From: Escherichia phage AV110
Length of the DNA stretch: 64,000 nt
Direction: 5' to 3' (one strand)
Sequence record: OR352940.1
Shown here: positions 1 to 64,000 of the stretch, piece after piece
Numbering within the stretch: position 1 is the first letter of the stretch
Layout: each line of letters starts with the position of its first letter
Made by a program: the position numbers and the translations under genes
The notes under the pieces: generated by a model
Databases searched by the model: none
What the model was told of the DNA's origin: nothing
The model's input: only the letters and a program-made list of their open reading frames with translations

Positions 1-96
1 AATCTTTACATATCTTTCACTAATTTCCATTATGTCATTAATGAAAGTTGTTTTACCAGCATTATCCGGGCCATCTACTAAAATAATTTTAGCCAT
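1..96 (-). CDS. P-loop NTPase/kinase-like protein, N-terminal fragment (gene runs off window start)
   Basis: Minus-strand ATG at 94-96; translated N-terminus MAKIILVDGPDNAGKTTFIN has a Walker A motif (GxxxxGKT). Not UvsX-like. Confidence 0.5.
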   Translation of the reverse strand, partial: MAKIILVDGPDNAGKTTFINDIMEISERYVKI

Positions 97-97
97 T

Positions 98-997
98 TTA
101 TTCCTCGATTACGACATCTTCATATTTAGGTATATTATACGGCGAAGAAATTAAAGCATTAAAGTAGATGAACTCACCAAGACCTGGATGGAATACTTCT
201 TCAGGATTTTCGAAATATTGAATTTTCGGACGCCCTTTAAGAATTTGATAGTACTCTGTTTTAGTTGGTTTAAAAATTCGAATCAGCGCTTCTTCAGGAT
301 ACTTATTTCTGTCGAAGCTATTATTTGGATCGGTTATATAAAGCGGTTGGCCTAATTGAATTGCACATTCAACCACTTGTTCAAAACGATAGCACGGGTC
401 ACTAATTCGAAATGGATGAAAAATACCATCTAGATAAATAGGAGCCAAATCACCTACAAGACGCTGCATGATGGAAGGACGTATAACTTTCTGCGTTACG
501 ATAATCTTATTACCATCTGCACCTGCGTTAACCAGCACTTCTTTTTGACGTTCATTCAACACAGTAGTTTGAAGTGAACGATTAACCGACAACATATCAG
601 TTTTTAAGAATTCATCAATATAAAAACGTGGTTTATTAGGGTCTGCAGTGATATTGAAATTGAATTCCACATCAAAAGCGCCGTCATATCCAGTGATATC
701 TGTGATTAGAAAATCACAGTCATAATAAGCAATTAATGAATCAACCACAAATCCATTTTCAGACCAGAAATATTTACGAGTGTTATACGCGTTATCTTTA
801 TACCATAATGGAACAAACTTAAATTCTGGAAAAAGACGTTCGCATTCTTTAATATCAGATGCATTACGTGGATATGTAATCACATCACCCGGATTAGCAC
901 GGTGCAAATGAAGTTGGAAGTTGCCATCCTTAAGGATAGCATACTGTCCAGTTTCATAAGACCGCATACTCAAGATTGGTACGCGGAAAATAGCCAT
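98..997 (-). CDS. hypothetical protein (299 aa); positional candidate for the hmC-DNA glycosyltransferase (T4 beta-gt slot)
   Basis: Long minus-strand ORF next to gene 42 homologue; no motif recognised; function inferred from synteny only. Confidence 0.55.
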   Translation of the reverse strand: MAIFRVPILSMRSYETGQYAILKDGNFQLHLHRANPGDVITYPRNASDIKECERLFPEFKFVPLWYKDNAYNTRKYFWSENGFVVDSLIAYYDCDFLITDITGYDGAFDVEFNFNITADPNKPRFYIDEFLKTDMLSVNRSLQTTVLNERQKEVLVNAGADGNKIIVTQKVIRPSIMQRLVGDLAPIYLDGIFHPFRISDPCYRFEQVVECAIQLGQPLYITDPNNSFDRNKYPEEALIRIFKPTKTEYYQILKGRPKIQYFENPEEVFHPGLGEFIYFNALISSPYNIPKYEDVVIEE

Positions 998-1713
998 TAG
1001 TCAAGGAATCCTTTAACATAATCAAAATCACGTTCAAACACATGGGCACTTACCATGGTATGAGTATAATCACCAACTTCTACACCGCATTCGTTAGCGA
1101 TATAATGAAGTAATTTTCCTTGGAGATAAAAATCCAACTGCATAACAACAGCACAGTTCTGAGAACGCATATGACAGTGGGTATAAAGCTTACCATCACG
1201 AATATAATAAGTCACTGAGTCAGTACATGGATATTCAAGTGTTTCGTCTGAATCAAGCAAAGCCTGATCAGAACTTTCTAGAATTTGGAACACAACTCTT
1301 CGGGAGTTAGGCTTCTCTTTAAGTTCTTTTAGAAGAGCTGGTAATTGAGCCGCAATGCGAGGACCATAGAAAGTGTTGAAGTTCGCCGGCAAAACATCTG
1401 ATTTTGGTTTAGAAATAAATTTAGCGACATTAGGATATGTCTTAAACGCTTCTTCTGCGTTGGTACCACCAGAAATCATAAACTTCCAGAAGTCTTCGGC
1501 ATATTCATAAGAGATGCGGTTAATACGTGGGTCGGTCATTTTGAATGATGATGGAGTGTCAACAACTACTGTCATAGACCCAATTTCATTACAACGTCCA
1601 ATACGAGAATCAGTTACGAATTCCGGGTTTTCTAAAATTTCACGATTGACTGCTTTAAATGCGGTTTGAAAATCTGCGGCTTTGATATATTTCATTGTGT
1701 TATGTTTTCCCAT
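997..1713 (-). CDS. 42: dCMP hydroxymethylase-like (thymidylate synthase superfamily)
   Basis: 238 aa; segment YPCTDSVTYYIRDGKLYTHCHMRSQNCAV resembles the T4 gp42 catalytic-Cys region as I recall it; sits upstream of gene 43 as in T4. Confidence 0.75.
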   Translation of the reverse strand: MGKHNTMKYIKAADFQTAFKAVNREILENPEFVTDSRIGRCNEIGSMTVVVDTPSSFKMTDPRINRISYEYAEDFWKFMISGGTNAEEAFKTYPNVAKFISKPKSDVLPANFNTFYGPRIAAQLPALLKELKEKPNSRRVVFQILESSDQALLDSDETLEYPCTDSVTYYIRDGKLYTHCHMRSQNCAVVMQLDFYLQGKLLHYIANECGVEVGDYTHTMVSAHVFERDFDYVKGFLD

Positions 1714-1755
1714 GTTTACCTCAATACAATTTATTATATACTCAATTCGTAAAGC

Positions 1756-1995
1756 TTATTTGAATTTCTTGACAATGTTGACATAACGTAAAGCTTCAGC
1801 ATCGATACTTCCAAGAACACTATGAAGAAATGCATCAGCGTAGTATTCCAATTGAACAGGTTCTTTAATCACTTTAGCCGCTTTAGTTTCAAACAGGCCC
1901 ATCAGGGCCTTTTTAAGAATTTGTTCATTAGTGTTCAGATTCATAGTCAAAATCTCTTCATTAAGTTGGTGGTTAAAAGTTTTTCTAGAAATCAT
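1756..1995 (-). CDS. hypothetical protein (79 aa)
   Basis: ORF in operon orientation; 4-nt overlap with next gene. Confidence 0.45.
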   Translation of the reverse strand: MISRKTFNHQLNEEILTMNLNTNEQILKKALMGLFETKAAKVIKEPVQLEYYADAFLHSVLGSIDAEALRYVNIVKKFK

Positions 1996-3152
1996 TCCGG
2001 GTACCTCAAAGCGTCATCAGAGTTAGTTATATCAATAATAGATATAGAGTTTTCTGCTAACCCGTTTTTAGATAATTGACGTTTATAATATCTTTCACAA
2101 TATGTACACGTCGTCCCGCAGATTTCATTAGCACAATCGAAATCTGGATGTCTGAACCACCTTTTTTCTAAAAAGCCATCTAACAAAGAGGTTTCAATAT
2201 TTACTGTATGTGAAAACTCAGTTTCGTTTTCAAGAGTGAAAATAGTCTCTAAAGGCTTCCACAGTTCTAACAAATTACCTTCAAACTTTTCAGAAGCGTA
2301 TGCTTCAAGAACTTTCAAAATGTAGTCTGTGCTACCTGTACGTCCTGAAACTTTGAATTGAGTGATACCAATATCATTATAAAGTTTCAAATCTTGAGGA
2401 CGAACAAAACGAGTTCTCAACCAGTTAAATGGGTCTGTATCACGAGCTTTAATACAGTGCTGCATAGGATATCCGTTTAAGGATTTAGCATCATCAGCTG
2501 TAACATCAGTACTATGGAAAATATAGCAAGAGTCACGATAGCTACAATGTGTTGTATACCCTTTACCAGCATTAGAACAGAACTCATTTACAAGAACTTC
2601 AAATATTATATTGTTCTTATTGCAAAACTCTGCTGCACGCTTCAGGAAAGAAACTGAACGGTTCTTATGAATTCCACAGCAGACCTTTTTGATATTATAT
2701 TGGTCATGCAAGTATTTGATTTGAGTTACAGCATCGACATGTAGAATTGTTGAAACTTCAATCTCAATGTCTTTATTGACTTCACGAACAATTTCCATAA
2801 CAACAGGGTTAGCGATAGTAATACGCCATACGCCTATTGACCAAAGATACTGAACATAATCCTGAATAGCTTTCTTCTTCCACTCAACTAGTTCTCTTTT
2901 TGAACCAGGATTTATCGTGTTGAGTGTATAGTTAAAGCAAATACCTAATTCGTTACAACGTTTAACGTAATCTTCTAACATCTTTTTGTCAACGTCAGGA
3001 AGCCTAAAATCAGGTCTGGCTGCTACAAAAGCCATTTCTCTTGTAGAGCCATATACTTCGTTTATCAAGCTATTAGGATAGGTTTTATTGAGCTCTACGA
3101 TTTTATCAAGAAGAGCTAAATCAAAATTTGTTCCGATTTTAAAAGTATTCAT
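1992..3152 (-). CDS. Cys-rich enzyme-like protein (386 aa) with C-terminal CxxxCxYC motif; function unknown
   Basis: Long ORF; C-terminal ...CANEICGTTCTYCERYY contains a CX3CX2C Fe-S-type motif with the aromatic residue typical of radical-SAM clusters, but at the C-terminus. Confidence 0.65.
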   Translation of the reverse strand: MNTFKIGTNFDLALLDKIVELNKTYPNSLINEVYGSTREMAFVAARPDFRLPDVDKKMLEDYVKRCNELGICFNYTLNTINPGSKRELVEWKKKAIQDYVQYLWSIGVWRITIANPVVMEIVREVNKDIEIEVSTILHVDAVTQIKYLHDQYNIKKVCCGIHKNRSVSFLKRAAEFCNKNNIIFEVLVNEFCSNAGKGYTTHCSYRDSCYIFHSTDVTADDAKSLNGYPMQHCIKARDTDPFNWLRTRFVRPQDLKLYNDIGITQFKVSGRTGSTDYILKVLEAYASEKFEGNLLELWKPLETIFTLENETEFSHTVNIETSLLDGFLEKRWFRHPDFDCANEICGTTCTYCERYYKRQLSKNGLAENSISIIDITNSDDALRYPE

Positions 3153-3211
3153 TTTTTTTGCATCTCACGTTAATTGATGCGATGGTTTTTTTGCAGGTCT
3201 TACTTAAATTA

Positions 3212-3613
3212 TTATAGATTCGGTTTATACGATTTAAATGTTTCGAATTCGCCTTTATTCATAAGAGCTTTGAATTCGTCAGGACGCATAGCTTTGTCGT
3301 CGATAATCCAATCATATACTGGTTTATGTGTTAGCAAATTATGGTACTTCAAGCCAATGTTTGCCAAGTTCTGAATCAGACTTGGGAGAATGTCAATTGC
3401 TATACGACCAGGACCTACTGACTTCATACCGCGAGCAGTGTAAAGCGTTATTGTATGCCCTGCATCATACAGAGCATTAATGGCAGACACCATTTCGACG
3501 TCCGGTTTGAAGTTCACATAATCACGATTGTTATTCCACTCTGTTATACAATCATCGACATCAAAACAAAGATTAAGCATGTTTTCTACACGGTGCATTA
3601 GATTCGTTCCCAT
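3212..3613 (-). CDS. small HAD-superfamily phosphatase-like protein (KdsC-like)
   Basis: 133 aa; motif FDVDDCIT matches HAD motif I (DxDx[T/V]). Confidence 0.6.
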   Translation of the reverse strand: MGTNLMHRVENMLNLCFDVDDCITEWNNNRDYVNFKPDVEMVSAINALYDAGHTITLYTARGMKSVGPGRIAIDILPSLIQNLANIGLKYHNLLTHKPVYDWIIDDKAMRPDEFKALMNKGEFETFKSYKPNL

Positions 3614-5283
3614 TGATGAGTGATATCGCCACCGATTGGACGATAAGAAACACCAGTTTCTTTATCAGTTAGTACCCATTTACCAGGATTTTTTGTAATC
3701 AGAGTAGCCGTTACAGGTTCTGCTACGTCATAACTAATAGAGCCGTCCTGAAGTACACGGCCCATGTTACGTAATTGCTTAGTCAGAAGTTCCATACCTT
3801 TATAATATGCGGCTACCGCTTTAAGTGGATTATTCTTGAAATAACCACCTAATGCAATCCAGATAATTGCTACAGCCAAATGATGATATTCATTAAACGA
3901 ACTCAGCTTTCCATATTTGTAAACTAATGGATTGATGTTAATAGTCACATTACAAGTTGTTTCATCAATAGTAAACTGTCCCCAGGTCGGATTAGCGTTG
4001 AATTCATCATAACCTGAAACAGCGTAAAGCACTTTAGCTTCGTCGTACAATTTCGGCCCGTAAATCTTGGTTTCGCCAAAATATCCACGAGGGTCGATAA
4101 ACTTGACTTCGCCGTTATCAGTAATCATAGTATTACTGAAGTTCGGGTCACCATGAATAACAGAGTACTGTCCCTGAGAACGGTTATGATAACGAATAAG
4201 GTGTTCTAAAGCTTGTTTCAGCATTGGCTTCAGACGTCCAATCTTAGTGTAGTTCACATGTGTGATTTTACCAAATGAATCAATCAATGGTTGAATGCTT
4301 TCACAACGATCAATAACTTTCGTATAGAATTCTTTAGTGAAATCACGACGAACAGTTTCAGGACTTACAAAATAAGTGTCTGCGCTGAATTTCAGTGCAT
4401 CTAAAATTGCATCAATAATTTGTGGACGAGCAAGACTTGATTTTGATTTAATATATTCAAATGCCGGCTTACCTTTAATGCGTTCCATTTCAAAGTTATT
4501 TTCATTAACAGAAACTAACTGAGGAACTGAATCTGATTTCACTTTCAAATACCACGAAATCTCATCTTTCTGAAGAGCTCGACCCTGTTCGGTTAATGCG
4601 AATTTAGTTACAGTTTCTTCGCCAATTTCAACTGCATTAAAACTACGGTTCAGTTCACGAACTTCATGGGCCTTTTCAAGTTTAGGCATATCACCAAGGT
4701 CGATGATATTCATAAGCTCTGATTTATTGAATGCGCCGCTGTAAAGGAATTCTACGAAATCACGTCCTTTGCAGTATTCATGAATTTCCTCATCGGTAGA
4801 ACCCATATAGAATTCCCAGTCTTTGAACTGATAAATTCCTACAACATTACCGCCTGTTTCACCTACATTAGTGATATTTTCACCATCGAAATTATACCGA
4901 CATTCATCACCCTTAACATAGATTGCGTTAACATTCCAAGACCAAGAACCAAAATCGGGAATAATATCACACCAGTTAACAATTACATTATGGCCGTCTA
5001 AATCTTTGTGTAATTTAGCAAGAGCATAAGCAGAACCATACGCTTCATCAACTGTACGAATAGTCACATTGAACCCTTCTTGCTCACAATAAGCTCGAAC
5101 AGTTTCAGCAAATTTTGAATGAACTACTACAATAATTTCATCTGCGCCAAGGTCAGAATAAATTGTATACAAATTGCTCAGAATAGTGTCTTGCTTATAG
5201 TTAACAAGCACCTTAGGAATATGATGCGTTATTGGATACAAACGAGTTGCCAGTCCAGCACCAAGAATAACAGCTTTTTTCAT
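3598..5283 (-). CDS. bifunctional sugar-1-phosphate nucleotidyltransferase / APH-ChoK-like kinase
   Basis: 561 aa; N-terminus MKKAVILGAGLATRLYPIT is the G-x-G-T-R-L NDP-sugar pyrophosphorylase signature; C-terminal half has HGDPNFSN...FIDPRGYFG (Brenner HGD kinase motif plus DFG-like). Confidence 0.8.
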   Translation of the reverse strand: MKKAVILGAGLATRLYPITHHIPKVLVNYKQDTILSNLYTIYSDLGADEIIVVVHSKFAETVRAYCEQEGFNVTIRTVDEAYGSAYALAKLHKDLDGHNVIVNWCDIIPDFGSWSWNVNAIYVKGDECRYNFDGENITNVGETGGNVVGIYQFKDWEFYMGSTDEEIHEYCKGRDFVEFLYSGAFNKSELMNIIDLGDMPKLEKAHEVRELNRSFNAVEIGEETVTKFALTEQGRALQKDEISWYLKVKSDSVPQLVSVNENNFEMERIKGKPAFEYIKSKSSLARPQIIDAILDALKFSADTYFVSPETVRRDFTKEFYTKVIDRCESIQPLIDSFGKITHVNYTKIGRLKPMLKQALEHLIRYHNRSQGQYSVIHGDPNFSNTMITDNGEVKFIDPRGYFGETKIYGPKLYDEAKVLYAVSGYDEFNANPTWGQFTIDETTCNVTININPLVYKYGKLSSFNEYHHLAVAIIWIALGGYFKNNPLKAVAAYYKGMELLTKQLRNMGRVLQDGSISYDVAEPVTATLITKNPGKWVLTDKETGVSYRPIGGDITHQWERI

Positions 5284-5324
5284 GTTGAAGTCCTCATTGG
5301 TAAGTAGGAGTATTGTACACTATT

Positions 5325-5468
5325 CTAGTTAAAGCATTCATACTTTGCCTGTAGACCAATCATAATCCATCCAATTACAAGTGTTGGAATCATTACCGGA
5401 GCCGTTAAGCTCCAGTAGATAGTCATGGCAAGCATCAATAGTAAAAGTCCTATTGTTATTGCTTTCAT
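5325..5468 (-). CDS. small hydrophobic membrane protein (47 aa), below ORF-track cutoff
   Basis: ATG overlaps stop of upstream SIS gene (ATGA); GAGG upstream; product MKAITIGLLLLMLAMTIYWSLTAPVMIPTLVIGWIMIGLQAKYECFN is a predicted TM peptide. Confidence 0.35.
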   Translation of the reverse strand: MKAITIGLLLLMLAMTIYWSLTAPVMIPTLVIGWIMIGLQAKYECFN

Positions 5469-6100
5469 TGTTCGCCTCGTAACATGGCACCTAGTGCACC
5501 ACCTGGATGGAACTTAAGGAAGTCATTAGAGGTAAATCCACGTTCAGACGAAAGGTTGATAGCGAACGTATCGATAAGCGCTAACAACAATGTAGTAGAC
5601 ATTGTCGGAGCTAAAGAGTTCTCGTCAACTTCTACCGCGATACCGGTACAGAACGTATAATCAAAAAGAGCTTCGTATTCTTGTGGAATGTCAGGGTTAC
5701 AATGTAACAGAATCTGTTTAACCTGAGGACGAATCATACGAAGATGTTTAGCAACACCTATCATTTCTTCAGTCTTACCAGAACGACTGATGTGAACTAA
5801 TACATCATTAGGTGCAATAAATCCTGCGTCACCATGAGAATAATGCCCAGTGTTCAAGTACATACTTGGGATACCGAGTGAAGCAAAAGTCTCGGAAGCT
5901 TTAGTTGCGATATTAGCGTTCTTACCAACACCTGTAATAATTACTCGGCTTTCATAATTACTAAGTCCCGGGCGTCGAAGAGTTTCTAGAATAGCATTAT
6001 AACGAGCAGGGTTTTGACTAATTACTTTAGCCATAGTGGCAAGAGATGAAGCTTGTTTTACGATTGCGTCAATAGCGATAGTGATTGGTGTAGTTTTCAT
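5465..6100 (-). CDS. SIS-domain sugar-phosphate isomerase, KdsD/GutQ (arabinose-5-phosphate isomerase)-like
   Basis: 211 aa; ITGVGKNANIATK and HYSHGDAGFI..ISRSGKTEE resemble KdsD SIS motifs; C-terminal FHPGGALG is KdsD-like; no CBS domains. Confidence 0.8.
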   Translation of the reverse strand: MKTTPITIAIDAIVKQASSLATMAKVISQNPARYNAILETLRRPGLSNYESRVIITGVGKNANIATKASETFASLGIPSMYLNTGHYSHGDAGFIAPNDVLVHISRSGKTEEMIGVAKHLRMIRPQVKQILLHCNPDIPQEYEALFDYTFCTGIAVEVDENSLAPTMSTTLLLALIDTFAINLSSERGFTSNDFLKFHPGGALGAMLRGEQ

Positions 6101-6140
6101 ATTTCTCTCATTTAATTAGTTGGCCGTCCTTGGCATTATA

Positions 6141-8852
6141 TCAAAAATCAAACATATCGAACAGAGATGCTTTCTTCTCGTAATCGAGTTTAGCTGCTGA
6201 TGTGAATCCTTCAAGTGGTTTAATAAATGTCTTCTCAAGGAGAACAGTGTAGTCCATCCAATGAAGTACGTCGTCTTTAATTAAATCTGTGATTTCAGTA
6301 CCAGAAGGCCATGCGATACATTTATCACCGAATGGGTTTCCTTCACGTAAAGGCAGAACATATACTTTTTCACCTTCTACAACTTGTGGTGCATCAATAT
6401 TACCTTTGATAGCTCGGTTATATGTCAGAATTCCACGAATATGGAACGGGCATTTAGGACCCGGGAATCCACCTACGTCATATTTAGCAATGTTATTCGC
6501 AGAAGATACCGACGCGATGCTAATATAATTCAATTGACGGAATTCTTTTTCAAACTCTTTAAAATATTCTTGTAATGATTCTTCACCTTCTTGAAGCATA
6601 CGACGAATACATTCTTTAAGAGCTTTCTGTACTGCTTTAGGAGTCGAAGATTTCTGAGTCTCTAGACCCATGATTTTGAGTTTAGGCTCAGCGTAACGAG
6701 TGCCTTCCATATCCCACACGTTTAATGCATAACGTTTCTTACCAGTCCAGAATCCACCAATACCTTTAGAACCGAGCGGAGGGCCAGCAATAGCTTCTCG
6801 GTCCATGAACATTAAGTGTTGTTTATTGTTCATGTATTCACACATTTCACGGAAACCTCTATCAATAGCAGGTTCCATACGTTCACGAGCGAACTTATCT
6901 AAGAAGTCTACCCAATGGTTGGTATCACGGAATTTAGATTCACCAACCTTATCGATAATTTTATCGGCAGATACGTAAATAGAGTCTGTATCACCATATA
7001 GAACGAAAGCTTCACCTTCTGTACCACAAACTTCATTCAGATATTCATTAACTTTACGTTCAATCCACTGTAAAGCCATTTGTCCGAATGTTGTGATTGC
7101 AGTAGCATTACGCAAATCATAATAACGGAACCAAACGTTGCCAAGTGCACCATAAAGTGAGTTGATAAGCAATTTACGGTTAATTTGTGCGGTCATACCT
7201 GCAACTTCAGTACGTTGAGCTCTAAACAACATTTCATTAAGAGATTTAGCAGACAACTTTTTAATCTTTTCTTTAATCTCATCACTGAAGTCGAAACGAT
7301 AATCAACATCTAATGGTTCGTCAACAGAAAGATTAGGATTATGCAATGCCTCTTTAATTATTTCACCATTACGTTGAGCTGCAAGCATATAACCTTTATG
7401 TTCTTTACGTTGATTAAAGACCTTAGTGATTTCAGTTGGAACTACACCATCACGGTCTTTATAATACATCATGCCGTTAGGAGAGCAACTGTACACATCT
7501 GAAGGACGTTCAGCGATTGCGTTAATATAATCATGCAATGGAGCTACTTTAAACGTTCCTGCTATTGTTTCCGGGCTAATATTCACTTGGCGAATAATAC
7601 TTGGATACAGAGATGTAAGGTCGAAACTCATTACATATTTGTATCGATTTGGAATAGGTTCCTTAACAAAAGCGCCAGGATAAGGTTGAACCGGGTGAGA
7701 ACGACCTTGTGGAATCACCTTGTTTTGTTCTTTAAGGCTATTAAAAATAATAGCATCCCAAGTTTTAATTGGACTGAACACAGATTGAATCTGAATTTTA
7801 GCATAATAACCCATGTCCAAGCTCAAGTTGATGAACTGACGCTTAGAATCAATTTGCAATACACGATACACGTCGATAATGTTATAAGAAATATATCGTT
7901 GGTGATTGCTTTCACGAAGCTTAGAAATAGGGCCGTCATATTTCAGTTTACCAACGTTCAATTCAAATTCTGAAATGTAATCCAGAGAATACGACGGTTG
8001 ATTGGTAAAAGAGAATTTTTTGTAAAGGTCAATGTAATCAAGAACAGAGATACCGAACAATGTAATGATTTCACGAGAACCATACATGTTTTCGATAACT
8101 TTAACACGAGTTTTACGATGCGGCGATAAACGTTTCGCAGTAGATTCGCCAAAAATATTCTTGATTCGGTTATACACATATGGAATATCAAATGACTCAA
8201 CGTTCCATCCAGTCAAAATGACAGGAGTTTTCTGTTGCCAGAAGTTGAGATATTCCATCAACAATTCTTTTTCGTTATCGAACGGCATATAAATGATTTT
8301 ATCGATAATTTCAGATGGAACTTCATCACCGCCTTGTTCTTGAAGCTTAGCAGCGATTTCAATAGACCATTCTTCTACATTACCATATGGAGAATTCAAT
8401 AGATCAAATACGTAGAACCTGTCGTCAATTGAGTCATAATGGGTGATAGCATCAATCGGATGTTTTGCTTGTGACGGCTCAGGGAACCCGTCCGGAGATG
8501 TTACTTCGATGTCGAAGTTAGCCACACGAATTTTTGTATGGTCGTATTTGATTTCATAGTTATAAGTGTCAGACAAATACGCCAATTTGAAATCGTCCAT
8601 GCCAAGTGCTTCAAGTCCGATATCTTCCATGCGTTTAATCCATTGGGAGGCATCACGCATATTAGCGAACAACTTACGAGTACACGGCTTACCGTAGATA
8701 TCGAAATATTTCGTAGCCTGACTTTCCGGACAATGAGCAAACAGTGATGGTTTATATTCTACTTCACGAGTACGTTCACGGCCATTAGAATCGATGTAAC
8801 GTTCAAAAATTGAATCACCAATCTGTTCAACCGTTAAGTAAAATTCTTTCAT
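6141..8852 (-). CDS. 43: DNA polymerase (family B), gp43
   Basis: 903 aa; exonuclease motifs (FDIEV, ..FDIPYVY), polymerase motifs (DxxSLYPS, YGDTDS); N-terminus MKEFYLTVEQIGDSIFERY matches RB69 gp43 as recalled. Confidence 0.97.
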   Translation of the reverse strand: MKEFYLTVEQIGDSIFERYIDSNGRERTREVEYKPSLFAHCPESQATKYFDIYGKPCTRKLFANMRDASQWIKRMEDIGLEALGMDDFKLAYLSDTYNYEIKYDHTKIRVANFDIEVTSPDGFPEPSQAKHPIDAITHYDSIDDRFYVFDLLNSPYGNVEEWSIEIAAKLQEQGGDEVPSEIIDKIIYMPFDNEKELLMEYLNFWQQKTPVILTGWNVESFDIPYVYNRIKNIFGESTAKRLSPHRKTRVKVIENMYGSREIITLFGISVLDYIDLYKKFSFTNQPSYSLDYISEFELNVGKLKYDGPISKLRESNHQRYISYNIIDVYRVLQIDSKRQFINLSLDMGYYAKIQIQSVFSPIKTWDAIIFNSLKEQNKVIPQGRSHPVQPYPGAFVKEPIPNRYKYVMSFDLTSLYPSIIRQVNISPETIAGTFKVAPLHDYINAIAERPSDVYSCSPNGMMYYKDRDGVVPTEITKVFNQRKEHKGYMLAAQRNGEIIKEALHNPNLSVDEPLDVDYRFDFSDEIKEKIKKLSAKSLNEMLFRAQRTEVAGMTAQINRKLLINSLYGALGNVWFRYYDLRNATAITTFGQMALQWIERKVNEYLNEVCGTEGEAFVLYGDTDSIYVSADKIIDKVGESKFRDTNHWVDFLDKFARERMEPAIDRGFREMCEYMNNKQHLMFMDREAIAGPPLGSKGIGGFWTGKKRYALNVWDMEGTRYAEPKLKIMGLETQKSSTPKAVQKALKECIRRMLQEGEESLQEYFKEFEKEFRQLNYISIASVSSANNIAKYDVGGFPGPKCPFHIRGILTYNRAIKGNIDAPQVVEGEKVYVLPLREGNPFGDKCIAWPSGTEITDLIKDDVLHWMDYTVLLEKTFIKPLEGFTSAAKLDYEKKASLFDMFDF

Positions 8853-8913
8853 TTAATTTCCTTTAGACGAGTTATTGTCTTTTGTTTGTTGATGAACTTA
8901 TTATACTCCAAAT

Positions 8914-8927
8914 GGGACCGAAGTCCC
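8914..8927 (-). promoter_or_regulatory. GGGAC-UUCG-GUCCC hairpin between regA and gene 43 (possible regA terminator / gp43 translational operator); TATAAT-like -10 just downstream
   Basis: Perfect 5-bp stem with UUCG tetraloop on the minus transcript, followed by AUUU; about 60 nt upstream of the gene 43 ATG. Confidence 0.35.
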
Positions 8928-8933
8928 ATTGCT

Positions 8934-9302
8934 TTAATTACCAATTGTATATTTTGCTTTCAAAGTCCAGTCATCTTTCTGTTTAAAAGAGATAACACGG
9001 AAGTTATTAGTCAGGCCAAACAGATCTTCACGAGCAGAGTCTTCAATAACAATCAAGCCCCAGTCTTCAAGCAACTGAGCAATCGAATCACGTCGCTGAT
9101 AGTCTTCACCATCAATATCAACCTGACGTCCGTCCATACGCAGCATTTCTTTAAAGTGGACGATGTAATATTTACCTTGCTTTTGGAGGATATGACAGGA
9201 CTGATAAAGAACTTTATCCTTGTTATTAGCGATGCCCATACGGGTCAGAGTCTCTTTGACTTTCAGAAAATCTTCGGGGTTCTTCAATTTAATTTCGATC
9301 AT
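8934..9302 (-). CDS. regA: translational repressor RegA
   Basis: Start moved to internal MIEIKLKNPEDFLKVKETLTRMGIANNKDKVLYQSCHILQ, which matches T4 RegA as recalled; synteny 43-regA-62. Confidence 0.85.
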   Translation of the reverse strand: MIEIKLKNPEDFLKVKETLTRMGIANNKDKVLYQSCHILQKQGKYYIVHFKEMLRMDGRQVDIDGEDYQRRDSIAQLLEDWGLIVIEDSAREDLFGLTNNFRVISFKQKDDWTLKAKYTIGN

Positions 9303-9304
9303 TT

Positions 9305-9868
9305 TTACCATTCCAATGCTAATTTTTTAAATTGTTTTTGTTCTTTCACATTTTTTGTAACTTCTTTGAGAAACTCATCAGTGACCATGGCCTTCAGTTC
9401 TTTAAGGACTATTGGCAACTTGTTATTTTTTTCAAGGAGCCGCTTATACTCGGTAGCATCATTCATGTTGATTGTGTAATGTTTCATCAACAGTTTGATA
9501 ACTAGTAACTCTGAAGTGTCTTCGACTAGTTTAGCCCATTTAGAGAATCGTCGGCCACGTGGAATTGCCGCCATCATATAGTTGAAGTGCGCTTCATCAC
9601 TTAATTCAGAACCGACTAAGTTCATCATGTAAACGGCTGGCATACATTCTGGGAACTGGGATAATGAGTTCTCAACCATAAATTTTGAGTAGTCGACCTG
9701 AGCAATTGACATAGATTTCTTTTCATTAATAGCATTAATGATTTTAAAGAATTCATTCTCAGGTTTTTCTTTAAACATGTCAGCACATTTTTGAATCGCA
9801 TCAGCGTCGTTAGACTTCCATGCAATTTGGTGCTCGTTAAGTTGGACGTCATCATCAAATAAGTTCAT
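9305..9868 (-). CDS. 62: clamp-loader subunit gp62
   Basis: 187 aa, same length and position as T4 gp62. Confidence 0.85.
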
Positions 9869-9869
9869 A

Positions 9870-10832
9870 TTATTTCCAAGTCAGTTCGCAGGTCAGTTGA
9901 AGAAGCATATACATAACATGTAATTCAATATTACTTGCTAATCCATGAAACTTATTATTTTCGCCTGCAATTTCATAAAGCGAAATAATACTTTTACCTG
10001 GTGCAACTTTGTCATAACACTCAGAAACTAATTTATCGATGAACCATGAATAATCAGCGGCATATTTTGGAGCTAACGCACGAAGCTGTTTGATATCTTT
10101 ATTTTTCATTGCTTCTATGACATCATCTACCGTGCCACGATCATTGGTTACAATCGACAAAATACCTGCATCAAGAACACCTTTAGACGAGTACTGGTCT
10201 AATTGACCAATTGTACGTCGAAAGTCCGGGAAGTTCTTTTTAACCAGAGCTGCAACAACTTTCATATCAGCGATTTCGATATTTTCGTTCTTACAGATTT
10301 CAACCATGCGATGAATCATTTTCTTCATCATTGAGATTTTATCTTCTTCGGTTGGACGTCCGAATTCGATAACTCGACAACGACTACGTAACGGTTCGAT
10401 AATTCCATCGATGTTGTTGGCAGTAATAATAATAGAACAGTTACTAGAGAATTCTTCCATGAATGTACGAAGGTGACGTTGTGATTCAGCGAGGCCACTA
10501 CGGTCAAATTCATCAATAACAATAACTTTAGGCTTGCCTTCCATTGAGACTGAACGAGCGAATGCAGTTAACGGACCACGCACAAAATCAATCTTACAAT
10601 CAGAACCGTTGACGAACATCATTTCGGCATTGATATCATTACATAATGCTTTTGCTACGGTTGTTTTACCGGTACCAGGAGATGGAGAGTGTAAAATAAT
10701 ATGAGGAAGTTTTCCTTTAGATACTAAAGACTTGAATGTTTCATGGTCATACGCAGGCAGAATACATTCGTCAATGGAAGAAGGACGATATTTCTGTTCT
10801 AGAATGTGTTCTTTGGAATTGATAGTAATCAT
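9870..10832 (-). CDS. 44: clamp-loader ATPase gp44 (AAA+)
   Basis: 320 aa; Walker [11 protein letters not shown], Walker B VIVIDEFD; near-identical to T4 gp44 as recalled. Confidence 0.95.
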
Positions 10833-10907
10833 GTAATTTTCCTCATTATCATTAAACTGGAGGATTTCTCCTCCATAATCGTATCACAATAAACGTAAAG
10901 CTTTGAC

Positions 10908-11594
10908 TTAGAAGTCGTGAGTAGAATCGGCTTCCATCGCAATAACATAACTTACTTGAGAGCTTTCAAACTTAGCTGCAACTTTATCACCAGCTCCCCA
11001 CAACATTACTTTATAGTTACCTGGCTGGATTTTCATATTAGCCATATTGATTACGAAGTTAAAGTTATTAGAACCGTCATAATCAGTAAGAGTCAAAGAA
11101 TACTTAGGACGAGTTAGTCCGGAATCTTCAACTTTATTATAGCCATTGATAACAATTTTACCATCTTTATTTGTAATAGCAATTGTATCAATCTGAAGTC
11201 CACGTGAAACTCGAAGCAATTGTTGAAGGTCTTCAGCTTTAATTTCAGTAATCACAGAAGCCACTGGGAATTGAATTGGCTTATTAGGAAAAACAATGGT
11301 GCTCTTGTCGGCAGCAGGCCAATAAACTGTGGAACGTGTATCTGCAATTTTAATATTGCCATCAGTATGCATTGAAATTTCGGCATCGTCAGACACTAGA
11401 CTCAAAATGCTTAAGAAGCTATTCAAATCATAAAGTGCTACGTCAAAATCAATTTCATCAGAGATATTTGCTTCCGCATAAGTGGTGCCATTAACTGCAC
11501 GAGTCATAATAAATTTACCTTGACTCAGCAGAATGCCAGAGTTAATAGAGGCAAAGTTTTTCAGAATAGCGATAGTATCTTTAGACAGTTTCAT
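10908..11594 (-). CDS. 45: sliding clamp gp45
   Basis: Start adjusted to MKLSKDT (228 aa); strong similarity to T4 gp45. Confidence 0.95.
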   Translation of the reverse strand: MKLSKDTIAILKNFASINSGILLSQGKFIMTRAVNGTTYAEANISDEIDFDVALYDLNSFLSILSLVSDDAEISMHTDGNIKIADTRSTVYWPAADKSTIVFPNKPIQFPVASVITEIKAEDLQQLLRVSRGLQIDTIAITNKDGKIVINGYNKVEDSGLTRPKYSLTLTDYDGSNNFNFVINMANMKIQPGNYKVMLWGAGDKVAAKFESSQVSYVIAMEADSTHDF

Positions 11595-11636
11595 TTTATT
11601 TCCTTTCAAGACAATTCAAAGTTTATAACAAATTTA

Positions 11637-12053
11637 TTATGCAGCAACCATCTGCTTTTTAATAGCTTCAGGCAGTGATTCAATATATTCTGGAATTTTA
11701 GAAGCAACAATTTCGCCAGCTGCAATTAGTTGTTCGTCGGCATCAACACAGTAAAAATCTTCAAGGCGTTCAGAACCGTCTTTATCAAGAACGATTTTAG
11801 CACCTGCTTCGATAGAATCTTTATAGTGCTTACGCATCAAATGAATCCACATATCAGACACATCGTTATCAATAAAACCATAAATCATAAAACGAGTTTC
11901 TTGTGGCAAAGATTGGAGTTTTTTAGCACTTGCGTCATCACAATGCAGGACCCATGCTTTACGAACACGATTATGGTTATGCGGGTTAGCGTCAGTACGG
12001 ATAGAAGTAACTTTCAGATCAGCAGCGGTAAAACCTTTAGCAGTAGTAAACAT
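11637..12053 (-). CDS. rpbA: RNA polymerase-binding protein RpbA-like
   Basis: 138 aa ORF at the T4 rpbA position between genes 45 and 46; synteny only. Confidence 0.55.
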   Translation of the reverse strand: MFTTAKGFTAADLKVTSIRTDANPHNHNRVRKAWVLHCDDASAKKLQSLPQETRFMIYGFIDNDVSDMWIHLMRKHYKDSIEAGAKIVLDKDGSERLEDFYCVDADEQLIAAGEIVASKIPEYIESLPEAIKKQMVAA

Positions 12054-12065
12054 ATTATTTCTCTC

Positions 12066-12266
12066 TTATTCGTAGAAGTCGGTAACTGTCCATGCGGAAT
12101 TGCGATTAGACATTATTTTATTATACTCATCTTTAAAAGCAGATTTGAGCATTTGTTCAGTAACAATATGTTCTTCACCTGAAAACGTATTGGTCAAAAC
12201 ATATTTTTTAATTTCAGGGACAACGAGAAGATGTTGTCCAGTTGAATACTCCATGTTGTTCTCCAT
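12066..12266 (-). CDS. hypothetical protein (66 aa; T4 45.2 position)
   Basis: ORF in operon orientation. Confidence 0.45.
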   Translation of the reverse strand: MENNMEYSTGQHLLVVPEIKKYVLTNTFSGEEHIVTEQMLKSAFKDEYNKIMSNRNSAWTVTDFYE

Positions 12267-12308
12267 TTAATTTGATGTGGTCATTATAACCACATCGTGT
12301 TAAAGCGT

Positions 12309-13997
12309 TTATGAAACAGTCATTACAGTAAATCGTCCAACTTTGCTCATTTGCAAATGTTGTCCATAACGTTGAGGGTCATGGTCCCTATGAGAAATAA
12401 TGAACACGTTAGTATTTTGTAAACTTCCAAGAATGGTATCTATAGCCTTAACAGCTTCAGAATCAACTGCCCCATCAAAAACCTCATCAAGAATCAGAGT
12501 GTTGATTTTAACACCAGAGACCTTTTCAGCAATATCTCGCCATGTAAACAACAACGCGATATCAATGCGTGCTTTTTCACCTTGACTAAATGAAGCATAA
12601 CTAAAATCTTCACGACCACGTGATTTTATAGATTCATTGAATTCTTCATCAATAGAAAACACGTAATCAGCTTCCATAATTTTAAGATAATGGTTAATCT
12701 GCTTGTTGAACAGAGGCACATATTTTTTAATGATAGCACCTTTAATACCAGAATCTTTTAACATATCTGTGATAATACCACGATGGTATTTTTCAAGAAC
12801 GATATCCGATTTTGTTTTAATGATTTTATCAAGTTCTTTTTGAAGCAAAGCTATCTCATCGGCATGGTCGATAAATTCTGCTGAGGCTTGCTCTATTGCA
12901 GCTTTAACTTTCTTAGCTTTATCAATAGTGGCAATCATTGCTTGTTTCTTGGTACGAATATCAGATGCAAGGTCCTGTTTAGTCTTAACATTAGCTCTAT
13001 ATTCGTCCACTAGGACACTCAGATTATCTCTGTGACATGTAAGTTGCTCGAATGAGTGATTACATTCATGAAGCTTATCGGTAATCTTAGAGACAATAGG
13101 ATCACCCTGGTGCAACTGTGATGCGCAAGTAGGACATGTACCGCCGTCATGATACATCTTAATAACTTTGTTGTATGAGTCAATTTTAGATTTAATCAAG
13201 AATGCTTCTTGTCCTATCTTGTTGAATGCCTCAGTAGGGTCTTCATCAAGAACGATATTAAGTAGTCGCTCATTAGCTTCTTCGATTTCTGCTTTTAATG
13301 AACGAGCTTCTTTGGCTAGGTCGTCATACATATTCTGTAGACGCGCTACATTATCACCAGATAATTTCTTTTGACGTTCGATATTCTCGTTATAAATCTT
13401 AATTTGTTGGATAACACCATCTTTCTTGGCATCGAGAACTTGTCCCTGAGAATTAAGTTCGCGAACTTGAGACTTATTGATTTTATCCATTTCAGCGAGT
13501 GTGCCGACTTCTAAAAGGTCTTCGACAAGTTTTCTACGAGCAGGGGTGCTAAGAGCCATGAAAGGGGTATACCCTGCCGTCCCAAGCACAACGATCTGTT
13601 TAAAAGACGCGTATGACATTCCGATGCTACGTTCAAATTCTTCTTGGAAGTCACGACTGCTGGCAGATTCATCGAGACGAACACCGTCAACGGAGATTTC
13701 GAAAATATTGGGCTTTTGGCCACGTTTAATGAAGTATTTTTTATCATCGAATTCCATCCAAAGCTCAACTAAGAGCTCTTTCTTGTTCGTGCTATTAATG
13801 ATTTGTCCTTTCTTAACATCACGAAATGGTTTACCGAAAAGTCCGAAAGTAATGGCTTCTAACATCGTAGATTTACCACCGCCATTTTTACCGGTGATTA
13901 AGGTCTTTTGGACTTTATCTAATTGGATATCGATAGGATTCCCACCTACCGACATGATGTTTTGATAACGAACACGATTTAATTTAAATGATTTCAT
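12309..13997 (-). CDS. 46: recombination endonuclease subunit gp46 (SbcC/Rad50-like ATPase)
   Basis: 562 aa; Walker A GKNGGGKST; coiled-coil middle; C-terminal LILDEVFDG signature/Walker B region. Confidence 0.92.
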   Translation of the reverse strand: MKSFKLNRVRYQNIMSVGGNPIDIQLDKVQKTLITGKNGGGKSTMLEAITFGLFGKPFRDVKKGQIINSTNKKELLVELWMEFDDKKYFIKRGQKPNIFEISVDGVRLDESASSRDFQEEFERSIGMSYASFKQIVVLGTAGYTPFMALSTPARRKLVEDLLEVGTLAEMDKINKSQVRELNSQGQVLDAKKDGVIQQIKIYNENIERQKKLSGDNVARLQNMYDDLAKEARSLKAEIEEANERLLNIVLDEDPTEAFNKIGQEAFLIKSKIDSYNKVIKMYHDGGTCPTCASQLHQGDPIVSKITDKLHECNHSFEQLTCHRDNLSVLVDEYRANVKTKQDLASDIRTKKQAMIATIDKAKKVKAAIEQASAEFIDHADEIALLQKELDKIIKTKSDIVLEKYHRGIITDMLKDSGIKGAIIKKYVPLFNKQINHYLKIMEADYVFSIDEEFNESIKSRGREDFSYASFSQGEKARIDIALLFTWRDIAEKVSGVKINTLILDEVFDGAVDSEAVKAIDTILGSLQNTNVFIISHRDHDPQRYGQHLQMSKVGRFTVMTVS

Positions 13998-14248
13998 ATG
14001 TATTCTCTTCGAATGAAGTCCTCTACATATTTTAACATGTCATCTCTATCAGCAAAATATTCATCTAGTTCTGCATACATAACAACACCTGGTGCATACT
14101 CACAGGTAACATACATTGTTCCAAAGAAACGAGGAGTTGATTCCTCGTAATTCTCAGTCCATTCAACGATACCAATATAACCGTCACCAATACTAAATTC
14201 ATGACGATGGATTTCATAATCAGTCTTCGTCATTATACGCATCCTCAA
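13994..14248 (-). CDS. hypothetical protein (84 aa)
   Basis: ORF between 46 and 47, overlapping start/stop. Confidence 0.5.
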   Translation of the reverse strand: MRMRIMTKTDYEIHRHEFSIGDGYIGIVEWTENYEESTPRFFGTMYVTCEYAPGVVMYAELDEYFADRDDMLKYVEDFIRREYI

Positions 14249-14477
14249 TACACGCTTCAGCCATTTTAAGAATAGAGCCGGGAGTATCGTTGTCCATTAT
14301 ATTAAAGCTAAATTCAATAGCCCAGTCGGTGCAGACATGAACTGCTTTAACTTCATTGCCTTCAACGCGTAATGGCTCAATCCAATACTTGATGGTGTTC
14401 TCGAATCCATCATCGTCTTTAACGTCTATTTCAACTTCAAGCCCGAGCCCAGCATTGTTAAATTCATCTAAAGTCAT
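14220..14477 (-). CDS. hypothetical acidic protein (85 aa)
   Basis: ORF between 46 and 47. Confidence 0.5.
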   Translation of the reverse strand: MTLDEFNNAGLGLEVEIDVKDDDGFENTIKYWIEPLRVEGNEVKAVHVCTDWAIEFSFNIMDNDTPGSILKMAEACIEDAYNDED

Positions 14478-15493
14478 TGTGTTGCCTCAATATAAAGTTC
14501 GTTGGAATATTTGACCAGCGCTTCTCTGTCTTCGTCTGAGATATCTGGAATCGCGTCAATATATTCTTTAATGATATCTTGAAGTGATTTAATCTCAATT
14601 TCCTGGTCATCATCAGATTCAACACTGTTATCAAATTTAGAAACCATACGAAGAGAGTGAACTACTTTTTCAAGTTCAGATTCAAACTTAGTCAACTCTG
14701 AATCAATTTCTGATACTATAACACGTACGGCTAGATTAGTATAATCAGAATAATTAATTTTGCCTTTAAACGGATAAGTGATTCGTCGATGCCATGTTGT
14801 TTCATTAGGAATAAATTCCATACGTTCAACATCAGTGTCAAATACCCAGAATCCGCGTGGGTCGTTCTCATCGCCTGCAGTAAGGGTCCATGGTGTCCCA
14901 ATATATTTGACGTTAGCAGCTTCAGAGATTGTGTGGAAGTGGCCGGACCAGACTTGTTTATAGGTCTTTAAGAAATCAGGTTCAAGCCCATGAGACTTCA
15001 TTCCTTTATAGAAATAAAAGCCATTTAATTCCCAGTGCCCAACACAATACGCGGCGGAAGAAGTCTTGATGTGCTCTAAGATTTCACCTGTATTTTCTTC
15101 ACACATCCATGGAACGATATCAATCAGACATCCGTCAAAATCTACAGTAGTCGGATGCTCGTAAATAGTAAAGTTTTCAAATTGAGTTAACAATTCAGAA
15201 ACAGTGTTAGGTGTTATTGTATTCTTAAACGCCATGTCATGGTTTCCTATCGTGACATGAACGTGAATGCCTGCTTTAGAAATCATATCAACGATTTCAC
15301 GATTGAATTCCATTGTACGATGTGTTATTGCTTTACGGACGTCAAACCAATCACCGTACTGAATCCAAGTTTTAATCCCGTGTTTCTTAGAGTATTCAAT
15401 TGCTTGTTGAATACCATCACGTTGAATATCTTGAACCCATGGGTCGTCTTGTTTGACTCCGATATGGAAGTCGCCTAAGTGCAAAATTTTCAT
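14474..15493 (-). CDS. 47: recombination nuclease subunit gp47 (Mre11/SbcD-like phosphoesterase)
   Basis: 339 aa; MKILHLGDFHIG... calcineurin-like phosphoesterase motifs (GDxH, GNHD). Confidence 0.92.
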   Translation of the reverse strand: MKILHLGDFHIGVKQDDPWVQDIQRDGIQQAIEYSKKHGIKTWIQYGDWFDVRKAITHRTMEFNREIVDMISKAGIHVHVTIGNHDMAFKNTITPNTVSELLTQFENFTIYEHPTTVDFDGCLIDIVPWMCEENTGEILEHIKTSSAAYCVGHWELNGFYFYKGMKSHGLEPDFLKTYKQVWSGHFHTISEAANVKYIGTPWTLTAGDENDPRGFWVFDTDVERMEFIPNETTWHRRITYPFKGKINYSDYTNLAVRVIVSEIDSELTKFESELEKVVHSLRMVSKFDNSVESDDDQEIEIKSLQDIIKEYIDAIPDISDEDREALVKYSNELYIEATQ

Positions 15494-15539
15494 ATTATTT
15501 CCTCATTAGTTAATTCATTTTATCATCCGTTTATAAAGC

Positions 15540-15563
15540 AAAAAAGGAACTCCGAAGAGTTCC
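15540..15563 (-). terminator. intrinsic terminator upstream of gene 47 (minus strand)
   Basis: GGAACUC-UUCG-GAGUUCC stem-loop followed by U6 on the minus transcript. Confidence 0.55.
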
Positions 15564-15775
15564 TATCCACATAGTACACCGTACAGAGGCTCATTTGAAC
15601 TTTTAAATCGAATGGGCTTGTACGTAATAGTTCCTTCGGCAGAAGCTTTATCATAAGACTCTTTAAAACGTCTCATTCTTTCTGCTTTGCCTTTACGGAT
15701 TTTATCGAAATTTTCAGAAGTCGGGATGTTCGTCATGCATAATCACCTCTCAGAAAATACCTAAACCGATTTCTC

Positions 15776-15997
15776 TCATCGTTTCCACCATTTCTTAACT
15801 TGAAATGAATCGACCCACACGAGTTGTTTTGGGTCTGCCTTTACAATAGGCGGACAAATTTCTGTAATAGAACCGTCGTGATATTCCTTTTCAGAAATTT
15901 TAACACAAAGAGGACCTCCCAATTTAAGGGTGAACCCTGCGTTCAGCTTCAGATGTTTAAACTTTGTTTGAACTAGCGCCATTAATGATGTCCTCAA
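15776..15997 (-). CDS. hypothetical protein (73 aa)
   Basis: ORF; start uncertain. Confidence 0.4.
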   Translation of the reverse strand: MRTSLMALVQTKFKHLKLNAGFTLKLGGPLCVKISEKEYHDGSITEICPPIVKADPKQLVWVDSFQVKKWWKR

Positions 15998-16280
15998 TAG
16001 CCTGACGAGTAGTAACCCACTGGATTTTAATTAACTTGTCATTGTATGGTTGTCGTAGAATATCCCGAGATTTCTTAATAGCATATTCGTAAGCTTCGAA
16101 GTTGTTTTGAATTGCTGCTTCTTGAGCATGTGCATAAAGACGGTTTAGTTCAAAACGATTCTTTTTAAGAATCTTTTCGGATTTTTTACGTGCTTCAGCT
16201 TCATTTTTCTTTTGGATTTCTTGTAGCATTTTAGCTACTGCATCTTCTGCTTCTTTATTTTCAATAATCTCGGTAGTCAT
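15957..16280 (-). CDS. hypothetical coiled-coil protein (107 aa)
   Basis: ORF occupying the interval where T4 carries alpha-gt. Confidence 0.5.
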   Translation of the reverse strand: MTTEIIENKEAEDAVAKMLQEIQKKNEAEARKKSEKILKKNRFELNRLYAHAQEAAIQNNFEAYEYAIKKSRDILRQPYNDKLIKIQWVTTRQAIEDIINGASSNKV

Positions 16281-16281
16281 A

Positions 16282-16491
16282 TTATCTCATTAAATTAAAA
16301 TAAAAACGTCCGTCCTCTTCAATACAGAACTCGTACTCAACTGGAGTTCCATTTATCGAAAATGACACGTCATGTGGGTTCAAAGGGTCGATGTCAAAAT
16401 TAATTTTAAATTCTCGACCCAACAGTTTTACCAAATAAGGGATTGCTTCGTCAAAAGGTTCTTCTAAGTAGTTAGAGATGTCAATTGTCAT
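16282..16491 (-). CDS. hypothetical protein (start trimmed to internal Met)
   Basis: ORF-track N-terminus overlaps gene 55 by ~95 nt; likely starts at MTIDIS. Confidence 0.4.
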
Positions 16492-17056
16492 CCTCATATA
16501 AAAAATCCAAACTAGGCGAATCGCTAACAACTTCCTTCTTTTCAGCCCCAGGAGCTTTATAAGCGGATTCTTCATAATGCGTCATTTTATCGTAGATGTC
16601 TTGAATAAACGTTTCATCTACCAACGCTACCATATCATCGTCATGACTGTCGTAGACATTATGAACGAAGTAACTATATTTCTTTGCAACTTCCTTACGT
16701 TCTTTTTTGATACGTTGGACAAAAGCATTAAAACAAGCTCGAGTTATGTATGCATGTGGGTTATTGTACTTAGTTTCGTCGAAATTATGAAGTCCCTTAA
16801 TAGAGGCTTCAATCCCATCTGCAATCATCTCCTGCTTCCAAGACTGGGTATATCCTGAAAAGTTGAAACGTTTGGACAGGCCTTCGGCGATAAGCATAAT
16901 TGCTAAACCGATAGTATCATTCTGACGAATAATTTTGTTTGGGTCTTTATTATTTAAGAGCTCCTTTTTCCACTCGATTATAGCGGCGAGAAGCTCTTTA
17001 TTATTCACATAGTTATTTTTAGGTTTTTGTTCAGTCATAAGTACCTCTTGGCTCAA
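16481..17056 (-). CDS. 55: late-transcription sigma factor gp55
   Basis: 191 aa; [27 protein letters not shown]...[35 protein letters not shown] matches T4 gp55 as recalled; exact start (M1 vs M7) uncertain. Confidence 0.9.
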
Positions 17057-17110
17057 TTCATAGGTCTATTATATCATAATATTTAGAGACCTATCTTAAA
17101 GCACGAGATA

Positions 17111-17380
17111 CTATCGGAGCAAACAATAAGCCTGAAACACTTTTTCCATTAAACGTTTGAACTCATGGATATCGATATAAAGCTCAGTAAGACCGGCATT
17201 ATAAAGAAAATCTAAAAAGTTCTCATGTGTTTCGTTATAGTCGCCTTCGTTTAATTGAGATACATGAGTTTCCCAAAAACCAACACCTTTAACGAATGGA
17301 AAATACGTGACTTTCATGTATTCGTCAACATAAAATTCGCCAAGCTTTTCTTCAGTTATACTGATTCGAGTTAATTTCAT
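17111..17380 (-). CDS. hypothetical protein (89 aa)
   Basis: ORF in operon. Confidence 0.5.
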   Translation of the reverse strand: MKLTRISITEEKLGEFYVDEYMKVTYFPFVKGVGFWETHVSQLNEGDYNETHENFLDFLYNAGLTELYIDIHEFKRLMEKVFQAYCLLR

Positions 17381-17604
17381 TCTAGTTCCTTTGCTGCTTC
17401 AAGAGCAGCATCCAGCGAGTCAAATTGGTCAACGAAATCAATATTCAACGCATCGTCAACCGTAGCATATAACCACCATTGTTTGAATTCGTATTCTAGA
17501 ATAAATCCAGGACCTTCAATCTGAGGAAGACCTAGGCTATTTGTACCAACTTCGTAACCAGCTAGATGCAGGTCATTAATCAAAATTTCTGTTAATACGC
17601 TCAT
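17377..17604 (-). CDS. hypothetical protein (75 aa)
   Basis: ORF, 4-nt overlaps with neighbours. Confidence 0.5.
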   Translation of the reverse strand: MSVLTEILINDLHLAGYEVGTNSLGLPQIEGPGFILEYEFKQWWLYATVDDALNIDFVDQFDSLDAALEAAKELE

Positions 17605-17981
17605 TTTACCGCCTTAACAATTTTCAAGTCAGCGAATTTTTTCTTACGTTGATTTTTCATACGACGGATAGTTTTTTCAGAGATTTCATGTTTCTGATAA
17701 GCTTTAGATTCAACACCAAATGCAGCAACGTCAAATTCAGAAAGAATATATTGTACTAGAATTTCGCGAATAGAATTACGTCCAATTTTCTGGTCGTGTT
17801 TTTGCATGATTTCATAAAGACGGAATTCCCACGCGTCAAGAACTTGAGGAGTAACAATATTGCCGGATTCCAGAAGAGCAACAACTTTATCGAAAGCGAA
17901 AGAATTAACTACGTTTTTGATTTTAGTAGACATATTATTTTCCTCGGTTATTTTATTATCCAACGAGAGAATTATACTCAT
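17601..17981 (-). CDS. hypothetical protein (126 aa)
   Basis: ORF; early promoter-like element upstream (~17985-18000). Confidence 0.5.
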   Translation of the reverse strand: MSIILSLDNKITEENNMSTKIKNVVNSFAFDKVVALLESGNIVTPQVLDAWEFRLYEIMQKHDQKIGRNSIREILVQYILSEFDVAAFGVESKAYQKHEISEKTIRRMKNQRKKKFADLKIVKAVK

Positions 17982-17999
17982 CTCTCAAGAGTTTGTATA

Positions 18000-18239
18000 C
18001 TATTTTTTAAGCATGAAAAGTAAGTAATTTGTATCACGTGGAGTAATATCAACACCCATATCAAAGATGCCTTTATAGATTGGGTATTTGTTTTCGGTTG
18101 TATCGAAGCTGAAACTATTTCCATCACAACTAACAGTAATAGCATCTGTTAAAATGTCATACTCAATCCTAACAATTGAATCCCCAATTTTAACGTCTAG
18201 GTGTTTTTTGAATTTGATAAAATCTAATTCTTGGGCCAT
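18000..18239 (-). CDS. hypothetical protein (79 aa)
   Basis: ORF. Confidence 0.5.
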   Translation of the reverse strand: MAQELDFIKFKKHLDVKIGDSIVRIEYDILTDAITVSCDGNSFSFDTTENKYPIYKGIFDMGVDITPRDTNYLLFMLKK

Positions 18240-18302
18240 GATATTTTCCTCATTTTAAGACGATAGGAAGATAATAACATGTCTTCCTATCGTTGTACAT
18301 TA

Positions 18303-18515
18303 TTAACCGAACTTTTTAGCGCCTTTCCAGCCTTCGTACATAACTGCGCAAGTCAGTAGTACAGCGTGCTGGCATTCTTTGTATTTGTAAATCCAGAACC
18401 AGCGTAAGAAGTCTTCGTCCTCAACACCGTTGAGTTTCATATTGGCAAAGAATTCGGCCCGTTCTTCACGAAGCTTTTGCGATAACATAGATTCAGGATT
18501 CATTTTGTGTTCCAC
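18303..18515 (-). CDS. hypothetical protein (70 aa)
   Basis: ORF. Confidence 0.45.
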   Translation of the reverse strand: MEHKMNPESMLSQKLREERAEFFANMKLNGVEDEDFLRWFWIYKYKECQHAVLLTCAVMYEGWKGAKKFG

Positions 18516-18641
18516 ACCCCATTTTCATCGATGAACTTAATCCAGTCATTTACAGACCATTTAGTTGTATCACCCTTTGGATTAACATTTAAAGTATATA
18601 ATCCCTGCTTAAAAAGCATTCGTTTGATATTCATAATTTCC

Positions 18642-18962
18642 TCAACTGTAACGATAACATTCGTTAGCTTTACGTTTGGCTTCAGTATGAGAAGTATTAT
18701 AATCATAATCTTCTTTACTGTAAACATCTTTTTTCAACTTACGAACTTCTTTGCGGAGTTGTCGATTCATTTCATTCTTGACTTCAGAATCAACGCCTTT
18801 CATACGTTTCCATTTATCTGAGCGGAAAATGTTTTCAACCATGACTTTGTGGCTAACACCGTCAGGAGCTTTACGCTTACCAAAATAGTCGTAATCGCGA
18901 ACTTTCAAATCTTTACGACGATATGTTTTACCCATAAGTACCTCAGAGGTTGATTGATACAA
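18642..18962 (-). CDS. hypothetical highly basic protein (106 aa)
   Basis: ORF rich in K/R. Confidence 0.45.
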   Translation of the reverse strand: MYQSTSEVLMGKTYRRKDLKVRDYDYFGKRKAPDGVSHKVMVENIFRSDKWKRMKGVDSEVKNEMNRQLRKEVRKLKKDVYSKEDYDYNTSHTEAKRKANECYRYS

Positions 18963-19191
18963 TGCGTTTGATAAAATTCACTTCACTTACTGAAAGGTCT
19001 TTAAGACCGATTGATTCTAAACGCTGAGTAAGCGTCAACATTGGGATATAATCCCAATGAGTTTTATTTGCTTGATAAGTACGAACGCCATTAGCAATTT
19101 CAACATACAAATCGGAAATGGTAACGAATACCGGTCGCTCGTTATTTACATTAAGAGATAGAACAACTTTCTTTGAATCTAAACTAATCAT
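18943..19191 (-). CDS. hypothetical protein (82 aa)
   Basis: ORF. Confidence 0.45.
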   Translation of the reverse strand: MISLDSKKVVLSLNVNNERPVFVTISDLYVEIANGVRTYQANKTHWDYIPMLTLTQRLESIGLKDLSVSEVNFIKRIVSINL

Positions 19192-19370
19192 GGCTTAATT
19201 TCCTTCGCAATTGAACAGAAGATACCACGGTCACAAAGCATTTCACCAATTTCTGGATATTTGATTGAACGGTACCAAACATCCAGGTTTGAAACTTTGG
19301 TTATCTGTACTGCATTACCGTTGACAGAATAGTACTGGTCAACCTTAATTTCTTTATCTTCAATTGTCAT
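19188..19370 (-). CDS. hypothetical protein (start trimmed to MTIEDKEIK)
   Basis: ORF-track N-terminal extension contains a promoter-like GTTTAC-N17-TAAGAT element (~19390-19430), so is probably non-coding. Confidence 0.4.
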   Translation of the reverse strand: MTIEDKEIKVDQYYSVNGNAVQITKVSNLDVWYRSIKYPEIGEMLCDRGIFCSIAKEIKP

Positions 19371-19536
19371 TTTATTTTCCTCTATAGTAGATGGTTTAAT
19401 CTTAACACATTTATTGAGGATGTAAACTGTTTTATGAAAATATTTTTTGATTTGAGAGGGGCACAAGGAGATAGTGAAGTGAAGATTCCAATGGATTATA
19501 TTAGAAATGAGATAAAGAAGACCAGGCGGCACCTGG

Positions 19537-19908
19537 TCAATCTTCTATGATATCAGAGTCATATCCTAATGAAATCAAGGACTTTTTAAACTCTGCAATA
19601 TTCTTTTGTTTCTTATCATTTAAAAATATGACAGGATAACGAATATTAAGTGAAGTGAATCCTGCACGTTTAGCAAGAGATACGATTAAAGGACGGTCAT
19701 ATTCAATCTTACCATTGTTAGTGAGGACTTTATAAAATGTATAAGGAGCATTGAGCTCCTTTAAAAGTTTTGTAACAGTATAACATCCTGGACAACGTCC
19801 AACTTCTTCAGGGATGCCATAAACTTCAATTTTATTCTTTGGGTTCGAGTTTTGTTCCACGAGAAATAATTCCTTGATAAGCCCAGTACGGCGGGTTAAC
19901 AGAATCAT
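19537..19908 (-). CDS. glutaredoxin/thioredoxin-like protein (CPGC active site), NrdH-like
   Basis: Contains ...GRCPGCYTVTKLL...; ORF-track N-terminus overlaps upstream ORF, so true start is uncertain. Confidence 0.45.
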   Translation of the reverse strand: MILLTRRTGLIKELFLVEQNSNPKNKIEVYGIPEEVGRCPGCYTVTKLLKELNAPYTFYKVLTNNGKIEYDRPLIVSLAKRAGFTSLNIRYPVIFLNDKKQKNIAEFKKSLISLGYDSDIIED

Positions 19909-20143
19909 CACCAGAATTTTCTTCAGGGAAATAAACCTGAATAACGAATCCGGATTCGTCAAAGGTAAAATACACTGTAGGCAGTTCACCAAGCAATTCG
20001 GAACGAGCGTTAATTTCTTCGAGGTCTTGCTCACGTCCAGCCCAAAAACTAGGATTTAAACTACATTCGTAAAAATAATAGTCATTACCAAACATATCAA
20101 AACCCTTCCAACTCTCTACCACGTACCGCTCAAAACTAATCAT
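19832..20143 (-). CDS. hypothetical acidic protein (103 aa)
   Basis: ORF. Confidence 0.5.
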   Translation of the reverse strand: MISFERYVVESWKGFDMFGNDYYFYECSLNPSFWAGREQDLEEINARSELLGELPTVYFTFDESGFVIQVYFPEENSGDDSVNPPYWAYQGIISRGTKLEPKE

Positions 20144-20145
20144 AA

Positions 20146-20361
20146 TTAAGCCTTTTTATCAAGAACAGAATTCAGTTTATTAGTAATTTTGTCCAAACGT
20201 TCATTGAATTCGCTGGAGGATAAACCCTTTTCCGGAGAAATTAAACTAATCACGAAAAATACACCAGTAAAAGGAATAAGAAAAATAGCTCCAACTGCCA
20301 TAAACAAAAAGAACGTTACAGTTGTAAGAAAATCAGCTAAACCTTTACGAAATTTATACAT
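20146..20361 (-). CDS. small membrane protein (71 aa)
   Basis: Predicted TM helix (FFLFMAVGAIFLIPFTGVFFVISLI). Confidence 0.5.
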   Translation of the reverse strand: MYKFRKGLADFLTTVTFFLFMAVGAIFLIPFTGVFFVISLISPEKGLSSSEFNERLDKITNKLNSVLDKKA

Positions 20362-20471
20362 ATTTACCCTTAATTAACTAAGCATTGATAAGCATTAAAC
20401 TATATTGCGAATAAAATTCTGGACCAAAATTAAAAATCATATCATTTATAGTATCCATAATGTAATTCAAT

Positions 20472-20942
20472 TTAATCATGTTTCCACACCCCATCGGTAT
20501 TTGACCAAAGTCGCTGGTTATCTGATCCTCGCCACAGTTTTTTGGTCGGAAGATTTTTCTCATACTTCCCATCAATAATAACATCAACATATTTAAGCAT
20601 TTCTAGTTGTTTAATATCTTCAAACTTATATCCTGTCCACAACCAAATGCTTTTATTTGGATAAAGATTTTTTACTGTTTGAACAATGCAATGAATAACA
20701 TCTCGGTTATCAGGATAGAGAGGGTCACCTCCGGTTATAGTCAATCCTTCTATATAATCATTATTCAAACATTCAATTAATTGTTCTAGTGTTTCGCCAG
20801 TGAATGGAATACCATTTCTAGCATTCCATGTTGATTTATTATAACACCCTTCACATTTATGCAAACAACCTGTAACGAAAAGAACGACCCTGCAACCAGG
20901 GCCATTCACAAAATCGCAAGGATAAAATCTATCATAATTCAT
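20472..20942 (-). CDS. nrdG: anaerobic ribonucleotide reductase activating protein NrdG (radical SAM)
   Basis: 156 aa; CLHKCEGC cluster motif; overlaps nrdD stop. Confidence 0.9.
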   Translation of the reverse strand: MNYDRFYPCDFVNGPGCRVVLFVTGCLHKCEGCYNKSTWNARNGIPFTGETLEQLIECLNNDYIEGLTITGGDPLYPDNRDVIHCIVQTVKNLYPNKSIWLWTGYKFEDIKQLEMLKYVDVIIDGKYEKNLPTKKLWRGSDNQRLWSNTDGVWKHD

Positions 20943-22756
20943 TGGTGTTTAACCCTATGCATGATTTCTTTATTTTTACCGAGATTAAATCCGCGTTCGT
21001 TCGGATTTCCCAAATAACCACAAGTTCTTCTTATTGTGTTCATCTTTTTAGGATCAGTTTCTCCGCAAACTGAACAAACAAATCCATTTTCAGTAGGAGT
21101 CATTTCATGAGTACTTCCGCATGTAAAACATTTATCTACTGGCATATTAACACCAAAATAATCTAAATGTTGTGCAGCATAATCCCATACAGCCTCAAGT
21201 CCCTTTAAATTGTTTTTCATATCTGGAAGTTCAACATAAGAAATGTGACCGCCTGTCGCAATGAAATGATACGGCGCTTCACGAGAAATCTTTTCAAACG
21301 GAGTAATATTTTCTTCTACTGAAACATGGAAACTATTAGTGTACCAGCCTTTATCTGTAACATCTTTTACACTTCCATATTTTTCTGTGTCGAGTTTACA
21401 AAAGCGATAACAAAGGTTTTCAGCAGGAGTAGAATATAAACTAAAAGCAAATCCGGTTCTTTCAGTCCACTGTTTAAGATGAGCATTCATTTTAGTTAAA
21501 ATTTCTTGTCCAATATCACGACCGACAAGAATATTCAATTCGTGAATACCAATGTATCCCAAAGACACTGAACTTCTACCGTTTTTAAATAACTCAATTA
21601 TATCGTCATCAGGTTTAAGACGAACCCCAAATGCACCTTCTTGGTAAAGAATAGGAGCAACAGTCGCTTTAACTCCTTTTAAGGAACTAATTCTACACAT
21701 CAAAGCTTCAAAACACAGGTCCATTCGTTCGTTAAATAGCTCAACAAATTTCTGTTCATTGAACTGTGTTCCAATATAAGAATCTAACGCAATACGAGGA
21801 AGATTCAGTGTTACAACACCAAGATTATTACGTCCATCAAGAATTTCATTACCAGTCGAATCTTTCCATACGCTCAAGAAACTACGGCAACCCATCGGAG
21901 AAACAGGAACTGAAGAACCGGTAATAGCTTTATTATTCTTAACCGAAATAATGTCAGGATACATTCTTTTGCTTGCACATTCTAACGCAAGTTGTTTAAT
22001 ATCATAGTTCGGATCGTCTTTATAAAGATTAACACCTTCTTCAACGAACATAACAAGCTTAGGGAAAATAGGAGTTATTCCATCACGACCAAGACCTTTA
22101 ATGCGGTTTTTAAGAATTGCCTTCTGAATCATTCGTTCAGTCCAATCGGTTCCCGTACCAAATGTAATTGTTACAAAAGGAGTTTGTCCGTTTGAACTAA
22201 AGAGAGTATTTACTTCATATTCATAAGCTTGGAATGCGTCATAGACATCTTTTTCTGTTTTAGATTGAGCATAATTCAGAATGTCTGGTATTTGCCATTT
22301 TTCTGCATCTTCAACATGTTTAGCGTATGTACGTTTAACATAAGGAGAAAGAACTTTATCGACATTCGCAAATGTAGTTCCGCCATACTGATGTGAAGCA
22401 ACCTGTGCAGTAATTTGTGCCATAATTGCAGTAGCAACGCCAATAGATTTAGGCGTTTCAATTTGAGCATTGCCTAATTTAAATCCATTCTCAAGCATCC
22501 CCTTTAAATCGACTAAACAGCAATTGGTAAACGGAAGAGCAGGAGAATAATCAATATCATGCATGTGAATGATTCCGCTTTCATGCGCATTCATAATAAA
22601 AGACGGGACCATATTTTTGGCAATGTGCTTAGACACAATACCAGCCATAAGGTCCCGTTGAGTTGGAAAAACACGAGAATCTTTATTAGCATTCTCGTTT
22701 AAAAGGTCTTTATTAGTTTTATGAATTAATCCTTCAATTTCTTTTTCAATTTTCAT
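20939..22756 (-). CDS. nrdD: anaerobic (class III) ribonucleotide reductase NrdD
   Basis: 605 aa, uninterrupted (no intron); C-terminal Zn-ribbon CxxC..CxxC and glycyl-radical motif RRTCGYLG. Confidence 0.95.
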   Translation of the reverse strand: MKIEKEIEGLIHKTNKDLLNENANKDSRVFPTQRDLMAGIVSKHIAKNMVPSFIMNAHESGIIHMHDIDYSPALPFTNCCLVDLKGMLENGFKLGNAQIETPKSIGVATAIMAQITAQVASHQYGGTTFANVDKVLSPYVKRTYAKHVEDAEKWQIPDILNYAQSKTEKDVYDAFQAYEYEVNTLFSSNGQTPFVTITFGTGTDWTERMIQKAILKNRIKGLGRDGITPIFPKLVMFVEEGVNLYKDDPNYDIKQLALECASKRMYPDIISVKNNKAITGSSVPVSPMGCRSFLSVWKDSTGNEILDGRNNLGVVTLNLPRIALDSYIGTQFNEQKFVELFNERMDLCFEALMCRISSLKGVKATVAPILYQEGAFGVRLKPDDDIIELFKNGRSSVSLGYIGIHELNILVGRDIGQEILTKMNAHLKQWTERTGFAFSLYSTPAENLCYRFCKLDTEKYGSVKDVTDKGWYTNSFHVSVEENITPFEKISREAPYHFIATGGHISYVELPDMKNNLKGLEAVWDYAAQHLDYFGVNMPVDKCFTCGSTHEMTPTENGFVCSVCGETDPKKMNTIRRTCGYLGNPNERGFNLGKNKEIMHRVKHQ

Positions 22757-23226
22757 TTTAAACTCTTTCTAAGCTGCTTTTTGAATGAAGCTATTAATTG
22801 TGTTTTAGTATCTGATTCATTATATTCAAATCCTCTTTGAAGCATCTCGGTCATCATTTCCTCTTTACCTAGTCTTGAGAACTCTTTAGTTTTGTCTGGA
22901 ACAAAATTAGGATGGATATTATTATCAGAATAATCTTGTTTCAAATAAGCGAGAAGAGCTTCAAGCCATTCTAGGTAGTCGACATCACGGCCTTTAAGAC
23001 CAGAACGGTTGAACTTATGCTTCATTTGACCTTCTGCTGCGTTGCACAGAGAACAGAGTAATCCACGAACTCTACCGGCTTTTGGCCCGTTTAATTCATG
23101 GTCGTGGTCAAGATGGTTACCTTGAACATCAGGGTCTAATTCACGGTGGCAAATAGGACACTTACCGTTCTGTGCATCATAAAATTTTTGTTTTTCTTCT
23201 TTATATTTTGCGCCTGATAATAACAT
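22753..23226 (-). CDS. 49: endonuclease VII (Holliday-junction resolvase) gp49
   Basis: 157 aa; MLLSGAKYKEEKQKFYDAQNGKCPICHREL... near-identical to T4 endo VII as recalled. Confidence 0.92.
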   Translation of the reverse strand: MLLSGAKYKEEKQKFYDAQNGKCPICHRELDPDVQGNHLDHDHELNGPKAGRVRGLLCSLCNAAEGQMKHKFNRSGLKGRDVDYLEWLEALLAYLKQDYSDNNIHPNFVPDKTKEFSRLGKEEMMTEMLQRGFEYNESDTKTQLIASFKKQLRKSLK

Positions 23227-23261
23227 GATAAACCCTTACCTTAAATAGATAAGGGTATTTA

Positions 23262-23675
23262 TTAACTTAAACGTCTTTCTAAATATTCAATGTATTCTGC
23301 GGCTGCTTGCATCAGGTTACCTTCATAGCCGTCGTTATTTTCTTGTCCGGCTAATTTAGCTAAAGCATAAGAAATACGTTCACCTTCGAATTCGCCAAGT
23401 CCACCATCACAAACTACTTGGTCAATTTCTTCGAGTTCATCTATTGAATGGGATTCCCAGAAGCACCAAAGAGAAGTATCACGGTCATAGATGCAAAGTT
23501 TCTCACCTGTGTTCAACAACACTTCGATAATGCCATGGTCGCCATAACCATCTTCGGTAGTAGTACCAATTACCTTGATGATCGTATCTTTCTTTAATTC
23601 AGGAAACTTGACTTGTAGTTCTTCATCTTCTTTAACAATCTTGAACCATTTACCGCGAGTTTCAGAAATATTCAT
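23262..23675 (-). CDS. hypothetical acidic protein (T4 pin region)
   Basis: ORF trimmed to internal Met MNISETRGKW; upstream extension overlaps another ORF. Confidence 0.4.
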   Translation of the reverse strand: MNISETRGKWFKIVKEDEELQVKFPELKKDTIIKVIGTTTEDGYGDHGIIEVLLNTGEKLCIYDRDTSLWCFWESHSIDELEEIDQVVCDGGLGEFEGERISYALAKLAGQENNDGYEGNLMQAAAEYIEYLERRLS

Positions 23676-23975
23676 ATCAATATTCTCTATAAAAGTTACG
23701 ATGAGAACGTTTAGCTTTGCGAAGCTGACGTTTAGTAGGACGAACTGTAAATGGTTGTCCAGAGAAAAAATTCGGATCGGTTTTAATAAGCAAATACCAA
23801 TCATGTTTACCATTTTTTAATAAACGGTACAATAATTTAACTTGCATAATAATCTCTTCCCATTTCCATATCAATTAATTCATTTATTGAAGGTTCATCA
23901 TAACATGGTTCTTCGTCGTTGTAAACCGTTTTGACGTCTGGCTCGACAGTCTCCCATCGAGCAGAATACCACGGT

Positions 23976-24332
23976 TTAACCCCGGAGTTTATTGAGCTCT
24001 TCATAATCAATCCAGGATTCTAGCCCTGACGGCAGGTCACATTCAATGTTCCACAGAAGCTCTTCAATGGCTTGCAGGCGATTATATTCTTCAACGGTAA
24101 TGGTAACCATTGGTGCAACCGGTTCTGCCTTTTTAACCATCATATCGTTCATCAGGACGTAAAGGTCATCACGAACGACAGTGTCGTTCCAACCCCATGA
24201 TTTGGCTTCGTAAGCTAATGATGAAGGGAGCACATTTAAAACTTCAATAATAGTTGGAGCATCAGGACCAAGTTCATTGGCACAAACTTCGTATACATCT
24301 TGGAAATCTTTAAGATTTAATGAATATGTCAT
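23976..24332 (-). CDS. hypothetical protein (118 aa)
   Basis: ORF. Confidence 0.5.
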   Translation of the reverse strand: MTYSLNLKDFQDVYEVCANELGPDAPTIIEVLNVLPSSLAYEAKSWGWNDTVVRDDLYVLMNDMMVKKAEPVAPMVTITVEEYNRLQAIEELLWNIECDLPSGLESWIDYEELNKLRG

Positions 24333-24592
24333 TTAAAATATTCTCGTAGTTGGTCAAAGCCACCGATCGAAGTTCCATCAGGAGCAAACACTTGAGGCAT
24401 AGTCAATCCGACTTGTGATTCACGTCCAAGCTTAGTCAGAAGCTCAGCAATTTTTTCTTCATCGAATACACCTTTTTCTGGCATAACATTAATGAATTCG
24501 AACGGCTGTTTCTTAACAGTCAGCAATCGTTTCGCATTATCACAATAAATGCATTTATGAATAGTAGAGTCATACCCGTACACTTTAAACAT
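24329..24592 (-). CDS. nrdC: glutaredoxin/thioredoxin NrdC
   Basis: Start at MFKVYGYD; CIYC active site; near-identical to T4 NrdC as recalled. Confidence 0.9.
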   Translation of the reverse strand: MFKVYGYDSTIHKCIYCDNAKRLLTVKKQPFEFINVMPEKGVFDEEKIAELLTKLGRESQVGLTMPQVFAPDGTSIGGFDQLREYFK

Positions 24593-24998
24593 TATTTTTC
24601 CTTTCATCGATTAAATATGCAATGCCAAATACAATACATGTAATAAAACCTGTGATACAGATAGAAACCAACAACACCGTACCAAAGAACCAAATCAAGT
24701 TATCTTTAGTAGTTTGTTTGATATCCATCTCACGAATTTCTATAGCTATCGTATCACCTTTATTCAGAAGCGTATAAAATGATGGAGATACACGCCTGTC
24801 AAAAACTCGTCCTTGCTCATCTTTATAAACTGCAATAAATTCTAATTTAGAATATTTTCCTGTAGATTGACCTGAAATTAATTCCACTACCTCCACAGGA
24901 ATTACTTTAGTTTCCATGTAAGTATTCTGGCTGTTCCAAATGAATGGAATGATGGCAAAAACTAAAGCTGCGATAAAACAACGAAGGCTATATCTCAT
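24585..24998 (-). CDS. membrane protein (137 aa, two TM segments)
   Basis: Hydrophobic N- and C-terminal segments. Confidence 0.5.
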   Translation of the reverse strand: MRYSLRCFIAALVFAIIPFIWNSQNTYMETKVIPVEVVELISGQSTGKYSKLEFIAVYKDEQGRVFDRRVSPSFYTLLNKGDTIAIEIREMDIKQTTKDNLIWFFGTVLLVSICITGFITCIVFGIAYLIDERKNNV

Positions 24999-25303
24999 TA
25001 TAATGTTCTCTCAAATTTATGGAAGCATTTACGGCATTTCAATTTCAAGTTATCAGTGGTCCAGTTAACCAGTTGGACTTGGATAGTTCCACATTCCGGG
25101 CATGGATGTTTTGCTGCCGATTTGGCAGCATTTTCACGTCGTTCAACCATTTTCATTATTTCGTTCCATGCCGGAGGAACGAACTCTTCTTCACCGTGGA
25201 TTTTATCTCGCTGAACAAATTCGATCTTTGAACTATCGTCAATAAACTTAACCAAGCCATGATTAGTGCTCATATCAATATCCTCTAAAAGACGTAGTTT
25301 CAT
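24998..25303 (-). CDS. Zn-ribbon protein (101 aa)
   Basis: CPECG...CRKC pair of CxxC motifs. Confidence 0.5.
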   Translation of the reverse strand: MKLRLLEDIDMSTNHGLVKFIDDSSKIEFVQRDKIHGEEEFVPPAWNEIMKMVERRENAAKSAAKHPCPECGTIQVQLVNWTTDNLKLKCRKCFHKFERTL

Positions 25304-26253
25304 TATAACACCTCAATGGCATTTCGTAAACCATCCGCTTTCGCATTCAGAGCTTTTAACGATTTAGTTTGTTCTGCAATCTGGGCTTCGACTTCTTTCA
25401 GACGAGATTTGAGATATTCGCGTTCTTCTCTTAAGTTATCAACTTTTTCTGCTTTAGGCTCTTTAATAGGCTTAGGCTTATACTCGTTAGGGTTCTTCAA
25501 CTTAATTTGAATGCGAGAACTGTATAACATTGAACCATTAGCTTCGGTTTCATCATACATTTCTACCACGTCCATGATTCTTAACATCATGCGAAGTTTA
25601 TAAGACAGCGAACGAACGGTTTTGTTGCGCTTATTAATTTCTTCGGCTTTCATGGTACCGAGATTACGTGAGTAGTAATAAGGAACCTGGATATCAATTG
25701 ATAATGATGCGTTACCATTACCGGTTGGTTTGAATACTGCAGTAACCCAATCTTTAACATGAACTTTATTTGTACGATCATCGCCGCCTGTGAATAATTT
25801 ACGAGAATGTTTAAAAAGCATATTCACTTGGTTATTGAATTCACAAGCAAATTTATCAGCAAATTTAGTTTCAGGAATGGTAGATAACCAATCAGCCAAA
25901 TGAGTCTTTTTAACATCATTAACAATAGTGAATTCAACCAAATCGGTTTTAGATGTCACAGATTTAATAAAGCTCGGCTTCATAAAGTTTTTAATGTTAT
26001 CGCGAGCTACAGTAGAAGATAATAAACGAGAACGTTTAAACCATTGAAGCAACGTCCCTAACGAATGAGAATACGCATTTTGAGTATCTTTACAGATATG
26101 ATTTTCTTGGCCTATGTATGTACCAAAATCGCGAAGAATACCACTTACTACATCTCGGTGTGGAACATCAAATCCTAGTGCACCAGAAGCACGTTGGGCA
26201 TGAACGTTAGCGATAAGACCTGCAAAGTATTCAATGTAATGTGAACGTGTCAT
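25303..26253 (-). CDS. hypothetical protein (316 aa) with C-terminal coiled coil
   Basis: Long ORF; no motif recognised. Confidence 0.6.
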   Translation of the reverse strand: MTRSHYIEYFAGLIANVHAQRASGALGFDVPHRDVVSGILRDFGTYIGQENHICKDTQNAYSHSLGTLLQWFKRSRLLSSTVARDNIKNFMKPSFIKSVTSKTDLVEFTIVNDVKKTHLADWLSTIPETKFADKFACEFNNQVNMLFKHSRKLFTGGDDRTNKVHVKDWVTAVFKPTGNGNASLSIDIQVPYYYSRNLGTMKAEEINKRNKTVRSLSYKLRMMLRIMDVVEMYDETEANGSMLYSSRIQIKLKNPNEYKPKPIKEPKAEKVDNLREEREYLKSRLKEVEAQIAEQTKSLKALNAKADGLRNAIEVL

Positions 26254-26310
26254 AATATTTTCCTCTCGTTAAGATAGATTCATTATACTCCAACCATCCT
26301 TGGTTGTACA

Positions 26311-27306
26311 TCATTCCTTAAGAAGTTTTACTACTTGAATAAGATTAGCTCGTTCTGTTTTATTTTTACCATTTAAGCCTGCTAATCGTGAGATTTCATC
26401 GTCGGTCTGTTGAATAGTTACATTAAGTTCGTTAATCAAAGCTTCAAAGTATTTGATTTGCTCAGCATGTTTTGATTCAAATTTCTGAACAGGAATAACG
26501 TCTTGGTTTAGTTCATCAATAAGGTCTTTAAGAGCATCTTCTTGGTTGATATCATATTCAACTTCTTTTATTTCTTCAACGAGCTCGTCTTTATATCTAA
26601 CGTCTTTTAGTCCTGGTGCTGGTCCTGAAATCTCTTCTTTAAGAGTACAAACATACCCAATACGGTATCCAATGCCGTCTCGCTTGATATCAACTTCGTC
26701 GATAAATCCACAATGTTTAAGACCAGAGCCGATTAGGTCAAAATATCCTTGACGTCGTCCTTCAAACGTTACACGAACTACTAAGACAGTTTTGCCACCA
26801 ACCTTTTGAAGCTCACATTTATAAAAGTCTGTTGAACCTGAATAACTTGGATGAGTTTTAAAGTTCATCTGACGATCTAGGCCCATTTGTAAACGTGCTG
26901 TTACGGCCATAAAACGTGTTTGGTTCTCGTTAAGATGAGCAACAATCCATTTCAAAGGCATTTTACACTGTTCACGACCGAACAAATCGGTACGTCCTAG
27001 ATTACGCAGGATGTTGTTAGAGTTAATCATCGACAGAACGTTAAGTTTATTCAGCGCGCTGAAGATTCCATCAGCCATTGATTTTCCATAACCTTTACAC
27101 GCTTTAATAAGTGCTCGCGGCAGATTAGTATAGATTTCAGACGGCATATGAAAATCAAATTTACTAGTCAGTAATTGATGAACTTGGATAGCAATTTGCT
27201 CATAATTAAGTGCTCTGCGATCGTTATGGTCTTTAAACCACACTTTAATCTGTGAAGCACATAAACCGTTAATTTCATGTTTTACCGCATCAGATGTAAT
27301 GCTCAT
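26311..27306 (-). CDS. hypothetical protein (331 aa) with C-terminal coiled coil
   Basis: Long ORF; architecture resembles the upstream 316-aa ORF. Confidence 0.6.
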   Translation of the reverse strand: MSITSDAVKHEINGLCASQIKVWFKDHNDRRALNYEQIAIQVHQLLTSKFDFHMPSEIYTNLPRALIKACKGYGKSMADGIFSALNKLNVLSMINSNNILRNLGRTDLFGREQCKMPLKWIVAHLNENQTRFMAVTARLQMGLDRQMNFKTHPSYSGSTDFYKCELQKVGGKTVLVVRVTFEGRRQGYFDLIGSGLKHCGFIDEVDIKRDGIGYRIGYVCTLKEEISGPAPGLKDVRYKDELVEEIKEVEYDINQEDALKDLIDELNQDVIPVQKFESKHAEQIKYFEALINELNVTIQQTDDEISRLAGLNGKNKTERANLIQVVKLLKE

Positions 27307-27368
27307 AACTATTTCCTCAGATTGAATTGGAACTCAAAACCATTATAACCCGTCCTTGGGTAAAGCGT

Positions 27369-27896
27369 TTATGCGTGAACCGTCTTTAAACGTTCTTCAA
27401 ATTTCCGAAGAGTACTAATACGTTCTGCTTTCTGTTTTGTATAGTTTGCAATACGTTCTGAAGTGAGAGCGTATCGTTCGTTTACTGTTTCTTTCATGAA
27501 GTCAGGGATTTCACGAGAAGCTTTAATTTCATCAAACTTATCGAGTACTGCCTGGTCTTCAGCGATTAAATTTTCATACATCTCGATATCTTTCTTGATA
27601 AACTCGATATCTTCCTGGGTTACTTTGGATAAACGAGATGCTTTATCCTTTTTGTACTGCTCGTTAGTTTCACGAGACCAGAATAATGTACGTTTTTTGT
27701 TAGTGTTTTTGTAGACTTCCGCAATTCCAACTGAATCGATGATAACAATCCAATTCCAGCGAGATTTGAAAATCTGACCTCCGTCTACGGTAATCTCGTT
27801 ACCATAAGCAACGTCATTAAAGAACTTGCTTTGTGCTTCAGATTTAAATTTTCCGTCGTTATAATTTACCAGGTTGAAAATATCTTTAGCGTTCAT
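27369..27896 (-). CDS. hypothetical protein (175 aa)
   Basis: ORF preceded by an early promoter. Confidence 0.55.
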   Translation of the reverse strand: MNAKDIFNLVNYNDGKFKSEAQSKFFNDVAYGNEITVDGGQIFKSRWNWIVIIDSVGIAEVYKNTNKKRTLFWSRETNEQYKKDKASRLSKVTQEDIEFIKKDIEMYENLIAEDQAVLDKFDEIKASREIPDFMKETVNERYALTSERIANYTKQKAERISTLRKFEERLKTVHA

Positions 27897-27923
27897 GTTT
27901 TACCTCCAGTAGTTGATAGGTCT

Positions 27924-27952
27924 ATAATAACATAACTATAGACCTTGTAAAC
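27924..27952 (-). promoter_or_regulatory. sigma70-type early promoter (GTTTAC-N17-TATTAT on minus strand)
   Basis: rc of gtaaac at ~27947-27952 and of ataata at ~27924-27929; inside ATAGGTCT..AGACCTAT-like palindrome. Confidence 0.45.
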
Positions 27953-27954
27953 AA

Positions 27955-28242
27955 CTAAAAGAAACTTTTTTCGGTATTTTTTCCACTGAACCAAACAGAC
28001 TTCGGGATTTTTTGTAATTTTTCAGATTTAAGTTTCTCTTCCTGTTCTTTCTTATATACACCCTTGTCGTACTGGAGCATCTCTATGGCATTCTTTTGCA
28101 AACGATCTAAGGTAATTAAGGCTTTAGTTTTTCCTTTCAAGGAAGAGTCCTGGCGAACCTCCTCACTATATTGCATCGTAGAACTAACCATACGATGAGC
28201 ATACAGTTCGACTGCGGCTTTATTTTTTTGCATAAAATCCAT
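27955..28242 (-). CDS. hypothetical protein (95 aa)
   Basis: ORF. Confidence 0.45.
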   Translation of the reverse strand: MDFMQKNKAAVELYAHRMVSSTMQYSEEVRQDSSLKGKTKALITLDRLQKNAIEMLQYDKGVYKKEQEEKLKSEKLQKIPKSVWFSGKNTEKSFF

Positions 28243-28379
28243 AACATATCCTCTTTGATTTGTACATCATTATTTTAAATATTTCTATGCCCTCAGTAGG
28301 TTCCTGGTGTCCTTCTTTGAGGTAAGCCATATGATTATTCATCTTTATGGCTTTTGTTACCTCAGAACTTCCTATAAGC

Positions 28380-29381
28380 TTATTTCAGTAAAGTTACTTC
28401 AGAGATTTCCTCCCAACCATCTTTATCAGTTGAAATAAAATCTGCTACATAAAGAGCGGTACGTAATGATACATTGCGAAGACGAGATACATTAGCCTTC
28501 ATCCAGGACAATGCTTTATACGTTTCTGCATCAGTCAGACCACGTTTCTGCATCATGTCAGTAGATAATATTACATCTTCAACTCGAACCATAATCTCTT
28601 CATTAGAGTGTACTCCAAGGTCGAGATACACTGAGCGAGATACTAAAGCTTGAAGGTGTGGAGCAAGTTTCGAACCGCGTTCTAACTCTTTATCGATATC
28701 AACGTTTGTAATGAAAACGATAGTACCTTCAAACTCAAATTCTTTATCAATACCCTTATCATCGAGATAAGATGACGCAGTGCTCCAACAAACTTTGCGT
28801 TTATCTCCAGTATCTAATGCTGCTTTAAGAAGATTCAAGATGTCCATATCTGAGAATACGTCAACGTCATCGATTAAGAGAACGCTGTCTGCATCACGGT
28901 TGAGCCAAAGTTGTTCGTAAAGGCCAATACCAGAGATTTTACCATTAATGCTTTTGTATTTGATGAAACCATTATCATTAGCATTATTAAGTGCTTTATC
29001 CAGAGAATACGTCTTACCAATACCGGCTGCACCTGAAATAATGAGTGAACGAATTTTGCCATCGATAATGCCATTCGTCATCATGTTCATTACTTTAAAG
29101 CGTTTGTTGATACGAGTTTTCATATCTTCAGTGCTTTCAACAACTGCAACTGGTGATGTCTCAACTCCTTCCATTACGATGTCTGATTTGAAGACCCATA
29201 CTCCACGTTCAGAACCATCAATCATAACGAAAATTTTACCGTCACCTAAGTGGGAACATTCAGGATTAAGCTTTGCTGGGAACCAGGTCTTTGTGGCAAC
29301 ATAAGAACCAGAGATTTCGTTATTACGATAGATACCTTTTTTGATTTGAACGTTGAACATTTTATTCTCCAATTTACTCAT
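28380..29381 (-). CDS. P-loop ATPase (333 aa)
   Basis: Walker A GAAGIGKTY, Walker B LLIDDVD. Confidence 0.65.
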   Translation of the reverse strand: MSKLENKMFNVQIKKGIYRNNEISGSYVATKTWFPAKLNPECSHLGDGKIFVMIDGSERGVWVFKSDIVMEGVETSPVAVVESTEDMKTRINKRFKVMNMMTNGIIDGKIRSLIISGAAGIGKTYSLDKALNNANDNGFIKYKSINGKISGIGLYEQLWLNRDADSVLLIDDVDVFSDMDILNLLKAALDTGDKRKVCWSTASSYLDDKGIDKEFEFEGTIVFITNVDIDKELERGSKLAPHLQALVSRSVYLDLGVHSNEEIMVRVEDVILSTDMMQKRGLTDAETYKALSWMKANVSRLRNVSLRTALYVADFISTDKDGWEEISEVTLLK

Positions 29382-29477
29382 TTCGTTTCGATAGGTCTAT
29401 AATAACATATCCTAAAAGCATGTACACTACTTTTTTAAATATTTTAACCCCCTAAAGGGACCCGAAGGTCCCCACAT

Positions 29478-29759
29478 TTACTTATCGCACTTAGCAACAT
29501 AATTAGGCATATCACAGAATACAGAGCGAGTAACTACTCGGCCCTTTGTCCATGCTTCAGTCGCTTGTCCGGCCGTGCTATTAATATAGCTTGATTTAAT
29601 GTTCTCAATACCTTGAGAATGTGATGCATTTACCGAACCATTGGAAGGCCCAGAAGACTGGTTACCACCAGCTCCTGCACTACCGCTGGCTGCACCCGTG
29701 GTAGCACCAACAGAGAATGTCATCATTACTGCGAATAAACCAATTGCTAATTTTTTCAT
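29478..29759 (-). CDS. secreted Gly/Ser-rich protein (93 aa) with signal peptide
   Basis: N-terminal MKKLAIGLFAVMMTFSVGA; late-promoter motif directly upstream. Confidence 0.55.
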   Translation of the reverse strand: MKKLAIGLFAVMMTFSVGATTGAASGSAGAGGNQSSGPSNGSVNASHSQGIENIKSSYINSTAGQATEAWTKGRVVTRSVFCDMPNYVAKCDK

Positions 29760-29790
29760 ATTTACCTCAAGTTAAGGGTTATTTATCTAC

Positions 29791-30780
29791 TTATTTATAG
29801 TAAGAATTATGATTTTCGAGATAGACTTGCTCAAGGAAATCATCCCAGAAACTCATATCTACTTTTTGTTGCATACCATTCTTGGCAGCTTGTTCTGACG
29901 CATGTTCAACTTGGTCAACGATATCTTCTAGGAATTCTTGTACAGTTTTAAACGTATGTTTACCAAGCTTAACATCGAGAATAAATGGAGCATCCTGAAG
30001 TGGGTAAACCAGGTCGCCGGTTTTGTAAATTTCTAATAGTTGAAGTCCACCACGACATGCATGACTCAATGCTTTCCAGTCAATACCTTCGTTAGCTTCT
30101 GCCTTACGAGCACGTTCACCGTAGTTCTCTTCCAGTTTAACCAGGATGGCATTGAACTCTTTATTGGTTAACGTATCTTGGAATTTACGGTCTAACAGAT
30201 TATAGAATGTTTGCTTACCTGTTTTCTCGTTTTCGGTTTCAACCCACGAAGCAAATTCACCTACAGGCAGAACATTCTTCATATGTGATAAACGAATTAC
30301 TGCACCATTATCAAAGTATTGTCCCCATTCATTAGAACGTTTAAGGGCTTGACGAAGAACAGCCAGTCGAGAACCCTTGACACCGTATTTAGAAGCTTGC
30401 TTACGGACATACCCTAAATAAGATTTCATGTTAGTGGTATAGAAGCGAGACCTGTTATCTTGAATATACTTCCATACATCAGGCAAATCAGATTTAACTA
30501 CTAGACTTTGCGGAGTGTGAAGCATATCTAATGCGACGGTTTCACCATCCGCAGCTAGTTTAAAGAAATATTTGAGACTATACAATTCATGGTCTACGTC
30601 GTCTTTTGTGTTCTTAGAAGATGTGTTATTCGTGTTCTTGCTCATGTGTTCTTTAACGTTACCGGTCAAAATATCACGAGCATGAGGGATATAAATTTCT
30701 TTAAAATCTACGTCAGATTCAGGAGTAGACGTTCCATAAAGGTGGCTACCAAAGTAGCCTTTCATAATTGTTTTCATCAT
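29791..30780 (-). CDS. Pol-beta-superfamily nucleotidyltransferase-fold protein (329 aa)
   Basis: N-terminal GYFGSHLYGTSTPESDVDF fits the GS-x9-13-DxD NTase signature; helical C-terminal region. Confidence 0.6.
   Translation of the reverse strand: MMKTIMKGYFGSHLYGTSTPESDVDFKEIYIPHARDILTGNVKEHMSKNTNNTSSKNTKDDVDHELYSLKYFFKLAADGETVALDMLHTPQSLVVKSDLPDVWKYIQDNRSRFYTTNMKSYLGYVRKQASKYGVKGSRLAVLRQALKRSNEWGQYFDNGAVIRLSHMKNVLPVGEFASWVETENEKTGKQTFYNLLDRKFQDTLTNKEFNAILVKLEENYGERARKAEANEGIDWKALSHACRGGLQLLEIYKTGDLVYPLQDAPFILDVKLGKHTFKTVQEFLEDIVDQVEHASEQAAKNGMQQKVDMSFWDDFLEQVYLENHNSYYK
29792..29799 (-). promoter_or_regulatory. T4-type late promoter (TATAAATA on minus strand)
   Basis: Plus-strand TATTTATA about 33 nt upstream of the 29759 start; GAGG SD between. 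Confidence 0.45.
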
Positions 30781-31250
30781 TTAGCCTTATATTCAAGAGT
30801 AGGACAGACTTTTTCTTTACGAGCTTTAAGGTATTCACCTATTAATGATTTCTTACGTTCAATAGGCTCAAGTCCATTTTTAATTCGTTCTTGGTTTTGT
30901 GCAATGAGCTCAACTTCTTTATAATACTTCCGCTCTCTGTATAAGTCGATTAGCCACGGTATGCCTAATACTAAAACTATAGAAATACCAACACATAATG
31001 CAATGAATAAAACACCTACACCAATTGAGGCCGGAACTAATGTCCATAAACTACTAAAGACAAAGAATTTAGTTAAAATTTCCTGGCCAACGATTGTGGC
31101 CGCTGCTAAAATCGCAAATCCAATAATCGAAACAAACAATACCGGGAGAAACGTTTTCCAAAAATAAGCACACAACGTTTTCGGGCGATTCCATGTACTA
31201 TTAAACGCGGTATAAATTTTAAAGTGCCAAGAGTTTTCATTGATAATCAT
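30777..31250 (-). CDS. integral membrane protein (157 aa)
   Basis: Multiple hydrophobic segments; stop overlaps the NTase start (ATGA). Confidence 0.55.
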   Translation of the reverse strand: MIINENSWHFKIYTAFNSTWNRPKTLCAYFWKTFLPVLFVSIIGFAILAAATIVGQEILTKFFVFSSLWTLVPASIGVGVLFIALCVGISIVLVLGIPWLIDLYRERKYYKEVELIAQNQERIKNGLEPIERKKSLIGEYLKARKEKVCPTLEYKAK

Positions 31251-31259
31251 AATAATTCC

Positions 31260-31802
31260 TTATTTCAAAGTTGGGATAATAGAATCGAGATAAGCTTTAA
31301 GAGCAACTGCCTCATCTTTGTCTAATGTAATGATATGTTGACGAAGGTCATCAATTTGGCGAATAACTACGACATCACCGTCTTCATAAGAAGGATTAAC
31401 GCCTAGGACTGTTGTATAGTCAGGGCGGTCCTGATTTGTAATAAAAGCATTACGGCATTTAGCCCATTGAAGTTTGGCCTTTTTGGCTGTTTCAGATTCC
31501 ATTAATTCTTTCACCTTATTGACAAATGTTTTCCAATTATTAATAGAAAAACATTCGTCTTCAGTTTCGATATTAACCCCACTATAAAGTCCGTGATAAA
31601 AACGAACTTGAAGGTCTTCATCAATGTTAATTACAGATGCATGGCCGGGTGGATTGAGTTTCAAAATCTTGTCCAGTTCCATAGGAAGAATAGTAGCAGC
31701 ATCATCTTCTTGTGTCAGAACATACACATAACCACGTTTTTCGATACATAAATCACCAAACAACTCGGTTGTTTCAATTACAGTTTTCATATTATTCACC
31801 AA
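31260..31802 (-). CDS. hypothetical protein (180 aa)
   Basis: ORF. Confidence 0.55.
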   Translation of the reverse strand: MVNNMKTVIETTELFGDLCIEKRGYVYVLTQEDDAATILPMELDKILKLNPPGHASVINIDEDLQVRFYHGLYSGVNIETEDECFSINNWKTFVNKVKELMESETAKKAKLQWAKCRNAFITNQDRPDYTTVLGVNPSYEDGDVVVIRQIDDLRQHIITLDKDEAVALKAYLDSIIPTLK

Positions 31803-31973
31803 TTAAAGTTTCAACAAAATTCACCAAATCATTCAGACAAGCATCAACCTGTTTTTCATAAAAGTCTTCGTTATCATTTACTGCATGATAAGCTACATCA
31901 TTCAAATCTGAATCGGCTTCACGTAAGTCACGGATAAGGTCCATCAATTTATTAGCTTGTTCACGGGTCATTT
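31797..31973 (-). CDS. small hypothetical protein (~59 aa), below ORF-track cutoff
   Basis: MTREQANKLMDLIRDLREADSDLNDV...; downstream of early promoter at 32107-32136. Confidence 0.3.
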
Positions 31974-32106
31974 TACCATACTCGTTTCAATAAGATTCAC
32001 TATGCCGTTTACCATGTTATAAGTAAACATCGGATAATTATATTGTACTACAACATAAGCGATAAGCAAAAGTTTCATTTTGGTCTCCGTTCGTTTTGAT
32101 AGGACC

Positions 32107-32136
32107 ACTATAACATAGTCCTATCAAGATGTAAAC
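32107..32136 (-). promoter_or_regulatory. sigma70-type early promoter (GTTTAC-N18-TATAGT) inside conserved palindrome cassette
   Basis: rc of gtaaac 32131-32136 and actata 32107-32112; cassette ATAGGACCACTATAACATAGTCCTAT. Confidence 0.5.
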
Positions 32137-32351
32137 TACCGATTATGTTTTAAAATACTATAAAGAGCTTCTACTTGGCTTGCATCCAGGTAAATAACAT
32201 CATCATCTTGCTCAATGGAAATTCCGCCAGTATTACCTTCAACGAAATTACATTCGCATACTTCAACAGTGCGATATACATCACCAACTGGATGCTCAGG
32301 CTCCAGAACAATCACACCATCTTCAGAACAACCGCTTGGGTCATATAACAT
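32136..32351 (-). CDS. small acidic protein, MLYD paralogue 1
   Basis: Start trimmed to MLYDPSGCSEDGV; paralogous to 32443-32637. Confidence 0.45.
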   Translation of the reverse strand: MLYDPSGCSEDGVIVLEPEHPVGDVYRTVEVCECNFVEGNTGGISIEQDDDVIYLDASQVEALYSILKHNR

Positions 32352-32442
32352 TACAGTTTCCTCGCTAACCATGAAAAGAATAAACCAATTAAAACAGGTC
32401 CTACAGCCATTGTTAACCAAGCCCAAGGTTCAAGATAATAAA

Positions 32443-32637
32443 TCATCTCATGCTCCTGTGCCAACAGTTTCTTGGTTCACGTTTAAAAATTTCATCATGC
32501 ATTGATTGACAACCAACACAATATATCACCACCGTATCGTCATCTTCAGCGCTTTCAGGTAAAAGTTCAAGTACACCGTCTTCAGATTTTCCAGTATAAT
32601 CGTAAAGCATAATATCCTCACATAATCTCGTTAACAT
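32443..32637 (-). CDS. small acidic protein, MLYD paralogue 2
   Basis: MLYDYTGKSEDGVLELLPE...CVGC. Confidence 0.45.
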   Translation of the reverse strand: MLTRLCEDIMLYDYTGKSEDGVLELLPESAEDDDTVVIYCVGCQSMHDEIFKREPRNCWHRSMR

Positions 32638-32866
32638 ACATTTGCAATTCGGTGTGGGCGTCAGCCATCTTTTTCATAGCTCTGTTAATGTCGATGTCTC
32701 CATCTTCGCAACCATGAGCATTTTCCCAATCAGATACCGCATTAGCGTACTCTTCAATCAAAAACATTAACTTAGAAATTTTTTCTTTACGTGACATAAC
32801 GTTCTCCTCTAGTAAGTAAAGTTTACTATAACACAACCTGAGGAGAAGTAAACTGATAGATGCCAA
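32618..32866 (-). CDS. hypothetical protein (82 aa)
   Basis: ORF immediately downstream of terminator. Confidence 0.45.
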   Translation of the reverse strand: MASISLLLLRLCYSKLYLLEENVMSRKEKISKLMFLIEEYANAVSDWENAHGCEDGDIDINRAMKKMADAHTELQMYVNEIM

Positions 32867-32891
32867 AAAGCCCCAACCATAAGGAAGGGGC
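32865..32891 (-). terminator. intrinsic terminator (conserved GCCCC..GGGGC hairpin + U-tract)
   Basis: Plus-strand AAAAAGCCCCAACCATAAGGAAGGGGC; on the minus transcript a GC hairpin followed by U5. Confidence 0.6.
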
Positions 32892-32898
32892 TAGTAAA

Positions 32899-33201
32899 TT
32901 AGATAGATGTAGGCTCTAATTTTATTTTCATGAACTCGGCAAATTGTCTGGCAGTTTTTATGCCTTGTTCATGACATTCAAATGCATCATCACAGGGGCT
33001 ATTTTTGTAATGCTTTGCCATATACTTATAGAATTTTTCAGAATTCTCGACATTTTGAATTTCAAACAAAGTATATACGTTTTTAATCCCTGATTCCATA
33101 AAGTTATCAAAATATGGGTCAACATATGCAGTGCCAACAATAGGAGTTGTTGCTGCAAAAAACCCCAGCATCGCCATGACAGCTATCGCTCTTAAGGCCA
33201 T
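32899..33201 (-). CDS. secreted/periplasmic protein (100 aa) with signal peptide
   Basis: MALRAIAVMAMLGFFAATTPIVGTA. Confidence 0.5.
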   Translation of the reverse strand: MALRAIAVMAMLGFFAATTPIVGTAYVDPYFDNFMESGIKNVYTLFEIQNVENSEKFYKYMAKHYKNSPCDDAFECHEQGIKTARQFAEFMKIKLEPTSI

Positions 33202-33213
33202 ATAGGCCTCCTG

Positions 33214-33426
33214 TTAATTTTGGCCAGTATTTATTTTTCGCCTTTGGACGGCCTTAACATCTGTGAGGTATTTTTCCAGCTTGCGCTTGCGTGTATAATC
33301 AGCTTTAGAACCAGTTTGACGGATATCCTCGTTTAAATGAGAAATAGAATGTCCTAATTCTCTTCGGATTTCATCCAATTGGGTTACAGTAAGATTACGA
33401 AGTTGTCTTTCGTTTAATTGCTGCAT
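33214..33426 (-). CDS. hypothetical protein (70 aa)
   Basis: ORF. Confidence 0.45.
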
Positions 33427-33453
33427 ATATACCTCTTGGTTAGATATTAGTAT

Positions 33454-34035
33454 TTATAACAACCCTGTCAAATCATTCCAATGCTTCCGGCATAATGACA
33501 CATATCTATCGGTATCACCAATTTCAATTTGACTGCCATCTGTAATTGGAAGTCCGTCTTCCGTGACTCTAGCTACCATTGTGGCCTTTTTACCACAATG
33601 ACAGACACCTTTAAGTTCAACAAGCTTATCAGCAATAGCCATTAATGCTTGAGAACCTTCAAATAGATTACCTTTAAAATCTGTTCGTAGTCCATATGCC
33701 ATTACCGGCACATTGTATACGTCAACAATACGACTAAGTTGATACACCTTTTCAGTAGTTAAGAACTGAGCTTCGTCAACAAATACACAATGAATATCCT
33801 TTTGTGCTGCAGCCCATTTATAGAATTCAAAGATATCCATGTCTTTTGTAATTATATTGGCATCCTGACGAATACCAATACGAGAGACTATTTCACCTTT
33901 TGAATCACGAGTATCAATAGCCGGTTTAAGAACTAATACACCCATGCCACGTTCTTTATAGTTATGTGCGGCAGTAAGTAATGAAGCAGACTTACCAGCA
34001 TTCATAGCGGCATATGTAAAAATTAAACTAGCCAT
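33454..34035 (-). CDS. tk: thymidine kinase
   Basis: 193 aa; Walker A MNAGKS; C-terminal CHCGKKA...CRKH zinc site; TK1-family layout. Confidence 0.9.
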   Translation of the reverse strand: MASLIFTYAAMNAGKSASLLTAAHNYKERGMGVLVLKPAIDTRDSKGEIVSRIGIRQDANIITKDMDIFEFYKWAAAQKDIHCVFVDEAQFLTTEKVYQLSRIVDVYNVPVMAYGLRTDFKGNLFEGSQALMAIADKLVELKGVCHCGKKATMVARVTEDGLPITDGSQIEIGDTDRYVSLCRKHWNDLTGLL

Positions 34036-34044
34036 AAGAGTCCC

Positions 34045-34227
34045 TTATAGTGAATTCACGTAGTCAATGAGTTCTTGTTCTTTCCTGTCAAATGATTCCA
34101 TCAATGCTTGATATTCTTCATCTGTTAAAGGAGCATATTCATCGTACGCATTGGTGGCTGCTTGCTCGTCCAATAGGTCATGGATAAGTTCGAACAGTTT
34201 AGTTTTCTCTTCTTTAGTCAATTTCAT
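34045..34227 (-). CDS. small acidic protein (60 aa)
   Basis: ORF. Confidence 0.4.
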   Translation of the reverse strand: MKLTKEEKTKLFELIHDLLDEQAATNAYDEYAPLTDEEYQALMESFDRKEQELIDYVNSL

Positions 34228-34451
34228 TTAGGTTCACCTTCTTTAACGAAATCCGGGTAAGGGTAAAATCCTGAGTAAAACCCTTCACCTTTATGATTGC
34301 TACAACCTTTGTTCGAACAGTAACACCAATAATCAAAATCACAAGCCATTTCGTCATTGCATAAAGCAAAAACTACAGGCCATTCGCATTTTTCGCATTT
34401 AGCACCTGTAAGAATTTTTGTTTGACTCATAGCCATGTCACCTTTAAGCAA
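34224..34451 (-). CDS. Cys-rich small protein (75 aa)
   Basis: CEKCEW...CNDEMACDFDYWCYCSNKGC. Confidence 0.45.
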   Translation of the reverse strand: MLKGDMAMSQTKILTGAKCEKCEWPVVFALCNDEMACDFDYWCYCSNKGCSNHKGEGFYSGFYPYPDFVKEGEPK

Positions 34452-34654
34452 TATTCTTCTACATGTTGTTTACGGCCTTTCTTATCAATAAAGGTATATT
34501 CAACGAATGTTCCAATGTAGTCTTTATCTACATCATGTGGACTATTAATTGGACATTTGGTACGACAAATGCGTTCCCATTGACGAATAATTACTGCCTT
34601 ATTCTTTGGGTCATATGGATGTGGATAATGTATATTCATAATAATGGTTCCCAA
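34427..34654 (-). CDS. hypothetical protein (75 aa)
   Basis: ORF. Confidence 0.45.
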   Translation of the reverse strand: MGTIIMNIHYPHPYDPKNKAVIIRQWERICRTKCPINSPHDVDKDYIGTFVEYTFIDKKGRKQHVEEYCLKVTWL

Positions 34655-35133
34655 TCAACAATCACAATTTCTAGTTTAGTGGAATACGTATCTAAAATCT
34701 CTTCGATGACATCCCAGTTTCCACCACCAATACCTGCACCAATTCTTGGCATATAAATTACAGGCTTTGTTATCTTATTCTTTCCGAATTCATTTAATTC
34801 TATTATACAATTCATTAAAGCAGAGTACTCAAAATTAGGTCCAGGCTCAAACTGCGTATAAAGATTAAAGCAATAAGCTTTATGGGTCTTAAAATATTTT
34901 TCATAAACCGAATAAGACCCGAGTTTAGACTCGTCTCCGAATTCGGTTTGAAGTTTATCGGCTTCTAAAATTTTTGGATAAGCCTTTGCTAATTGGCCTG
35001 CTACACCGGCGCCCATTGTATGAAAACAATTACACCCATGAGCAATATTATTACCTTTAGAAAACAGGGCGACAATATCGCCCTTGATATAGTTTTTAAT
35101 CACTTGCTGCAAGTCCTCTATTATAAGAGTCAA
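34636..35133 (-). CDS. macro-domain-like protein (ADP-ribose binding/processing fold)
   Basis: GDIVALFSKGNNIAHGCNCFHTMGAGVAGQLAKAYP and PRIGAGIGGGNWD parallel the two glycine-rich macro-domain motifs. Confidence 0.55.
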   Translation of the reverse strand: MTLIIEDLQQVIKNYIKGDIVALFSKGNNIAHGCNCFHTMGAGVAGQLAKAYPKILEADKLQTEFGDESKLGSYSVYEKYFKTHKAYCFNLYTQFEPGPNFEYSALMNCIIELNEFGKNKITKPVIYMPRIGAGIGGGNWDVIEEILDTYSTKLEIVIVDWEPLL

Positions 35134-35443
35134 CTAGACGGTCCACCATAGAATTGCATGCTGCCTTATCTTTAGGTTCCGCCACCGAGCATTCTAATAT
35201 TTGCCATTTTTTATAGTATCTTTTAATTAAGGTAGACGCCTTGAACCTACTAGACGCCCCATCTTTTTCTCCGTCTTTATACGCATATAACAATTTTTGT
35301 GAAAAATCTACTTTACACTCTTGACTTTTACCACAATAATCAGACGCCGTTCTGTTTGTATACTCCGTTACATCAGTATATGTAGTATTAGCAAGAGCGT
35401 TAAATGAAACCAAGCCAACTATTAAAGCCAACATTTTGGTCAT
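35096..35443 (-). CDS. secreted protein (115 aa) with signal peptide
   Basis: MTKMLALIVGLVSFNALA. Confidence 0.5.
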   Translation of the reverse strand: MTKMLALIVGLVSFNALANTTYTDVTEYTNRTASDYCGKSQECKVDFSQKLLYAYKDGEKDGASSRFKASTLIKRYYKKWQILECSVAEPKDKAACNSMVDRLVDSYNRGLAASD

Positions 35444-35982
35444 TCTTTTATTTCCAGTAGTTTATTTGATTTAAGGTAATTAGCCTTTTCTAGGACTTCA
35501 GAAGCATATTTACTTCCAGCACTTGTCTTCCATCCCGCATTATATGAGGATATAGCTTTTCTTATATCCCCGTTATGTATATTTAACCAATAAGAAAATT
35601 CAATATAAGCCCATCTGGCTGAATTAGACCGCTTAGATAGCATTTTCTTAATTTGGGCATCAGTCATATTATAACCAAGCTGGTTAATTCTTGCCCTCAT
35701 TGTTGGTAGATAATTTTGGAACATTCCATACGCATGGTGACCTTTCTTATCTTTAAGATTAATACCGGCAGATGATTCCTGCCATAGTATGGCGGCCATT
35801 ATGTATCCAAGTCCTTTCTTATGCATATTTTCATGCGTTTTAAATTTTCCGTCCTTAGAAAACTGTTCCCCAAACTGATAAGCATAATTCAAGTTATCGA
35901 GTTGGACATTACTAAAAGTATGCTCGGAGCTATGTGCTGATAACGAAAGAGCAAATAGACCAGCGAGTAGTGCTTTTCTCAT
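35440..35982 (-). CDS. secreted lytic transglycosylase-like protein (SLT domain) with signal peptide
   Basis: MRKALLAGLFALSLSAHS; SLT-like motifs LWQESS (catalytic Glu), YGMFQ, YNAGW. Confidence 0.6.
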   Translation of the reverse strand: MRKALLAGLFALSLSAHSSEHTFSNVQLDNLNYAYQFGEQFSKDGKFKTHENMHKKGLGYIMAAILWQESSAGINLKDKKGHHAYGMFQNYLPTMRARINQLGYNMTDAQIKKMLSKRSNSARWAYIEFSYWLNIHNGDIRKAISSYNAGWKTSAGSKYASEVLEKANYLKSNKLLEIKE

Positions 35983-35990
35983 GTTTACCT

Positions 35991-36449
35991 CTAGATTTTA
36001 ATCACTGCTTTAGAAGCTTTTCCTGGTAGTCGTTTACTGTTAATAATAGCCATTCTGCATTGAAGAGTCTTCATTTTGAATGCTGGATTTTCACGACAAA
36101 CTGTAAGACCTAACCAAAGATTTCCATCAGTTATTTCTAAACGGCCTGGGCGATATTCGACACCTTCGACAAAATCTTCATCAACATCTGGACGTGCCGG
36201 CATTGATAAAAATTCTGCAACTTCTTTAACATGATTTTTTACTTTATGAAATAATTCAAAAACGTAATTCTCATCTATTTCTCTCTGGATGGCACGATCT
36301 AAGAGATGTTGAGAATACTTGATATGAAAGCCTGGTAGTCCAAGAGACTTTGCAGCATCTTTTATACCGGCATTTATTTTGCGGAACTCCGTTTCAAAGA
36401 TTCGACGGAGTTTATTACGGCGGATAAAAACGTCTGAATTGATAGTCAT
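35991..36449 (-). CDS. regB: endoribonuclease RegB
   Basis: Start at MTINSDVFIRRNKLRR; 153 aa; closely matches T4 RegB as recalled. Confidence 0.85.
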   Translation of the reverse strand: MTINSDVFIRRNKLRRIFETEFRKINAGIKDAAKSLGLPGFHIKYSQHLLDRAIQREIDENYVFELFHKVKNHVKEVAEFLSMPARPDVDEDFVEGVEYRPGRLEITDGNLWLGLTVCRENPAFKMKTLQCRMAIINSKRLPGKASKAVIKI

Positions 36450-36510
36450 TTTGATTTCTCCTCTAGTTGTCATGTCTATAGTAACACAACTAGAGGAGAA
36501 GTAAACTACT

Positions 36511-36768
36511 TTATTGATAAAATGGAGTTAAAGCCCAAGATTCTTTAGATACCATATTGGCGAAATGCCTCATCTCTTCGATTTGGCGACGACGCTGGTC
36601 AGCATAGTCTTCTTCGCCTTCTTCCTTACAATCTTCAAGGTCTTCTTCAAGATACTTTAAGTATTCACTACAAATTTTGTTGACCTTTTCTTGAAAGTCC
36701 AATAACCCAGTAATAGTAGAAGCCATTAGTATTTTTCCTCGGGTCGAAATACTGCACGACAGGCCCAC
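36511..36768 (-). CDS. hypothetical acidic protein (85 aa)
   Basis: ORF. Confidence 0.45.
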   Translation of the reverse strand: MGLSCSISTRGKILMASTITGLLDFQEKVNKICSEYLKYLEEDLEDCKEEGEEDYADQRRRQIEEMRHFANMVSKESWALTPFYQ

Positions 36769-36992
36769 ATGCTGGCTTCTTTTAGATGTTGCTTAGCGTA
36801 CTTAAGAGCCTGCACTACATCCATATCTTCTTTGGTTTGTTGCTCTGTTTCATTTTCTTTCAAGATATATGCTTCTTCAATCAGAGCATCAAACATCAAT
36901 CCAAGACGGACTTCGGCATCTTTAATAGCGTTCACTTTGCCGATTTTGTCATCGGTGTGCGGTTTGTAACCTTTAATATCTTCAATCGACAT
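36726..36992 (-). CDS. hypothetical protein (start trimmed)
   Basis: ORF-track N-terminus overlaps upstream ORF; likely starts at MSIEDIKGYK. Confidence 0.4.
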   Translation of the reverse strand: MSIEDIKGYKPHTDDKIGKVNAIKDAEVRLGLMFDALIEEAYILKENETEQQTKEDMDVVQALKYAKQHLKEASMWACRAVFRPEEKY

Positions 36993-37206
36993 AAGGAATT
37001 TCCTCATCGGTGGCAAGGTCATATTCGACCAATTGGATAGGCTCATTAATACCATATCCACGCACAGTGATATCAGTTGTCGGATAGTTTCCGGTAATAT
37101 CACCCATTCTAAATGCTTCAGTGAATGATTGCTCGCCTGAGCAACTAAACCAGGCGGCAAAACATTTTAAAACATCTTCAGACCCTTCTATAATCAATTT
37201 AGCCAT
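36982..37206 (-). CDS. hypothetical protein (74 aa)
   Basis: ORF. Confidence 0.45.
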   Translation of the reverse strand: MAKLIIEGSEDVLKCFAAWFSCSGEQSFTEAFRMGDITGNYPTTDITVRGYGINEPIQLVEYDLATDEEIPYVD

Positions 37207-37568
37207 TATAGACTCTCAGTAAAGGTACGAGCGATAACGTCGCGCTGCTGTTCTGGAGTCAGAGAGTTAAAGCGAACTGCATAACCGGATACACGAATGG
37301 TCAGCTGAGGATATTTTTCCGGATGCTTAACTGCATCTTCCAGAGTTTCACGACGCAGAACGTTAACGTTCAGGTGTTGACCACCTTCAATTTTAACTTT
37401 AGGTTGATGTTCAATTTCAATTTCACGGGCATTCAAACCGTAGAAAATTTCCGGGTCTACAATAGCGTCTTCTTTAAAAGTCTTAGAGACAATAATCCGG
37501 GCCTGAGTACCGTCTTCAAAATAAATAGTGCCTTTATGCGCACCTTCAAGAATTTGATATGCTTTCAT
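37206..37568 (-). CDS. autonomous glycyl-radical cofactor GrcA/YfiD-like protein
   Basis: 120 aa; C-terminus ...[33 protein letters not shown] carries the glycyl-radical signature RVSGYAV; resembles E. coli GrcA as recalled. Confidence 0.8.
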
Positions 37569-37574
37569 ATAACC

Positions 37575-37883
37575 TCAATTAGAAAATAAATTTATCCAAG
37601 TTTTTTCTTTAATCAAAAATGGGACGGAATTAAACGCCATTAAACTTTGAGTGATTAATCCCTTAAACGGCCCATCAATAAATTCCATTTTGAAATGCGG
37701 AATACTAGTCATCAACCGTGCATTAGGAGCAGTACAAAGAACCTGCTGACCTGCGAACGGGCCTTTAGTCAAACGATATCGTTTAGGTTTAAAATGGTAG
37801 ATCTCGTAATTTTCTACAAGAGCCCTTTTATTGCATACTGGACTGTTATAACAATATTCAAAAACTTCAATAGTGGTCATCAT
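37575..37883 (-). CDS. hypothetical Cys-containing protein (start trimmed to MMTTIEV)
   Basis: ATG overlaps stop of upstream P-loop ORF (ATGA coupling). Confidence 0.4.
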   Translation of the reverse strand: MMTTIEVFEYCYNSPVCNKRALVENYEIYHFKPKRYRLTKGPFAGQQVLCTAPNARLMTSIPHFKMEFIDGPFKGLITQSLMAFNSVPFLIKEKTWINLFSN

Positions 37884-38419
37884 TGCATTCCAATCACAAA
37901 AAATTGAGGACGAGCAATACCGCCGCTGCAATATTTGCTTTTGCAACAGTGTTGGACTGTTTTGATATGGATGTCGTAAATCTTATCCATATCAGGAGCT
38001 TTAATAGGCTCGTCAATTATGTACAGAATACGAGAAAGCGTTAATCCACGGAATTTATATCCTTCATTACCAATAAAACTACGGACAGAATCAGTAAATA
38101 AACGGAATCGAATATCATCGCTAGAATAACGAGAAAATTCTTTTTCAATGTTGCCAGCAGAAATTTTAGAATAAGCTGAAGTATTAGAAAGAACAATAAC
38201 TGTTCCACCGTCATACAGCCAATTAACAGCAAAATTAGTTACTGCGGTCGATTTACCTGATTGTCTGCCGCCGTCTAAACGAAGTGTACAGTACTGCTTG
38301 AGTACGTCTTCAAATGGTGGGGCATAACCGTTCTTACAAATTTCTTCTACTCTAGCATCAGAATGGTGTGTAAAAGCATTCATCAGGGATAGATAAGGTC
38401 CAGTTAAAAATGTTCTCAT
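37880..38419 (-). CDS. small P-loop NTPase (179 aa)
   Basis: Walker A GGRQSGKST; Walker B-like LYIIDEP. Confidence 0.55.
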   Translation of the reverse strand: MRTFLTGPYLSLMNAFTHHSDARVEEICKNGYAPPFEDVLKQYCTLRLDGGRQSGKSTAVTNFAVNWLYDGGTVIVLSNTSAYSKISAGNIEKEFSRYSSDDIRFRLFTDSVRSFIGNEGYKFRGLTLSRILYIIDEPIKAPDMDKIYDIHIKTVQHCCKSKYCSGGIARPQFFVIGMQ

Positions 38420-38747
38420 ATTATTTCTCTTAAGGTTGGGGCCATTCCATGGCGCATGAATTGTCCATTTCTGTATTTACCCATTACCGCACTTGGGCTC
38501 GACCTTATTACAGGTTGGCGGGAATCCCTCATAGAATCATGAGGTCCAGGTTGTTCCCATTTTATTTGAATGTAAATATTTTTGCCACGCGTTTACGAAT
38601 TATACCAAAAAACACGTGGCAATTCACAGTATTCGGCGATTAAATGTTGATCAGCAAATTTAGATACTAAAGTCAAATTAATATAAGTCATTTACCCATC
38701 CAAGTAATTATGAATATACTATCACAATTCTAGGAGAAAGTAAACTG

Positions 38748-39050
38748 TTATTTACCTTTAATTACTTTAGCTGCTTCGATAGCCGCTTGCTGAAGGTCAT
38801 CCATAGACATACCGAATTTAGAAGCAAAGTTATCAATTTTCTTTTCGACAGCATTCAAAGGCTTGGCCTGTTTACCTTCATTAGCGCCAGGAAGAGCGAG
38901 AATACGCTCTTTGTCAATATAAAGGCTTACAAGTTTCTTACGGTCTTTATCGGACAAATCATGAAATGAATGGGCCTTTTTATTTATAGCGGCTTCTAAT
39001 TTACCTGCACTCACTCGAGCTTCAGTAATAAATTCTTGATATGTTTTCAT
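38748..39050 (-). CDS. capsid-targeted internal protein (IPII/IPIII-like)
   Basis: N-terminal capsid-targeting sequence MKTYQEFITE (T4 IP consensus MKTYQEFIAE, cleaved by prohead protease after Glu). Confidence 0.65.
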   Translation of the reverse strand: MKTYQEFITEARVSAGKLEAAINKKAHSFHDLSDKDRKKLVSLYIDKERILALPGANEGKQAKPLNAVEKKIDNFASKFGMSMDDLQQAAIEAAKVIKGK

Positions 39051-39076
39051 TTTTGTTCCTATTGTTTTAATTTATG

Positions 39077-39391
39077 TTATTCTTTAGGGAAGTTTTTAGA
39101 GTATGCGTCATAAAGTTTATTACCGATGCGACGGAAAACTTTAGCTGCAAAACGGTTTTCAGGGTTTTTAATCATGATTTGCATCATGTAAGTTCCTGCA
39201 TCCGAAAGAGCTTCTTCATAGTACCCATTAATTTCTTTAAGAGTCCTACGTTTACCACCAGGACCATCGACAGTAATTTTCCATTTACCTGTAGAAGTGC
39301 GGCTCGGTGGCTCAACTTGTTCAATCCAAATATAACCACCTTCAACGCGTTGGTTGGCGGATTCTGCAATAAATTCTTTATACGTTTTCAT
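39077..39391 (-). CDS. capsid-targeted internal protein
   Basis: N-terminal MKTYKEFIAE CTS. Confidence 0.65.
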   Translation of the reverse strand: MKTYKEFIAESANQRVEGGYIWIEQVEPPSRTSTGKWKITVDGPGGKRRTLKEINGYYEEALSDAGTYMMQIMIKNPENRFAAKVFRRIGNKLYDAYSKNFPKE

Positions 39392-39454
39392 TTTTGTTTC
39401 CTTGTTTGTTTTGATAGAGTAATTATACCATATTAATACTTAAGCGTAAACAAT

Positions 39455-39715
39455 TTAAGCTTTACCGCCAGAAATAATTCCGAAGTTGTTAAAATCGTAT
39501 CCAATATCGTCAACATCTACTTTAGGACTTGCTACAACATAAGCAATTTCACTACGTTTTGCATAGGTGTTGATTTCTTTACCATCGCCACCTAAGAAAG
39601 AATACCCATTACGTTTTAATGAGCCAAAGTCTTCCGCATCACCAATGAAAGCTTTAACTTTAAATTTAGGACCTTTGGCATCTGCTTCAGCGATAAATTC
39701 TTGATACATTTTCAT
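39455..39715 (-). CDS. capsid-targeted internal protein
   Basis: N-terminal MKMYQEFIAE CTS. Confidence 0.6.
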   Translation of the reverse strand: MKMYQEFIAEADAKGPKFKVKAFIGDAEDFGSLKRNGYSFLGGDGKEINTYAKRSEIAYVVASPKVDVDDIGYDFNNFGIISGGKA

Positions 39716-39721
39716 TTTTCC

Positions 39722-40135
39722 TTAGTAAATTGATTTACCATAGTATTTGTACCAAGTCGGACGTTGAGCAATTTTTTCATCTAAGCGTGCTTGACTTATC
39801 GCAATGGACGCTTCGGACGGGACATAATTATTACGAAATTCGGCAGGGATGTCGGAAATATCCTGGACAGTCGTGTCCTTGATTTTGAAACCACGTTTCA
39901 AGCATTCAGCGATTAGCTCGATTTGTCGTAAACGTAAAAATTCGAGTTTGTCGTAAAAGAATGTTACGTGACCTGTGCCTAAGATAAATGTTGGAGAGAT
40001 TTTAAAATCCTTTACACGTTTACCGTTTTGAACATGTTTACGGACTGCACCAAATACGCGTGGTAATTCACGATACTCAGCCATAAGATGTTGGTCGGCC
40101 AGTTCAGAAACAAGTGTTAAATTGATACGGGTCAT
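39722..40135 (-). CDS. denV: endonuclease V (pyrimidine-dimer DNA glycosylase) DenV
   Basis: Start at [35 protein letters not shown]; near-identical to T4 DenV as recalled. Confidence 0.92.
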
Positions 40136-40193
40136 AATTTCCTCCAAGTAGTTGATGAATGTATAGTATCAAAACCCTTGGAGGAAGTAAACA

Positions 40194-40475
40194 CTATTTT
40201 TCTGAAGCGCCTGAAATATATTTTTCAAGACGTTGTTTCATTAGCGAGCCGTTCTTAGCGATTTCTTCCGGTTTATCGCACATACGCAACAAGGCTTCAA
40301 GCTTAGCGATATCGCTGGTACGTTCAAATTTGCGAGTATCTATCTTACTAGCAAGTTCAGAAATACGTGCTAATAGACTTTCGGCTTCAACCAAAGCTGC
40401 ACCTAGCTTAGTTGCAAATGTGTCAGTAGCTTCGTTAAGAATAGATTCTGATAAAAATTCACTATATGTTTTCAT
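40194..40475 (-). CDS. capsid-targeted internal protein
   Basis: Start trimmed to [13 protein letters not shown]; ATG overlaps lysozyme stop. Confidence 0.6.
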
Positions 40476-40960
40476 ATATACGCTTTCCAAGTTCCTGTTT
40501 TAAATGTTGAGATTACTCGTTTCGCGCGATTAGGTGTCTGACGATACCATTTAGATTGGGCTAGATTTACTGCCGCTTCATCCCAACGTTTCTGTTGAAG
40601 CATACGAAGAGAATTAGTAAAACCGGCGACGCCTGCTACACCCATTTGGAAGACCATATTGACCAATGCACAACGACGAACTGCATCTAAAGAATCATAC
40701 ACCGGTTTAAGTTTAGCATTACCCAAGATTCCGCGAACGGCTTTATCAACGTCTTCATTAAATAGCTTTTCAGCCTCATCAAGGGTAATTGTACCGTTGC
40801 ATTTACGGCCGATCATTCTGTCAAGTTCAGCTTTAGCTACGGCTAAAGACGGGTTCTTTGTTACTAAATGGCCAATGCCAATCGTCCAAAAGCCTTCAGT
40901 GTCTTTGTATAAAGTCAGTCTAAGACCTTCGTCATTACGAAGCATTTCAAATATATTCAT
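40472..40960 (-). CDS. e: endolysin (T4 lysozyme e homologue)
   Basis: Start at [32 protein letters not shown]; catalytic Glu/Asp context; close to T4 lysozyme. Confidence 0.93.
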
Positions 40961-40994
40961 AATACCTCCCACGTTTATAGGAGGTATTTATTAC

Positions 40995-41453
40995 TTATAG
41001 GAGTTTAGTGAGCACCTTATATAATGATTTGCCCATTACATATTCCCATTGAGAAGGTTTAATTAAAGCGAATGCATCAAATTCAGGAATCTGTCGTCCG
41101 TCCGGGAATGTATGATAGGAATTACAAACACTGTTTCTGAATTGCTCGTGCTCTACAGGGATGGTATATTGGAACAGATGAATATTCTTATTGTCTGAGT
41201 AATGATGTTCGCCTAGGTCTTTCAGGAAGGCAGGGTCATATTGTGTAAACCCAGTTTCTTCTTCGCATTCACGAATAGCGGCTTCGATAGGAGATTCGCC
41301 AGGTTCGACACGGCCTTTAGGAATATCCCACCGATGAGCTAATGCACCTTTAGGACGAGAACCAGTTACACGCCCCATGAATAATTCTTTATCTTCGGTA
41401 AGGAAAATAATACCGGCTGATAGTTCTTTCACTTTATTTTTCTTACTCATCAT
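40995..41453 (-). CDS. nudE: Nudix hydrolase NudE
   Basis: Nudix box GRVEPGESPIEAAIRECEEETG. Confidence 0.85.
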   Translation of the reverse strand: MMSKKNKVKELSAGIIFLTEDKELFMGRVTGSRPKGALAHRWDIPKGRVEPGESPIEAAIRECEEETGFTQYDPAFLKDLGEHHYSDNKNIHLFQYTIPVEHEQFRNSVCNSYHTFPDGRQIPEFDAFALIKPSQWEYVMGKSLYKVLTKLL

Positions 41454-41694
41454 CTCGGTCCCATGATTTGGCCATTAATTCGGACATAAATTCTTCAATG
41501 CGCGTTTCTTTAGATGGACTTTCACTATTAGAGACCGCAAGTTTGTAATCTGCAATAGGACAGAACATATCAAGGTCCATATTAAGGACGTCTTTGATTT
41601 TTTCTTCTGACACATCTTTATCGTATGTGTACAGATAACTATCACATGATTCTGATTTAATGTAAATTGCTATACTCATCTCAAATTCCTGCAT
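41443..41694 (-). CDS. hypothetical acidic protein (83 aa)
   Basis: ORF. Confidence 0.45.
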   Translation of the reverse strand: MQEFEMSIAIYIKSESCDSYLYTYDKDVSEEKIKDVLNMDLDMFCPIADYKLAVSNSESPSKETRIEEFMSELMAKSWDRDDE

Positions 41695-42167
41695 TCGGTA
41701 ATAAAACGTTCAACTTCATTATTCTTGGCTTTTATCTTGTCTTTATGTTCTTGTAAACTACTTTTAATAAGATTAATAATGATGGCGGCGGTACCGCCGC
41801 CAATGATGCCACCAACAACACTTATTATACTAGATGCTAATAAGATAGCAATAATATCAACAAAACCGAAAGAACTCACCTTAGTACTAAAAAACCATAC
41901 CGACGGTACAAATATAATCCATCCTGTTATCCATTGGCACTTATTGAAAAACTTTTCAAGCTCAGCTTGAGTTGTTCGTATTACTTCATCGATAGGTTGA
42001 TATCCATTAATGTATCTGTTCACAATAATACCTGCTGGCTGGTCGATTTTAAATTCTTGGCAAATATGTTTCACTAAGTAGAATGGACAGGATGTCCATT
42101 CTACTGAATAGTATGAAATACCTTCGTTGCCATCGTCTATATTAGACCAATATGTTTTGTTAATCAT
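41676..42167 (-). CDS. membrane protein, FIKECR-tail family member
   Basis: TM and glycine-zipper segment; C-terminus ...ERFITECRNLR. Confidence 0.5.
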   Translation of the reverse strand: MINKTYWSNIDDGNEGISYYSVEWTSCPFYLVKHICQEFKIDQPAGIIVNRYINGYQPIDEVIRTTQAELEKFFNKCQWITGWIIFVPSVWFFSTKVSSFGFVDIIAILLASSIISVVGGIIGGGTAAIIINLIKSSLQEHKDKIKAKNNEVERFITECRNLR

Positions 42168-42853
42168 TACCAGCCTTCCATAGGGAATTCCAGATAAACT
42201 TGGGCATTGACACGAATTTCATTGGTAATCTTTTTAACTCGGTCTGTATTACGAGATACACGTCCGAACCAACGCCATCCATTACTAATTGCACGAGAAC
42301 CAGTGTGCCATGTTTGCCAATCAAACTGAAGAAGAGTACGATCTGGAGCTTCCCATTTCTCTAGTTCACCTTTTTCGATTTTTTCGAGGACTTCTTTGTG
42401 CCACTGGCGATAGATAAGTTCGCCATCAGGAATCTGACTGAACTCTGCAGTTCCTGTTGCAAAATGAGTAGGACACACATCAGCGTTAACAAGACCAAGA
42501 ATGTGTTCAGACAAATAGCGAGGATTGTCATAGTCAGGTTGTCCTGCAGTAATAAAGTGTTGACCAACTGGAATATCCGGGCGTGGTACATCGTCATGGT
42601 GATAACCTGGGATAGCAGGGTACCAACCAGGCATCAGCATGTGGACTCGTGAATCAAATACAACCTGGTCGGTGTTCCAATCATCTGGCAAGTTCATGAT
42701 GAAGCTGCGAGTAATAGGACCGCCGTTATTATAAGCAAATTCTAAACTACAGTTGAAGAACATAGGTTCGTTTTTAATCTGGTCGTTTTTAATCGCATGA
42801 GCAAAACCACCTACTGCACGAGCTTGACTATTAAACACTTTAGAACTATTCAT
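42167..42853 (-). CDS. hypothetical protein (228 aa)
   Basis: Long ORF; His/Asp-rich stretch GYHHDDVPRP; no family assigned. Confidence 0.55.
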   Translation of the reverse strand: MNSSKVFNSQARAVGGFAHAIKNDQIKNEPMFFNCSLEFAYNNGGPITRSFIMNLPDDWNTDQVVFDSRVHMLMPGWYPAIPGYHHDDVPRPDIPVGQHFITAGQPDYDNPRYLSEHILGLVNADVCPTHFATGTAEFSQIPDGELIYRQWHKEVLEKIEKGELEKWEAPDRTLLQFDWQTWHTGSRAISNGWRWFGRVSRNTDRVKKITNEIRVNAQVYLEFPMEGW

Positions 42854-42854
42854 A

Positions 42855-43160
42855 TTATTTTCCTCGACATTCTTTAATGAAATTTTCTAGATTGGTAGAT
42901 TCAATAGCTTTTTTACGAGCTTCTGCGTGTTCTTCTTCGGACAATTTACGTTTATAATTGACCCAGACATTATTGTCGAAACCAGACGTGGCATATAATA
43001 ACAAAGCTCCAACGAATAGCAAAAATGGTGATAAAAATATACAACCAGGAACACCATCCATACTGTAAGCCTTTTGTAATACTGCAACAGAAAGAGTTGC
43101 GTAAAAAGGTGATGCAAGTATTGTTAAAAGACCAATTCGATTGGTTTCTGTTAATTTCAT
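42855..43160 (-). CDS. membrane protein, FIKECR-tail family member
   Basis: Two TM segments; C-terminus ...ENFIKECRGK. Confidence 0.5.
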   Translation of the reverse strand: MKLTETNRIGLLTILASPFYATLSVAVLQKAYSMDGVPGCIFLSPFLLFVGALLLYATSGFDNNVWVNYKRKLSEEEHAEARKKAIESTNLENFIKECRGK

Positions 43161-43188
43161 AATATTCTCCTCATGTTTTAATAGGACT

Positions 43189-43218
43189 ACTATAACATAG
43201 TCCTATAATTGTGTAAAC
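43189..43218 (-). promoter_or_regulatory. sigma70-type early promoter (GTTTAC-N18-TATAGT) in conserved palindrome cassette
   Basis: ATAGGACTACTATAACATAGTCCTAT cassette; rc gtaaac at 43213-43218. Confidence 0.5.
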
Positions 43219-43230
43219 AGTTTTGTGAAG

Positions 43231-44187
43231 TTATTTGAAAGGTTTTACCATATGGAAATTTTGTTTGAAACGTTTTACGTAATCGTCATGTCCTAAGCTT
43301 TGGTACATACTTACAACTTTGCTGTAGTTTTCCCAGGCGTATTCACGGAACCAACCGGAGGTGATGCTTGTGCAGACTTTTTCTAATGCCATCATGAAAC
43401 TGGCTTCAGGGTTAATTTTAAAGTCATTAGGAATCTGAGAACGTTCTAATGCTAGTACACATGATTCTTCATATACACCGGCCAATTTGACCATTTCTGG
43501 TAACGATTCGAACTTCTCGCGTGAGGTCATGACTTCAGAACCGTCTTTCATATAAAATGTATACGCTGGGCGGTCTGTTAGCGCAATGGCTTCGTGAATA
43601 GTATCATGGTCATATGTATAGATGTCATCTTTAAAGAACGCACTTTTAGAAGTGTCAAGAACTGGGTGAGCATAGTTCAAGGTTTCTTTCTGGCGTTTCA
43701 GCATAATTTCAGTAAGTTCATCGTTCAGTGTAACACCTTTACCACGAAGATACTGAATATGGTTCATAGTCTTTAAAAAGAATGGATTATTTTTCTTGAA
43801 ACGATGAGACATCTTAATTGCAAGACATATCTCAGGAGTTGCCCAGTAAAACCCGTTCAAACGGTCTTTAGACAAATTTTTCTCGGCGTATTTTAAAAGG
43901 TCATAAGAAGACGTGAAATCTTCAGGAGTGAGTTCACCGACTAATTCACGGACATTAGTGATTGCCGGAACAATATATGCTTCAAAATGAGTTTCGCGTC
44001 CATTATGGAAGCATTTGAAAACTTGGACATCAGGGTTATCTTGGTGAACATATACACCCATCATTTGATTTTTGAATGCATTCCAAGAACATTGGTCCGC
44101 AATAAAGTCCCAATCACTATTTTTGATAGCGCTAGAATCAATAAGACCGTGATAGTGAAGCGCACGAGAACCAATAACTAACATCAT
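43231..44187 (-). CDS. hypothetical protein (318 aa)
   Basis: Long ORF; no motif recognised. Confidence 0.55.
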   Translation of the reverse strand: MMLVIGSRALHYHGLIDSSAIKNSDWDFIADQCSWNAFKNQMMGVYVHQDNPDVQVFKCFHNGRETHFEAYIVPAITNVRELVGELTPEDFTSSYDLLKYAEKNLSKDRLNGFYWATPEICLAIKMSHRFKKNNPFFLKTMNHIQYLRGKGVTLNDELTEIMLKRQKETLNYAHPVLDTSKSAFFKDDIYTYDHDTIHEAIALTDRPAYTFYMKDGSEVMTSREKFESLPEMVKLAGVYEESCVLALERSQIPNDFKINPEASFMMALEKVCTSITSGWFREYAWENYSKVVSMYQSLGHDDYVKRFKQNFHMVKPFK

Positions 44188-44215
44188 AATATTTTCCTCG
44201 GATTAATTCATTAAC

Positions 44216-44467
44216 TTAAATTTCACGACATGCGATATCATATTCATCCCAGAGGTCGTCATGTGAAGCCTCTACCAATGGAACGATTGTACCGTTTATG
44301 TCTTCATTATAAGGACAAATTGTACAGTGCGCATCTTCGAATCGGATGCCTTTGTGTTCAGATTTTTTATAACGCATATCGAATATCTTTGCAAACTTTT
44401 CACGAGTAATAGTTTTAGCAACTACTTCGGTTCCGATACTTTCGTAATAAATCATTGTGGACTCCAT
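44216..44467 (-). CDS. hypothetical protein (83 aa)
   Basis: ORF downstream of early promoter. Confidence 0.45.
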   Translation of the reverse strand: MESTMIYYESIGTEVVAKTITREKFAKIFDMRYKKSEHKGIRFEDAHCTICPYNEDINGTIVPLVEASHDDLWDEYDIACREI

Positions 44468-44483
44468 TTGTTTTGATAGGACT

Positions 44484-44513
44484 ACTATAACATAGCCCTA
44501 TCTTGTTGTAAAC
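44484..44513 (-). promoter_or_regulatory. sigma70-type early promoter in conserved palindrome cassette
   Basis: ATAGGACTACTATAACATAGCCCTAT; rc gtaaac 44508-44513, actata 44484-44489. Confidence 0.5.
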
Positions 44514-44517
44514 TGTT

Positions 44518-44715
44518 TTAGCAAGAATAACTAGATGATACCCAGCCTTGAACAGTGATACTATTGTGGGATAATGAGATCGCGTCCTGGATATTCAGAC
44601 CTGCGTTATCTTCAATCCATAATGTAACTTCTTCGCGTTCTTCTGTTGCAATTTGGAACAGGTTTTCCAGGGCAGCTACTGCCGTACGTACAGCACAATC
44701 TAATTCACGAGACAT
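44518..44715 (-). CDS. small protein, GWVSSSxxC-tail family member A
   Basis: C-terminus ...VQGWVSSSYSC. Confidence 0.45.
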   Translation of the reverse strand: MSRELDCAVRTAVAALENLFQIATEEREEVTLWIEDNAGLNIQDAISLSHNSITVQGWVSSSYSC

Positions 44716-44724
44716 ATTGTTTCC

Positions 44725-44997
44725 TTAGCAAGTGTGAGAAGATGCAACCCAACCACCAGTTTCGAGGCTCAGGTTGTAGTCGTATTGGTAAACGTCAGCC
44801 CATTCAGCATAGCCATTTTTTGTACAACGTTCAAGATCGGCTTTAAGATGTCCGGGTGAATGATAGGTTCCACCCATACCATAAGCTGGGTACAAGTTGA
44901 ATGTTGTGTTTTGTTTATCAGCAATTTCTTTGGCAGCCTCAATAGCTGCATAGATTTTTGCTACAGCTTCAGCCAGTTCGGTTTGTTCTTTAGACAT
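44725..44997 (-). CDS. small protein, GWVSSSxxC-tail family member B
   Basis: C-terminus ...GGWVASSHTC; shares YG.G.TY.(S/P)(P/K)G with member C. Confidence 0.5.
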   Translation of the reverse strand: MSKEQTELAEAVAKIYAAIEAAKEIADKQNTTFNLYPAYGMGGTYHSPGHLKADLERCTKNGYAEWADVYQYDYNLSLETGGWVASSHTC

Positions 44998-45006
44998 AAT
45001 GATTCC

Positions 45007-45312
45007 TTAGCACAACGCAGAAGACGAAACCCAAGCACCTTCAGTAATAACGTATCCATTACCTTCACGCTTAACATCGCCGCCATTATTTTCAATTTCA
45101 TCTTTCATCCACTGGGATACGATTTCACCCTTAGGATAATAAGTACGACCGCTACCATAATCACCTACAGAAAATGATACGGCATATTGGTCTGCGATCT
45201 TTGTTGCTTCTTCTTCGATACGTTCAGCTTGATTCAGAAGTTTATAAATTGCATCTGAAGCGGATTTGGCATCATTAAACTCTGGTACTTTAATTTCAAT
45301 AATCTTACTCAT
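45007..45312 (-). CDS. small protein, GWVSSSxxC-tail family member C
   Basis: C-terminus ...EGAWVSSSALC. Confidence 0.5.
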   Translation of the reverse strand: MSKIIEIKVPEFNDAKSASDAIYKLLNQAERIEEEATKIADQYAVSFSVGDYGSGRTYYPKGEIVSQWMKDEIENNGGDVKREGNGYVITEGAWVSSSALC

Positions 45313-45668
45313 TTTCTACATTCCTTAATAAAGTTTTCGATTGTTTCATTTTCACGTCTAGCTAGGAGTTCATTATAACTAATCATTTGAGAAGCGTAAA
45401 CCTTTTTATTTTTCTTGTTGTGGTTTATAAAACCGTAGTAAAAATAGACTACAGTACAAAATGATGCGATGGATGCAAAGGCTTGGGTATACCGTAAGTC
45501 CTGCCATTGGTCTGTGAATCCACCAGTGTTCCCTATAAATCCTAACACAACGCCGTCAATAAGAAATCCAACTAATCCAAAGGCAAATCCCATGCCAATA
45601 CTCATAATAAAAATTAGAATGTTCTCACCAAGAGAAGGCCATACGGTTAAGAGTTGTGGCTTTTGCAT
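45309..45668 (-). CDS. membrane protein, FIKECR-tail family member
   Basis: TM segments; C-terminus ...ENFIKECRK. Confidence 0.5.
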   Translation of the reverse strand: MQKPQLLTVWPSLGENILIFIMSIGMGFAFGLVGFLIDGVVLGFIGNTGGFTDQWQDLRYTQAFASIASFCTVVYFYYGFINHNKKNKKVYASQMISYNELLARRENETIENFIKECRK

Positions 45669-46072
45669 CTTATCTCCTTAACGAATTCCATAGCTTCTTC
45701 ATATTCATACTTTTTAACAGCTTCATCATACTGAGCTTGGGCTTTTGCGCACTGAACTTTCCACTCACGAACTCGAGCTCTGTGATGACGGCCTTGGTGC
45801 CAATATCCTACCCAATTAATAGGCATTAATAAAAACGGTACAATAAGTGGTGCGACGAACATTAATGAAAACGCTGCATCGGACGATATAACTTTATTGG
45901 AATCTAAAACAGCTCCTATAATCATAAAGATTAAAAATGCTAAAGCTAAAATAGGGCCAAATAGTACTTCGTTTGGGATTAATTTACGTTTGTATTCGTA
46001 TGCCCAGGGCTTACTTGGCATGTATAGGGTTGGCTTTGACATATTCTCTACATTCCATAATAAATTGCTCAA
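45647..46072 (-). CDS. membrane protein, FIKECR-like tail
   Basis: TM segments; C-terminus ...MEFVKEIRCKSHNS. Confidence 0.45.
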   Translation of the reverse strand: MSNLLWNVENMSKPTLYMPSKPWAYEYKRKLIPNEVLFGPILALAFLIFMIIGAVLDSNKVISSDAAFSLMFVAPLIVPFLLMPINWVGYWHQGRHHRARVREWKVQCAKAQAQYDEAVKKYEYEEAMEFVKEIRCKSHNS

Positions 46073-46634
46073 GGATTAAATTGTTAGTGAAATTAGGACT
46101 AACAACCATAGTTTCATAAAGCGCATCAATAGCACTTAAAGCATCAACTCTTTTAAGCAAAGGCTTGCCTTCATACATAGTTTCAGAATCGACGATTAAA
46201 GTGAAGTAGTATTTTTTATTATTGACCAGAACTTCTGTATCAATATAAAACATGTTAGACCTTAAAAGCTTATCTCTAAAACCATAATAATCTTTAGAGC
46301 GTTCGCTGATATATTCCCATTCGGTGTTTAAACAACAAACAGACCATGTAGGAGCAACGAAATCGGTGAATCTAATATCATGGTCTGCAACTAGTTTAGC
46401 AATAGCTCCGATATCATGAATCATAATACCTGGGGCTAATAAAGATTTTCTGCTATGGCTAGCTGTTTTCTCAGTAGTCTCATAAGAAGACGACCAGTAC
46501 CATTTACGCCCAGTTGCAACATATCGTAATGAATCAACTAAAGACGTAGGTGGATTTACCTTATCTCGGAACTCTTCGAACATTGAGTCAATATCATTAT
46601 TTTGGTTTCGCATGTTAACTCCTTTATTATCCAA
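46011..46634 (-). CDS. hypothetical protein (207 aa) with FIMECR motif near C-terminus
   Basis: ...LILEQFIMECREYVKANPIHAK. Confidence 0.5.
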   Translation of the reverse strand: MDNKGVNMRNQNNDIDSMFEEFRDKVNPPTSLVDSLRYVATGRKWYWSSSYETTEKTASHSRKSLLAPGIMIHDIGAIAKLVADHDIRFTDFVAPTWSVCCLNTEWEYISERSKDYYGFRDKLLRSNMFYIDTEVLVNNKKYYFTLIVDSETMYEGKPLLKRVDALSAIDALYETMVVSPNFTNNLILEQFIMECREYVKANPIHAK

Positions 46635-46662
46635 AAGGAGGACCGGAGTCCTCCGTATTATT

Positions 46663-47271
46663 TTATTTCAAAGAGTTAATATATTCTTGTACATCAGCAG
46701 AAGTGGTTTCAACGCCGGCTGGAGTGCCATTGAACGTTTCAACACGAGTCAGAGTGTCTTCGATATCAACCTTAGTCAGTGCAGCGATTTCAATTACATC
46801 ATCGGCCGTAGAGATACCAAGGGCATTGGCTGCTCGAGTTTCACGAATGTATTCGAGTTTGATTGCCAGGTTCTGACGAGCATCGTCAAGTTCAACCACC
46901 TTACGAGCAATTTCAATTCGCATAGCGGCATACCCGTCAGCTTTTGTATTAAGTTGTTCGGCAGTTCGACGATACAGAAGACCAAGCTTAGCATGCATGG
47001 TAACATCTTGTCCTTCAGCCAGGAGCTTACGAATTTCACGTTCCTTAGAAGCGGCTTGCTTGTTCTTTTCATTAACAAGTTCGCGAATACGTTTTTCTTC
47101 ATTAATAGATTTAACAGAAGCCGTTTTTAGTTCTTTGATTTGGGTAATCAACTTATCTGCAGCTGCGTTATACTGTTCTTCGACAGTCAGATTTTTAGCC
47201 ATAGCAGTACCCAGTTTAGTGCGGATGAATTCAACAAGTTTCTTCAGTGTGTTCATATTATTACCTTTCAA
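46663..47271 (-). CDS. coiled-coil protein (possibly PspA/IM30-like)
   Basis: ~200 aa, largely helical/coiled-coil composition; family assignment tentative. Confidence 0.5.
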
Positions 47272-47326
47272 TTGGTGGTTTATTATCCAACGAGAGCATT
47301 ATACTCTGCTCTCAAGAGTTTGTAAA

Positions 47327-47554
47327 TTATTTTTTAATCAAATTGACATAAAACTTGGCGTCTTCGGGGTGCATGCCTTCGCAGTATTCTTCAACCATGA
47401 ACTTCTTAACAGCTTCATAAGGACCACTCAGATTAAGCTCAGTTGCCCAGAACTTGGAATCTTGGACTGAATCGATACGAACTTCGGGGTGGCGGTTGCG
47501 AATAACTTCTTCTGTGTATTCATAATCAACGACATCAATATTAACTTTAGCCAT
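47327..47554 (-). CDS. hypothetical protein (75 aa)
   Basis: ORF downstream of early promoter. Confidence 0.45.
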   Translation of the reverse strand: MAKVNIDVVDYEYTEEVIRNRHPEVRIDSVQDSKFWATELNLSGPYEAVKKFMVEEYCEGMHPEDAKFYVNLIKK

Positions 47555-47582
47555 TTTGTTTTCCTCTTGATTTGATAGGACT

Positions 47583-47612
47583 ACTATAACATAAACTTAC
47601 TTAGATGTAAAT
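47583..47612 (-). promoter_or_regulatory. sigma70-type early promoter in conserved palindrome cassette
   Basis: GATAGGACTACTATAACATAAAC...; rc gtaaat 47607-47612, actata 47583-47588. Confidence 0.45.
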
Positions 47613-56340: not shown

Positions 56341-58073
56341 TGGAAATGATTAGCAGTAGCCTTAATTGGTTCGTGGGTGTTGTCGAGGACAGAATGGACC
56401 CATTAAAACAAGGGCGAGTTCGAGTGCGAGTAGTTGGACTTCATCCCGCACAGAGAGTACAAGGCGACGTGCAGGGTATTCCTACAGAAAAACTTCCATG
56501 GATGACTGTTATTCAACCTATTACGTCTGCATCAATGTCAGGTATTGGTGGTTCTGTTACAGGTCCTGTTGAAGGAACTCGAGTATATGGTCATTTCTTA
56601 GACAAATGGAAAACAAACGGGATTGTACTTGGTACATATGGTGGAATCGTACGTGAAAAGCCTAATAGACTTGAAGGTTTTTCAGACCCGACAGGTCAGT
56701 ATCCGCGTCGTTTAGGTAATGATACGAACGTATTAAACCAAGGTGGTGAAGCTGGTTATTATTCGAACTCTAACGTAATTCAAGATAACAACTTGGATTA
56801 TGGTATAAACCCAGATGATACAGATTTAGCAAATATTCCAGAAGATGATGACCCTAATTTTACAATAACAGAAATGTTACGTCGTGATGAAGGTCTTCGT
56901 GATAAAGTGTATTGGGACCATCTCGGGTATCCTACAGTAGGTATTGGACACCTTATCGTAATGGAAAAGACCCGAGATATGTCTCGAATTAATAAATTGT
57001 TATCTGATCAAGTAGGGCGTGAAGTAACAGGAAATCCGGGAACTATTACATTAGAAGAAGCAACAGCGTTATTTGAGAAGGACCTTGCTAAGATGCAGAA
57101 AGACATTCGTTCTAATTCTAAAGTGGGTCCTGTTTATGCTAAAATGAACAGATCTCGCCAAATGGCATTAGAAAACATGTGCTTCCAAATGGGCGTTGGT
57201 GGTGTAGCAAAATTCAATACTATGCTTAAAGCAATGGCCGAAGGTGATTGGAAAACTGCATACAAATCTGGGCGCGATTCATTATGGTTCCAACAGACTA
57301 AAGGACGCGCTTCACGTGTAACAACAATTATTTTAACCGGTAACATGGAATCATACGGTGTTCCTGTTAAAACACCGCCTTCACCAGGAGTTGGTGCCGA
57401 TTTAGTTACTAGAAATACTGATTCAGAAGACCCGGCTGGTCCTCCTGTTCCATTAGATTCACGCATCCTTTTTAAAGAACCGGAATCAAGTTATCGTGGT
57501 GAGTATCCATATGTTCATGCTATGGAAACAGAAAGCGGTCATATCCAAGAATTTGATGACACTCCAGGTAATGAACGTTATCGTTTAGTTCATCCAACAG
57601 GGTCATATGAGGAAGTTTCTCCGTCTGGGCGTCGTACTCGTAAAACTGTAGAAGACCTTTTTGACATCACTAATGGTGATGGGAACTTCTTGATTTCTGG
57701 CGATAAGCTTGTTAACGTTGGTGCTAATGAAATATATTATAACATGGCAGACCGCCTCCATCAAATAGACGGCAATGACACAATCTTTATTCGTGGTAAC
57801 CAATCTAAAACTGTTGAAGGCGATGGAACTCTTTACGTTAAGGGTAATATCAAAATAGTTGTTGACGGAAATGCAGATATTCTTGTTAAAGGTGATGCTA
57901 AAACTCAGGTCGAAGGGAATCATGATTACACCGTCAACGGAAACGTTAAATGGACCGTTAATGGTAATGTTGATATGACTGTTGCCGGGGATTGGGCAGA
58001 AACAATGTCTACAATGAGCTCAGTAGCTTCAGGACAATACACTGTTGACGGATCTCGTATTGATATTGGGTAA
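56340..58073 (+). CDS. 5: baseplate hub / tail-associated lysozyme gp5
   Basis: 577 aa; OB-fold N-terminus, central lysozyme domain (TEMLRRDEGLRDKVYWDHLGYPTVGIGHL), C-terminal VxGxxxxx beta-helix repeats. Confidence 0.95.
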   Translation: MEMISSSLNWFVGVVEDRMDPLKQGRVRVRVVGLHPAQRVQGDVQGIPTEKLPWMTVIQPITSASMSGIGGSVTGPVEGTRVYGHFLDKWKTNGIVLGTYGGIVREKPNRLEGFSDPTGQYPRRLGNDTNVLNQGGEAGYYSNSNVIQDNNLDYGINPDDTDLANIPEDDDPNFTITEMLRRDEGLRDKVYWDHLGYPTVGIGHLIVMEKTRDMSRINKLLSDQVGREVTGNPGTITLEEATALFEKDLAKMQKDIRSNSKVGPVYAKMNRSRQMALENMCFQMGVGGVAKFNTMLKAMAEGDWKTAYKSGRDSLWFQQTKGRASRVTTIILTGNMESYGVPVKTPPSPGVGADLVTRNTDSEDPAGPPVPLDSRILFKEPESSYRGEYPYVHAMETESGHIQEFDDTPGNERYRLVHPTGSYEEVSPSGRRTRKTVEDLFDITNGDGNFLISGDKLVNVGANEIYYNMADRLHQIDGNDTIFIRGNQSKTVEGDGTLYVKGNIKIVVDGNADILVKGDAKTQVEGNHDYTVNGNVKWTVNGNVDMTVAGDWAETMSTMSSVASGQYTVDGSRIDIG

Positions 58074-58076
58074 TAT

Positions 58077-58592
58077 ATGGCACAAATACTTCCTTTAAAT
58101 ACCGACTTAGGAGAAGACATGGAAGGGGCGTCTATTGACGTCCTTTTTACTCCACAGTTAGAAACAACCGAAACTTTAGTGTCAATAAATATAACAGATT
58201 ATGAACCGACACAAGGCATTACGGTAGATGGTAATCGTTTATATGGAACATATGAAAGTGTGTTTAGCTTTTCTTCGGATGCATTGAAATACCGATTAAA
58301 TGATGATTTTGAAACCGCATCTTCATGGGATGATTTACCAAAAGATGAATCCACACAGTTATATTTGTGGAGAGCTCCTCAGAATCTTCGTAAAGTGTTT
58401 AGTTATACGGTTGAAATGATTTATAACTACCAAGAAGAAAGTTCATCGGGCGGTTCTAGAAGTGACTCTGGTACAGAACCTCCACCGGCTCCAGTACAAA
58501 AAACTCTTACTAAGGTTTATACAAAAACTATAGTAGGAAATTGGAGCAAATGGGCTCATCAATTAAGAAACTATGTTTATGCGAGGCCGTGA
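58077..58592 (+). CDS. 5.1: gp5.1-like protein
   Basis: 171 aa ORF following gene 5. Confidence 0.6.
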
Positions 58593-58594
58593 AA

Positions 58595-58888
58595 ATGTCT
58601 GGCTTAAGTTACGACAAGTGCGTTACAACAGGTCATGAAGCATGGCCTCCTACTGTAATAAATGCTTCCCAATCTAAAGTGTTCACCGGCGGTATTCCTG
58701 TTCTTGTGGCAGGAGACCAAATAACACCTCATACAGAAATTAAAAAACCATACGAGACTCATGGAGGTGTTACTGAACCTCGTACATCTAAAGTATACGT
58801 CACCGGTAAAAAGGCCGTTCAAATGGCCGACCCAATTTCATGCGGGGATACTGTTTCTCAGGCCTCGTCAAAAGTCTTTATAAAATAG
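58595..58888 (+). CDS. 5.4: PAAR-repeat spike-tip protein gp5.4
   Basis: Start trimmed to [17 protein letters not shown]; close to T4 gp5.4 as recalled. Confidence 0.85.
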
Positions 58889-58896
58889 GAATTAAA

Positions 58897-60870
58897 ATGG
58901 CAAACACTCCTGTAAATTATCAATTAACCCGAACAGCGAATGCTATTCCCGAGATTTTTATCGGGGGCACATTTGCCGAAATCAAACAGAACATTATCGA
59001 ATGGCTTAATGGGCAGAATGAATTTCTTGATTATGATTTTGAAGGTTCACGCTTAAACGTATTGTGCGACCTTTTAGCATATAACACTCTTTACATCCAA
59101 CAGTTCAGTAATAGTGCAGTGTATGAAAGTTTTATGCGTACTGCAAACTTGCGTAGTTCTGTTGTACAAGCGGCTCAAGATAACGGATATCTGCCTTCAT
59201 CTAAATCAGCAGCACAAACAGAAATTATGCTCACATGTACGGATGCATTAAATAGAAACTATATCACCATTCCACGTGGCACTCGTTTCTTAGCATACGC
59301 TAAAGATACTTCTGTTAACCCGTATAACTTTGTTTCTACTGAAGACGTCATTGTAGTTAAAGACAAAAATAACCAATATTTCCCACGTCTTCGATTAGCT
59401 CAGGGTCGTATTGTTCGCACTGAATTAACATTTGATAGATTAAAACCTATCATTATTCGTGATAAGAATATTGACCGTAATTTGGTTAAGTTGTATGTTG
59501 ATGGAGCAGAATGGATTAACTGGACTCGTAAGTCGATGGTTCACGCTGGTTCTACGTCAACAATCTATTATATGCGTGAAACAGTTGATGGGAACACCGA
59601 ATTTTATTTTGGTGAAGGCGAAATCTCTATTAACACATCAGAAGGTGCGTTAACATCTAACTATATTGGTGGCCTTAAACCTGTTCAGGGTTCTAAAATC
59701 GTAATTGAGTATATTTCTACTAATGGCGCAGATGCTAACGGTGCTGTAGGATTTTCTTATGCTGATACATTAGCTAATATCACGGTAATCGATATTAACG
59801 AGAACCCTAGCAATAACCCAGACTTTGTCGGGGCCGATGGTGGTGGTGACCCTGAAGATATTGAACGTATCCGCGAATTAGGCACAATTAAACGCGAAAC
59901 TCAACAACGTTGTGTAACCGCTTCCGACTATGACACATTCGTCTCTGAGCGGTTTGGTTCTATTATTCAAGCGGTTCAGACGTTCACTGATTCTACTAAA
60001 CCCGGTTATGCATTTATTGCTGCTAAACCTAAATCAGGTCTGTATTTAACTTCTGTCCAACGCGATGATATCAAAAACTATTTAAATGATTATAACTTAG
60101 GGACTATTACACCTGTTGTTATTTCGCCTGATTATTTGTTTATCAAAATGAATATCAAGGTTACATACGCGTTGAATAAACTCCAAGAATCAGAACAATA
60201 TCTTGAAGGGCAGATTATTAATAAAATAGACCGATATTATATCGAAGATGTAGAAATTTTTAACTCATCGTTTGCAAAATCTAAAATGCTAACTTATGTC
60301 GATGATGCAGATATTTCTATTATTGGTTCTTCAGCTACTATTCAAATGGTTCGCGAAGTACAAAACTTCTATAAAACGCCTGAGGCCGGTATTAAATACA
60401 ATAATCAGATTAAAGATAGATCGATGGAATCTAATATATTCTCGTTTGATTCGCACAGACCTAATCCAGAAAATGCAAACGAAACTATTAAATACGGTGT
60501 TCGCATAGTATCTTCTGACCGTAATGACCGTGGCATAGGTCAAGTTATTATTGGTCCATTTGCAGACGGTGATGTTGTTGAAAACGAAAATATACAACCT
60601 TATACAGGTAATGATTTTAATAAACTTACTGTTACTGACGGACGAAACAAATACTATTCAATTGGTGAAGTGAATTATCCTGCCGATTCGATTTATTGGA
60701 ACATTGCTAAAATTGACCTCACTTCAGACCGTTTTGAAGTTCAAACAATTGAACTTTATTCAGACCCTGCAGATGATATTATTTTTACAAAGGACGGTTC
60801 TTTAATCGTATTCGAAAATGACTTACGTCCTCAGTACTTAACTATAGATTTGGAGCCTATTTCACAATGA
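58897..60870 (+). CDS. 6: baseplate wedge protein gp6
   Basis: Start at MANTPVNYQLTRTANAIPEIF (T4 gp6 N-terminus as recalled). Confidence 0.93.
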   Translation: MANTPVNYQLTRTANAIPEIFIGGTFAEIKQNIIEWLNGQNEFLDYDFEGSRLNVLCDLLAYNTLYIQQFSNSAVYESFMRTANLRSSVVQAAQDNGYLPSSKSAAQTEIMLTCTDALNRNYITIPRGTRFLAYAKDTSVNPYNFVSTEDVIVVKDKNNQYFPRLRLAQGRIVRTELTFDRLKPIIIRDKNIDRNLVKLYVDGAEWINWTRKSMVHAGSTSTIYYMRETVDGNTEFYFGEGEISINTSEGALTSNYIGGLKPVQGSKIVIEYISTNGADANGAVGFSYADTLANITVIDINENPSNNPDFVGADGGGDPEDIERIRELGTIKRETQQRCVTASDYDTFVSERFGSIIQAVQTFTDSTKPGYAFIAAKPKSGLYLTSVQRDDIKNYLNDYNLGTITPVVISPDYLFIKMNIKVTYALNKLQESEQYLEGQIINKIDRYYIEDVEIFNSSFAKSKMLTYVDDADISIIGSSATIQMVREVQNFYKTPEAGIKYNNQIKDRSMESNIFSFDSHRPNPENANETIKYGVRIVSSDRNDRGIGQVIIGPFADGDVVENENIQPYTGNDFNKLTVTDGRNKYYSIGEVNYPADSIYWNIAKIDLTSDRFEVQTIELYSDPADDIIFTKDGSLIVFENDLRPQYLTIDLEPISQ

Positions 60871-63800
60871 CAGTAAAAGCGCCAGCAGTCACAAGTCTCA
60901 GAATATCCAAGTTGTCCGCTAACCAAGTTCAAATACGCTGGGATGACGTTGGTGCTAATTTCTACTATTTCGTAGAAATCGCTGAGACTAAAACGGCAGA
61001 CGGTGGAATAATTCCCCCTGCCAGCTACAGATGGATAAATTTAGGATATACTCCTAATAGCAACTGGTTCGAAAATAGCTTAGACCCATTAACTTCTTAT
61101 ATTATTCGTGTATCAACTGCCGCCGAAGGCTTTGAGAGATCTGATTGGGTATATACCGAAATATTTGAATCATTTCAGACTAACGCGTATACATTTCAAC
61201 ATATGATTGAAATGCAATTGGCTAACACTTTTATTAGAGAAAAATTTACAAATAACAACATGGCTTATGTCGATTTTAATAACGACACTATAATGGCAGC
61301 TCTAATGAATGAATCGTTCCAATTTAGCCCTGCTTATGCGGATATTTCATCTATTAAAAATTTCATTATTGGCGAAAATGAGTATCATGAAATTCAAGGT
61401 TCGATTCAACAGGTGTGTCATGATATAAACCGTGTTTATTTGATGGAATCCGAAGGAATTCTTTATTTGTTTGAACGGTATCAGCCTGTGGTTAAAGTCT
61501 CTAATGATAAGGGACAAACCTGGAAATCGGTTAAATTGTTTAATGACCGTGTAGGGTATCCTGTATCAAGAACAGTGTATTACCAGACAGATTACACCAC
61601 GTATGTTCTTGGGTACGATAAATTATTTTACGGCCGTAAATCAACTGACGTTCGTTGGTCTGCTGATGATGTGAGATTTAGTTCTCAAGATATAACATTT
61701 GCTAAAATTGGTGACCAGTTAAATTTAGGATATGATGTAGAAATATTTGGTAACTATGCATCATTACCTGCTAACGTATCACGTATTGCAGAAGCTATCG
61801 TTTGCAATGACGATTATGTATACGTTGCTGCTCGAGATAAAGTTCGTTTTATTAAAACTAGTAATGCCCCTATTGATTCAGACCCGTTATCTCCGACATA
61901 TTCCGAACGTTTGTTTGAACAAGAAACATTTAACATCACAGGTAACCCTAAGGCAGTTTGCTATAAAATGGATTCTGTCGGTGGTAAAATATTTGCACTG
62001 ATTATCGGTGAAGTTGTTAATCTTAATGACGACCCGAGGACCACTCCTATTGTTGATTCTGCTGATAAGGGTGTTTACGTTCTAGACCATGATGCTGGCA
62101 CATTTAAACGTGTGTTTGGTAATACTGAAGAAGAACGCCGTCGTATTGAACCTGGGTACACCAGTATGTCTACTGATGGTGTTGAGTTATCTATTTCATC
62201 TAGTAATTTTAAATTTTTAGAATCAGATATTGTTGATGACCCAAAAACACAAATCAAGTACGGTTTAATCGGTGCTGTTAAATATGAGTATCCTCGCGAA
62301 TGGTTGGCTGATAAACATTATCATATGATGGCATTTATTTCAACTGAAGACTCTCAATGGGAATCGTTCACTCCTCAACCAATGGAATACTATGCTGAGC
62401 CATTCTTTAGTTATTCTAGAAAGTCTGGTACTCGTTGTTGGATTAATAACTCAGACAAGGCCGTTGTAATTTATTCTGATTTACTTTACACTAAGGTTAT
62501 TGAGAATCATCCACTTAGTTCTTCAGACCGTGAAGTTCATGAATATTGGAAGGACGGTGACTGTACAATAGTGATGCCTAACGTAGATTTCACCGGATTT
62601 AAAAAATATGCATCAGGCATGATTTTCTATAAATCATCAGGTGAGATTATTTCTTATTATGATTTTAGTTATCGTGTTAGAGATAATGTTTCTATAATTT
62701 GGAAGCCTACTAATATATTCTTAACAGCATCGTTACAAAACCAAGAAAAAGATACCACATGGACTCCTGTAGAAGAGAATGGTATTGCAGACCCAGATTT
62801 ACGACCATTGCTCACTACAATGATGCCGGAGTCTTATCTTTTAGATAATTCAAACTTCGAAGCATTCTGTGAGGCTTATATTCAGTATCTTTCTGACGGC
62901 TATGGGACCCATTATAACAACCTTTTAAATCTTATTAAAAATCAATATCCGCGAGAAGAACATGCGTGGGAATATTTATGGTCCGAGATTTATAAACGAA
63001 ACATTTATTTAAACGCCGAAAAACGCGATTTAGTGTCTCGTTTCTTTGAATCAAGAAGTTATGACTTCTATTCAACTAAAGGAACTGAAGCATCATATAA
63101 ATTCTTGTTTAAAGTGCTTTATAACGAAGATGTTGAAATTGAAATTGAATCTAGCTCCGGGACCGAATATGATATCATCATTGAATCTGATTCGTTGACA
63201 GAAGATTTGGTCGGACAAACCATATACACCGCGACAGGACGTTGTAATGTGACGTATATCGAGAGAAGTTACTCTAAAGGTAAATTACAATGGACTGTAA
63301 CAATTCACAACCTCTTAGGACGTTTAATCCAAGGACAGGAAGTTAAAGCTGAAAGACTCCCTGGTTTTGAAGGTGAAATTGTTCGTGGTATTAAAGGTAA
63401 AGAGCTTTCTCAGAACAACATCGATTACATAAATCGTGGTAGAGCATACTACGTAATGAAGATTAAATCTAAACTTCCATCATCTCGTTGGAAATCAGAC
63501 GTATTACGGTTTGTTCATCCGGTTGGATTTGGATTTATCGCAATTACCCTTCTCACAATGTTTATTAACACCGGATTAACACTTAAACATGTTGAAACCG
63601 TTATTAATAAATACAAAAACTATAAGTGGGATTCTGGATTACCGACTAAATATGCAGACCGAGTGGCTAAATTAGACCCACAAGGAAATGTTGAGTTTGA
63701 CCCTATTACAGGTAAAGCGATATATGAAATAGGCCCTATGGCTGGTCAAGATTATCCATTACCTGAAGATTATAACGCTGAAAACAATAACTCCATATTT

Positions 63801-63965
63801 CAAGGTCAACTTCCATCGGAACGACGTAAACTGATGAGCCCATTATTTGATGCGTCCGGAACAACATTCTCTAAATTTAGAGATTTGGTTGAACAGCGGT
63901 TAATCGATAATGTAGGAAATCCAAGAGACCCCGTGAATCCACCACAGGTTAAATTAGATGAATGA
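60867..63965 (+). CDS. 7: baseplate wedge protein gp7
   Basis: 1032 aa, same length as T4 gp7; overlaps gp6 stop. Confidence 0.93.
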   Translation: MTVKAPAVTSLRISKLSANQVQIRWDDVGANFYYFVEIAETKTADGGIIPPASYRWINLGYTPNSNWFENSLDPLTSYIIRVSTAAEGFERSDWVYTEIFESFQTNAYTFQHMIEMQLANTFIREKFTNNNMAYVDFNNDTIMAALMNESFQFSPAYADISSIKNFIIGENEYHEIQGSIQQVCHDINRVYLMESEGILYLFERYQPVVKVSNDKGQTWKSVKLFNDRVGYPVSRTVYYQTDYTTYVLGYDKLFYGRKSTDVRWSADDVRFSSQDITFAKIGDQLNLGYDVEIFGNYASLPANVSRIAEAIVCNDDYVYVAARDKVRFIKTSNAPIDSDPLSPTYSERLFEQETFNITGNPKAVCYKMDSVGGKIFALIIGEVVNLNDDPRTTPIVDSADKGVYVLDHDAGTFKRVFGNTEEERRRIEPGYTSMSTDGVELSISSSNFKFLESDIVDDPKTQIKYGLIGAVKYEYPREWLADKHYHMMAFISTEDSQWESFTPQPMEYYAEPFFSYSRKSGTRCWINNSDKAVVIYSDLLYTKVIENHPLSSSDREVHEYWKDGDCTIVMPNVDFTGFKKYASGMIFYKSSGEIISYYDFSYRVRDNVSIIWKPTNIFLTASLQNQEKDTTWTPVEENGIADPDLRPLLTTMMPESYLLDNSNFEAFCEAYIQYLSDGYGTHYNNLLNLIKNQYPREEHAWEYLWSEIYKRNIYLNAEKRDLVSRFFESRSYDFYSTKGTEASYKFLFKVLYNEDVEIEIESSSGTEYDIIIESDSLTEDLVGQTIYTATGRCNVTYIERSYSKGKLQWTVTIHNLLGRLIQGQEVKAERLPGFEGEIVRGIKGKELSQNNIDYINRGRAYYVMKIKSKLPSSRWKSDVLRFVHPVGFGFIAITLLTMFINTGLTLKHVETVINKYKNYKWDSGLPTKYADRVAKLDPQGNVEFDPITGKAIYEIGPMAGQDYPLPEDYNAENNNSIFQGQLPSERRKLMSPLFDASGTTFSKFRDLVEQRLIDNVGNPRDPVNPPQVKLDE

Positions 63966-64000
63966 TTCAAGTGTTATCTATCGTGCAATAGTTACATCAA
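63958..64000 (+). CDS. 8: baseplate wedge protein gp8, N-terminal fragment (runs off window end)
   Basis: ATG overlapping gp7 stop; translated MNDSSVIYRAIVTS matches T4 gp8 N-terminus as recalled. Confidence 0.8.
   Translation, partial: MNDSSVIYRAIVTS

Follow-up and report, generated by a model that had tools for sequence, protein, structure and literature searches.

A C-terminal tag on T4-like phage proteins whose genes follow e.6, and its possible role in docking

Even in T4, the virulent phage that has been studied most, no function has been assigned to genes e.2 to e.6. In the window analyzed here, a 64-kb stretch of the genome of Escherichia phage AV110 (OR352940.1; a Mosigvirus, RB69-like), five ORFs of this region end in the same short motif, and the question is what such a shared C-terminal tag might do. 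We identified the five ORFs as e.2, a homologue of RB69ORF133c (ORF133c below), e.3, e.4 and e.5 (Table 1). A preliminary description had listed five ORFs with these endings, and all five are present on the minus strand where it had put them. Translation of e.4 and e.5 probably starts at ATG 46042 and ATG 46613, rather than at the TTG codons upstream. The five proteins belong to five different PHROGs, none of them with a known function.

Table 1. Tagged ORFs, their tags and neighbouring features (positions in the 64-kb window)
Feature	Positions	Strand	Description	Basis
e.2	41676..42167	minus	163 aa; N-domain soluble, followed by about two TM segments in a hydrophobic region and by a basic tail; tag at C-terminal ...VERFITECRNLR	phrog_2203
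e.2 tag	41688..41711	minus	ERFITECR	pattern search
ORF133c	42855..43160	minus	RB69ORF133c homologue, 101 aa; 2 TM segments and tail; tag at C-terminal ...LENFIKECRGK	phrog_9798
ORF133c tag	42864..42887	minus	ENFIKECR	pattern search
Early-promoter-like site	43189..43217	minus	upstream of ORF133c	consensus match only
e.3	45309..45668	minus	119 aa; membrane protein; tag at C-terminal ...IENFIKECRK	phrog_2330
e.3 tag	45315..45338	minus	ENFIKECR	pattern search
e.4	45647..46042	minus	131 aa from ATG 46042 (probable start); 2 TM segments and tail; variant tag at C-terminal ...AMEFVKEIRCKSHNS	10.9 bits (tag HMM)
e.4 variant tag	45668..45691	minus	MEFVKEIR; Ile instead of Cys	pattern search and tag HMM
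e.5	46011..46613	minus	200 aa from ATG 46613 (probable start); soluble; tag in C-terminal ...LEQFIMECREYVKANPIHAK; first gene past e.6	P0056, 200 aa
e.5 tag	46047..46070	minus	EQFIMECR	pattern search
Hairpin and T-run	46637..46654	minus	G+C-rich, in e.6/e.5 interval; terminator-like, possibly leaky	terminator annotation in SA79RD
e.6	46663..47256	minus	197 aa, without tag; conserved upstream neighbour of tagged genes; proposed tag partner	
Early-promoter-like site	47298..47326	minus	TTTACA-17-TATAAT, upstream of e.6	consensus match only

The tag is a genuine protein-level motif, as was confirmed in several ways. The strict pattern E.F[IV].ECR had four matches in the six-frame translation of the window, all of them reported tags and all located 1 to 11 residues from the stop (11 residues in case of e.5), and none in 100 block shuffles of the window. 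Using an HMM trained on 33 tags from this and other phages, the five ORFs scored 19.6, 18.1, 14.9, 13.4 and 10.9 bits, the lowest value belonging to e.4, while the best non-tag ORF among 259 reached 3.6 bits. The view that the similarity lies in the protein and not in a nucleotide repeat is borne out by ENFIKECR in ORF133c and e.3, whose 24 nt differ at four synonymous sites. Lack of conservation in orthologues from related phages had been named as what would refute the observation, but the motif was kept in T4, DK-13, JS98/QL01, Entb_45, Marfa, Mineola, fHe-Yen9-01, AS-gz and GAP161. Tag conservation spans at least ten phage genera.

Based on 37 distinct tags from 11 phages, the motif can be generalized to Φ-x-x-[F/W]-[I/V]-x-x-C-R, with F33/W4, I25/V9/L3, C30 and R34/K3 at the key positions. 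In the e.4 lineage the cysteine is replaced by I, V or S, which argues against a role of Cys chemistry. The arginine is encoded by five codons from both families (AGA 15, CGT 9, CGA 4, AGG 3, CGC 3) and phenylalanine alternates with tryptophan (TTY vs TGG), indicating selection on the amino-acid sequence; the codons for Cys, Phe, Ile and Val show synonymous variation as well. The idea that the motif is a by-product of nucleotide constraint, imposed by overlap with the Shine-Dalgarno sequence and A/U-rich leader of the next gene, is largely refuted. The idea has some appeal in that the next gene usually starts 1 to 17 nt past the Cys codon, and all five window tags either contain the next start codon or end 2 to 13 nt before it. 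The ATG of e.3 sits within the R-C codons of e.4 (AGA TGC), and the K-E codons AAGGAG/AAGGAA are the likely Shine-Dalgarno sequences of the genes after e.4 and e.3. Such an overlap, however, should show conserved nucleotides at a fixed distance to the start, whereas the position of the Shine-Dalgarno sequence within the motif differs by gene, and both frame and spacing vary, the latter from -4 to 74 nt. The tag further persists where no gene start adjoins it, with a gap of approximately 80 nt in AS-gz, 74 nt in GAP161 and 27 to 64 nt between the Cys codon and the next possible start in QL01/JS98 orf124, and hundreds of other overlapping gene junctions are without the motif (0/538 upstream ORFs).

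A common partner, processing or targeting had each been suggested as the meaning of the tag. The first remains the best reading, while processing and targeting found no support; the likeness to the T4 capsid-targeting sequence (CTS) is at noise level. If the motif were a processing signal, it could be an I-x-E↓ prohead protease site akin to the CTS MKTYQEFIAE of the internal proteins. I-x-E is the gp21 cleavage consensus in T4 head maturation, FIxE superficially resembles the EFIAE of the CTS, which is likewise a short peptide common to unrelated T4-type proteins, and CTS-bearing ORFs lie nearby in the window (MKTYQEFITEAR). Nevertheless, under the tag HMM the CTS peptides of the window reached only background scores of 2.1 and 0.9 bits, compared with at least 10.9 bits for the tags. 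The CTS (MKTY(Q/S)EF(I/L)xE followed by a gp21 site) is N-terminal, cleaved, prohead-targeting and without C-R; the tags are C-terminal and present on membrane proteins. Further, the +3 residue is usually uniform within one genome, being E in Mosigvirus, Tequatrovirus and Dhakavirus, but is mixed outside these genera (G/Q/H/Y/N/S), so that I-x-E is no constant of the tag. The alternative form of this explanation, a C-terminal degron for a host protease, sits poorly with the charged residues in which the tags end, in contrast to the non-polar C-terminal degrons that are known. Overall, a processing or degradation signal seems very improbable.

The tag is far better conserved than the proteins that carry it. 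Carriers form about 30 BLAST-level clusters, approximately half of them with two to three TM segments and half soluble, the latter including e.5-like proteins, Entb_45 7072-7371 and JS98 orf124. Each genome encodes three to seven tagged proteins in one gene cluster. The tag is thus not confined to membrane proteins, contrary to the preliminary description, whose statement that the N-terminal parts are mostly hydrophobic also has to be amended for e.5, which has no hydrophobic segment, and for the approximately 80-aa soluble N-terminal domain of e.2. Similarly, the ORFs are otherwise unrelated except for ORF133c and e.3, which are weakly similar outside the tag (46 aa, 35% identity, pairwise E 5e-5). 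This alignment, the clustering of the tagged genes and the common architecture of e.2, ORF133c, e.3 and e.4 (TM hairpin, basic stretch, helix, tag) would all suit a relic of tandem duplication of one small membrane-protein gene, with no function shared today. A relic should degenerate along with the remainder of its protein, yet the tag is the best or only conserved segment between genera. When e.5-type proteins from different genera are compared, it is often the sole similarity that can be detected, and it is also found on soluble proteins unrelated in length and predicted secondary structure. We therefore give this explanation little credence. In the membrane carriers of the window, the last TM segment is followed by a K/R-rich stretch and then the tail. 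Under the positive-inside rule, this predicts that the tails are cytoplasmic, which fits the existence of soluble carriers. e.2, ORF133c, e.3 and e.4 are small inner-membrane proteins with a predicted cytoplasmic tail, encoded beside a pspA-like gene.

All tags were found downstream of e.6, a context that the preliminary description had missed. The gene directly past e.6 is tagged in all 10 genera inspected by hand. In Aeromonas phage AS-gz and Cronobacter phage GAP161, e.6 lies in another neighbourhood beside nrdD and the next gene is still tagged. At 38 IMG/VR e.6 loci, the next ORF carried a strict tag in 34 cases, and two of the four misses were the variants FINYCI and FVNYCI. ORF tails with a tag numbered 126/642 on the downstream side of e.6 and 0/538 on the upstream side. 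In the 72-kb early region of RB49, both e.6 and tags are missing. More remote e.6-like loci carry a degenerate tag (I-[IV]-x-x-A-R in L053 and L058) or none at all (L055).

This linkage bears on two further explanations. The tagged proteins might bind one another, with the tag helices bundling e.2, ORF133c, e.3, e.4 and e.5 into one membrane complex; the regular co-occurrence of three to seven of them per genome and cluster, the Φ/F/I/C stripe typical of helix-helix packing and the tendency towards a uniform +3 residue within a genome are consistent with this. However, mutual binding leaves the strict e.6 linkage unexplained, a helix of 8 to 10 residues is short for a stable bundle, and AS-gz and GAP161 each have a single tagged protein beside e.6 (7 kb examined), showing that the tag can exist without tagged partners nearby. 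We consider mutual binding unlikely, if still worth keeping in mind. Alternatively, the tag could dock on a host protein such as host PspA/PspF, FtsH or another cytoplasmic factor, the link to e.6 being functional only. Many small T4 early proteins act on host factors, the host owns a Psp system (pspFABCDE), and the carriers include many unrelated N-terminal domains, which is what one would expect of effectors sent to one hub. On the other hand, tags occur in phages of Aeromonas, Klebsiella, Yersinia, Cronobacter and E. coli, so that a host target would need to be highly conserved; RB49 infects E. coli without any tag; and a purely host-directed tag does not predict a linkage to e.6 that survives genome rearrangement. 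A host target thus appears rather unlikely.

What, then, is e.6? PspA/IM30(Vipp1)/ESCRT-III family proteins bind and repair membranes, and e.6 is predicted to be a diverged member of this superfamily on the basis of its modeled fold and transitive Pfam matches. The AF2 model (pLDDT 76) contains helices at residues 3-22, 25-80, 86-145, 166-175 and 186-196, corresponding to α0, the α1/α2-3 hairpin, α4 and α5 of the PspA/IM30 fold. In a Foldseek search against the PDB, the best 8 matches were all Vipp1/PspA structures (7o3w_A, E 2.4e-4). The e.6 protein of the window itself had no PF04012 match at E ≤ 1. The connection is made by a relative, P0082, which matches the e.6 profile (E 7.7e-17) and annotated T4-like e.6 genes (tblastn, 2e-7 to 6e-20) as well as Pfam PF04012 (E 8.9e-10; 39 bits, gathering score 33.9), colinearly over 6-146 against 2-143. 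PF04012 was matched by 4/31 e.6 family members and was the only Pfam family matched by more than one. Further, the extended e.6 family aligned with E. coli PspA over residues 1-60 of both (hhalign; E 2e-4, probability 47%), and a BFVD search returned phage proteins bearing the names 'PspA/IM30 family' and 'Snf7 family'.

Because tags are found only on genes past e.6 and e.6 is PspA/Vipp1-like, the tag is most likely a docking peptide of a membrane-maintenance module. We tentatively favor e.6 itself as the common partner, a choice suggested by synteny. In such a model, the tag would lie in the cytoplasm as a short amphipathic helix, Φ-x-x-[F/W]-[I/V]-x-x-C-R-(K/G/E), which ends the protein or nearly does so. 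Its hydrophobic face would be made up of Φ, F/W, I/V and C, with the near-invariant Arg alongside. This helix would allow both the small inner-membrane proteins (e.2, ORF133c, e.3 and e.4) and the soluble protein of e.5 type to bind the common partner, and the membrane carriers might anchor or recruit e.6 as PspB/PspC do PspA and LiaI does LiaH. Together, e.6 and the tagged proteins could form a phage-encoded Psp-like module at the host inner membrane during infection. Several observations speak against docking on e.6. Synteny and co-transcription could equally mean a shared function without contact to e.6, there is a terminator-like hairpin in the interval between e.6 and e.5, domains of PspC, PspB or LiaI are missing from the tagged proteins, and the tag is degenerate or absent at the more distant e.6-like loci mentioned above.

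The tag provides a sequence rule that brings together about 30 families of orphan proteins from T4-like phages, and the predicted fold places e.6 in the PspA/Vipp1/ESCRT-III superfamily of membrane-remodeling proteins. Docking of tagged proteins on e.6 is a concrete and cheaply testable model. If true, T4-type phages would own a Psp-like system for managing the host inner membrane during infection, which could bear on maintenance of the proton-motive force, lysis timing and tolerance of many small phage membrane proteins. Proteins could then also be recruited to a bacterial ESCRT-III-like polymer with the tag as a portable handle. A literature search returned no paper on the tag or on a link between e.6 and PspA, although a PspA/IM30 annotation already exists for at least one other phage protein (BFVD); new here is that tags occur only downstream of e.6.

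The closest parallel is the Psp system of E. coli and Yersinia, where a PspA-family gene lies beside genes for small inner-membrane proteins, in the same order of pspA-like gene first and small membrane proteins after. There, the cytoplasmic C-terminal domain of PspC is the part that binds PspA (PMC5596341). The phage module differs in being viral, in its far diverged e.6, in having no PspF-like regulator and in its three to seven carriers per genome, some of them soluble; the PspC C-terminus, in turn, has no tag-like sequence. No Pfam match to PspC (PF04024), PspB or LiaI was obtained at E ≤ 0.1 in the tagged proteins, and since these are also spread over five different PHROGs without known function, they are only possible functional analogues, not members, of these families. 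The LiaI-LiaH pair of Bacillus subtilis is similar in that a small membrane protein, LiaI, anchors the PspA homologue LiaH of the same operon (PMC9239133), but it has one anchor and no short tag common to unrelated proteins. In Vipp1/ESCRT-III proteins, polymerization requires α5, a short helix at the C-terminus that docks onto a neighbouring subunit's hairpin (PMC8281802). The tag and the e.6 C-terminus (V-Q-E-Y-I-N-S-L-K before the stop) have the same spacing, Φ-x-x-aromatic-aliphatic-x-x-small hydrophobic-basic, although the similarity is weak (rank 11 of 259 ORFs). The MIM1 consensus, (D/E)xxLxxRLxxL(K/R), shares the 0/3/4/7/8 spacing of the tag; no MIT-domain protein was identified. In contrast to α5 and MIM motifs, the tags sit on other proteins and not on the ESCRT-III-like protein. 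It is conceivable, though doubtful, that the tags mimic α5 of e.6 and plug into the α5-binding site on its hairpin. Tagged proteins might then act as interchangeable plug-in adaptors that program assembly, capping or membrane attachment of an ESCRT-III-like e.6 polymer, and about 30 T4-type protein families of unknown function would be explained together.

The 5.1 kb around the tagged genes share 96-98% identity with Mosigvirus (RB69-like T4-type) phages. Following the annotation of the relative vB_EcoM_SA79RD, the five tag-bearing ORFs correspond to e.2, the RB69ORF133c homologue (ORF133c), e.3, e.4 and e.5, all located on the minus strand and flanked by nudE and e.6. All five C-termini read as quoted in the preliminary description. 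Six-frame translation of the window yielded four matches to the pattern E.F[IV].ECR, all of them at the reported sites and 1-11 residues before a stop codon, and no match was obtained in 100 shuffles. A profile built from 33 tags of other and the same phages (tag HMM) scored the five ORFs at 19.6, 18.1, 14.9, 13.4 and 10.9 bits, with the next of 259 ORFs at 3.6 bits; based on this gap, the e.4 ending, initially described as weaker, also belongs to the tag family. The similarity was proposed to lie at the protein level and not to reflect a nucleotide repeat, which is confirmed by the identical ENFIKECR of ORF133c and e.3 being encoded with four synonymous differences. The description of the N-terminal parts as mostly hydrophobic needs correction for e.5, which has no hydrophobic segment, and for the N-terminus of e.2, which is a soluble domain of ~80 aa. 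The likely start codons of e.4 and e.5 are ATG 46042 and ATG 46613, respectively.

Each of the five proteins belongs to a different PHROG of unknown function, and none was assigned a Pfam family from the library used; single-protein searches of Pfam, NCBIfam and PDB sequences likewise returned no match for the carriers. Searching a collection of 5.8 billion proteins with the 40-aa tails gave only 16 fragments, all from the same genes, and the e.5 homologue search gave only 3 near-identical proteins. Structure prediction of e.5 from its single sequence was unusable (pLDDT 37.6).

The preliminary description had looked to orthologues for a decision on the motif, and related phages do retain it. 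In T4, e.5 carries ...EKFVKECREYV..., e.4 ends in ...MKFVKESRCKSQS and e.3 in ...KEFVIDCRKIK. Beyond T4, the motif occurs in Gaprivervirus DK-13, Dhakavirus JS98 and QL01, Kanagawavirus Entb_45, Marfavirus Marfa, Jiaodavirus Mineola, Tegunavirus fHe-Yen9-01, Tulanevirus AS-gz (Aeromonas) and Pseudotevenvirus GAP161 (Cronobacter). Further tagged families were found, some of them soluble (Entb_45 7072-7371, ending ...DKFIKQCRRNQNVS; JS98 orf124, ending ...KLFLEYCRSDVQL), and in IMG/VR loci the carriers group into about 30 clusters at BLAST level, roughly half of which have TM segments. The consensus from 37 distinct tags is Φ-x-x-[F33/W4]-[I25/V9/L3]-x-x-[C30]-[R34/K3]; a Glu preceding the Cys is typical of the Mosigvirus, Tequatrovirus and Dhakavirus group only. 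In the T4 record (L002, KJ477684), annotated e.2 (6360-6847) is truncated to 102 aa, and an unannotated 63-aa ORF (6656-6847) just upstream of nudE, overlapping the annotated nudE start, encodes a TM segment and ends ...NNFITECRKLK. Since other Tequatroviruses (L017-L019) carry a single intact 162-aa e.2 ending in the same tail, the T4 record is frameshifted within e.2.

Several rearranged or marginal endings were also observed. In phage LF82-2 (L003 6016-6093), e.3 is deleted to a 25-aa remnant, MISYNELLAKRENETIENFIKECRK, in which only the tail and tag are kept, together with the next gene's ribosome-binding region. In the annotated 60-aa protein P0014 of Escherichia phage OLB35, e.3 segments (...ENETIE) are fused to the e.4 tail (AVKKYEYEEAMEFVKEIRCKSLN), which could stem from a rearrangement involving both tagged genes or from an artefact of assembly or annotation. 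A weak resemblance to the tag (aromatic, I, x, C-R), not picked up by the tag HMM, is seen in the RB69ORF135c homologue, whose sequence ends ...LWDEYDIACREI.

Other genes in and near the tag cluster (window positions)
Feature	Position	Strand	Remark
ORFs with CTS-type N-terminus	38748-39050, 39077-39391, 40194-40490, 48452-48916	minus	four ORFs
228-aa protein	42167-42853	minus	untagged, highly conserved, among tagged genes
318-aa DUF7277+DUF7275 protein	43231-44187	minus	untagged, highly conserved, among tagged genes
RB69ORF135c homologue	44216-44467	minus	
RB69ORF136c, 137c, 139c homologues	44518-44715, 44725-44997, 45007-45312	minus	three tandem small ORFs
e.6	46663-47256	minus	untagged, upstream of e.5

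The tag cluster also contains a second family of paralogues, marked by a Cys motif at the C-terminus. The RB69ORF136c, 137c and 139c homologues, two of which match phrog_899, end in G-W-V-(S/A)-S-S-x-x-C (...QGWVSSSYSC, ...GGWVASSHTC, ...GAWVSSSALC), and other genera carry 3-5 copies at the same position, with endings such as ...WVSSSAMC, ...WVSSSMEC, ...IWYPSSC and ...FWYSSSMSRC (L004, L006, L008, L011). The 228-aa protein shows 75-95% identity across genera, has homologues in Aeromonas, Mycobacterium, Gordonia and Bacillus phages and is named 2OG-Fe(II) oxygenase in one record; neither it nor the 318-aa protein has a counterpart in the T4 region examined (L002). Four ORFs begin like the N-terminal capsid-targeting sequence (CTS) of T4 internal head proteins, their starts including MKTYQEFITEAR..., ...TYKEFIAES... 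and MKSYAEFLTE..., and are probably internal head proteins; by tag HMM score they are unrelated to the tag. A link between tag and CTS, considered by comparing FIxExR with MKTYQEFIAEAR, was rejected, CTS peptides scoring 2.1 and 0.9 bits with the tag HMM, which is background. These scores also argue against the tag being a capsid-targeting or protease signal.

Each tag in the window ends just before the start codon of the next gene, an arrangement that would fit a mere translation-initiation region or other nucleotide signal. This explanation was rejected on the basis of codon diversity and of tags without a downstream start, as found in AS-gz, GAP161 and QL01/JS98 orf124. Five codons, drawn from both codon families, are used for Arg (AGA 15, CGT 9, CGA 4, AGG 3, CGC 3), synonymous sites vary at Cys, Phe, Ile and Val codons, and F (TTY) interchanges with W (TGG). 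The spacing from tag to next start ranges from -4 to 74 nt in variable frame, the residues covered by the likely Shine-Dalgarno sequence differ from gene to gene, and in e.5-type proteins across genera the tag is often the sole remaining similarity. As judged from sequence comparison, this variation, the tags without a downstream start and the persistence of the tag between otherwise dissimilar proteins indicate that the tag is under selection at the amino-acid level; we also argue against a functionless relic of duplication.

Tag codons and start codons overlap in several places. An out-of-frame ATG invariably arises from the E-C codons GAA-TGY, the e.4 R-C codons (AGA TGC; window 45647-45691) provide the e.3 start codon, and e.3 and e.5 show the sequence ATG-TAG, a start directly followed by a stop. 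The annotated T4 nudE start (MQEIKM..., L002 6829) falls within the codons for E-C-R in the e.2 tail (compare window 41688-41696).

On an α-helix, positions -3, 0, +1 and +4 (Φ, F/W, I/V, C) lie within an arc of 100°, with the +5 Arg at its edge, suggesting that the tag may form a short amphipathic docking helix. The e.4 lineage has I, V or S at the Cys position, and the Cys is therefore probably used as a small hydrophobic residue and not for thiol chemistry. In membrane carriers, the tail comes after a K/R-rich stretch behind the last TM segment and, by the positive-inside rule, would be cytoplasmic, in agreement with the existence of soluble carriers. Given the presumably cytoplasmic tails and the replacements in the e.4 lineage, the tag is unlikely to serve generally as a metal site or in a disulfide.

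Tags are closely linked to e.6. The gene directly 3' of e.6 is tagged in every genus examined, including AS-gz and GAP161, where e.6 is relocated beside nrdD/nrdG and the adjacent tagged protein is different and larger. Using the e.6 profile, 39 IMG/VR loci were found, 38 of them scorable, and the next ORF after e.6 carried a strict tag within its last 40 residues in 34 of the 38; the four misses were a FINYCI variant, a FVNYCI variant, a frameshifted e.5 and a miscalled ORF. Counting plus-strand ORFs of at least 60 aa, with spurious ORFs included equally on both sides, tagged tails occurred in 126/642 ORFs downstream and 0/538 upstream of e.6. The 72-kb early region of RB49 (Krischvirus), our negative control and the single e.6-negative genome region in the comparison, contains neither an e.6 homologue nor a tag (best tag HMM score 5.0 bits). 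As less likely alternatives to a link with e.6 itself, tagged proteins may assemble with each other through their tags, or the tag may bind a conserved host target. At distant e.6-like loci, downstream small membrane proteins end in ...DSIIKHARSRTRQ and ...DEIVTKARGRVRRK, and one such locus has no tag. These endings, together with ...DKIVLGAIDRQRSKS, belong to small single-TM proteins (L053 7201-7383, L058 1520-1926) encoded on Ackermannviridae-like contigs after distant PspA-like relatives of e.6 that are Pfam-positive, and may represent a diverged, Cys-less sister form of the tag.

The e.6 protein is highly conserved, and searches of Pfam, NCBIfam and PDB sequences gave no match for the window e.6 itself. 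Its AF2 model (pLDDT 76) consists of an N-terminal helix, a helical hairpin of 55-60 residues and two short C-terminal helices. The best eight Foldseek matches in the PDB were Vipp1/PspA structures without exception and covered the full length (7o3w_A, E 2.4e-4, probability 1.0), followed by CdvB2 and PspA itself, and a viral structure library returned proteins named 'Snf7 family' and 'PspA/IM30 family'. With a profile search of PDB sequences, only weak matches to Vipp1 were obtained (E about 1), but these were colinear. Only 45 relatives, all of ~200 aa, were found among 1.84 billion representatives with the e.6 profile. One of these, P0082 (E 7.7e-17), matches PF04012 PspA_IM30 colinearly and above the gathering score (8.9e-10); proteins of this type come from Ackermannviridae-like phages and directly match annotated T4-like e.6 genes. 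PF04012 was the only family matched by more than one e.6-family member (4/31). Using hhalign, the close e.6 alignment gave no match to a single E. coli PspA sequence, and the extended family gave a weak but colinear one (E 2e-4) covering the first 60 residues of both. Based on the fold, P0082/PF04012, hhalign and viral structure library results, we consider e.6 likely to be a diverged PspA/IM30 (ESCRT-III superfamily) protein. Automated annotations in some GenBank records name e.6 'host specificity protein', e.4 or e.3 'sulfurtransferase' and e.5 'putative phosphoserine phosphatase'; neither the fold results nor the Pfam, PHROG and NCBIfam searches support these names.

In the searchable literature, neither the tag nor a PspA-like nature of e.6 was found described, gene-name queries returning noise or nothing. 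Our model is based on PspA-type proteins, which small inner-membrane partners recruit to the membrane; LiaI, for example, is the anchor of LiaH (PMC9239133). Given this analogy and the exclusive linkage of tags to e.6, we propose that the tag is a putative peptide through which membrane carriers and the e.5-type protein would bind e.6. In Vipp1/ESCRT-III proteins, the C-terminal helix α5 docks on the hairpin of a neighbour and is essential for polymerisation (PMC8281802), and more speculatively, tags might mimic α5. The e.6 C-terminus (...VQEYINSLK) matches the tag in spacing, but in likeness to the tag it ranks only 11th among 259 ORFs. In the proposed model, the cluster would represent a viral Psp-like module in which a shared docking tag is carried by many unrelated partners.

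Follow-up and report, generated by a model that had tools for sequence, protein, structure and literature searches.

Candidate early promoters repeated across the window

The window, a 64-kb stretch of DNA analyzed over its whole length, belongs to a Mosigvirus (RB69-like) phage. A minus-strand gene at 43160-42855 encodes a 101-aa ORFan that matches a PHROG family of unknown function, and the element upstream of it, at 43181-43218, is the candidate promoter of this gene. By a motif scan of the window we found the 26-mer ATAGGACTACTATAACATAGTCCTAT on the plus strand at 32099, 43181, 44476, and 51859 with no or one mismatch; 100 dinucleotide-preserving shuffles gave an expectation of 0. All copies lie upstream of minus-strand genes. 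The sequence-only reading had reported five near-identical copies, and four of these are indeed full copies (at most one mismatch), while the one at 47575 is a half copy and the positions reported for three copies were about 2 nt off.

Read on the minus strand, the copies have the order GTTTAC(A)-spacer-ATAGGACTA-TGT-TATAGT-AGTCCTAT-CAAAAC, followed by a Shine-Dalgarno (SD) sequence and ATG. They match the T4 early-promoter form GTTTAC-N17/18-TGnTATAGT: the spacing GTTTAC-N18-TATAGT was found in 4/4 full copies, and a promoter scan returned TTTACA-N17-TATAGT with the TG present and 10 of 12 matches. The copies are intergenic, with an A-rich (AT-rich) tract upstream and the SD and start codon 20 to 30 nt downstream. 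Overall, the stretch from 17 to 53 kb of the window contains about 20 early elements. The outer CCTATC appears to be the start-region consensus shared by T4-type early promoters and is also present in promoters that have no hairpin.

In RB69, the orthologues of the window's copies, namely, Pe:67959 (orthologous to the focal element, 43171..43218), Pe:69254, Pe:57689, Pe:76459, Pe:76812, and Pe:72354, are predicted early promoters (Nolan 2006 supplement, PMC1524935). That study, which reports a preference for C at positions -3 to -1 of RB69 early promoters, describes these same sites as promoters only, and a text search of it found no mention of a palindrome, inverted repeat, or dyad (PMC1524935). 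Hexamers, spacing, TGn, context, and the published RB69 prediction all fit the earlier assignment to T4-type early promoters, and the elements are presumably active as such. No global 5'- or 3'-end maps of T4 or RB69 transcripts were found in the literature searched.

About 40% of the early promoters in the window have a spacer whose complement lies downstream of the -10 element, and the same was found in RB69, T4, and other T-even relatives. We refer to promoters whose spacer pairs with -7 to +3, the focal type, as class A and to those whose spacer pairs with the SD of the next gene as class B (Table 1).

TABLE 1 Coordinates of the focal element, its copies, and related elements in the window
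Feature	Position	Strand	Sequence features	Predicted RNA fold, kcal/mol (z)
Focal element	43171..43218	-	Promoter positions -36..+12	-12.7 (-3.5)
Focal element, -35	43218-43213	-	GTTTAC	
Focal element, 5' arm	43206-43198	-	ATAGGACTA	
Focal element, loop	43197-43190	-	TGTTATAG	
Focal element, -10	43194-43189	-	TATAGT	
Focal element, 3' arm	43189-43181	-	TAGTCCTAT	
Focal element, predicted +1	43182	-	A	
Class A copy	51849..51896	-	Hairpin GATAGGACTA/TAGTCCTATC, 51858-51885; -10, 51872-51867	-16.6 (-6.6)
Class A copy	44466..44513	-	5' arm ATAGGGCTA; -10, 44489-44484	-16.0 (-6.1)
Class A copy	32089..32136	-	3' arm with GGTCC; extended stem TTGATAGGAC/GTCCTATCAA, 32096-32127	-18.3 (-5.2)
Half copy (element 47588)	47565..47612	-	Family -10 and 3' arm; unrelated 5' arm	
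Class A hairpin, different arms (element 27929)	27918..27945	-	AGGTCTATA/TATAGACCT around -10 TATTAT	
Diverged copy (element 29404)	29381..29428	-	3' arm AGACCTAT; 5' arm noncomplementary	
Diverged copy	17060..17094	-	ATAGGTCT/AGACCTAT; 19-nt loop with two -10-like hexamers	
Diverged copy (element 52227)	52204..52251	-	GGATGATGG/CTATCATTC; two G·U wobbles	
-35 variant	18260..18293	-	-35 TGTACA; perfect 12-bp palindrome ACGATAGGAAGA/TCTTCCTATCGT around -10 TATTAT	-16.7 (-5.1)
-35 variant (element 26287)	26264..26311	-	Spacer hairpin CCAA-GGATGG-TTGG	
-35 variant (element 47801)	47778..47825	-	-35 TGTACA; spacer hairpin CGCCA-AGGA-TGGTG	
regB element, class B	36456..36500	-	Spacer TTCTCCTCTAGTTGT pairs with SD-containing ACAACTAGAGGAGAA; -10 TACTAT in loop	
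denV element, class B	40139..40186	-	Spacer TTCCTCCAAG pairs with SD-containing CTTGGAGGAA	
Gene e (lysozyme) leader hairpin, positive control	40961-40988	-	AATACCTCC/GGAGGTATT; loop with late-promoter-like TATAAAC	

Full, half, and diverged copies

In class A, the -10 element is located in the loop and the predicted +1 coincides with the final pairs of the 3' arm, so that the promoter sits between the two arms. The copies have folding energies that range from -12.7 to -18.3 kcal/mol, with z-scores from -3.5 to -6.6. On the sense RNA, the single 5'-arm difference of the 44466..44513 copy results in a G·U wobble and the 3'-arm difference of the 32089..32136 copy in a U·G wobble. The 51849..51896 copy lies upstream of a 61/68-aa ORF (51849-51643), and PHROG families of unknown function are the only matches for the proteins encoded downstream of class A copies.

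Element 47588, the half copy, is not a palindrome and has no hairpin because its 5' arm reads AAGTTTA instead of AGGACTA. Diverged copies had been placed near 17060, 27915, 29391, and 52215, and all four are present, but at 29391 the arms are no longer complementary. The arms at 17060, 27915, and 29391 are of the GGTCT/AGACC type. Homology to RB69 begins at about -15 of element 29404, marking it as a recombinant, "broken" hairpin. The RB69 site corresponding to element 52227 carries ATCATCC, which gives G-C pairs in place of the wobbles.

Arms that differ in sequence remain complementary

Hairpins are more numerous than expected by chance: the window contains 49 perfect hairpins (stem of at least 8 bp, loop of 4 to 24 nt) versus 26.6 ± 5.5 in Markov-random sequence, and 10 of the 49 enclose the -10 element of a predicted promoter, where about 1% would be expected. 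Cognate 5' and 3' segments of the window's promoters pair at -11.95 kcal/mol, compared to -8.13 ± 0.70 kcal/mol for permuted partners (P < 5e-5; the P values given here are optimistic because clusters share ancestry). Similarly, the published RB69 promoters, a set chosen irrespective of hairpins, gave -10.74 for cognate segments versus -7.41 ± 0.53 for permuted ones (P < 2e-5). A stem score of at least 7 was reached by 38% of 193 non-redundant candidates from T4, RB69, APCEc01, and IMG/VR loci versus 7.7% of non-cognate pairs; candidates beyond the published RB69 set were selected with our own pattern, and the T4 promoters were picked by pattern because the T4 GenBank record used has no promoter features.

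The sequence of the arms is variable. Within the window alone, arms include GGACTA, GGTCT, GGAAGA, GAGAGA, GAGAGC, and GATGTGGT, and 42 non-redundant class A promoters harbor 36 distinct arm pairs. In our covariation alignment (A2), which includes some sequences because their hairpin was visible, 89.5% of the cells are paired and 7 of 10 pairs show double-sided changes; its covariation score of 0.479 (0.246 when shuffled) was reached in 0/500 shuffles, and pairing collapses when partners are slid by 1 to 3 columns. Mismatches are also strand biased: on the sense strand, G·T outnumbers A·C by 39:12 overall (P = 3e-5) and by 24:5 in class A (P = 1e-4), against a null of 257:279. At orthologous regB, denV, and ipI/e.8-type promoters, the design is kept from T4 to RB69 with different sequences. 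Arms that differ yet stay complementary, double changes, and sense-strand G·T wobbles therefore argue for an RNA hairpin rather than an operator, and selection would act on sense-strand pairing, most simply in read-through RNA, rather than on a particular DNA sequence.

A collection scan with GTTTAC-N15-TGTTATAGT listed 120 matching stretches (110 distinct sequences); among the matches listed, most are unrelated chance matches, and the T4-like subset alone is informative. We also considered a known RNA family, but Rfam at its gathering threshold returned only two tRNAs in the window.

Class B spacers are predicted to mask the Shine-Dalgarno sequence

The regB element is the longest short-range inverted repeat of the window. 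Its SD is predicted to be unpaired with a probability of 0.00 in read-through RNA, compared to 0.47 in the promoter's own transcript, and for class B in general the predicted values are ≤0.01 and 0.47 to 0.89, respectively. An anti-SD core was found in the spacer of 21/99 promoters versus 3/99 control segments, and these spacers pair better with their cognate than with non-cognate partners (P < 5e-5). As a positive control we used the leader hairpin of gene e (Table 1); the classical T4 gene e hairpin likewise has a late promoter in its loop (PMC3014915).

SD sequestration was rejected for the focal (class A) family, in which predicted SD accessibility is unchanged. Indeed, the predicted probabilities of an unpaired SD in read-through RNA and own transcript are 0.51 and 0.61, 0.34 and 0.38, 0.29 and 0.51, and 0.67 and 0.34. 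The predicted SD-protective effect of the class A 5' arm is small (0.44 versus 0.35 with the arm shuffled; P = 0.01).

Junctions between related phages fall inside the elements

The suggestion that these sites are recombination hotspots is supported by comparisons to APCEc01, RB69, and two IMG/VR contigs (L004 and L005), in which insertions, deletions, and replacements have junctions inside elements, including the focal one. Relative to APCEc01 and L004, 43181-43218 is a chimeric junction: APCEc01 carries a 66-aa ORF (ORF170) between two elements where the window has a single chimera, and L004 homology ends at 43207, inside the element. Homology to L005 ends at 47591, inside element 47588; in L005, elements 47801 and 47588 are fused and the intervening ORF is missing, a 250-nt insertion/deletion ends at the -35 of element 45377, and a promoter swap is found at 48362. 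In RB69, two copies of element 26287 flank the nrdC.5 gene (972 bp), of which the window has one chimeric copy, and junctions with respect to RB69 also lie at 29404 and 48362. Overall, 7 of 14 events are bounded inside an element, and elements account for about 3.5% of the DNA compared. A preference of insertions and deletions for intergenic DNA is expected anyway.

The elements resemble PeSL cassettes

PeSLs (promoter-early stem-loops) have been described in the T4-like phages RB49/phi1 (Arbiol 2010, PMC2839356) and T4/PST and KVP40/nt-1 (Comeau 2014, PMC4122927), and elements of the T-even internal-protein locus were described by Repoila (1994), as cited by Arbiol (PMC2839356). The elements of the window match these published ones. 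As in PeSLs, an early promoter is combined with a stem-loop in one intergenic cassette of about 50 to 100 bp with an AT-rich region upstream and SD and ATG downstream, the stem-loop often overlaps the -10 element or lies in the spacer, and the stems contain G-T pairs. Additionally, there are many copies per genome, mostly in front of ORFans in hyperplastic regions, and insertion, deletion, and replacement junctions between close relatives fall in the cassettes. However, the lineage here is RB69-like (Mosigvirus), for which no explicit PeSL description was found in the literature searched. The promoter is T4-type (GTTTAC or TGTACA) instead of TTGACA, and the stems are AU-rich (AGGACUA type) without a U-tract instead of polyG/polyC. 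In the published T4/PST figures, the stem-loop is drawn immediately upstream of the promoter, whereas here it encloses the -10 element. The comparison is one of sequence on our side; terminator activity and the excision of mini-circles through recombination of adjacent cassettes are features of the published systems.

We therefore regard the element as probably a PeSL-type composite cassette of an RB69-like T4-type phage, forming a hairpin in read-through RNA and serving as a gene-exchange junction. This would extend the PeSL concept to the RB69-like phages, which are widely isolated for use in phage therapy, and add to the PeSL literature searched the covariation of the arms, a sense-strand wobble bias pointing to RNA, and a split into SD-masking and SD-free forms.

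With GTTTAC-N17-TGnTATAGT as an immediate-early promoter, transcription by host sigma-70 RNA polymerase would begin at the A of CCTATC (predicted position, 43182). We infer that transcripts from an upstream promoter read through the element and fold in vivo into a 10- to 13-bp hairpin that holds the -10 sequence in its loop. The promoter's own transcript would have no hairpin, because it is the spacer (-25 to -16) that is complementary to -7 to +3. A similar arrangement is known from T4 e, soc, 49, and I-TevI, where a late promoter is enclosed by a hairpin sequestering the ribosome-binding site (RBS) (McPheeters 1986, as reviewed in PMC3014915). There, too, the promoter lies between the arms, and own transcripts therefore lack the 5' arm while longer ones fold. 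The likeness is literal for class B (regB, denV, and others), which would follow the same design with an anti-SD in the spacer, and since the spacer carries the anti-SD, translation of a class B gene is predicted to require transcripts from its own promoter. It differs in that the promoter here is early (sigma-70) and there late (gp55), and in that the class A stem excludes SD and AUG, leaving SD accessibility unchanged by prediction.

With its SD unmasked, the class A hairpin would most likely insulate the cassette that follows it from transcripts arriving from upstream. Its candidate roles are those of an attenuator, of a structure that prevents pairing between the SD and the pyrimidine-rich start region, and of a stabilizer for the 3' end of the upstream message. 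In the last case it would, by analogy, resemble intercistronic stabilizer hairpins and REP-like elements, stem-loops between cistrons that could shield the upstream message from 3' exonucleases, although in the present elements the hairpin overlies a promoter.

Because they are repeated, the 45- to 50-bp cassettes may also act as homology patches through which single-ORF modules are inserted, deleted, and exchanged. For annotation, they would mark the starts of transcription units and likely boundaries of exchangeable gene modules, and in phage engineering they could serve as natural self-contained insertion points.

More tentatively, one may ask whether T-even early promoters share a genome-wide switch at the RNA level, with read-through RNA structured and own transcripts unstructured, class B silencing translation of the read-through copy, and class A keeping the RBS open or setting the upstream 3' end. 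We consider this generalization doubtful. If true, a class B gene would depend strictly on its immediate-early promoter, each shuffled ORFan module would be expressed autonomously, and the switch could add to the abrupt, incompletely explained shut-off of early protein synthesis.

Alternative explanations

Termination of the upstream transcription unit by the class A hairpin, a function attributed to the RB49/phi1 PeSL stem-loops, is unlikely. One PeSL stem-loop lowered the expression of a downstream lacZ to about the same extent as rrnB T1 (PMC2839356), but the stem-loop assayed belongs to a family with typically polyG/polyC stems. In line with a terminator role, a separate canonical terminator was found upstream of 0/42 class A versus 10/120 hairpin-less promoters, a difference that is only a trend (P = 0.065), and the idea that a class A hairpin and a canonical terminator upstream exclude each other was accordingly not retained. 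Being AU-rich and followed by CAAAAC(A)AA in place of a U-tract, class A stems do not qualify as canonical intrinsic terminators. With no G+C-rich stem and U-run, and with the sites not called by a terminator scan, intrinsic (Rho-independent) termination was rejected.

A structure in the DNA itself, a cruciform or single-strand hairpin that modulates melting of the promoter or is recognized by a structure-specific nuclease or recombinase for cassette exchange, is improbable. The -10 element is located in the loop and junctions lie inside the elements, some in or beside the loop; Arbiol (2010) speculated that a DNA-binding protein acts on the PeSL stem-loop and localized one crossover to the loop (PMC2839356). 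However, junctions are also found at the -35 edge, at +1 to +6, and in the conserved internal-protein leader, as plain homology-driven exchange predicts. The excess of G·T over A·C places A·C mismatches on the complementary strand, so that only one strand folds well. Furthermore, arms of 9 to 12 bp with loops of 6 to 10 nt and AT-rich stems are poor cruciform formers.

Equally improbable is a complementarity without a function in itself, kept by templated "quasipalindrome correction" at replication in cassettes that spread by duplication and recombination. Such correction by template switching is an established mechanism, classically described in T4 rII. Near-identical copies in one genome do suggest recent copying or gene conversion, and recombination both makes and destroys hairpins (elements 29404 and 47588, for example), but this account leaves unexplained the concentration of dyads on -10 elements (10/49 versus about 1%), the pairing of class B spacers with their cognate SD, the retention of the design at T4-RB69 orthologous promoters of different sequence, and the strand-biased wobbles.

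Finally, the operator for a dimeric regulator that the sequence-only reading had suggested, a phage or host protein binding the repeat over the -10 element to repress or activate the set, for instance in early shut-off, is very improbable: the dyad centers at -11/-12, a position at which a bound dimer would obstruct RNA polymerase, the arms are identical in four to five copies of this genome, and the mechanism of T4 early-promoter shut-off is described as not completely understood (PMC3014915), but the half-sites are not conserved (36 distinct pairs, differing within the genome and among relatives), loops differ in length and register (6 to 19 nt), a G·T bias on the sense strand (24:5) is meaningless to a protein reading duplex DNA, and the outer half, CCTATC, is present in dyad-less promoters too. 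A fixed-sequence operator was rejected because the arms vary and covary, and a striking palindrome over the -10 element of phage early promoters should thus not be read as a repressor site.

A common variant of the -35 element

A second promoter family, proposed near 18290, 26281, 28255, and 47800, is real, but it does not represent a separate system: its members carry a common variant -35, (A)TGTACA, and belong to the same class. The 28255 site is merely a -35-like remnant followed by SD and ATG. The sites at 26281 and 47800 harbor a small CCA-AGGA-TGG hairpin within the spacer (Table 1). As a separate observation, a MotA-box-like TGCTTTA lies upstream of the diverged copy at 17060..17094, and gene 55 lies downstream of it.

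The -10 of many early promoters is enclosed by complementary arms

The 26-mer ATAGGACTACTATAACATAGTCCTAT recurs at 32099, 43181, 44476 and 51859 with no more than one mismatch, while 0 occurrences are expected by chance. A further copy had been proposed near 47575; there the -10 and the 3' arm are retained, but nothing else of the 26-mer is kept. Read on the minus strand, each full copy consists of GTTTAC-spacer-ATAGGACTA-TGT-TATAGT-AGTCCTAT-CAAAAC followed by an SD and an ATG, and homology between the full copies extends from -36 to about +12 (~45-50 nt). Their assignment by the sequence-only reading to the T4-type early promoters is backed by the sequence and by published prediction, a consensus scan scoring the full copies as TTTACA-N17-TATAGT with an extended -10 TG. 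The diverged copies that it listed are likewise present, with GGTCT/AGACC-type arms near 17060, 27915 and 29391 and with GGATGATGG/CTATCATTC at 52215, and its second promoter family is real, the members having the variant -35 TGTACA in common. One remnant of this family, in the segment 28210-28378, is probably a cassette that has decayed or recombined.

An alignment anchored on the -10 took in 20 early-type and 10 middle-type candidate promoters from the window. Roughly 12 of the 20 early ones contain a spacer stretch complementary to sequence downstream of the -10, and the arm sequences vary from promoter to promoter. Cognate 5' and 3' segments pair with -11.95 kcal/mol, compared to -8.13 ± 0.70 kcal/mol for permuted partners (P<5e-5). 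Furthermore, an unbiased census of the window identified 49 perfect hairpins versus 26.6 ± 5.5 in random sequence, and 10 of the 49 enclose a promoter -10. As judged from sequence, the palindrome at 43181-43218 is one instance of a general promoter design. In class A elements, to which it belongs, the spacer is complementary to positions -7 to +3; in class B elements, it is complementary to the SD of the next gene. Two MotA-box promoters, at 12274-12296 and 17060-17094, resemble the "PmSL" elements of vibriophage nt-1.

Promoter elements and other features of the window and related phages
Position (strand)	Feature	Arms or motif	Remark
18290	second-family copy		-10 inside perfect 12-bp palindrome
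26281, 47800	second-family copies	CCA-AGGA-TGG	short hairpin in spacer
28210-28378	segment missing in RB69	AATGATGTACAA	second-family remnant near 28255, -35 only, then directly SD and ATG
12274-12296 (-)	MotA-box (middle-type) promoter	GATGTGGT/ACCACATC	arms enclose -10
17060-17094 (-)	MotA-box (middle-type) promoter	ATAGGTCT/AGACCTAT	arms enclose -10
	arm pairs of different promoters	GGACTA/TAGTCC; AGGTCTATA/TATAGACCT; ACGATAGGAAGA/TCTTCCTATCGT	
	further arm pairs	GAGAGA/TCTCTC; GAGAGC/GCTCTC	
	class B, regB	TTCTCCTCTAGTTGT/ACAACTAGAGGAGAA	spacer pairs with SD segment
	class B, denV	TTCCTCCAAG/CTTGGAGGAA	spacer pairs with SD segment
	T4 Pdmd	GACAAGACTA/TAGTCTTGTC	
	T4 PipI	GATGAGGTA/TACCTCATC	
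	T4 ipII	TCCTAGAATTGTGA/TCACAATTCTAGGA	
	T4 regB, denV, dexA, nrdC.8		anti-SD/SD pairings
L005 3540-3600; T4 (AF158101) about 70335; L008 3084; L010 7152	orthologous e.8-type promoters	ATAGGCTCAT/ATGAGCCTAT, ATGGGCTCAT/ATGAGCCCAT or ACAGGCTCAT/ATGAGCCTGT	arms are one of these pairs
40961-40988 (-)	gene e (lysozyme) leader	AATACCTCC/GGAGGTATT	hairpin with late-promoter-like TATAAAC in loop
38519-39363	internal-protein locus		gene body swapped for unrelated sequence in APCEc01, RB69, L004 and L005; upstream junction within conserved MKTYQEF leader
42077-42105, 41783-41802	two strong palindromes within coding sequence of e.2-like membrane protein (ORF 41676-42167)	AGTAGAATGGAC/GTCCATTCTACT; TGGCGGCGGTACCGCCGCCA	one a perfect 12-bp stem with 5-nt loop (arm pair), the other GC-rich
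49656-50214	560-bp segment missing in APCEc01, RB69 and contig L005		holds most of ORF 49652-50185, with T5orf172/MUG113 (GIY-YIG-like) domain; adjoins tRNA genes 50207-50280 and 50312-50383
55771-55800 (+)	promoter-like sequence	TTTACA-N18-TATAGT	divergent gene 4/gene 53 intergenic region

The same design was found in promoter sets defined independently. The early promoters of RB69 were predicted by HMM without reference to hairpins, and their list includes orthologues of the window copies (Pe:67959, 69254, 57689, 76459, 76812, and 72354) (Nolan et al. 2006, PMC1524935). At the 26 listed sites lying within the homologous RB69 segment, cognate pairing reached -10.74 versus -7.41 ± 0.53 kcal/mol (P<2e-5). 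T4, whose promoters we found by pattern, has the same design. Pooling T4, RB69, and APCEc01 with 54 loci from T4-like phages in IMG/VR gave 193 non-redundant candidates. Their stem score was 7 or higher in 38% (7.7% of non-cognate pairings) and 9 or higher in 18% (0.8%). The e.8-type promoter displays clean compensatory double changes at a single orthologous site across genera.

Arms covary and wobbles are biased toward the sense strand

In an alignment of 19 class A elements of common register, 89.5% of cells were paired, a percentage inflated because part of the set was picked for a visible hairpin, and both sides had changed in 7 of 10 pairs, the number of pair types not being inflated. The covariation score was 0.479, compared to 0.246 in shuffles (reached by 0/500), and the signal collapsed once partners were slid by 1 to 3 columns. 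Non-Watson-Crick stem positions were predominantly G·T rather than A·C on the sense strand, at 39:12 overall (P=3e-5) and 24:5 in class A (P=1e-4) versus 257:279 in non-cognate stems; the two "mismatched" copies of the window, 44489 and 32112 (elements being named by the position of their -10), both carry G·T-type wobbles. The bias is consistent with base pairing in the sense RNA and at odds with a protein reading duplex DNA or with a symmetric cruciform. The proposed operator for a dimeric regulator is not supported, since the arms covary, the wobbles are G·T biased, and 36 different arm pairs occur among 42 non-redundant class A promoters.

Predicted role of the hairpin

Transcription would start at the predicted A of CCTATC, 7 nt past the -10, which would itself lie in the hairpin loop. 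Because this start is beyond the -10 and the loop, the element's own transcript would lack the 5' arm, and folding is predicted to be limited to read-through RNA from an upstream promoter. Partition-function folding splits the elements into two classes by SD accessibility. In class B (48362, 40168, 38721, 36483, 32830, and 19404), the predicted probability of an unpaired SD is ≤0.01 in read-through RNA and 0.47 to 0.89 in the own transcript, while class A has no clear difference in predicted accessibility between the two RNAs. An anti-SD core is present in the spacer of 21/99 promoters versus 3/99 control segments, and anti-SD pairing is gene specific (-13.5 versus -10.0 ± 0.6 kcal/mol). The logic of T4 e, soc, 49, and I-TevI is also that of class B in the window; in the classical gene e arrangement, the ribosome-binding site is masked in early read-through transcripts (PMC3014915). 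By its sequence, the gene e leader at 40961-40988 is this arrangement, conserved in this phage.

Class A hairpins do not qualify as canonical terminators, since they have AU-rich stems and the sequence after them is CAAAAC. When the 5' arm alone was shuffled, the predicted accessibility of the SD in read-through RNA fell from 0.44 to 0.35 (n=41, P=0.01). This modeling hints that, without the class A hairpin, the pyrimidine-rich start region might pair with the SD. Closely upstream, a canonical terminator was found for 0/42 class A promoters versus 10/120 promoters that have no hairpin (P=0.065), a weak hint that the hairpin might substitute for it.

Recombination junctions and relation to PeSLs

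The idea of a recombination hotspot was strengthened by junctions inside elements in comparisons with APCEc01, RB69, and the IMG/VR contigs L004 and L005. APCEc01 has an additional 66-aa ORF (APCEc01_170) between two elements, and element 43181-43218 joins the first one's upstream flank and -35 to the second one's hairpin, -10, and leader. Homology of L004 to the window ends at 43207, within the same element. L005 has a fusion of elements 47801 and 47588 and lacks the intervening ORF. In this contig, a 250-nt insertion/deletion also stops precisely at the -35 of element 45377, and a different cassette replaces the promoter of the 167-aa gene beside a 1.2-kb insertion. In RB69, nrdC.5 has one copy of element 26287 on either side, and the junction at element 29404 lies at about -15. 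Exchanges within the -10/loop account for the "broken" copies 29404 and 47588. Overall, 7 of 14 distinct events have a boundary within an element; elements make up ~3.5% of the compared DNA, but viable insertions/deletions favor intergenic DNA anyway.

All sequence-level hallmarks of the promoter-early stem-loops (PeSLs) of T4-like phages are present in element 43181-43218, which is, on these grounds, a member of this already described family. According to Arbiol et al. (2010), whose figure marks G-T pairs, PeSLs are linked to ORFans, form mini-circles, and mediate modular shuffling; these authors regard the T-even internal-protein-locus elements (Repoila et al. 1994) as AT-rich analogues on T4 early promoters (PMC2839356). 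Comeau et al. (2014) added T4/PST and KVP40/nt-1 to the phages with PeSLs and suggested that such elements are a general feature of T4-like phages (PMC4122927). We found no explicit PeSL description for RB69-like phages, and a search of Nolan et al. (PMC1524935) for palindrome, dyad, and inverted repeat returned no mention. Added here are the evidence from covariation and strand bias and a division of the hairpins into those that mask the SD and those that do not.

The window and its relatives

The window is 96 to 98% identical to Mosigvirus RB69-like coliphages (among them vB_EQ1, PhAPEC2, APCEc01, and mogra), with a G+C content of 35 to 39%. Its counterpart in T4 is the early region spanning genes 62/44 to gene 4, with many small ORFs of unknown function, and its genes lie on the minus strand as far as ~55.8 kb. 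The 560-bp segment adjoining the tRNA genes looks like a homing-endonuclease-type insertion; segB is a comparable insertion inside the T4 tRNA cluster. The replacement at 38519-39363 represents the polymorphism of internal proteins already known from T-even phages. In phage mogra, the homologue of the e.2-like gene has a repeat_region annotated at the place equivalent to the palindromes, as matched by coordinates alone.

Follow-up and report, generated by a model that had tools for sequence, protein, structure and literature searches.

In large lytic phages, small early genes without known function number in the hundreds, and very few of these offer a clue from which a study could start. The 64,000-nucleotide stretch of Escherichia phage AV110 analysed here (the window) contains three adjacent small genes whose predicted products all end in a short tail of the form W-V-[S/A]-S-S-x-x-Cys. 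The locus thus raises the question of what such a tail is for, and whether it belongs to these three proteins or to a wider system.

Three tandem genes encode proteins ending in the same tail

The region of the window that carries the three genes is 99% identical to RB69-like, T4-type Mosigvirus coliphages such as APCEc01 and JK36, and the members of the trio are annotated coding sequences in public Mosigvirus records. The trio sits in a leftward-transcribed block between e/nudE/e.2 and e.3-e.6, with tRNA genes a few kb away. In T4, e.3 comes directly after e.2, and neither a Cys-tail gene nor the partner gene described below was found in the 50 kb examined. The extent of the trio given in the preliminary description proved exact, and we add that all three genes lie on the minus strand (Table 1). 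In each of them the cysteine is the last residue and is immediately followed by TAA. When all six frames of the 64-kb window were scanned for open reading frames of at least 30 aa, no other frame with the tail was found.

Table 1. Features of the Cys-tail locus, in window coordinates
Feature	Position	Strand	Remarks
Promoter-like site TTTACG-17-TATAAT	45372-45400	minus	sigma-70-like; within the preceding e.3-like gene, 60 nt upstream of paralogue 1
Cys-tail paralogue 1, 101 aa	45007-45312	minus	RB69ORF139c homologue; PHROG 899; ends ...EGAWVSSSALC-stop
Tail motif WVSSSALC of paralogue 1	45010-45033	minus	the eight codons that precede TAA
Cys-tail paralogue 2, 90 aa	44725-44997	minus	PHROG 899; ends ...GGWVASSHTC-stop
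Tail motif WVASSHTC of paralogue 2	44728-44751	minus	
Cys-tail paralogue 3, 65-aa short form	44518-44715	minus	RB69ORF136c homologue; PHROG 4882; ends ...QGWVSSSYSC-stop
Tail motif WVSSSYSC of paralogue 3	44521-44544	minus	
Promoter-like site TTTACA-17-TATAGT	44484-44512	minus	overlaps an imperfect hairpin; spacer after the trio
83-aa ORF	44216-44467	minus	PHROG 3723; between trio and partner gene; lineage-specific
Conserved partner gene, 318 aa	43231-44187	minus	DUF7277 (N-terminal) + DUF7275 (C-terminal)

The three frames had been described as tandem paralogues, and sequence comparison bore this out. The 90-aa and 101-aa proteins were 30% identical (BLASTP E=2e-6), and the 65-aa protein was aligned more weakly with the two longer ones, through its C-terminal third only (E=4e-4 and 2e-3). 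The YG.G.TY segment, noted earlier as common to two of the three, was indeed present in the 101-aa (YGSGRTYYPKG) and 90-aa (YGMGGTYHSPG) proteins and absent from the 65-aa protein, which keeps the tail. Profile matches divided the trio in the same way: phrog_899 matched the 101-aa and 90-aa proteins (E=1.3e-22 and 5e-19), while phrog_4882 matched the 65-aa protein (E=1.2e-36). Short forms resembling the latter recur beside long forms in related loci.

Both gene-gene junctions within the trio have the form TGC-TAA-GGAA-N5-ATG, and the ATG of paralogue 1 and the stop codon of the preceding e.3-like gene overlap; these arrangements fit tandem duplication and coupled translation. The preliminary description had also placed the trio in an early promoter cassette, a claim that was only partly upheld. 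A sigma-70-like site does lie upstream, with GCTT located 14 nt upstream of its TATAAT, but the equivalent element is annotated as a T4 middle (MotA-box) promoter in phage SA79RD. Since the first ATG overlaps the upstream stop codon, read-through combined with translational coupling is at least as likely for the trio as an early promoter of its own. The spacer that follows the trio contains a second promoter-like site, and the corresponding spacer of SA79RD is annotated as a terminator.

The tail is the signature of a protein family

A profile built from the window proteins was searched exhaustively against 1.84 billion representative proteins (E<=1e-3). It matched 173 protein clusters, almost all of 70-120 aa, and nearly all matches extended through to the final residue. 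The tail W-x-[S/A/P]-S-[S]-x-x-Cys ended 155 of the 167 retrieved sequences, with the cysteine in last position in nearly all of them. Word-indexed searches found relatives in Dhakavirus-like phages, in Aeromonas phages and in metagenomic contigs of 360-370 kb, and every full-length relative obtained in this way had the same ending. The tail is therefore conserved in related phages and far beyond them. One match of 953 aa (P0082) proved spurious as a family member, being due to helicase-associated repeats.

An alignment of 143 members showed how unevenly conservation is distributed. Mean column identity was only 16%, whereas the Trp, the first Ser and the Cys of the tail were invariant and the second Ser was 96% conserved. 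The preliminary description had called a strictly conserved C-terminal Cys tail unusual, and these figures agree with it. Outside the tail, a Y-G-x-G-x-x-Y hairpin was 90-94% conserved, and the only conserved columns of the family were A26, Y39, G40, G42, Y45, W83, S86, S87 and C90.

A census of tails gave the same picture. Among 293 unique tails, Trp and Cys were spaced by 7 in 260 and by 5 in a further 19; in about 95% of tails the Cys was the exact end of the chain. Two or three W-x-S-S units were present in 43 of 299 unique tails (about 14% of members), some of the internal units having a Cys of their own, as in WVSSDC...WSDSGC...WSASSQSC. In short forms of 52-65 aa the hairpin was lost and the tail kept. 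The tail thus behaves as a portable C-terminal linear motif, as it is retained in short forms and repeated as a unit within proteins; it is the signature of the family and not a local oddity. The proteins that carry it are acidic (median pI 4.5, mean net charge -7.7), and the terminal Cys is the only one in 83 of the 155 tail-bearing sequences.

No Pfam model covered any of the 143 members and no NCBIfam model covers the family; both PHROG 899 and PHROG 4882 are labelled "unknown function", and the window proteins had no match in the PADLOC anti-defence library. A search of 8 million full texts retrieved nothing on the Cys-tail family or on its pairing with the enzyme described below. The family, the tail motif and the C-terminal domain of the enzyme are without known relatives.

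Predicted fold of the Cys-tail proteins

AlphaFold2, run on the 90-aa paralogue with the family alignment, produced a confident small alpha/beta fold (pLDDT 93, pTM 0.81). The model consists of a helix (residues 3-29), a hairpin containing YGMGGTY (32-46), a second helix (48-60) and a final strand, GGWVA (81-85), which is predicted with high confidence to join the strands of the hairpin. The S-S-x-x-C segment comes after this strand. In the model, part of the conservation of the tail would thus be structural, as the Trp and the residues preceding it form the last beta-strand; the Trp probably has a structural role, with Ser-Ser and the terminal Cys projecting past the strand. The predicted fold had no relative and no significant structural match in the PDB, and in a viral structure library it matched only uncharacterised members of the family.

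Cys-tail genes lie upstream of a DUF7277+DUF7275 gene

In the window, the trio (45312-44518) is followed on the minus strand, 330 bp downstream, by a gene (44187-43231) whose product combines domains DUF7277 and DUF7275. The generality of this arrangement was assessed from both sides. Eighty viral loci were fetched with the profile of the partner enzyme alone. Of the 1237 open reading frames upstream of the enzyme gene on its strand, 109 carried the tail; the corresponding numbers were 1 among 1361 downstream frames and 0 among 3383 opposite-strand frames. The family HMM found matches in 67 of the 80 loci, with one to six copies in each; 130 matches lay upstream and 6 downstream, all on the strand of the enzyme. 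Most of the loci empty for the HMM carry divergent tails recognisable by eye (WVQSSC, GWDSSSC, WLPSSWESC), so that an enzyme gene without a detectable small gene was restricted to locus L025 and to the lineage of L040-42 and L058.

Starting from the small proteins gave the reciprocal result. A degenerate DNA pattern encoding YGMGGTYY retrieved 24 loci, and the enzyme gene was present in all 17 that extended far enough downstream. Among distant contigs looked up by protein, a Cys-tail gene lay directly upstream of a DUF7277+DUF7275 gene of about 300 aa in four of four. The pair was found in Straboviridae, in the E. coli Phapecoctavirus (rV5-like) group, in Pseudomonas Otagovirus M5.1 and in contigs of jumbo phages; the first three of these are phage groups unrelated to one another. 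When neighbouring genes were clustered, the Cys-tail family was present in 72 of 83 loci and the next commonest neighbour family in 20 of 83. This difference indicates that the Cys-tail family and the DUF7277+DUF7275 gene are a specific gene pair and do not reflect general synteny.

Between the trio and the enzyme gene of the window stand an 83-aa gene and the promoter- and terminator-like signals mentioned above. We considered this gene (44216-44467) as a third component of the module and rejected it, as neighbour clustering showed it to be lineage-specific. The enzyme was also searched for in one genome for each of 185,579 bacterial and archaeal species. Only four loci were obtained, all on contigs of metagenome-assembled genomes that look like phage DNA, and Cys-tail genes were upstream in three of the four. 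The pair is therefore essentially absent from cellular genomes and restricted to phages.

The partner protein carries a nucleotidyltransferase signature

The window enzyme matched PHROG 2141, DUF7277 and DUF7275 (E-values 4e-150, 5e-79 and 1e-27). Its homologues are 43-47% identical across the most distant loci, far above the level seen in the small proteins. Nucleotidyltransferases of the Pol-beta type are recognised by the signature hG[GS]x9-13Dh[DE]h together with a third acidic residue on a later strand. Corresponding residues, G6-S7...D25-x-D27...E69, are present in the partner; in an alignment of 35 enzyme sequences G6, S7, D25 and D27 were invariant and E69 nearly so, and hhhIGSxAL...DxDhh was found in every enzyme start inspected. 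The spacing from G-S to D-x-D is 12-13 residues in most enzymes and 17 in the window protein. Below the threshold, Pfam DUF6036 matched 2 of the 35 sequences (E=0.0049) and NTP_transf_5 matched one (E=0.022), and two GenBank records label the enzyme a nucleotidyltransferase. We infer from the motif and these sub-threshold matches that the partner is nucleotidyltransferase-like.

The remainder of the protein is marked by the motifs KMSHR (125-129) and YDHDxIH (192-198), with E240-E241, E248-R249 and K270 further on; the conserved polar residues of DUF7275 are K125, S127, H128, K139, H194-D195, H198 and these last five. An assignment of DUF7275 as an HD domain (H128...H194-D195...H198) was considered and found unsupported, since hhalign comparison of the enzyme with E. 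coli Cca (nucleotidyltransferase + HD) and with T4 NrdC.11 gave probabilities of about 0.1%. Profile searches of the PDB (5-, 35- and 21-sequence profiles) yielded a weak match to the KEN region of RNase L (E=0.017/0.18) without a conserved R-x4-6-H, the other matches being designed proteins. Searches of NCBIfam and PHROGs gave nothing informative, and a single-sequence AlphaFold2 model (pLDDT 38.7) was unusable. A pairing of enzyme residue C272 with the tail Cys was discarded: the position is Ala in loci L076 and L081, yet both keep their Cys-tail neighbours.

The G-S...D-x-D motif is retained in more distant homologues of the enzyme, from Streptomyces, Gordonia, Brevibacillus and Vibrio phages, and no Cys-tail neighbours were found beside them. 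In Brevibacillus phage Sundance, the gene upstream encodes an acidic protein that ends EYSSSYYEEEEYSSSYYEED, an aromatic-SSS repeat without Cys.

A proposed role for the tail

These observations (the motif and its conservation, the predicted fold of the small proteins, the linkage of the genes and their restriction to phages) are what an explanation of the tail has to accommodate. Contact between enzyme and tail, the activity of the enzyme, the tail as its substrate and the chemistry are what we infer. An almost invariant and repeatable tail on fast-evolving bodies, linked nearly always and directionally to one conserved enzyme-like gene and only in phages, suggests that the tail is a recognition site for that enzyme, and probably its modification site. 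We give about an even chance to the tail being both the handle by which the adjacent DUF7277+DUF7275 enzyme recognises the small proteins and the site that it modifies. Against this count the structural share in the conservation of the tail, the few lineages in which the enzyme gene stands without a detectable small gene, the distant enzyme homologues without Cys-tail neighbours, the 83-aa gene and the signals between trio and enzyme gene in the window, and an assignment as nucleotidyltransferase drawn from a motif and sub-threshold matches. That the tail could be a site of covalent modification had been suggested in the preliminary description, and the near-obligate linkage to a gene for a nucleotidyltransferase-like protein makes the suggestion more plausible. 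For its two other suggestions, metal binding and proteolytic recognition, the results speak neither in favour nor against.

Under this proposal, the selected feature of the small proteins would be the short C-terminal motif W-x-[S/A/P]-S-S-x-x-Cys-COOH. Together with the DUF7277+DUF7275 protein and the Pol-beta signature of its N-terminal domain, they would form a two-gene module in which the enzyme recognises the small proteins by their tails and then modifies these tails. Ser hydroxyls are natural acceptors for a nucleotidyltransferase and are accordingly the acceptor that we propose; the most likely chemistry would be transfer of a nucleotidyl or phospho-linked group onto the hydroxyl of an invariant Ser. 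The Cys thiol would then either serve as the functional group once the product is complete or react in a second step, for instance to form a Ser-derived thioether. One possibility is O-nucleotidylation of Ser, after which elimination and attack by the terminal Cys might give a thioether. To our knowledge, activation of Ser via nucleotidylation is a route used by no known lanthipeptide class, and we know of no precedent for dehydration through nucleotidylation. Through the variable bodies of the one to six paralogues, the modified tails would be directed to distinct targets or roles in early infection. Tentatively, the whole may be a phage-specific modification system in which a nucleotidyltransferase-like enzyme puts a covalent group on the tails of diversifying carriers or effectors serving host takeover or counter-defence; we regard this fuller picture as possible rather than probable.

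The main rival reverses the roles of the two components. The small proteins may be inhibitors, activators or specificity subunits, in short regulators or adaptors, of a nucleotidyltransferase effector whose real target is a host molecule, for example tRNA, another RNA or a defence protein, and the tail would plug or position the active site. Nucleotidyltransferase toxins of the MenT/AbiEii type do have small antitoxins encoded upstream. However, one to six diverged copies for each enzyme gene are unlike a 1:1 antitoxin. Conservation is confined to the tail, whereas the bodies diverge, and some proteins contain the tail unit two or three times. The small proteins revealed neither an antitoxin domain for DNA binding nor any Arg or His conserved throughout the family that could form the R-x4-6-H motif of HEPN proteins; the module is carried by lytic phages and is essentially absent from cellular genomes. 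We consider regulation of a host-aimed effector rather unlikely on these grounds. The terminal Cys, with its free carboxylate and the Ser residues next to it, may instead bind a metal or act as a redox or sulfur-carrying arm, the enzyme belonging to the same pathway and leaving the tail untouched. An invariant Cys at the very C-terminus, just past the last strand of the predicted fold and without a second Cys in the 83 sequences counted above, is what such an arm would look like, but a thiol arm alone leaves unexplained that the Trp and the Ser-Ser are as invariant as the Cys. Moreover, no homology to any sulfur-carrier or metallochaperone family was found, and no sulfurtransferase or metal-handling gene was conserved nearby in the 83 loci; a role of this kind seems improbable. 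The label 'sulfurtransferase' on a neighbouring gene of JK36 had been considered as a link to Cys chemistry and was set aside, as it had no profile support.

The tail could also be no more than the last strand of a small fold and its C-terminal cap, its adjacency to DUF7275 being an inherited gene order. AlphaFold2 does place G-G-W-V-A in a confidently predicted beta-strand, and many of the loci come from T4-like phages that share gene order. However, the other neighbours are not conserved (the next commonest family in 20/83 loci against 72/83 for the Cys-tail family), and the pair recurs in Otagovirus and Phapecoctavirus. A cap would not require the chain to end exactly at the Cys, as it does in nearly all tails; half of the fold is dropped in the short forms that keep the tail, and internal repeats of the tail unit exist. 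A purely structural explanation, or one by inherited synteny, is thus hard to reconcile with the neighbour counts and the tail census, and we rate it as very improbable. Recognition and modification of the tail by the linked enzyme is the reading that we retain as our proposal.

The clue offered by this locus consists of an eight-residue motif, with near-perfect conservation in at least 170 protein clusters, together with one candidate partner enzyme; three hypothetical proteins thereby become part of a two-component system that is open to experiment. If the enzyme modifies the tail, the pair would represent a new type of post-translational modification or of enzyme-adaptor logic in phages, and protein engineering might gain from it a compact pair of tag and enzyme. 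Should the small proteins instead regulate a host-aimed effector, they would reveal a new mechanism of host takeover or counter-defence in many coliphages that are therapeutic candidates.

Comparison with known systems

The window proteins are clear members of existing database families: PHROG 899 and 4882 for the small proteins (E=1e-19 to 1e-36), and PHROG 2141 and Pfam DUF7277/DUF7275 for the enzyme. All of these are entries of 'unknown function', and neither the tail motif nor the pairing of the genes is mentioned in any of them. A terminal Cys in a C-terminal arm recalls DsrC/TusE and SoxY; a comparison with these proteins gave no Pfam or NCBIfam matches and no significant structural match. 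The order of a small upstream gene followed on the same strand by a gene for a nucleotidyltransferase or nucleotidyltransferase-like protein is that of MenA-MenT and AbiEi-AbiEii. Here, however, up to six upstream copies are present, the system is confined to phages and the small proteins lack a domain for DNA binding; a scan of 35 enzyme sequences gave no match to the AbiEii/DUF1814 family.

Tandem small genes upstream of a putative modifying enzyme, whose products share a conserved unit of Ser and Cys and end at the Cys, also recall the precursors of lanthipeptides of the epidermin type, which end in AviCys. An S-x-x-C-COOH ending of the AviCys type is present in all three window proteins, and repeated Ser-Cys units together with a chain that ends at the Cys are reminiscent of such thioether chemistry. 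The Cys-tail proteins differ from RiPP precursors in being folded proteins of 65-140 aa with a conserved C-terminal motif and a variable body, whereas those precursors have a conserved leader and a variable core. Among the annotated or Pfam-marked neighbours there was no LanB, LanM or LanKC dehydratase, no cyclase, no LanD decarboxylase, and no radical-SAM enzyme, protease or exporter. With every enzyme of that chemistry absent, the thioether or AviCys-like variant stays speculative.

The holo-ACP synthases CitX and MdcG provide a parallel for the proposed acceptor. These enzymes of the nucleotidyltransferase fold add a nucleotide-derived prosthetic group by a phosphodiester bond to a Ser of a carrier protein, and the acyl carrier proteins CitD and MdcC are, like the Cys-tail proteins, small (~90-100 aa), acidic and encoded in the same cluster as the enzyme. 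The Ser is internal in those carriers, and the thiol proposed here would be the protein's own terminal Cys and not a CoA-derived arm; no sequence similarity was detected, and no citrate lyase or malonate decarboxylase genes are present.

In the pairs GlnD-PII, GlnE-glutamine synthetase and MntA-HepT, a nucleotidyltransferase of the Pol-beta type nucleotidylates a partner protein on a hydroxyl side chain. Their targets are modified on Tyr in folded domains and not on a C-terminal Ser/Cys tail, and PII, glutamine synthetase and the HEPN partners are unrelated to the Cys-tail family. A specific comparison with the MNT-HEPN (type VII) system showed that the small proteins have an alpha/beta fold, with no conserved Arg or His and no R-x4-6-H. 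What the present module has in common with these systems, as far as its genes reveal it, is the pairing of a nucleotidyltransferase-like enzyme with a specific protein, encoded by adjacent genes in the case of MntA-HepT.

Organization of the Cys-tail genes

The two junctions between the three tandem paralogues were near-identical (TGC TAA GGAATCATT ATG versus TGC TAA GGAAACAAT ATG), and the start codon of paralogue 1 overlapped the stop codon of the upstream e.3-like membrane-protein gene as ATGA. Read from the sequence, this arrangement suggests that the trio arose by tandem duplication of a unit that included the ribosome-binding site, and that its translation is coupled. In two relatives one paralogue was truncated or frameshifted and lacked the Cys tail, namely P0002 (ORF139c of the RB69 reference, 71 aa) and P0018 (phage mar005P1, 75 aa). 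A single copy may thus be non-essential; alternatively, the two defects may be sequencing errors.

The trio was separated from the gene of the DUF7277+DUF7275 enzyme by an 83-aa ORF (PHROG 3723), an insertion found only in close relatives. A promoter-like site that coincides with an imperfect hairpin lay upstream of this ORF. In the record of phage JK36, and in related ones, the e.4-like gene upstream of the trio is labelled "sulfurtransferase". No model in Pfam or NCBIfam supported this name, which is thus probably an annotation artefact.

Features near the trio in the window and in loci (L) from other genomes or contigs
Feature	Locus	Position	Strand	Remark
83-aa ORF	window	44216-44467	-	three Cys; C-terminus IACREI
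Promoter-like site and hairpin	window	44484-44512
Paralogue junctions	window	44715-44727, 44997-45009
ATGA overlap	window	45309-45312
e.4-like gene	window	45647-46021	-
tRNA-Arg(TCT), tRNA-Met(CAT)	window	50204-50383	-
SIR2-family/metallophosphatase genes	L010	9706-10533, 2341-3078
	L093	6165-6933
	L097	4845-5606
	L003	8647-9426
Acidic protein gene, Sundance	L096	2258-2539
nrdC.11, T4	L127	5435-6445

The module in other genomes

In three phage contigs of about 168 kb (L066, L067 and L074), the enzyme gene had five Cys-tail genes upstream of it and a sixth downstream. Their tails were of mixed spacing (GWSSSYC, GWEGSSC, GWYSSHC and GWQASASSC), so that a single enzyme would need to accept Trp-to-Cys spacings of 5 and 7 residues. 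Among "cellular" genomes the enzyme matched only four contigs of metagenome-assembled genomes (MAGs); three of these are labelled Candidatus Saccharibacteria, and the fourth is 167 kb long. Since Cys-tail genes lay upstream of the enzyme in at least three of the four, these contigs are probably mis-binned phage DNA.

In several phage contigs that are unrelated to one another, SIR2-family and metallophosphatase genes recurred no more than about 3 kb from the module. They could mark a broader functional context, in NAD or phospho-ester chemistry, or be there by coincidence. In Brevibacillus phage Sundance, a distant homologue of the enzyme was encoded downstream of the gene for an acidic protein. 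The C-terminus of that protein, EYSSSYYEEEEYSSSYYEED, is an aromatic-Ser-Ser-Ser repeat that contains neither Trp nor Cys. The protein may be an analogous partner in phages of Gram-positive hosts.

Comparison with T4

No Cys-tail ORF was found across the 50 kb of T4 examined. T4 has an annotated nucleotidyltransferase of its own, NrdC.11 (FGSHLYG...SDVDF), and HMM and hhalign comparisons showed no relationship between it and the DUF7277+DUF7275 protein. In the window, some 5 kb separate the two tRNA genes from the trio, as would be expected of a T4-type genome in its e-to-tRNA region.
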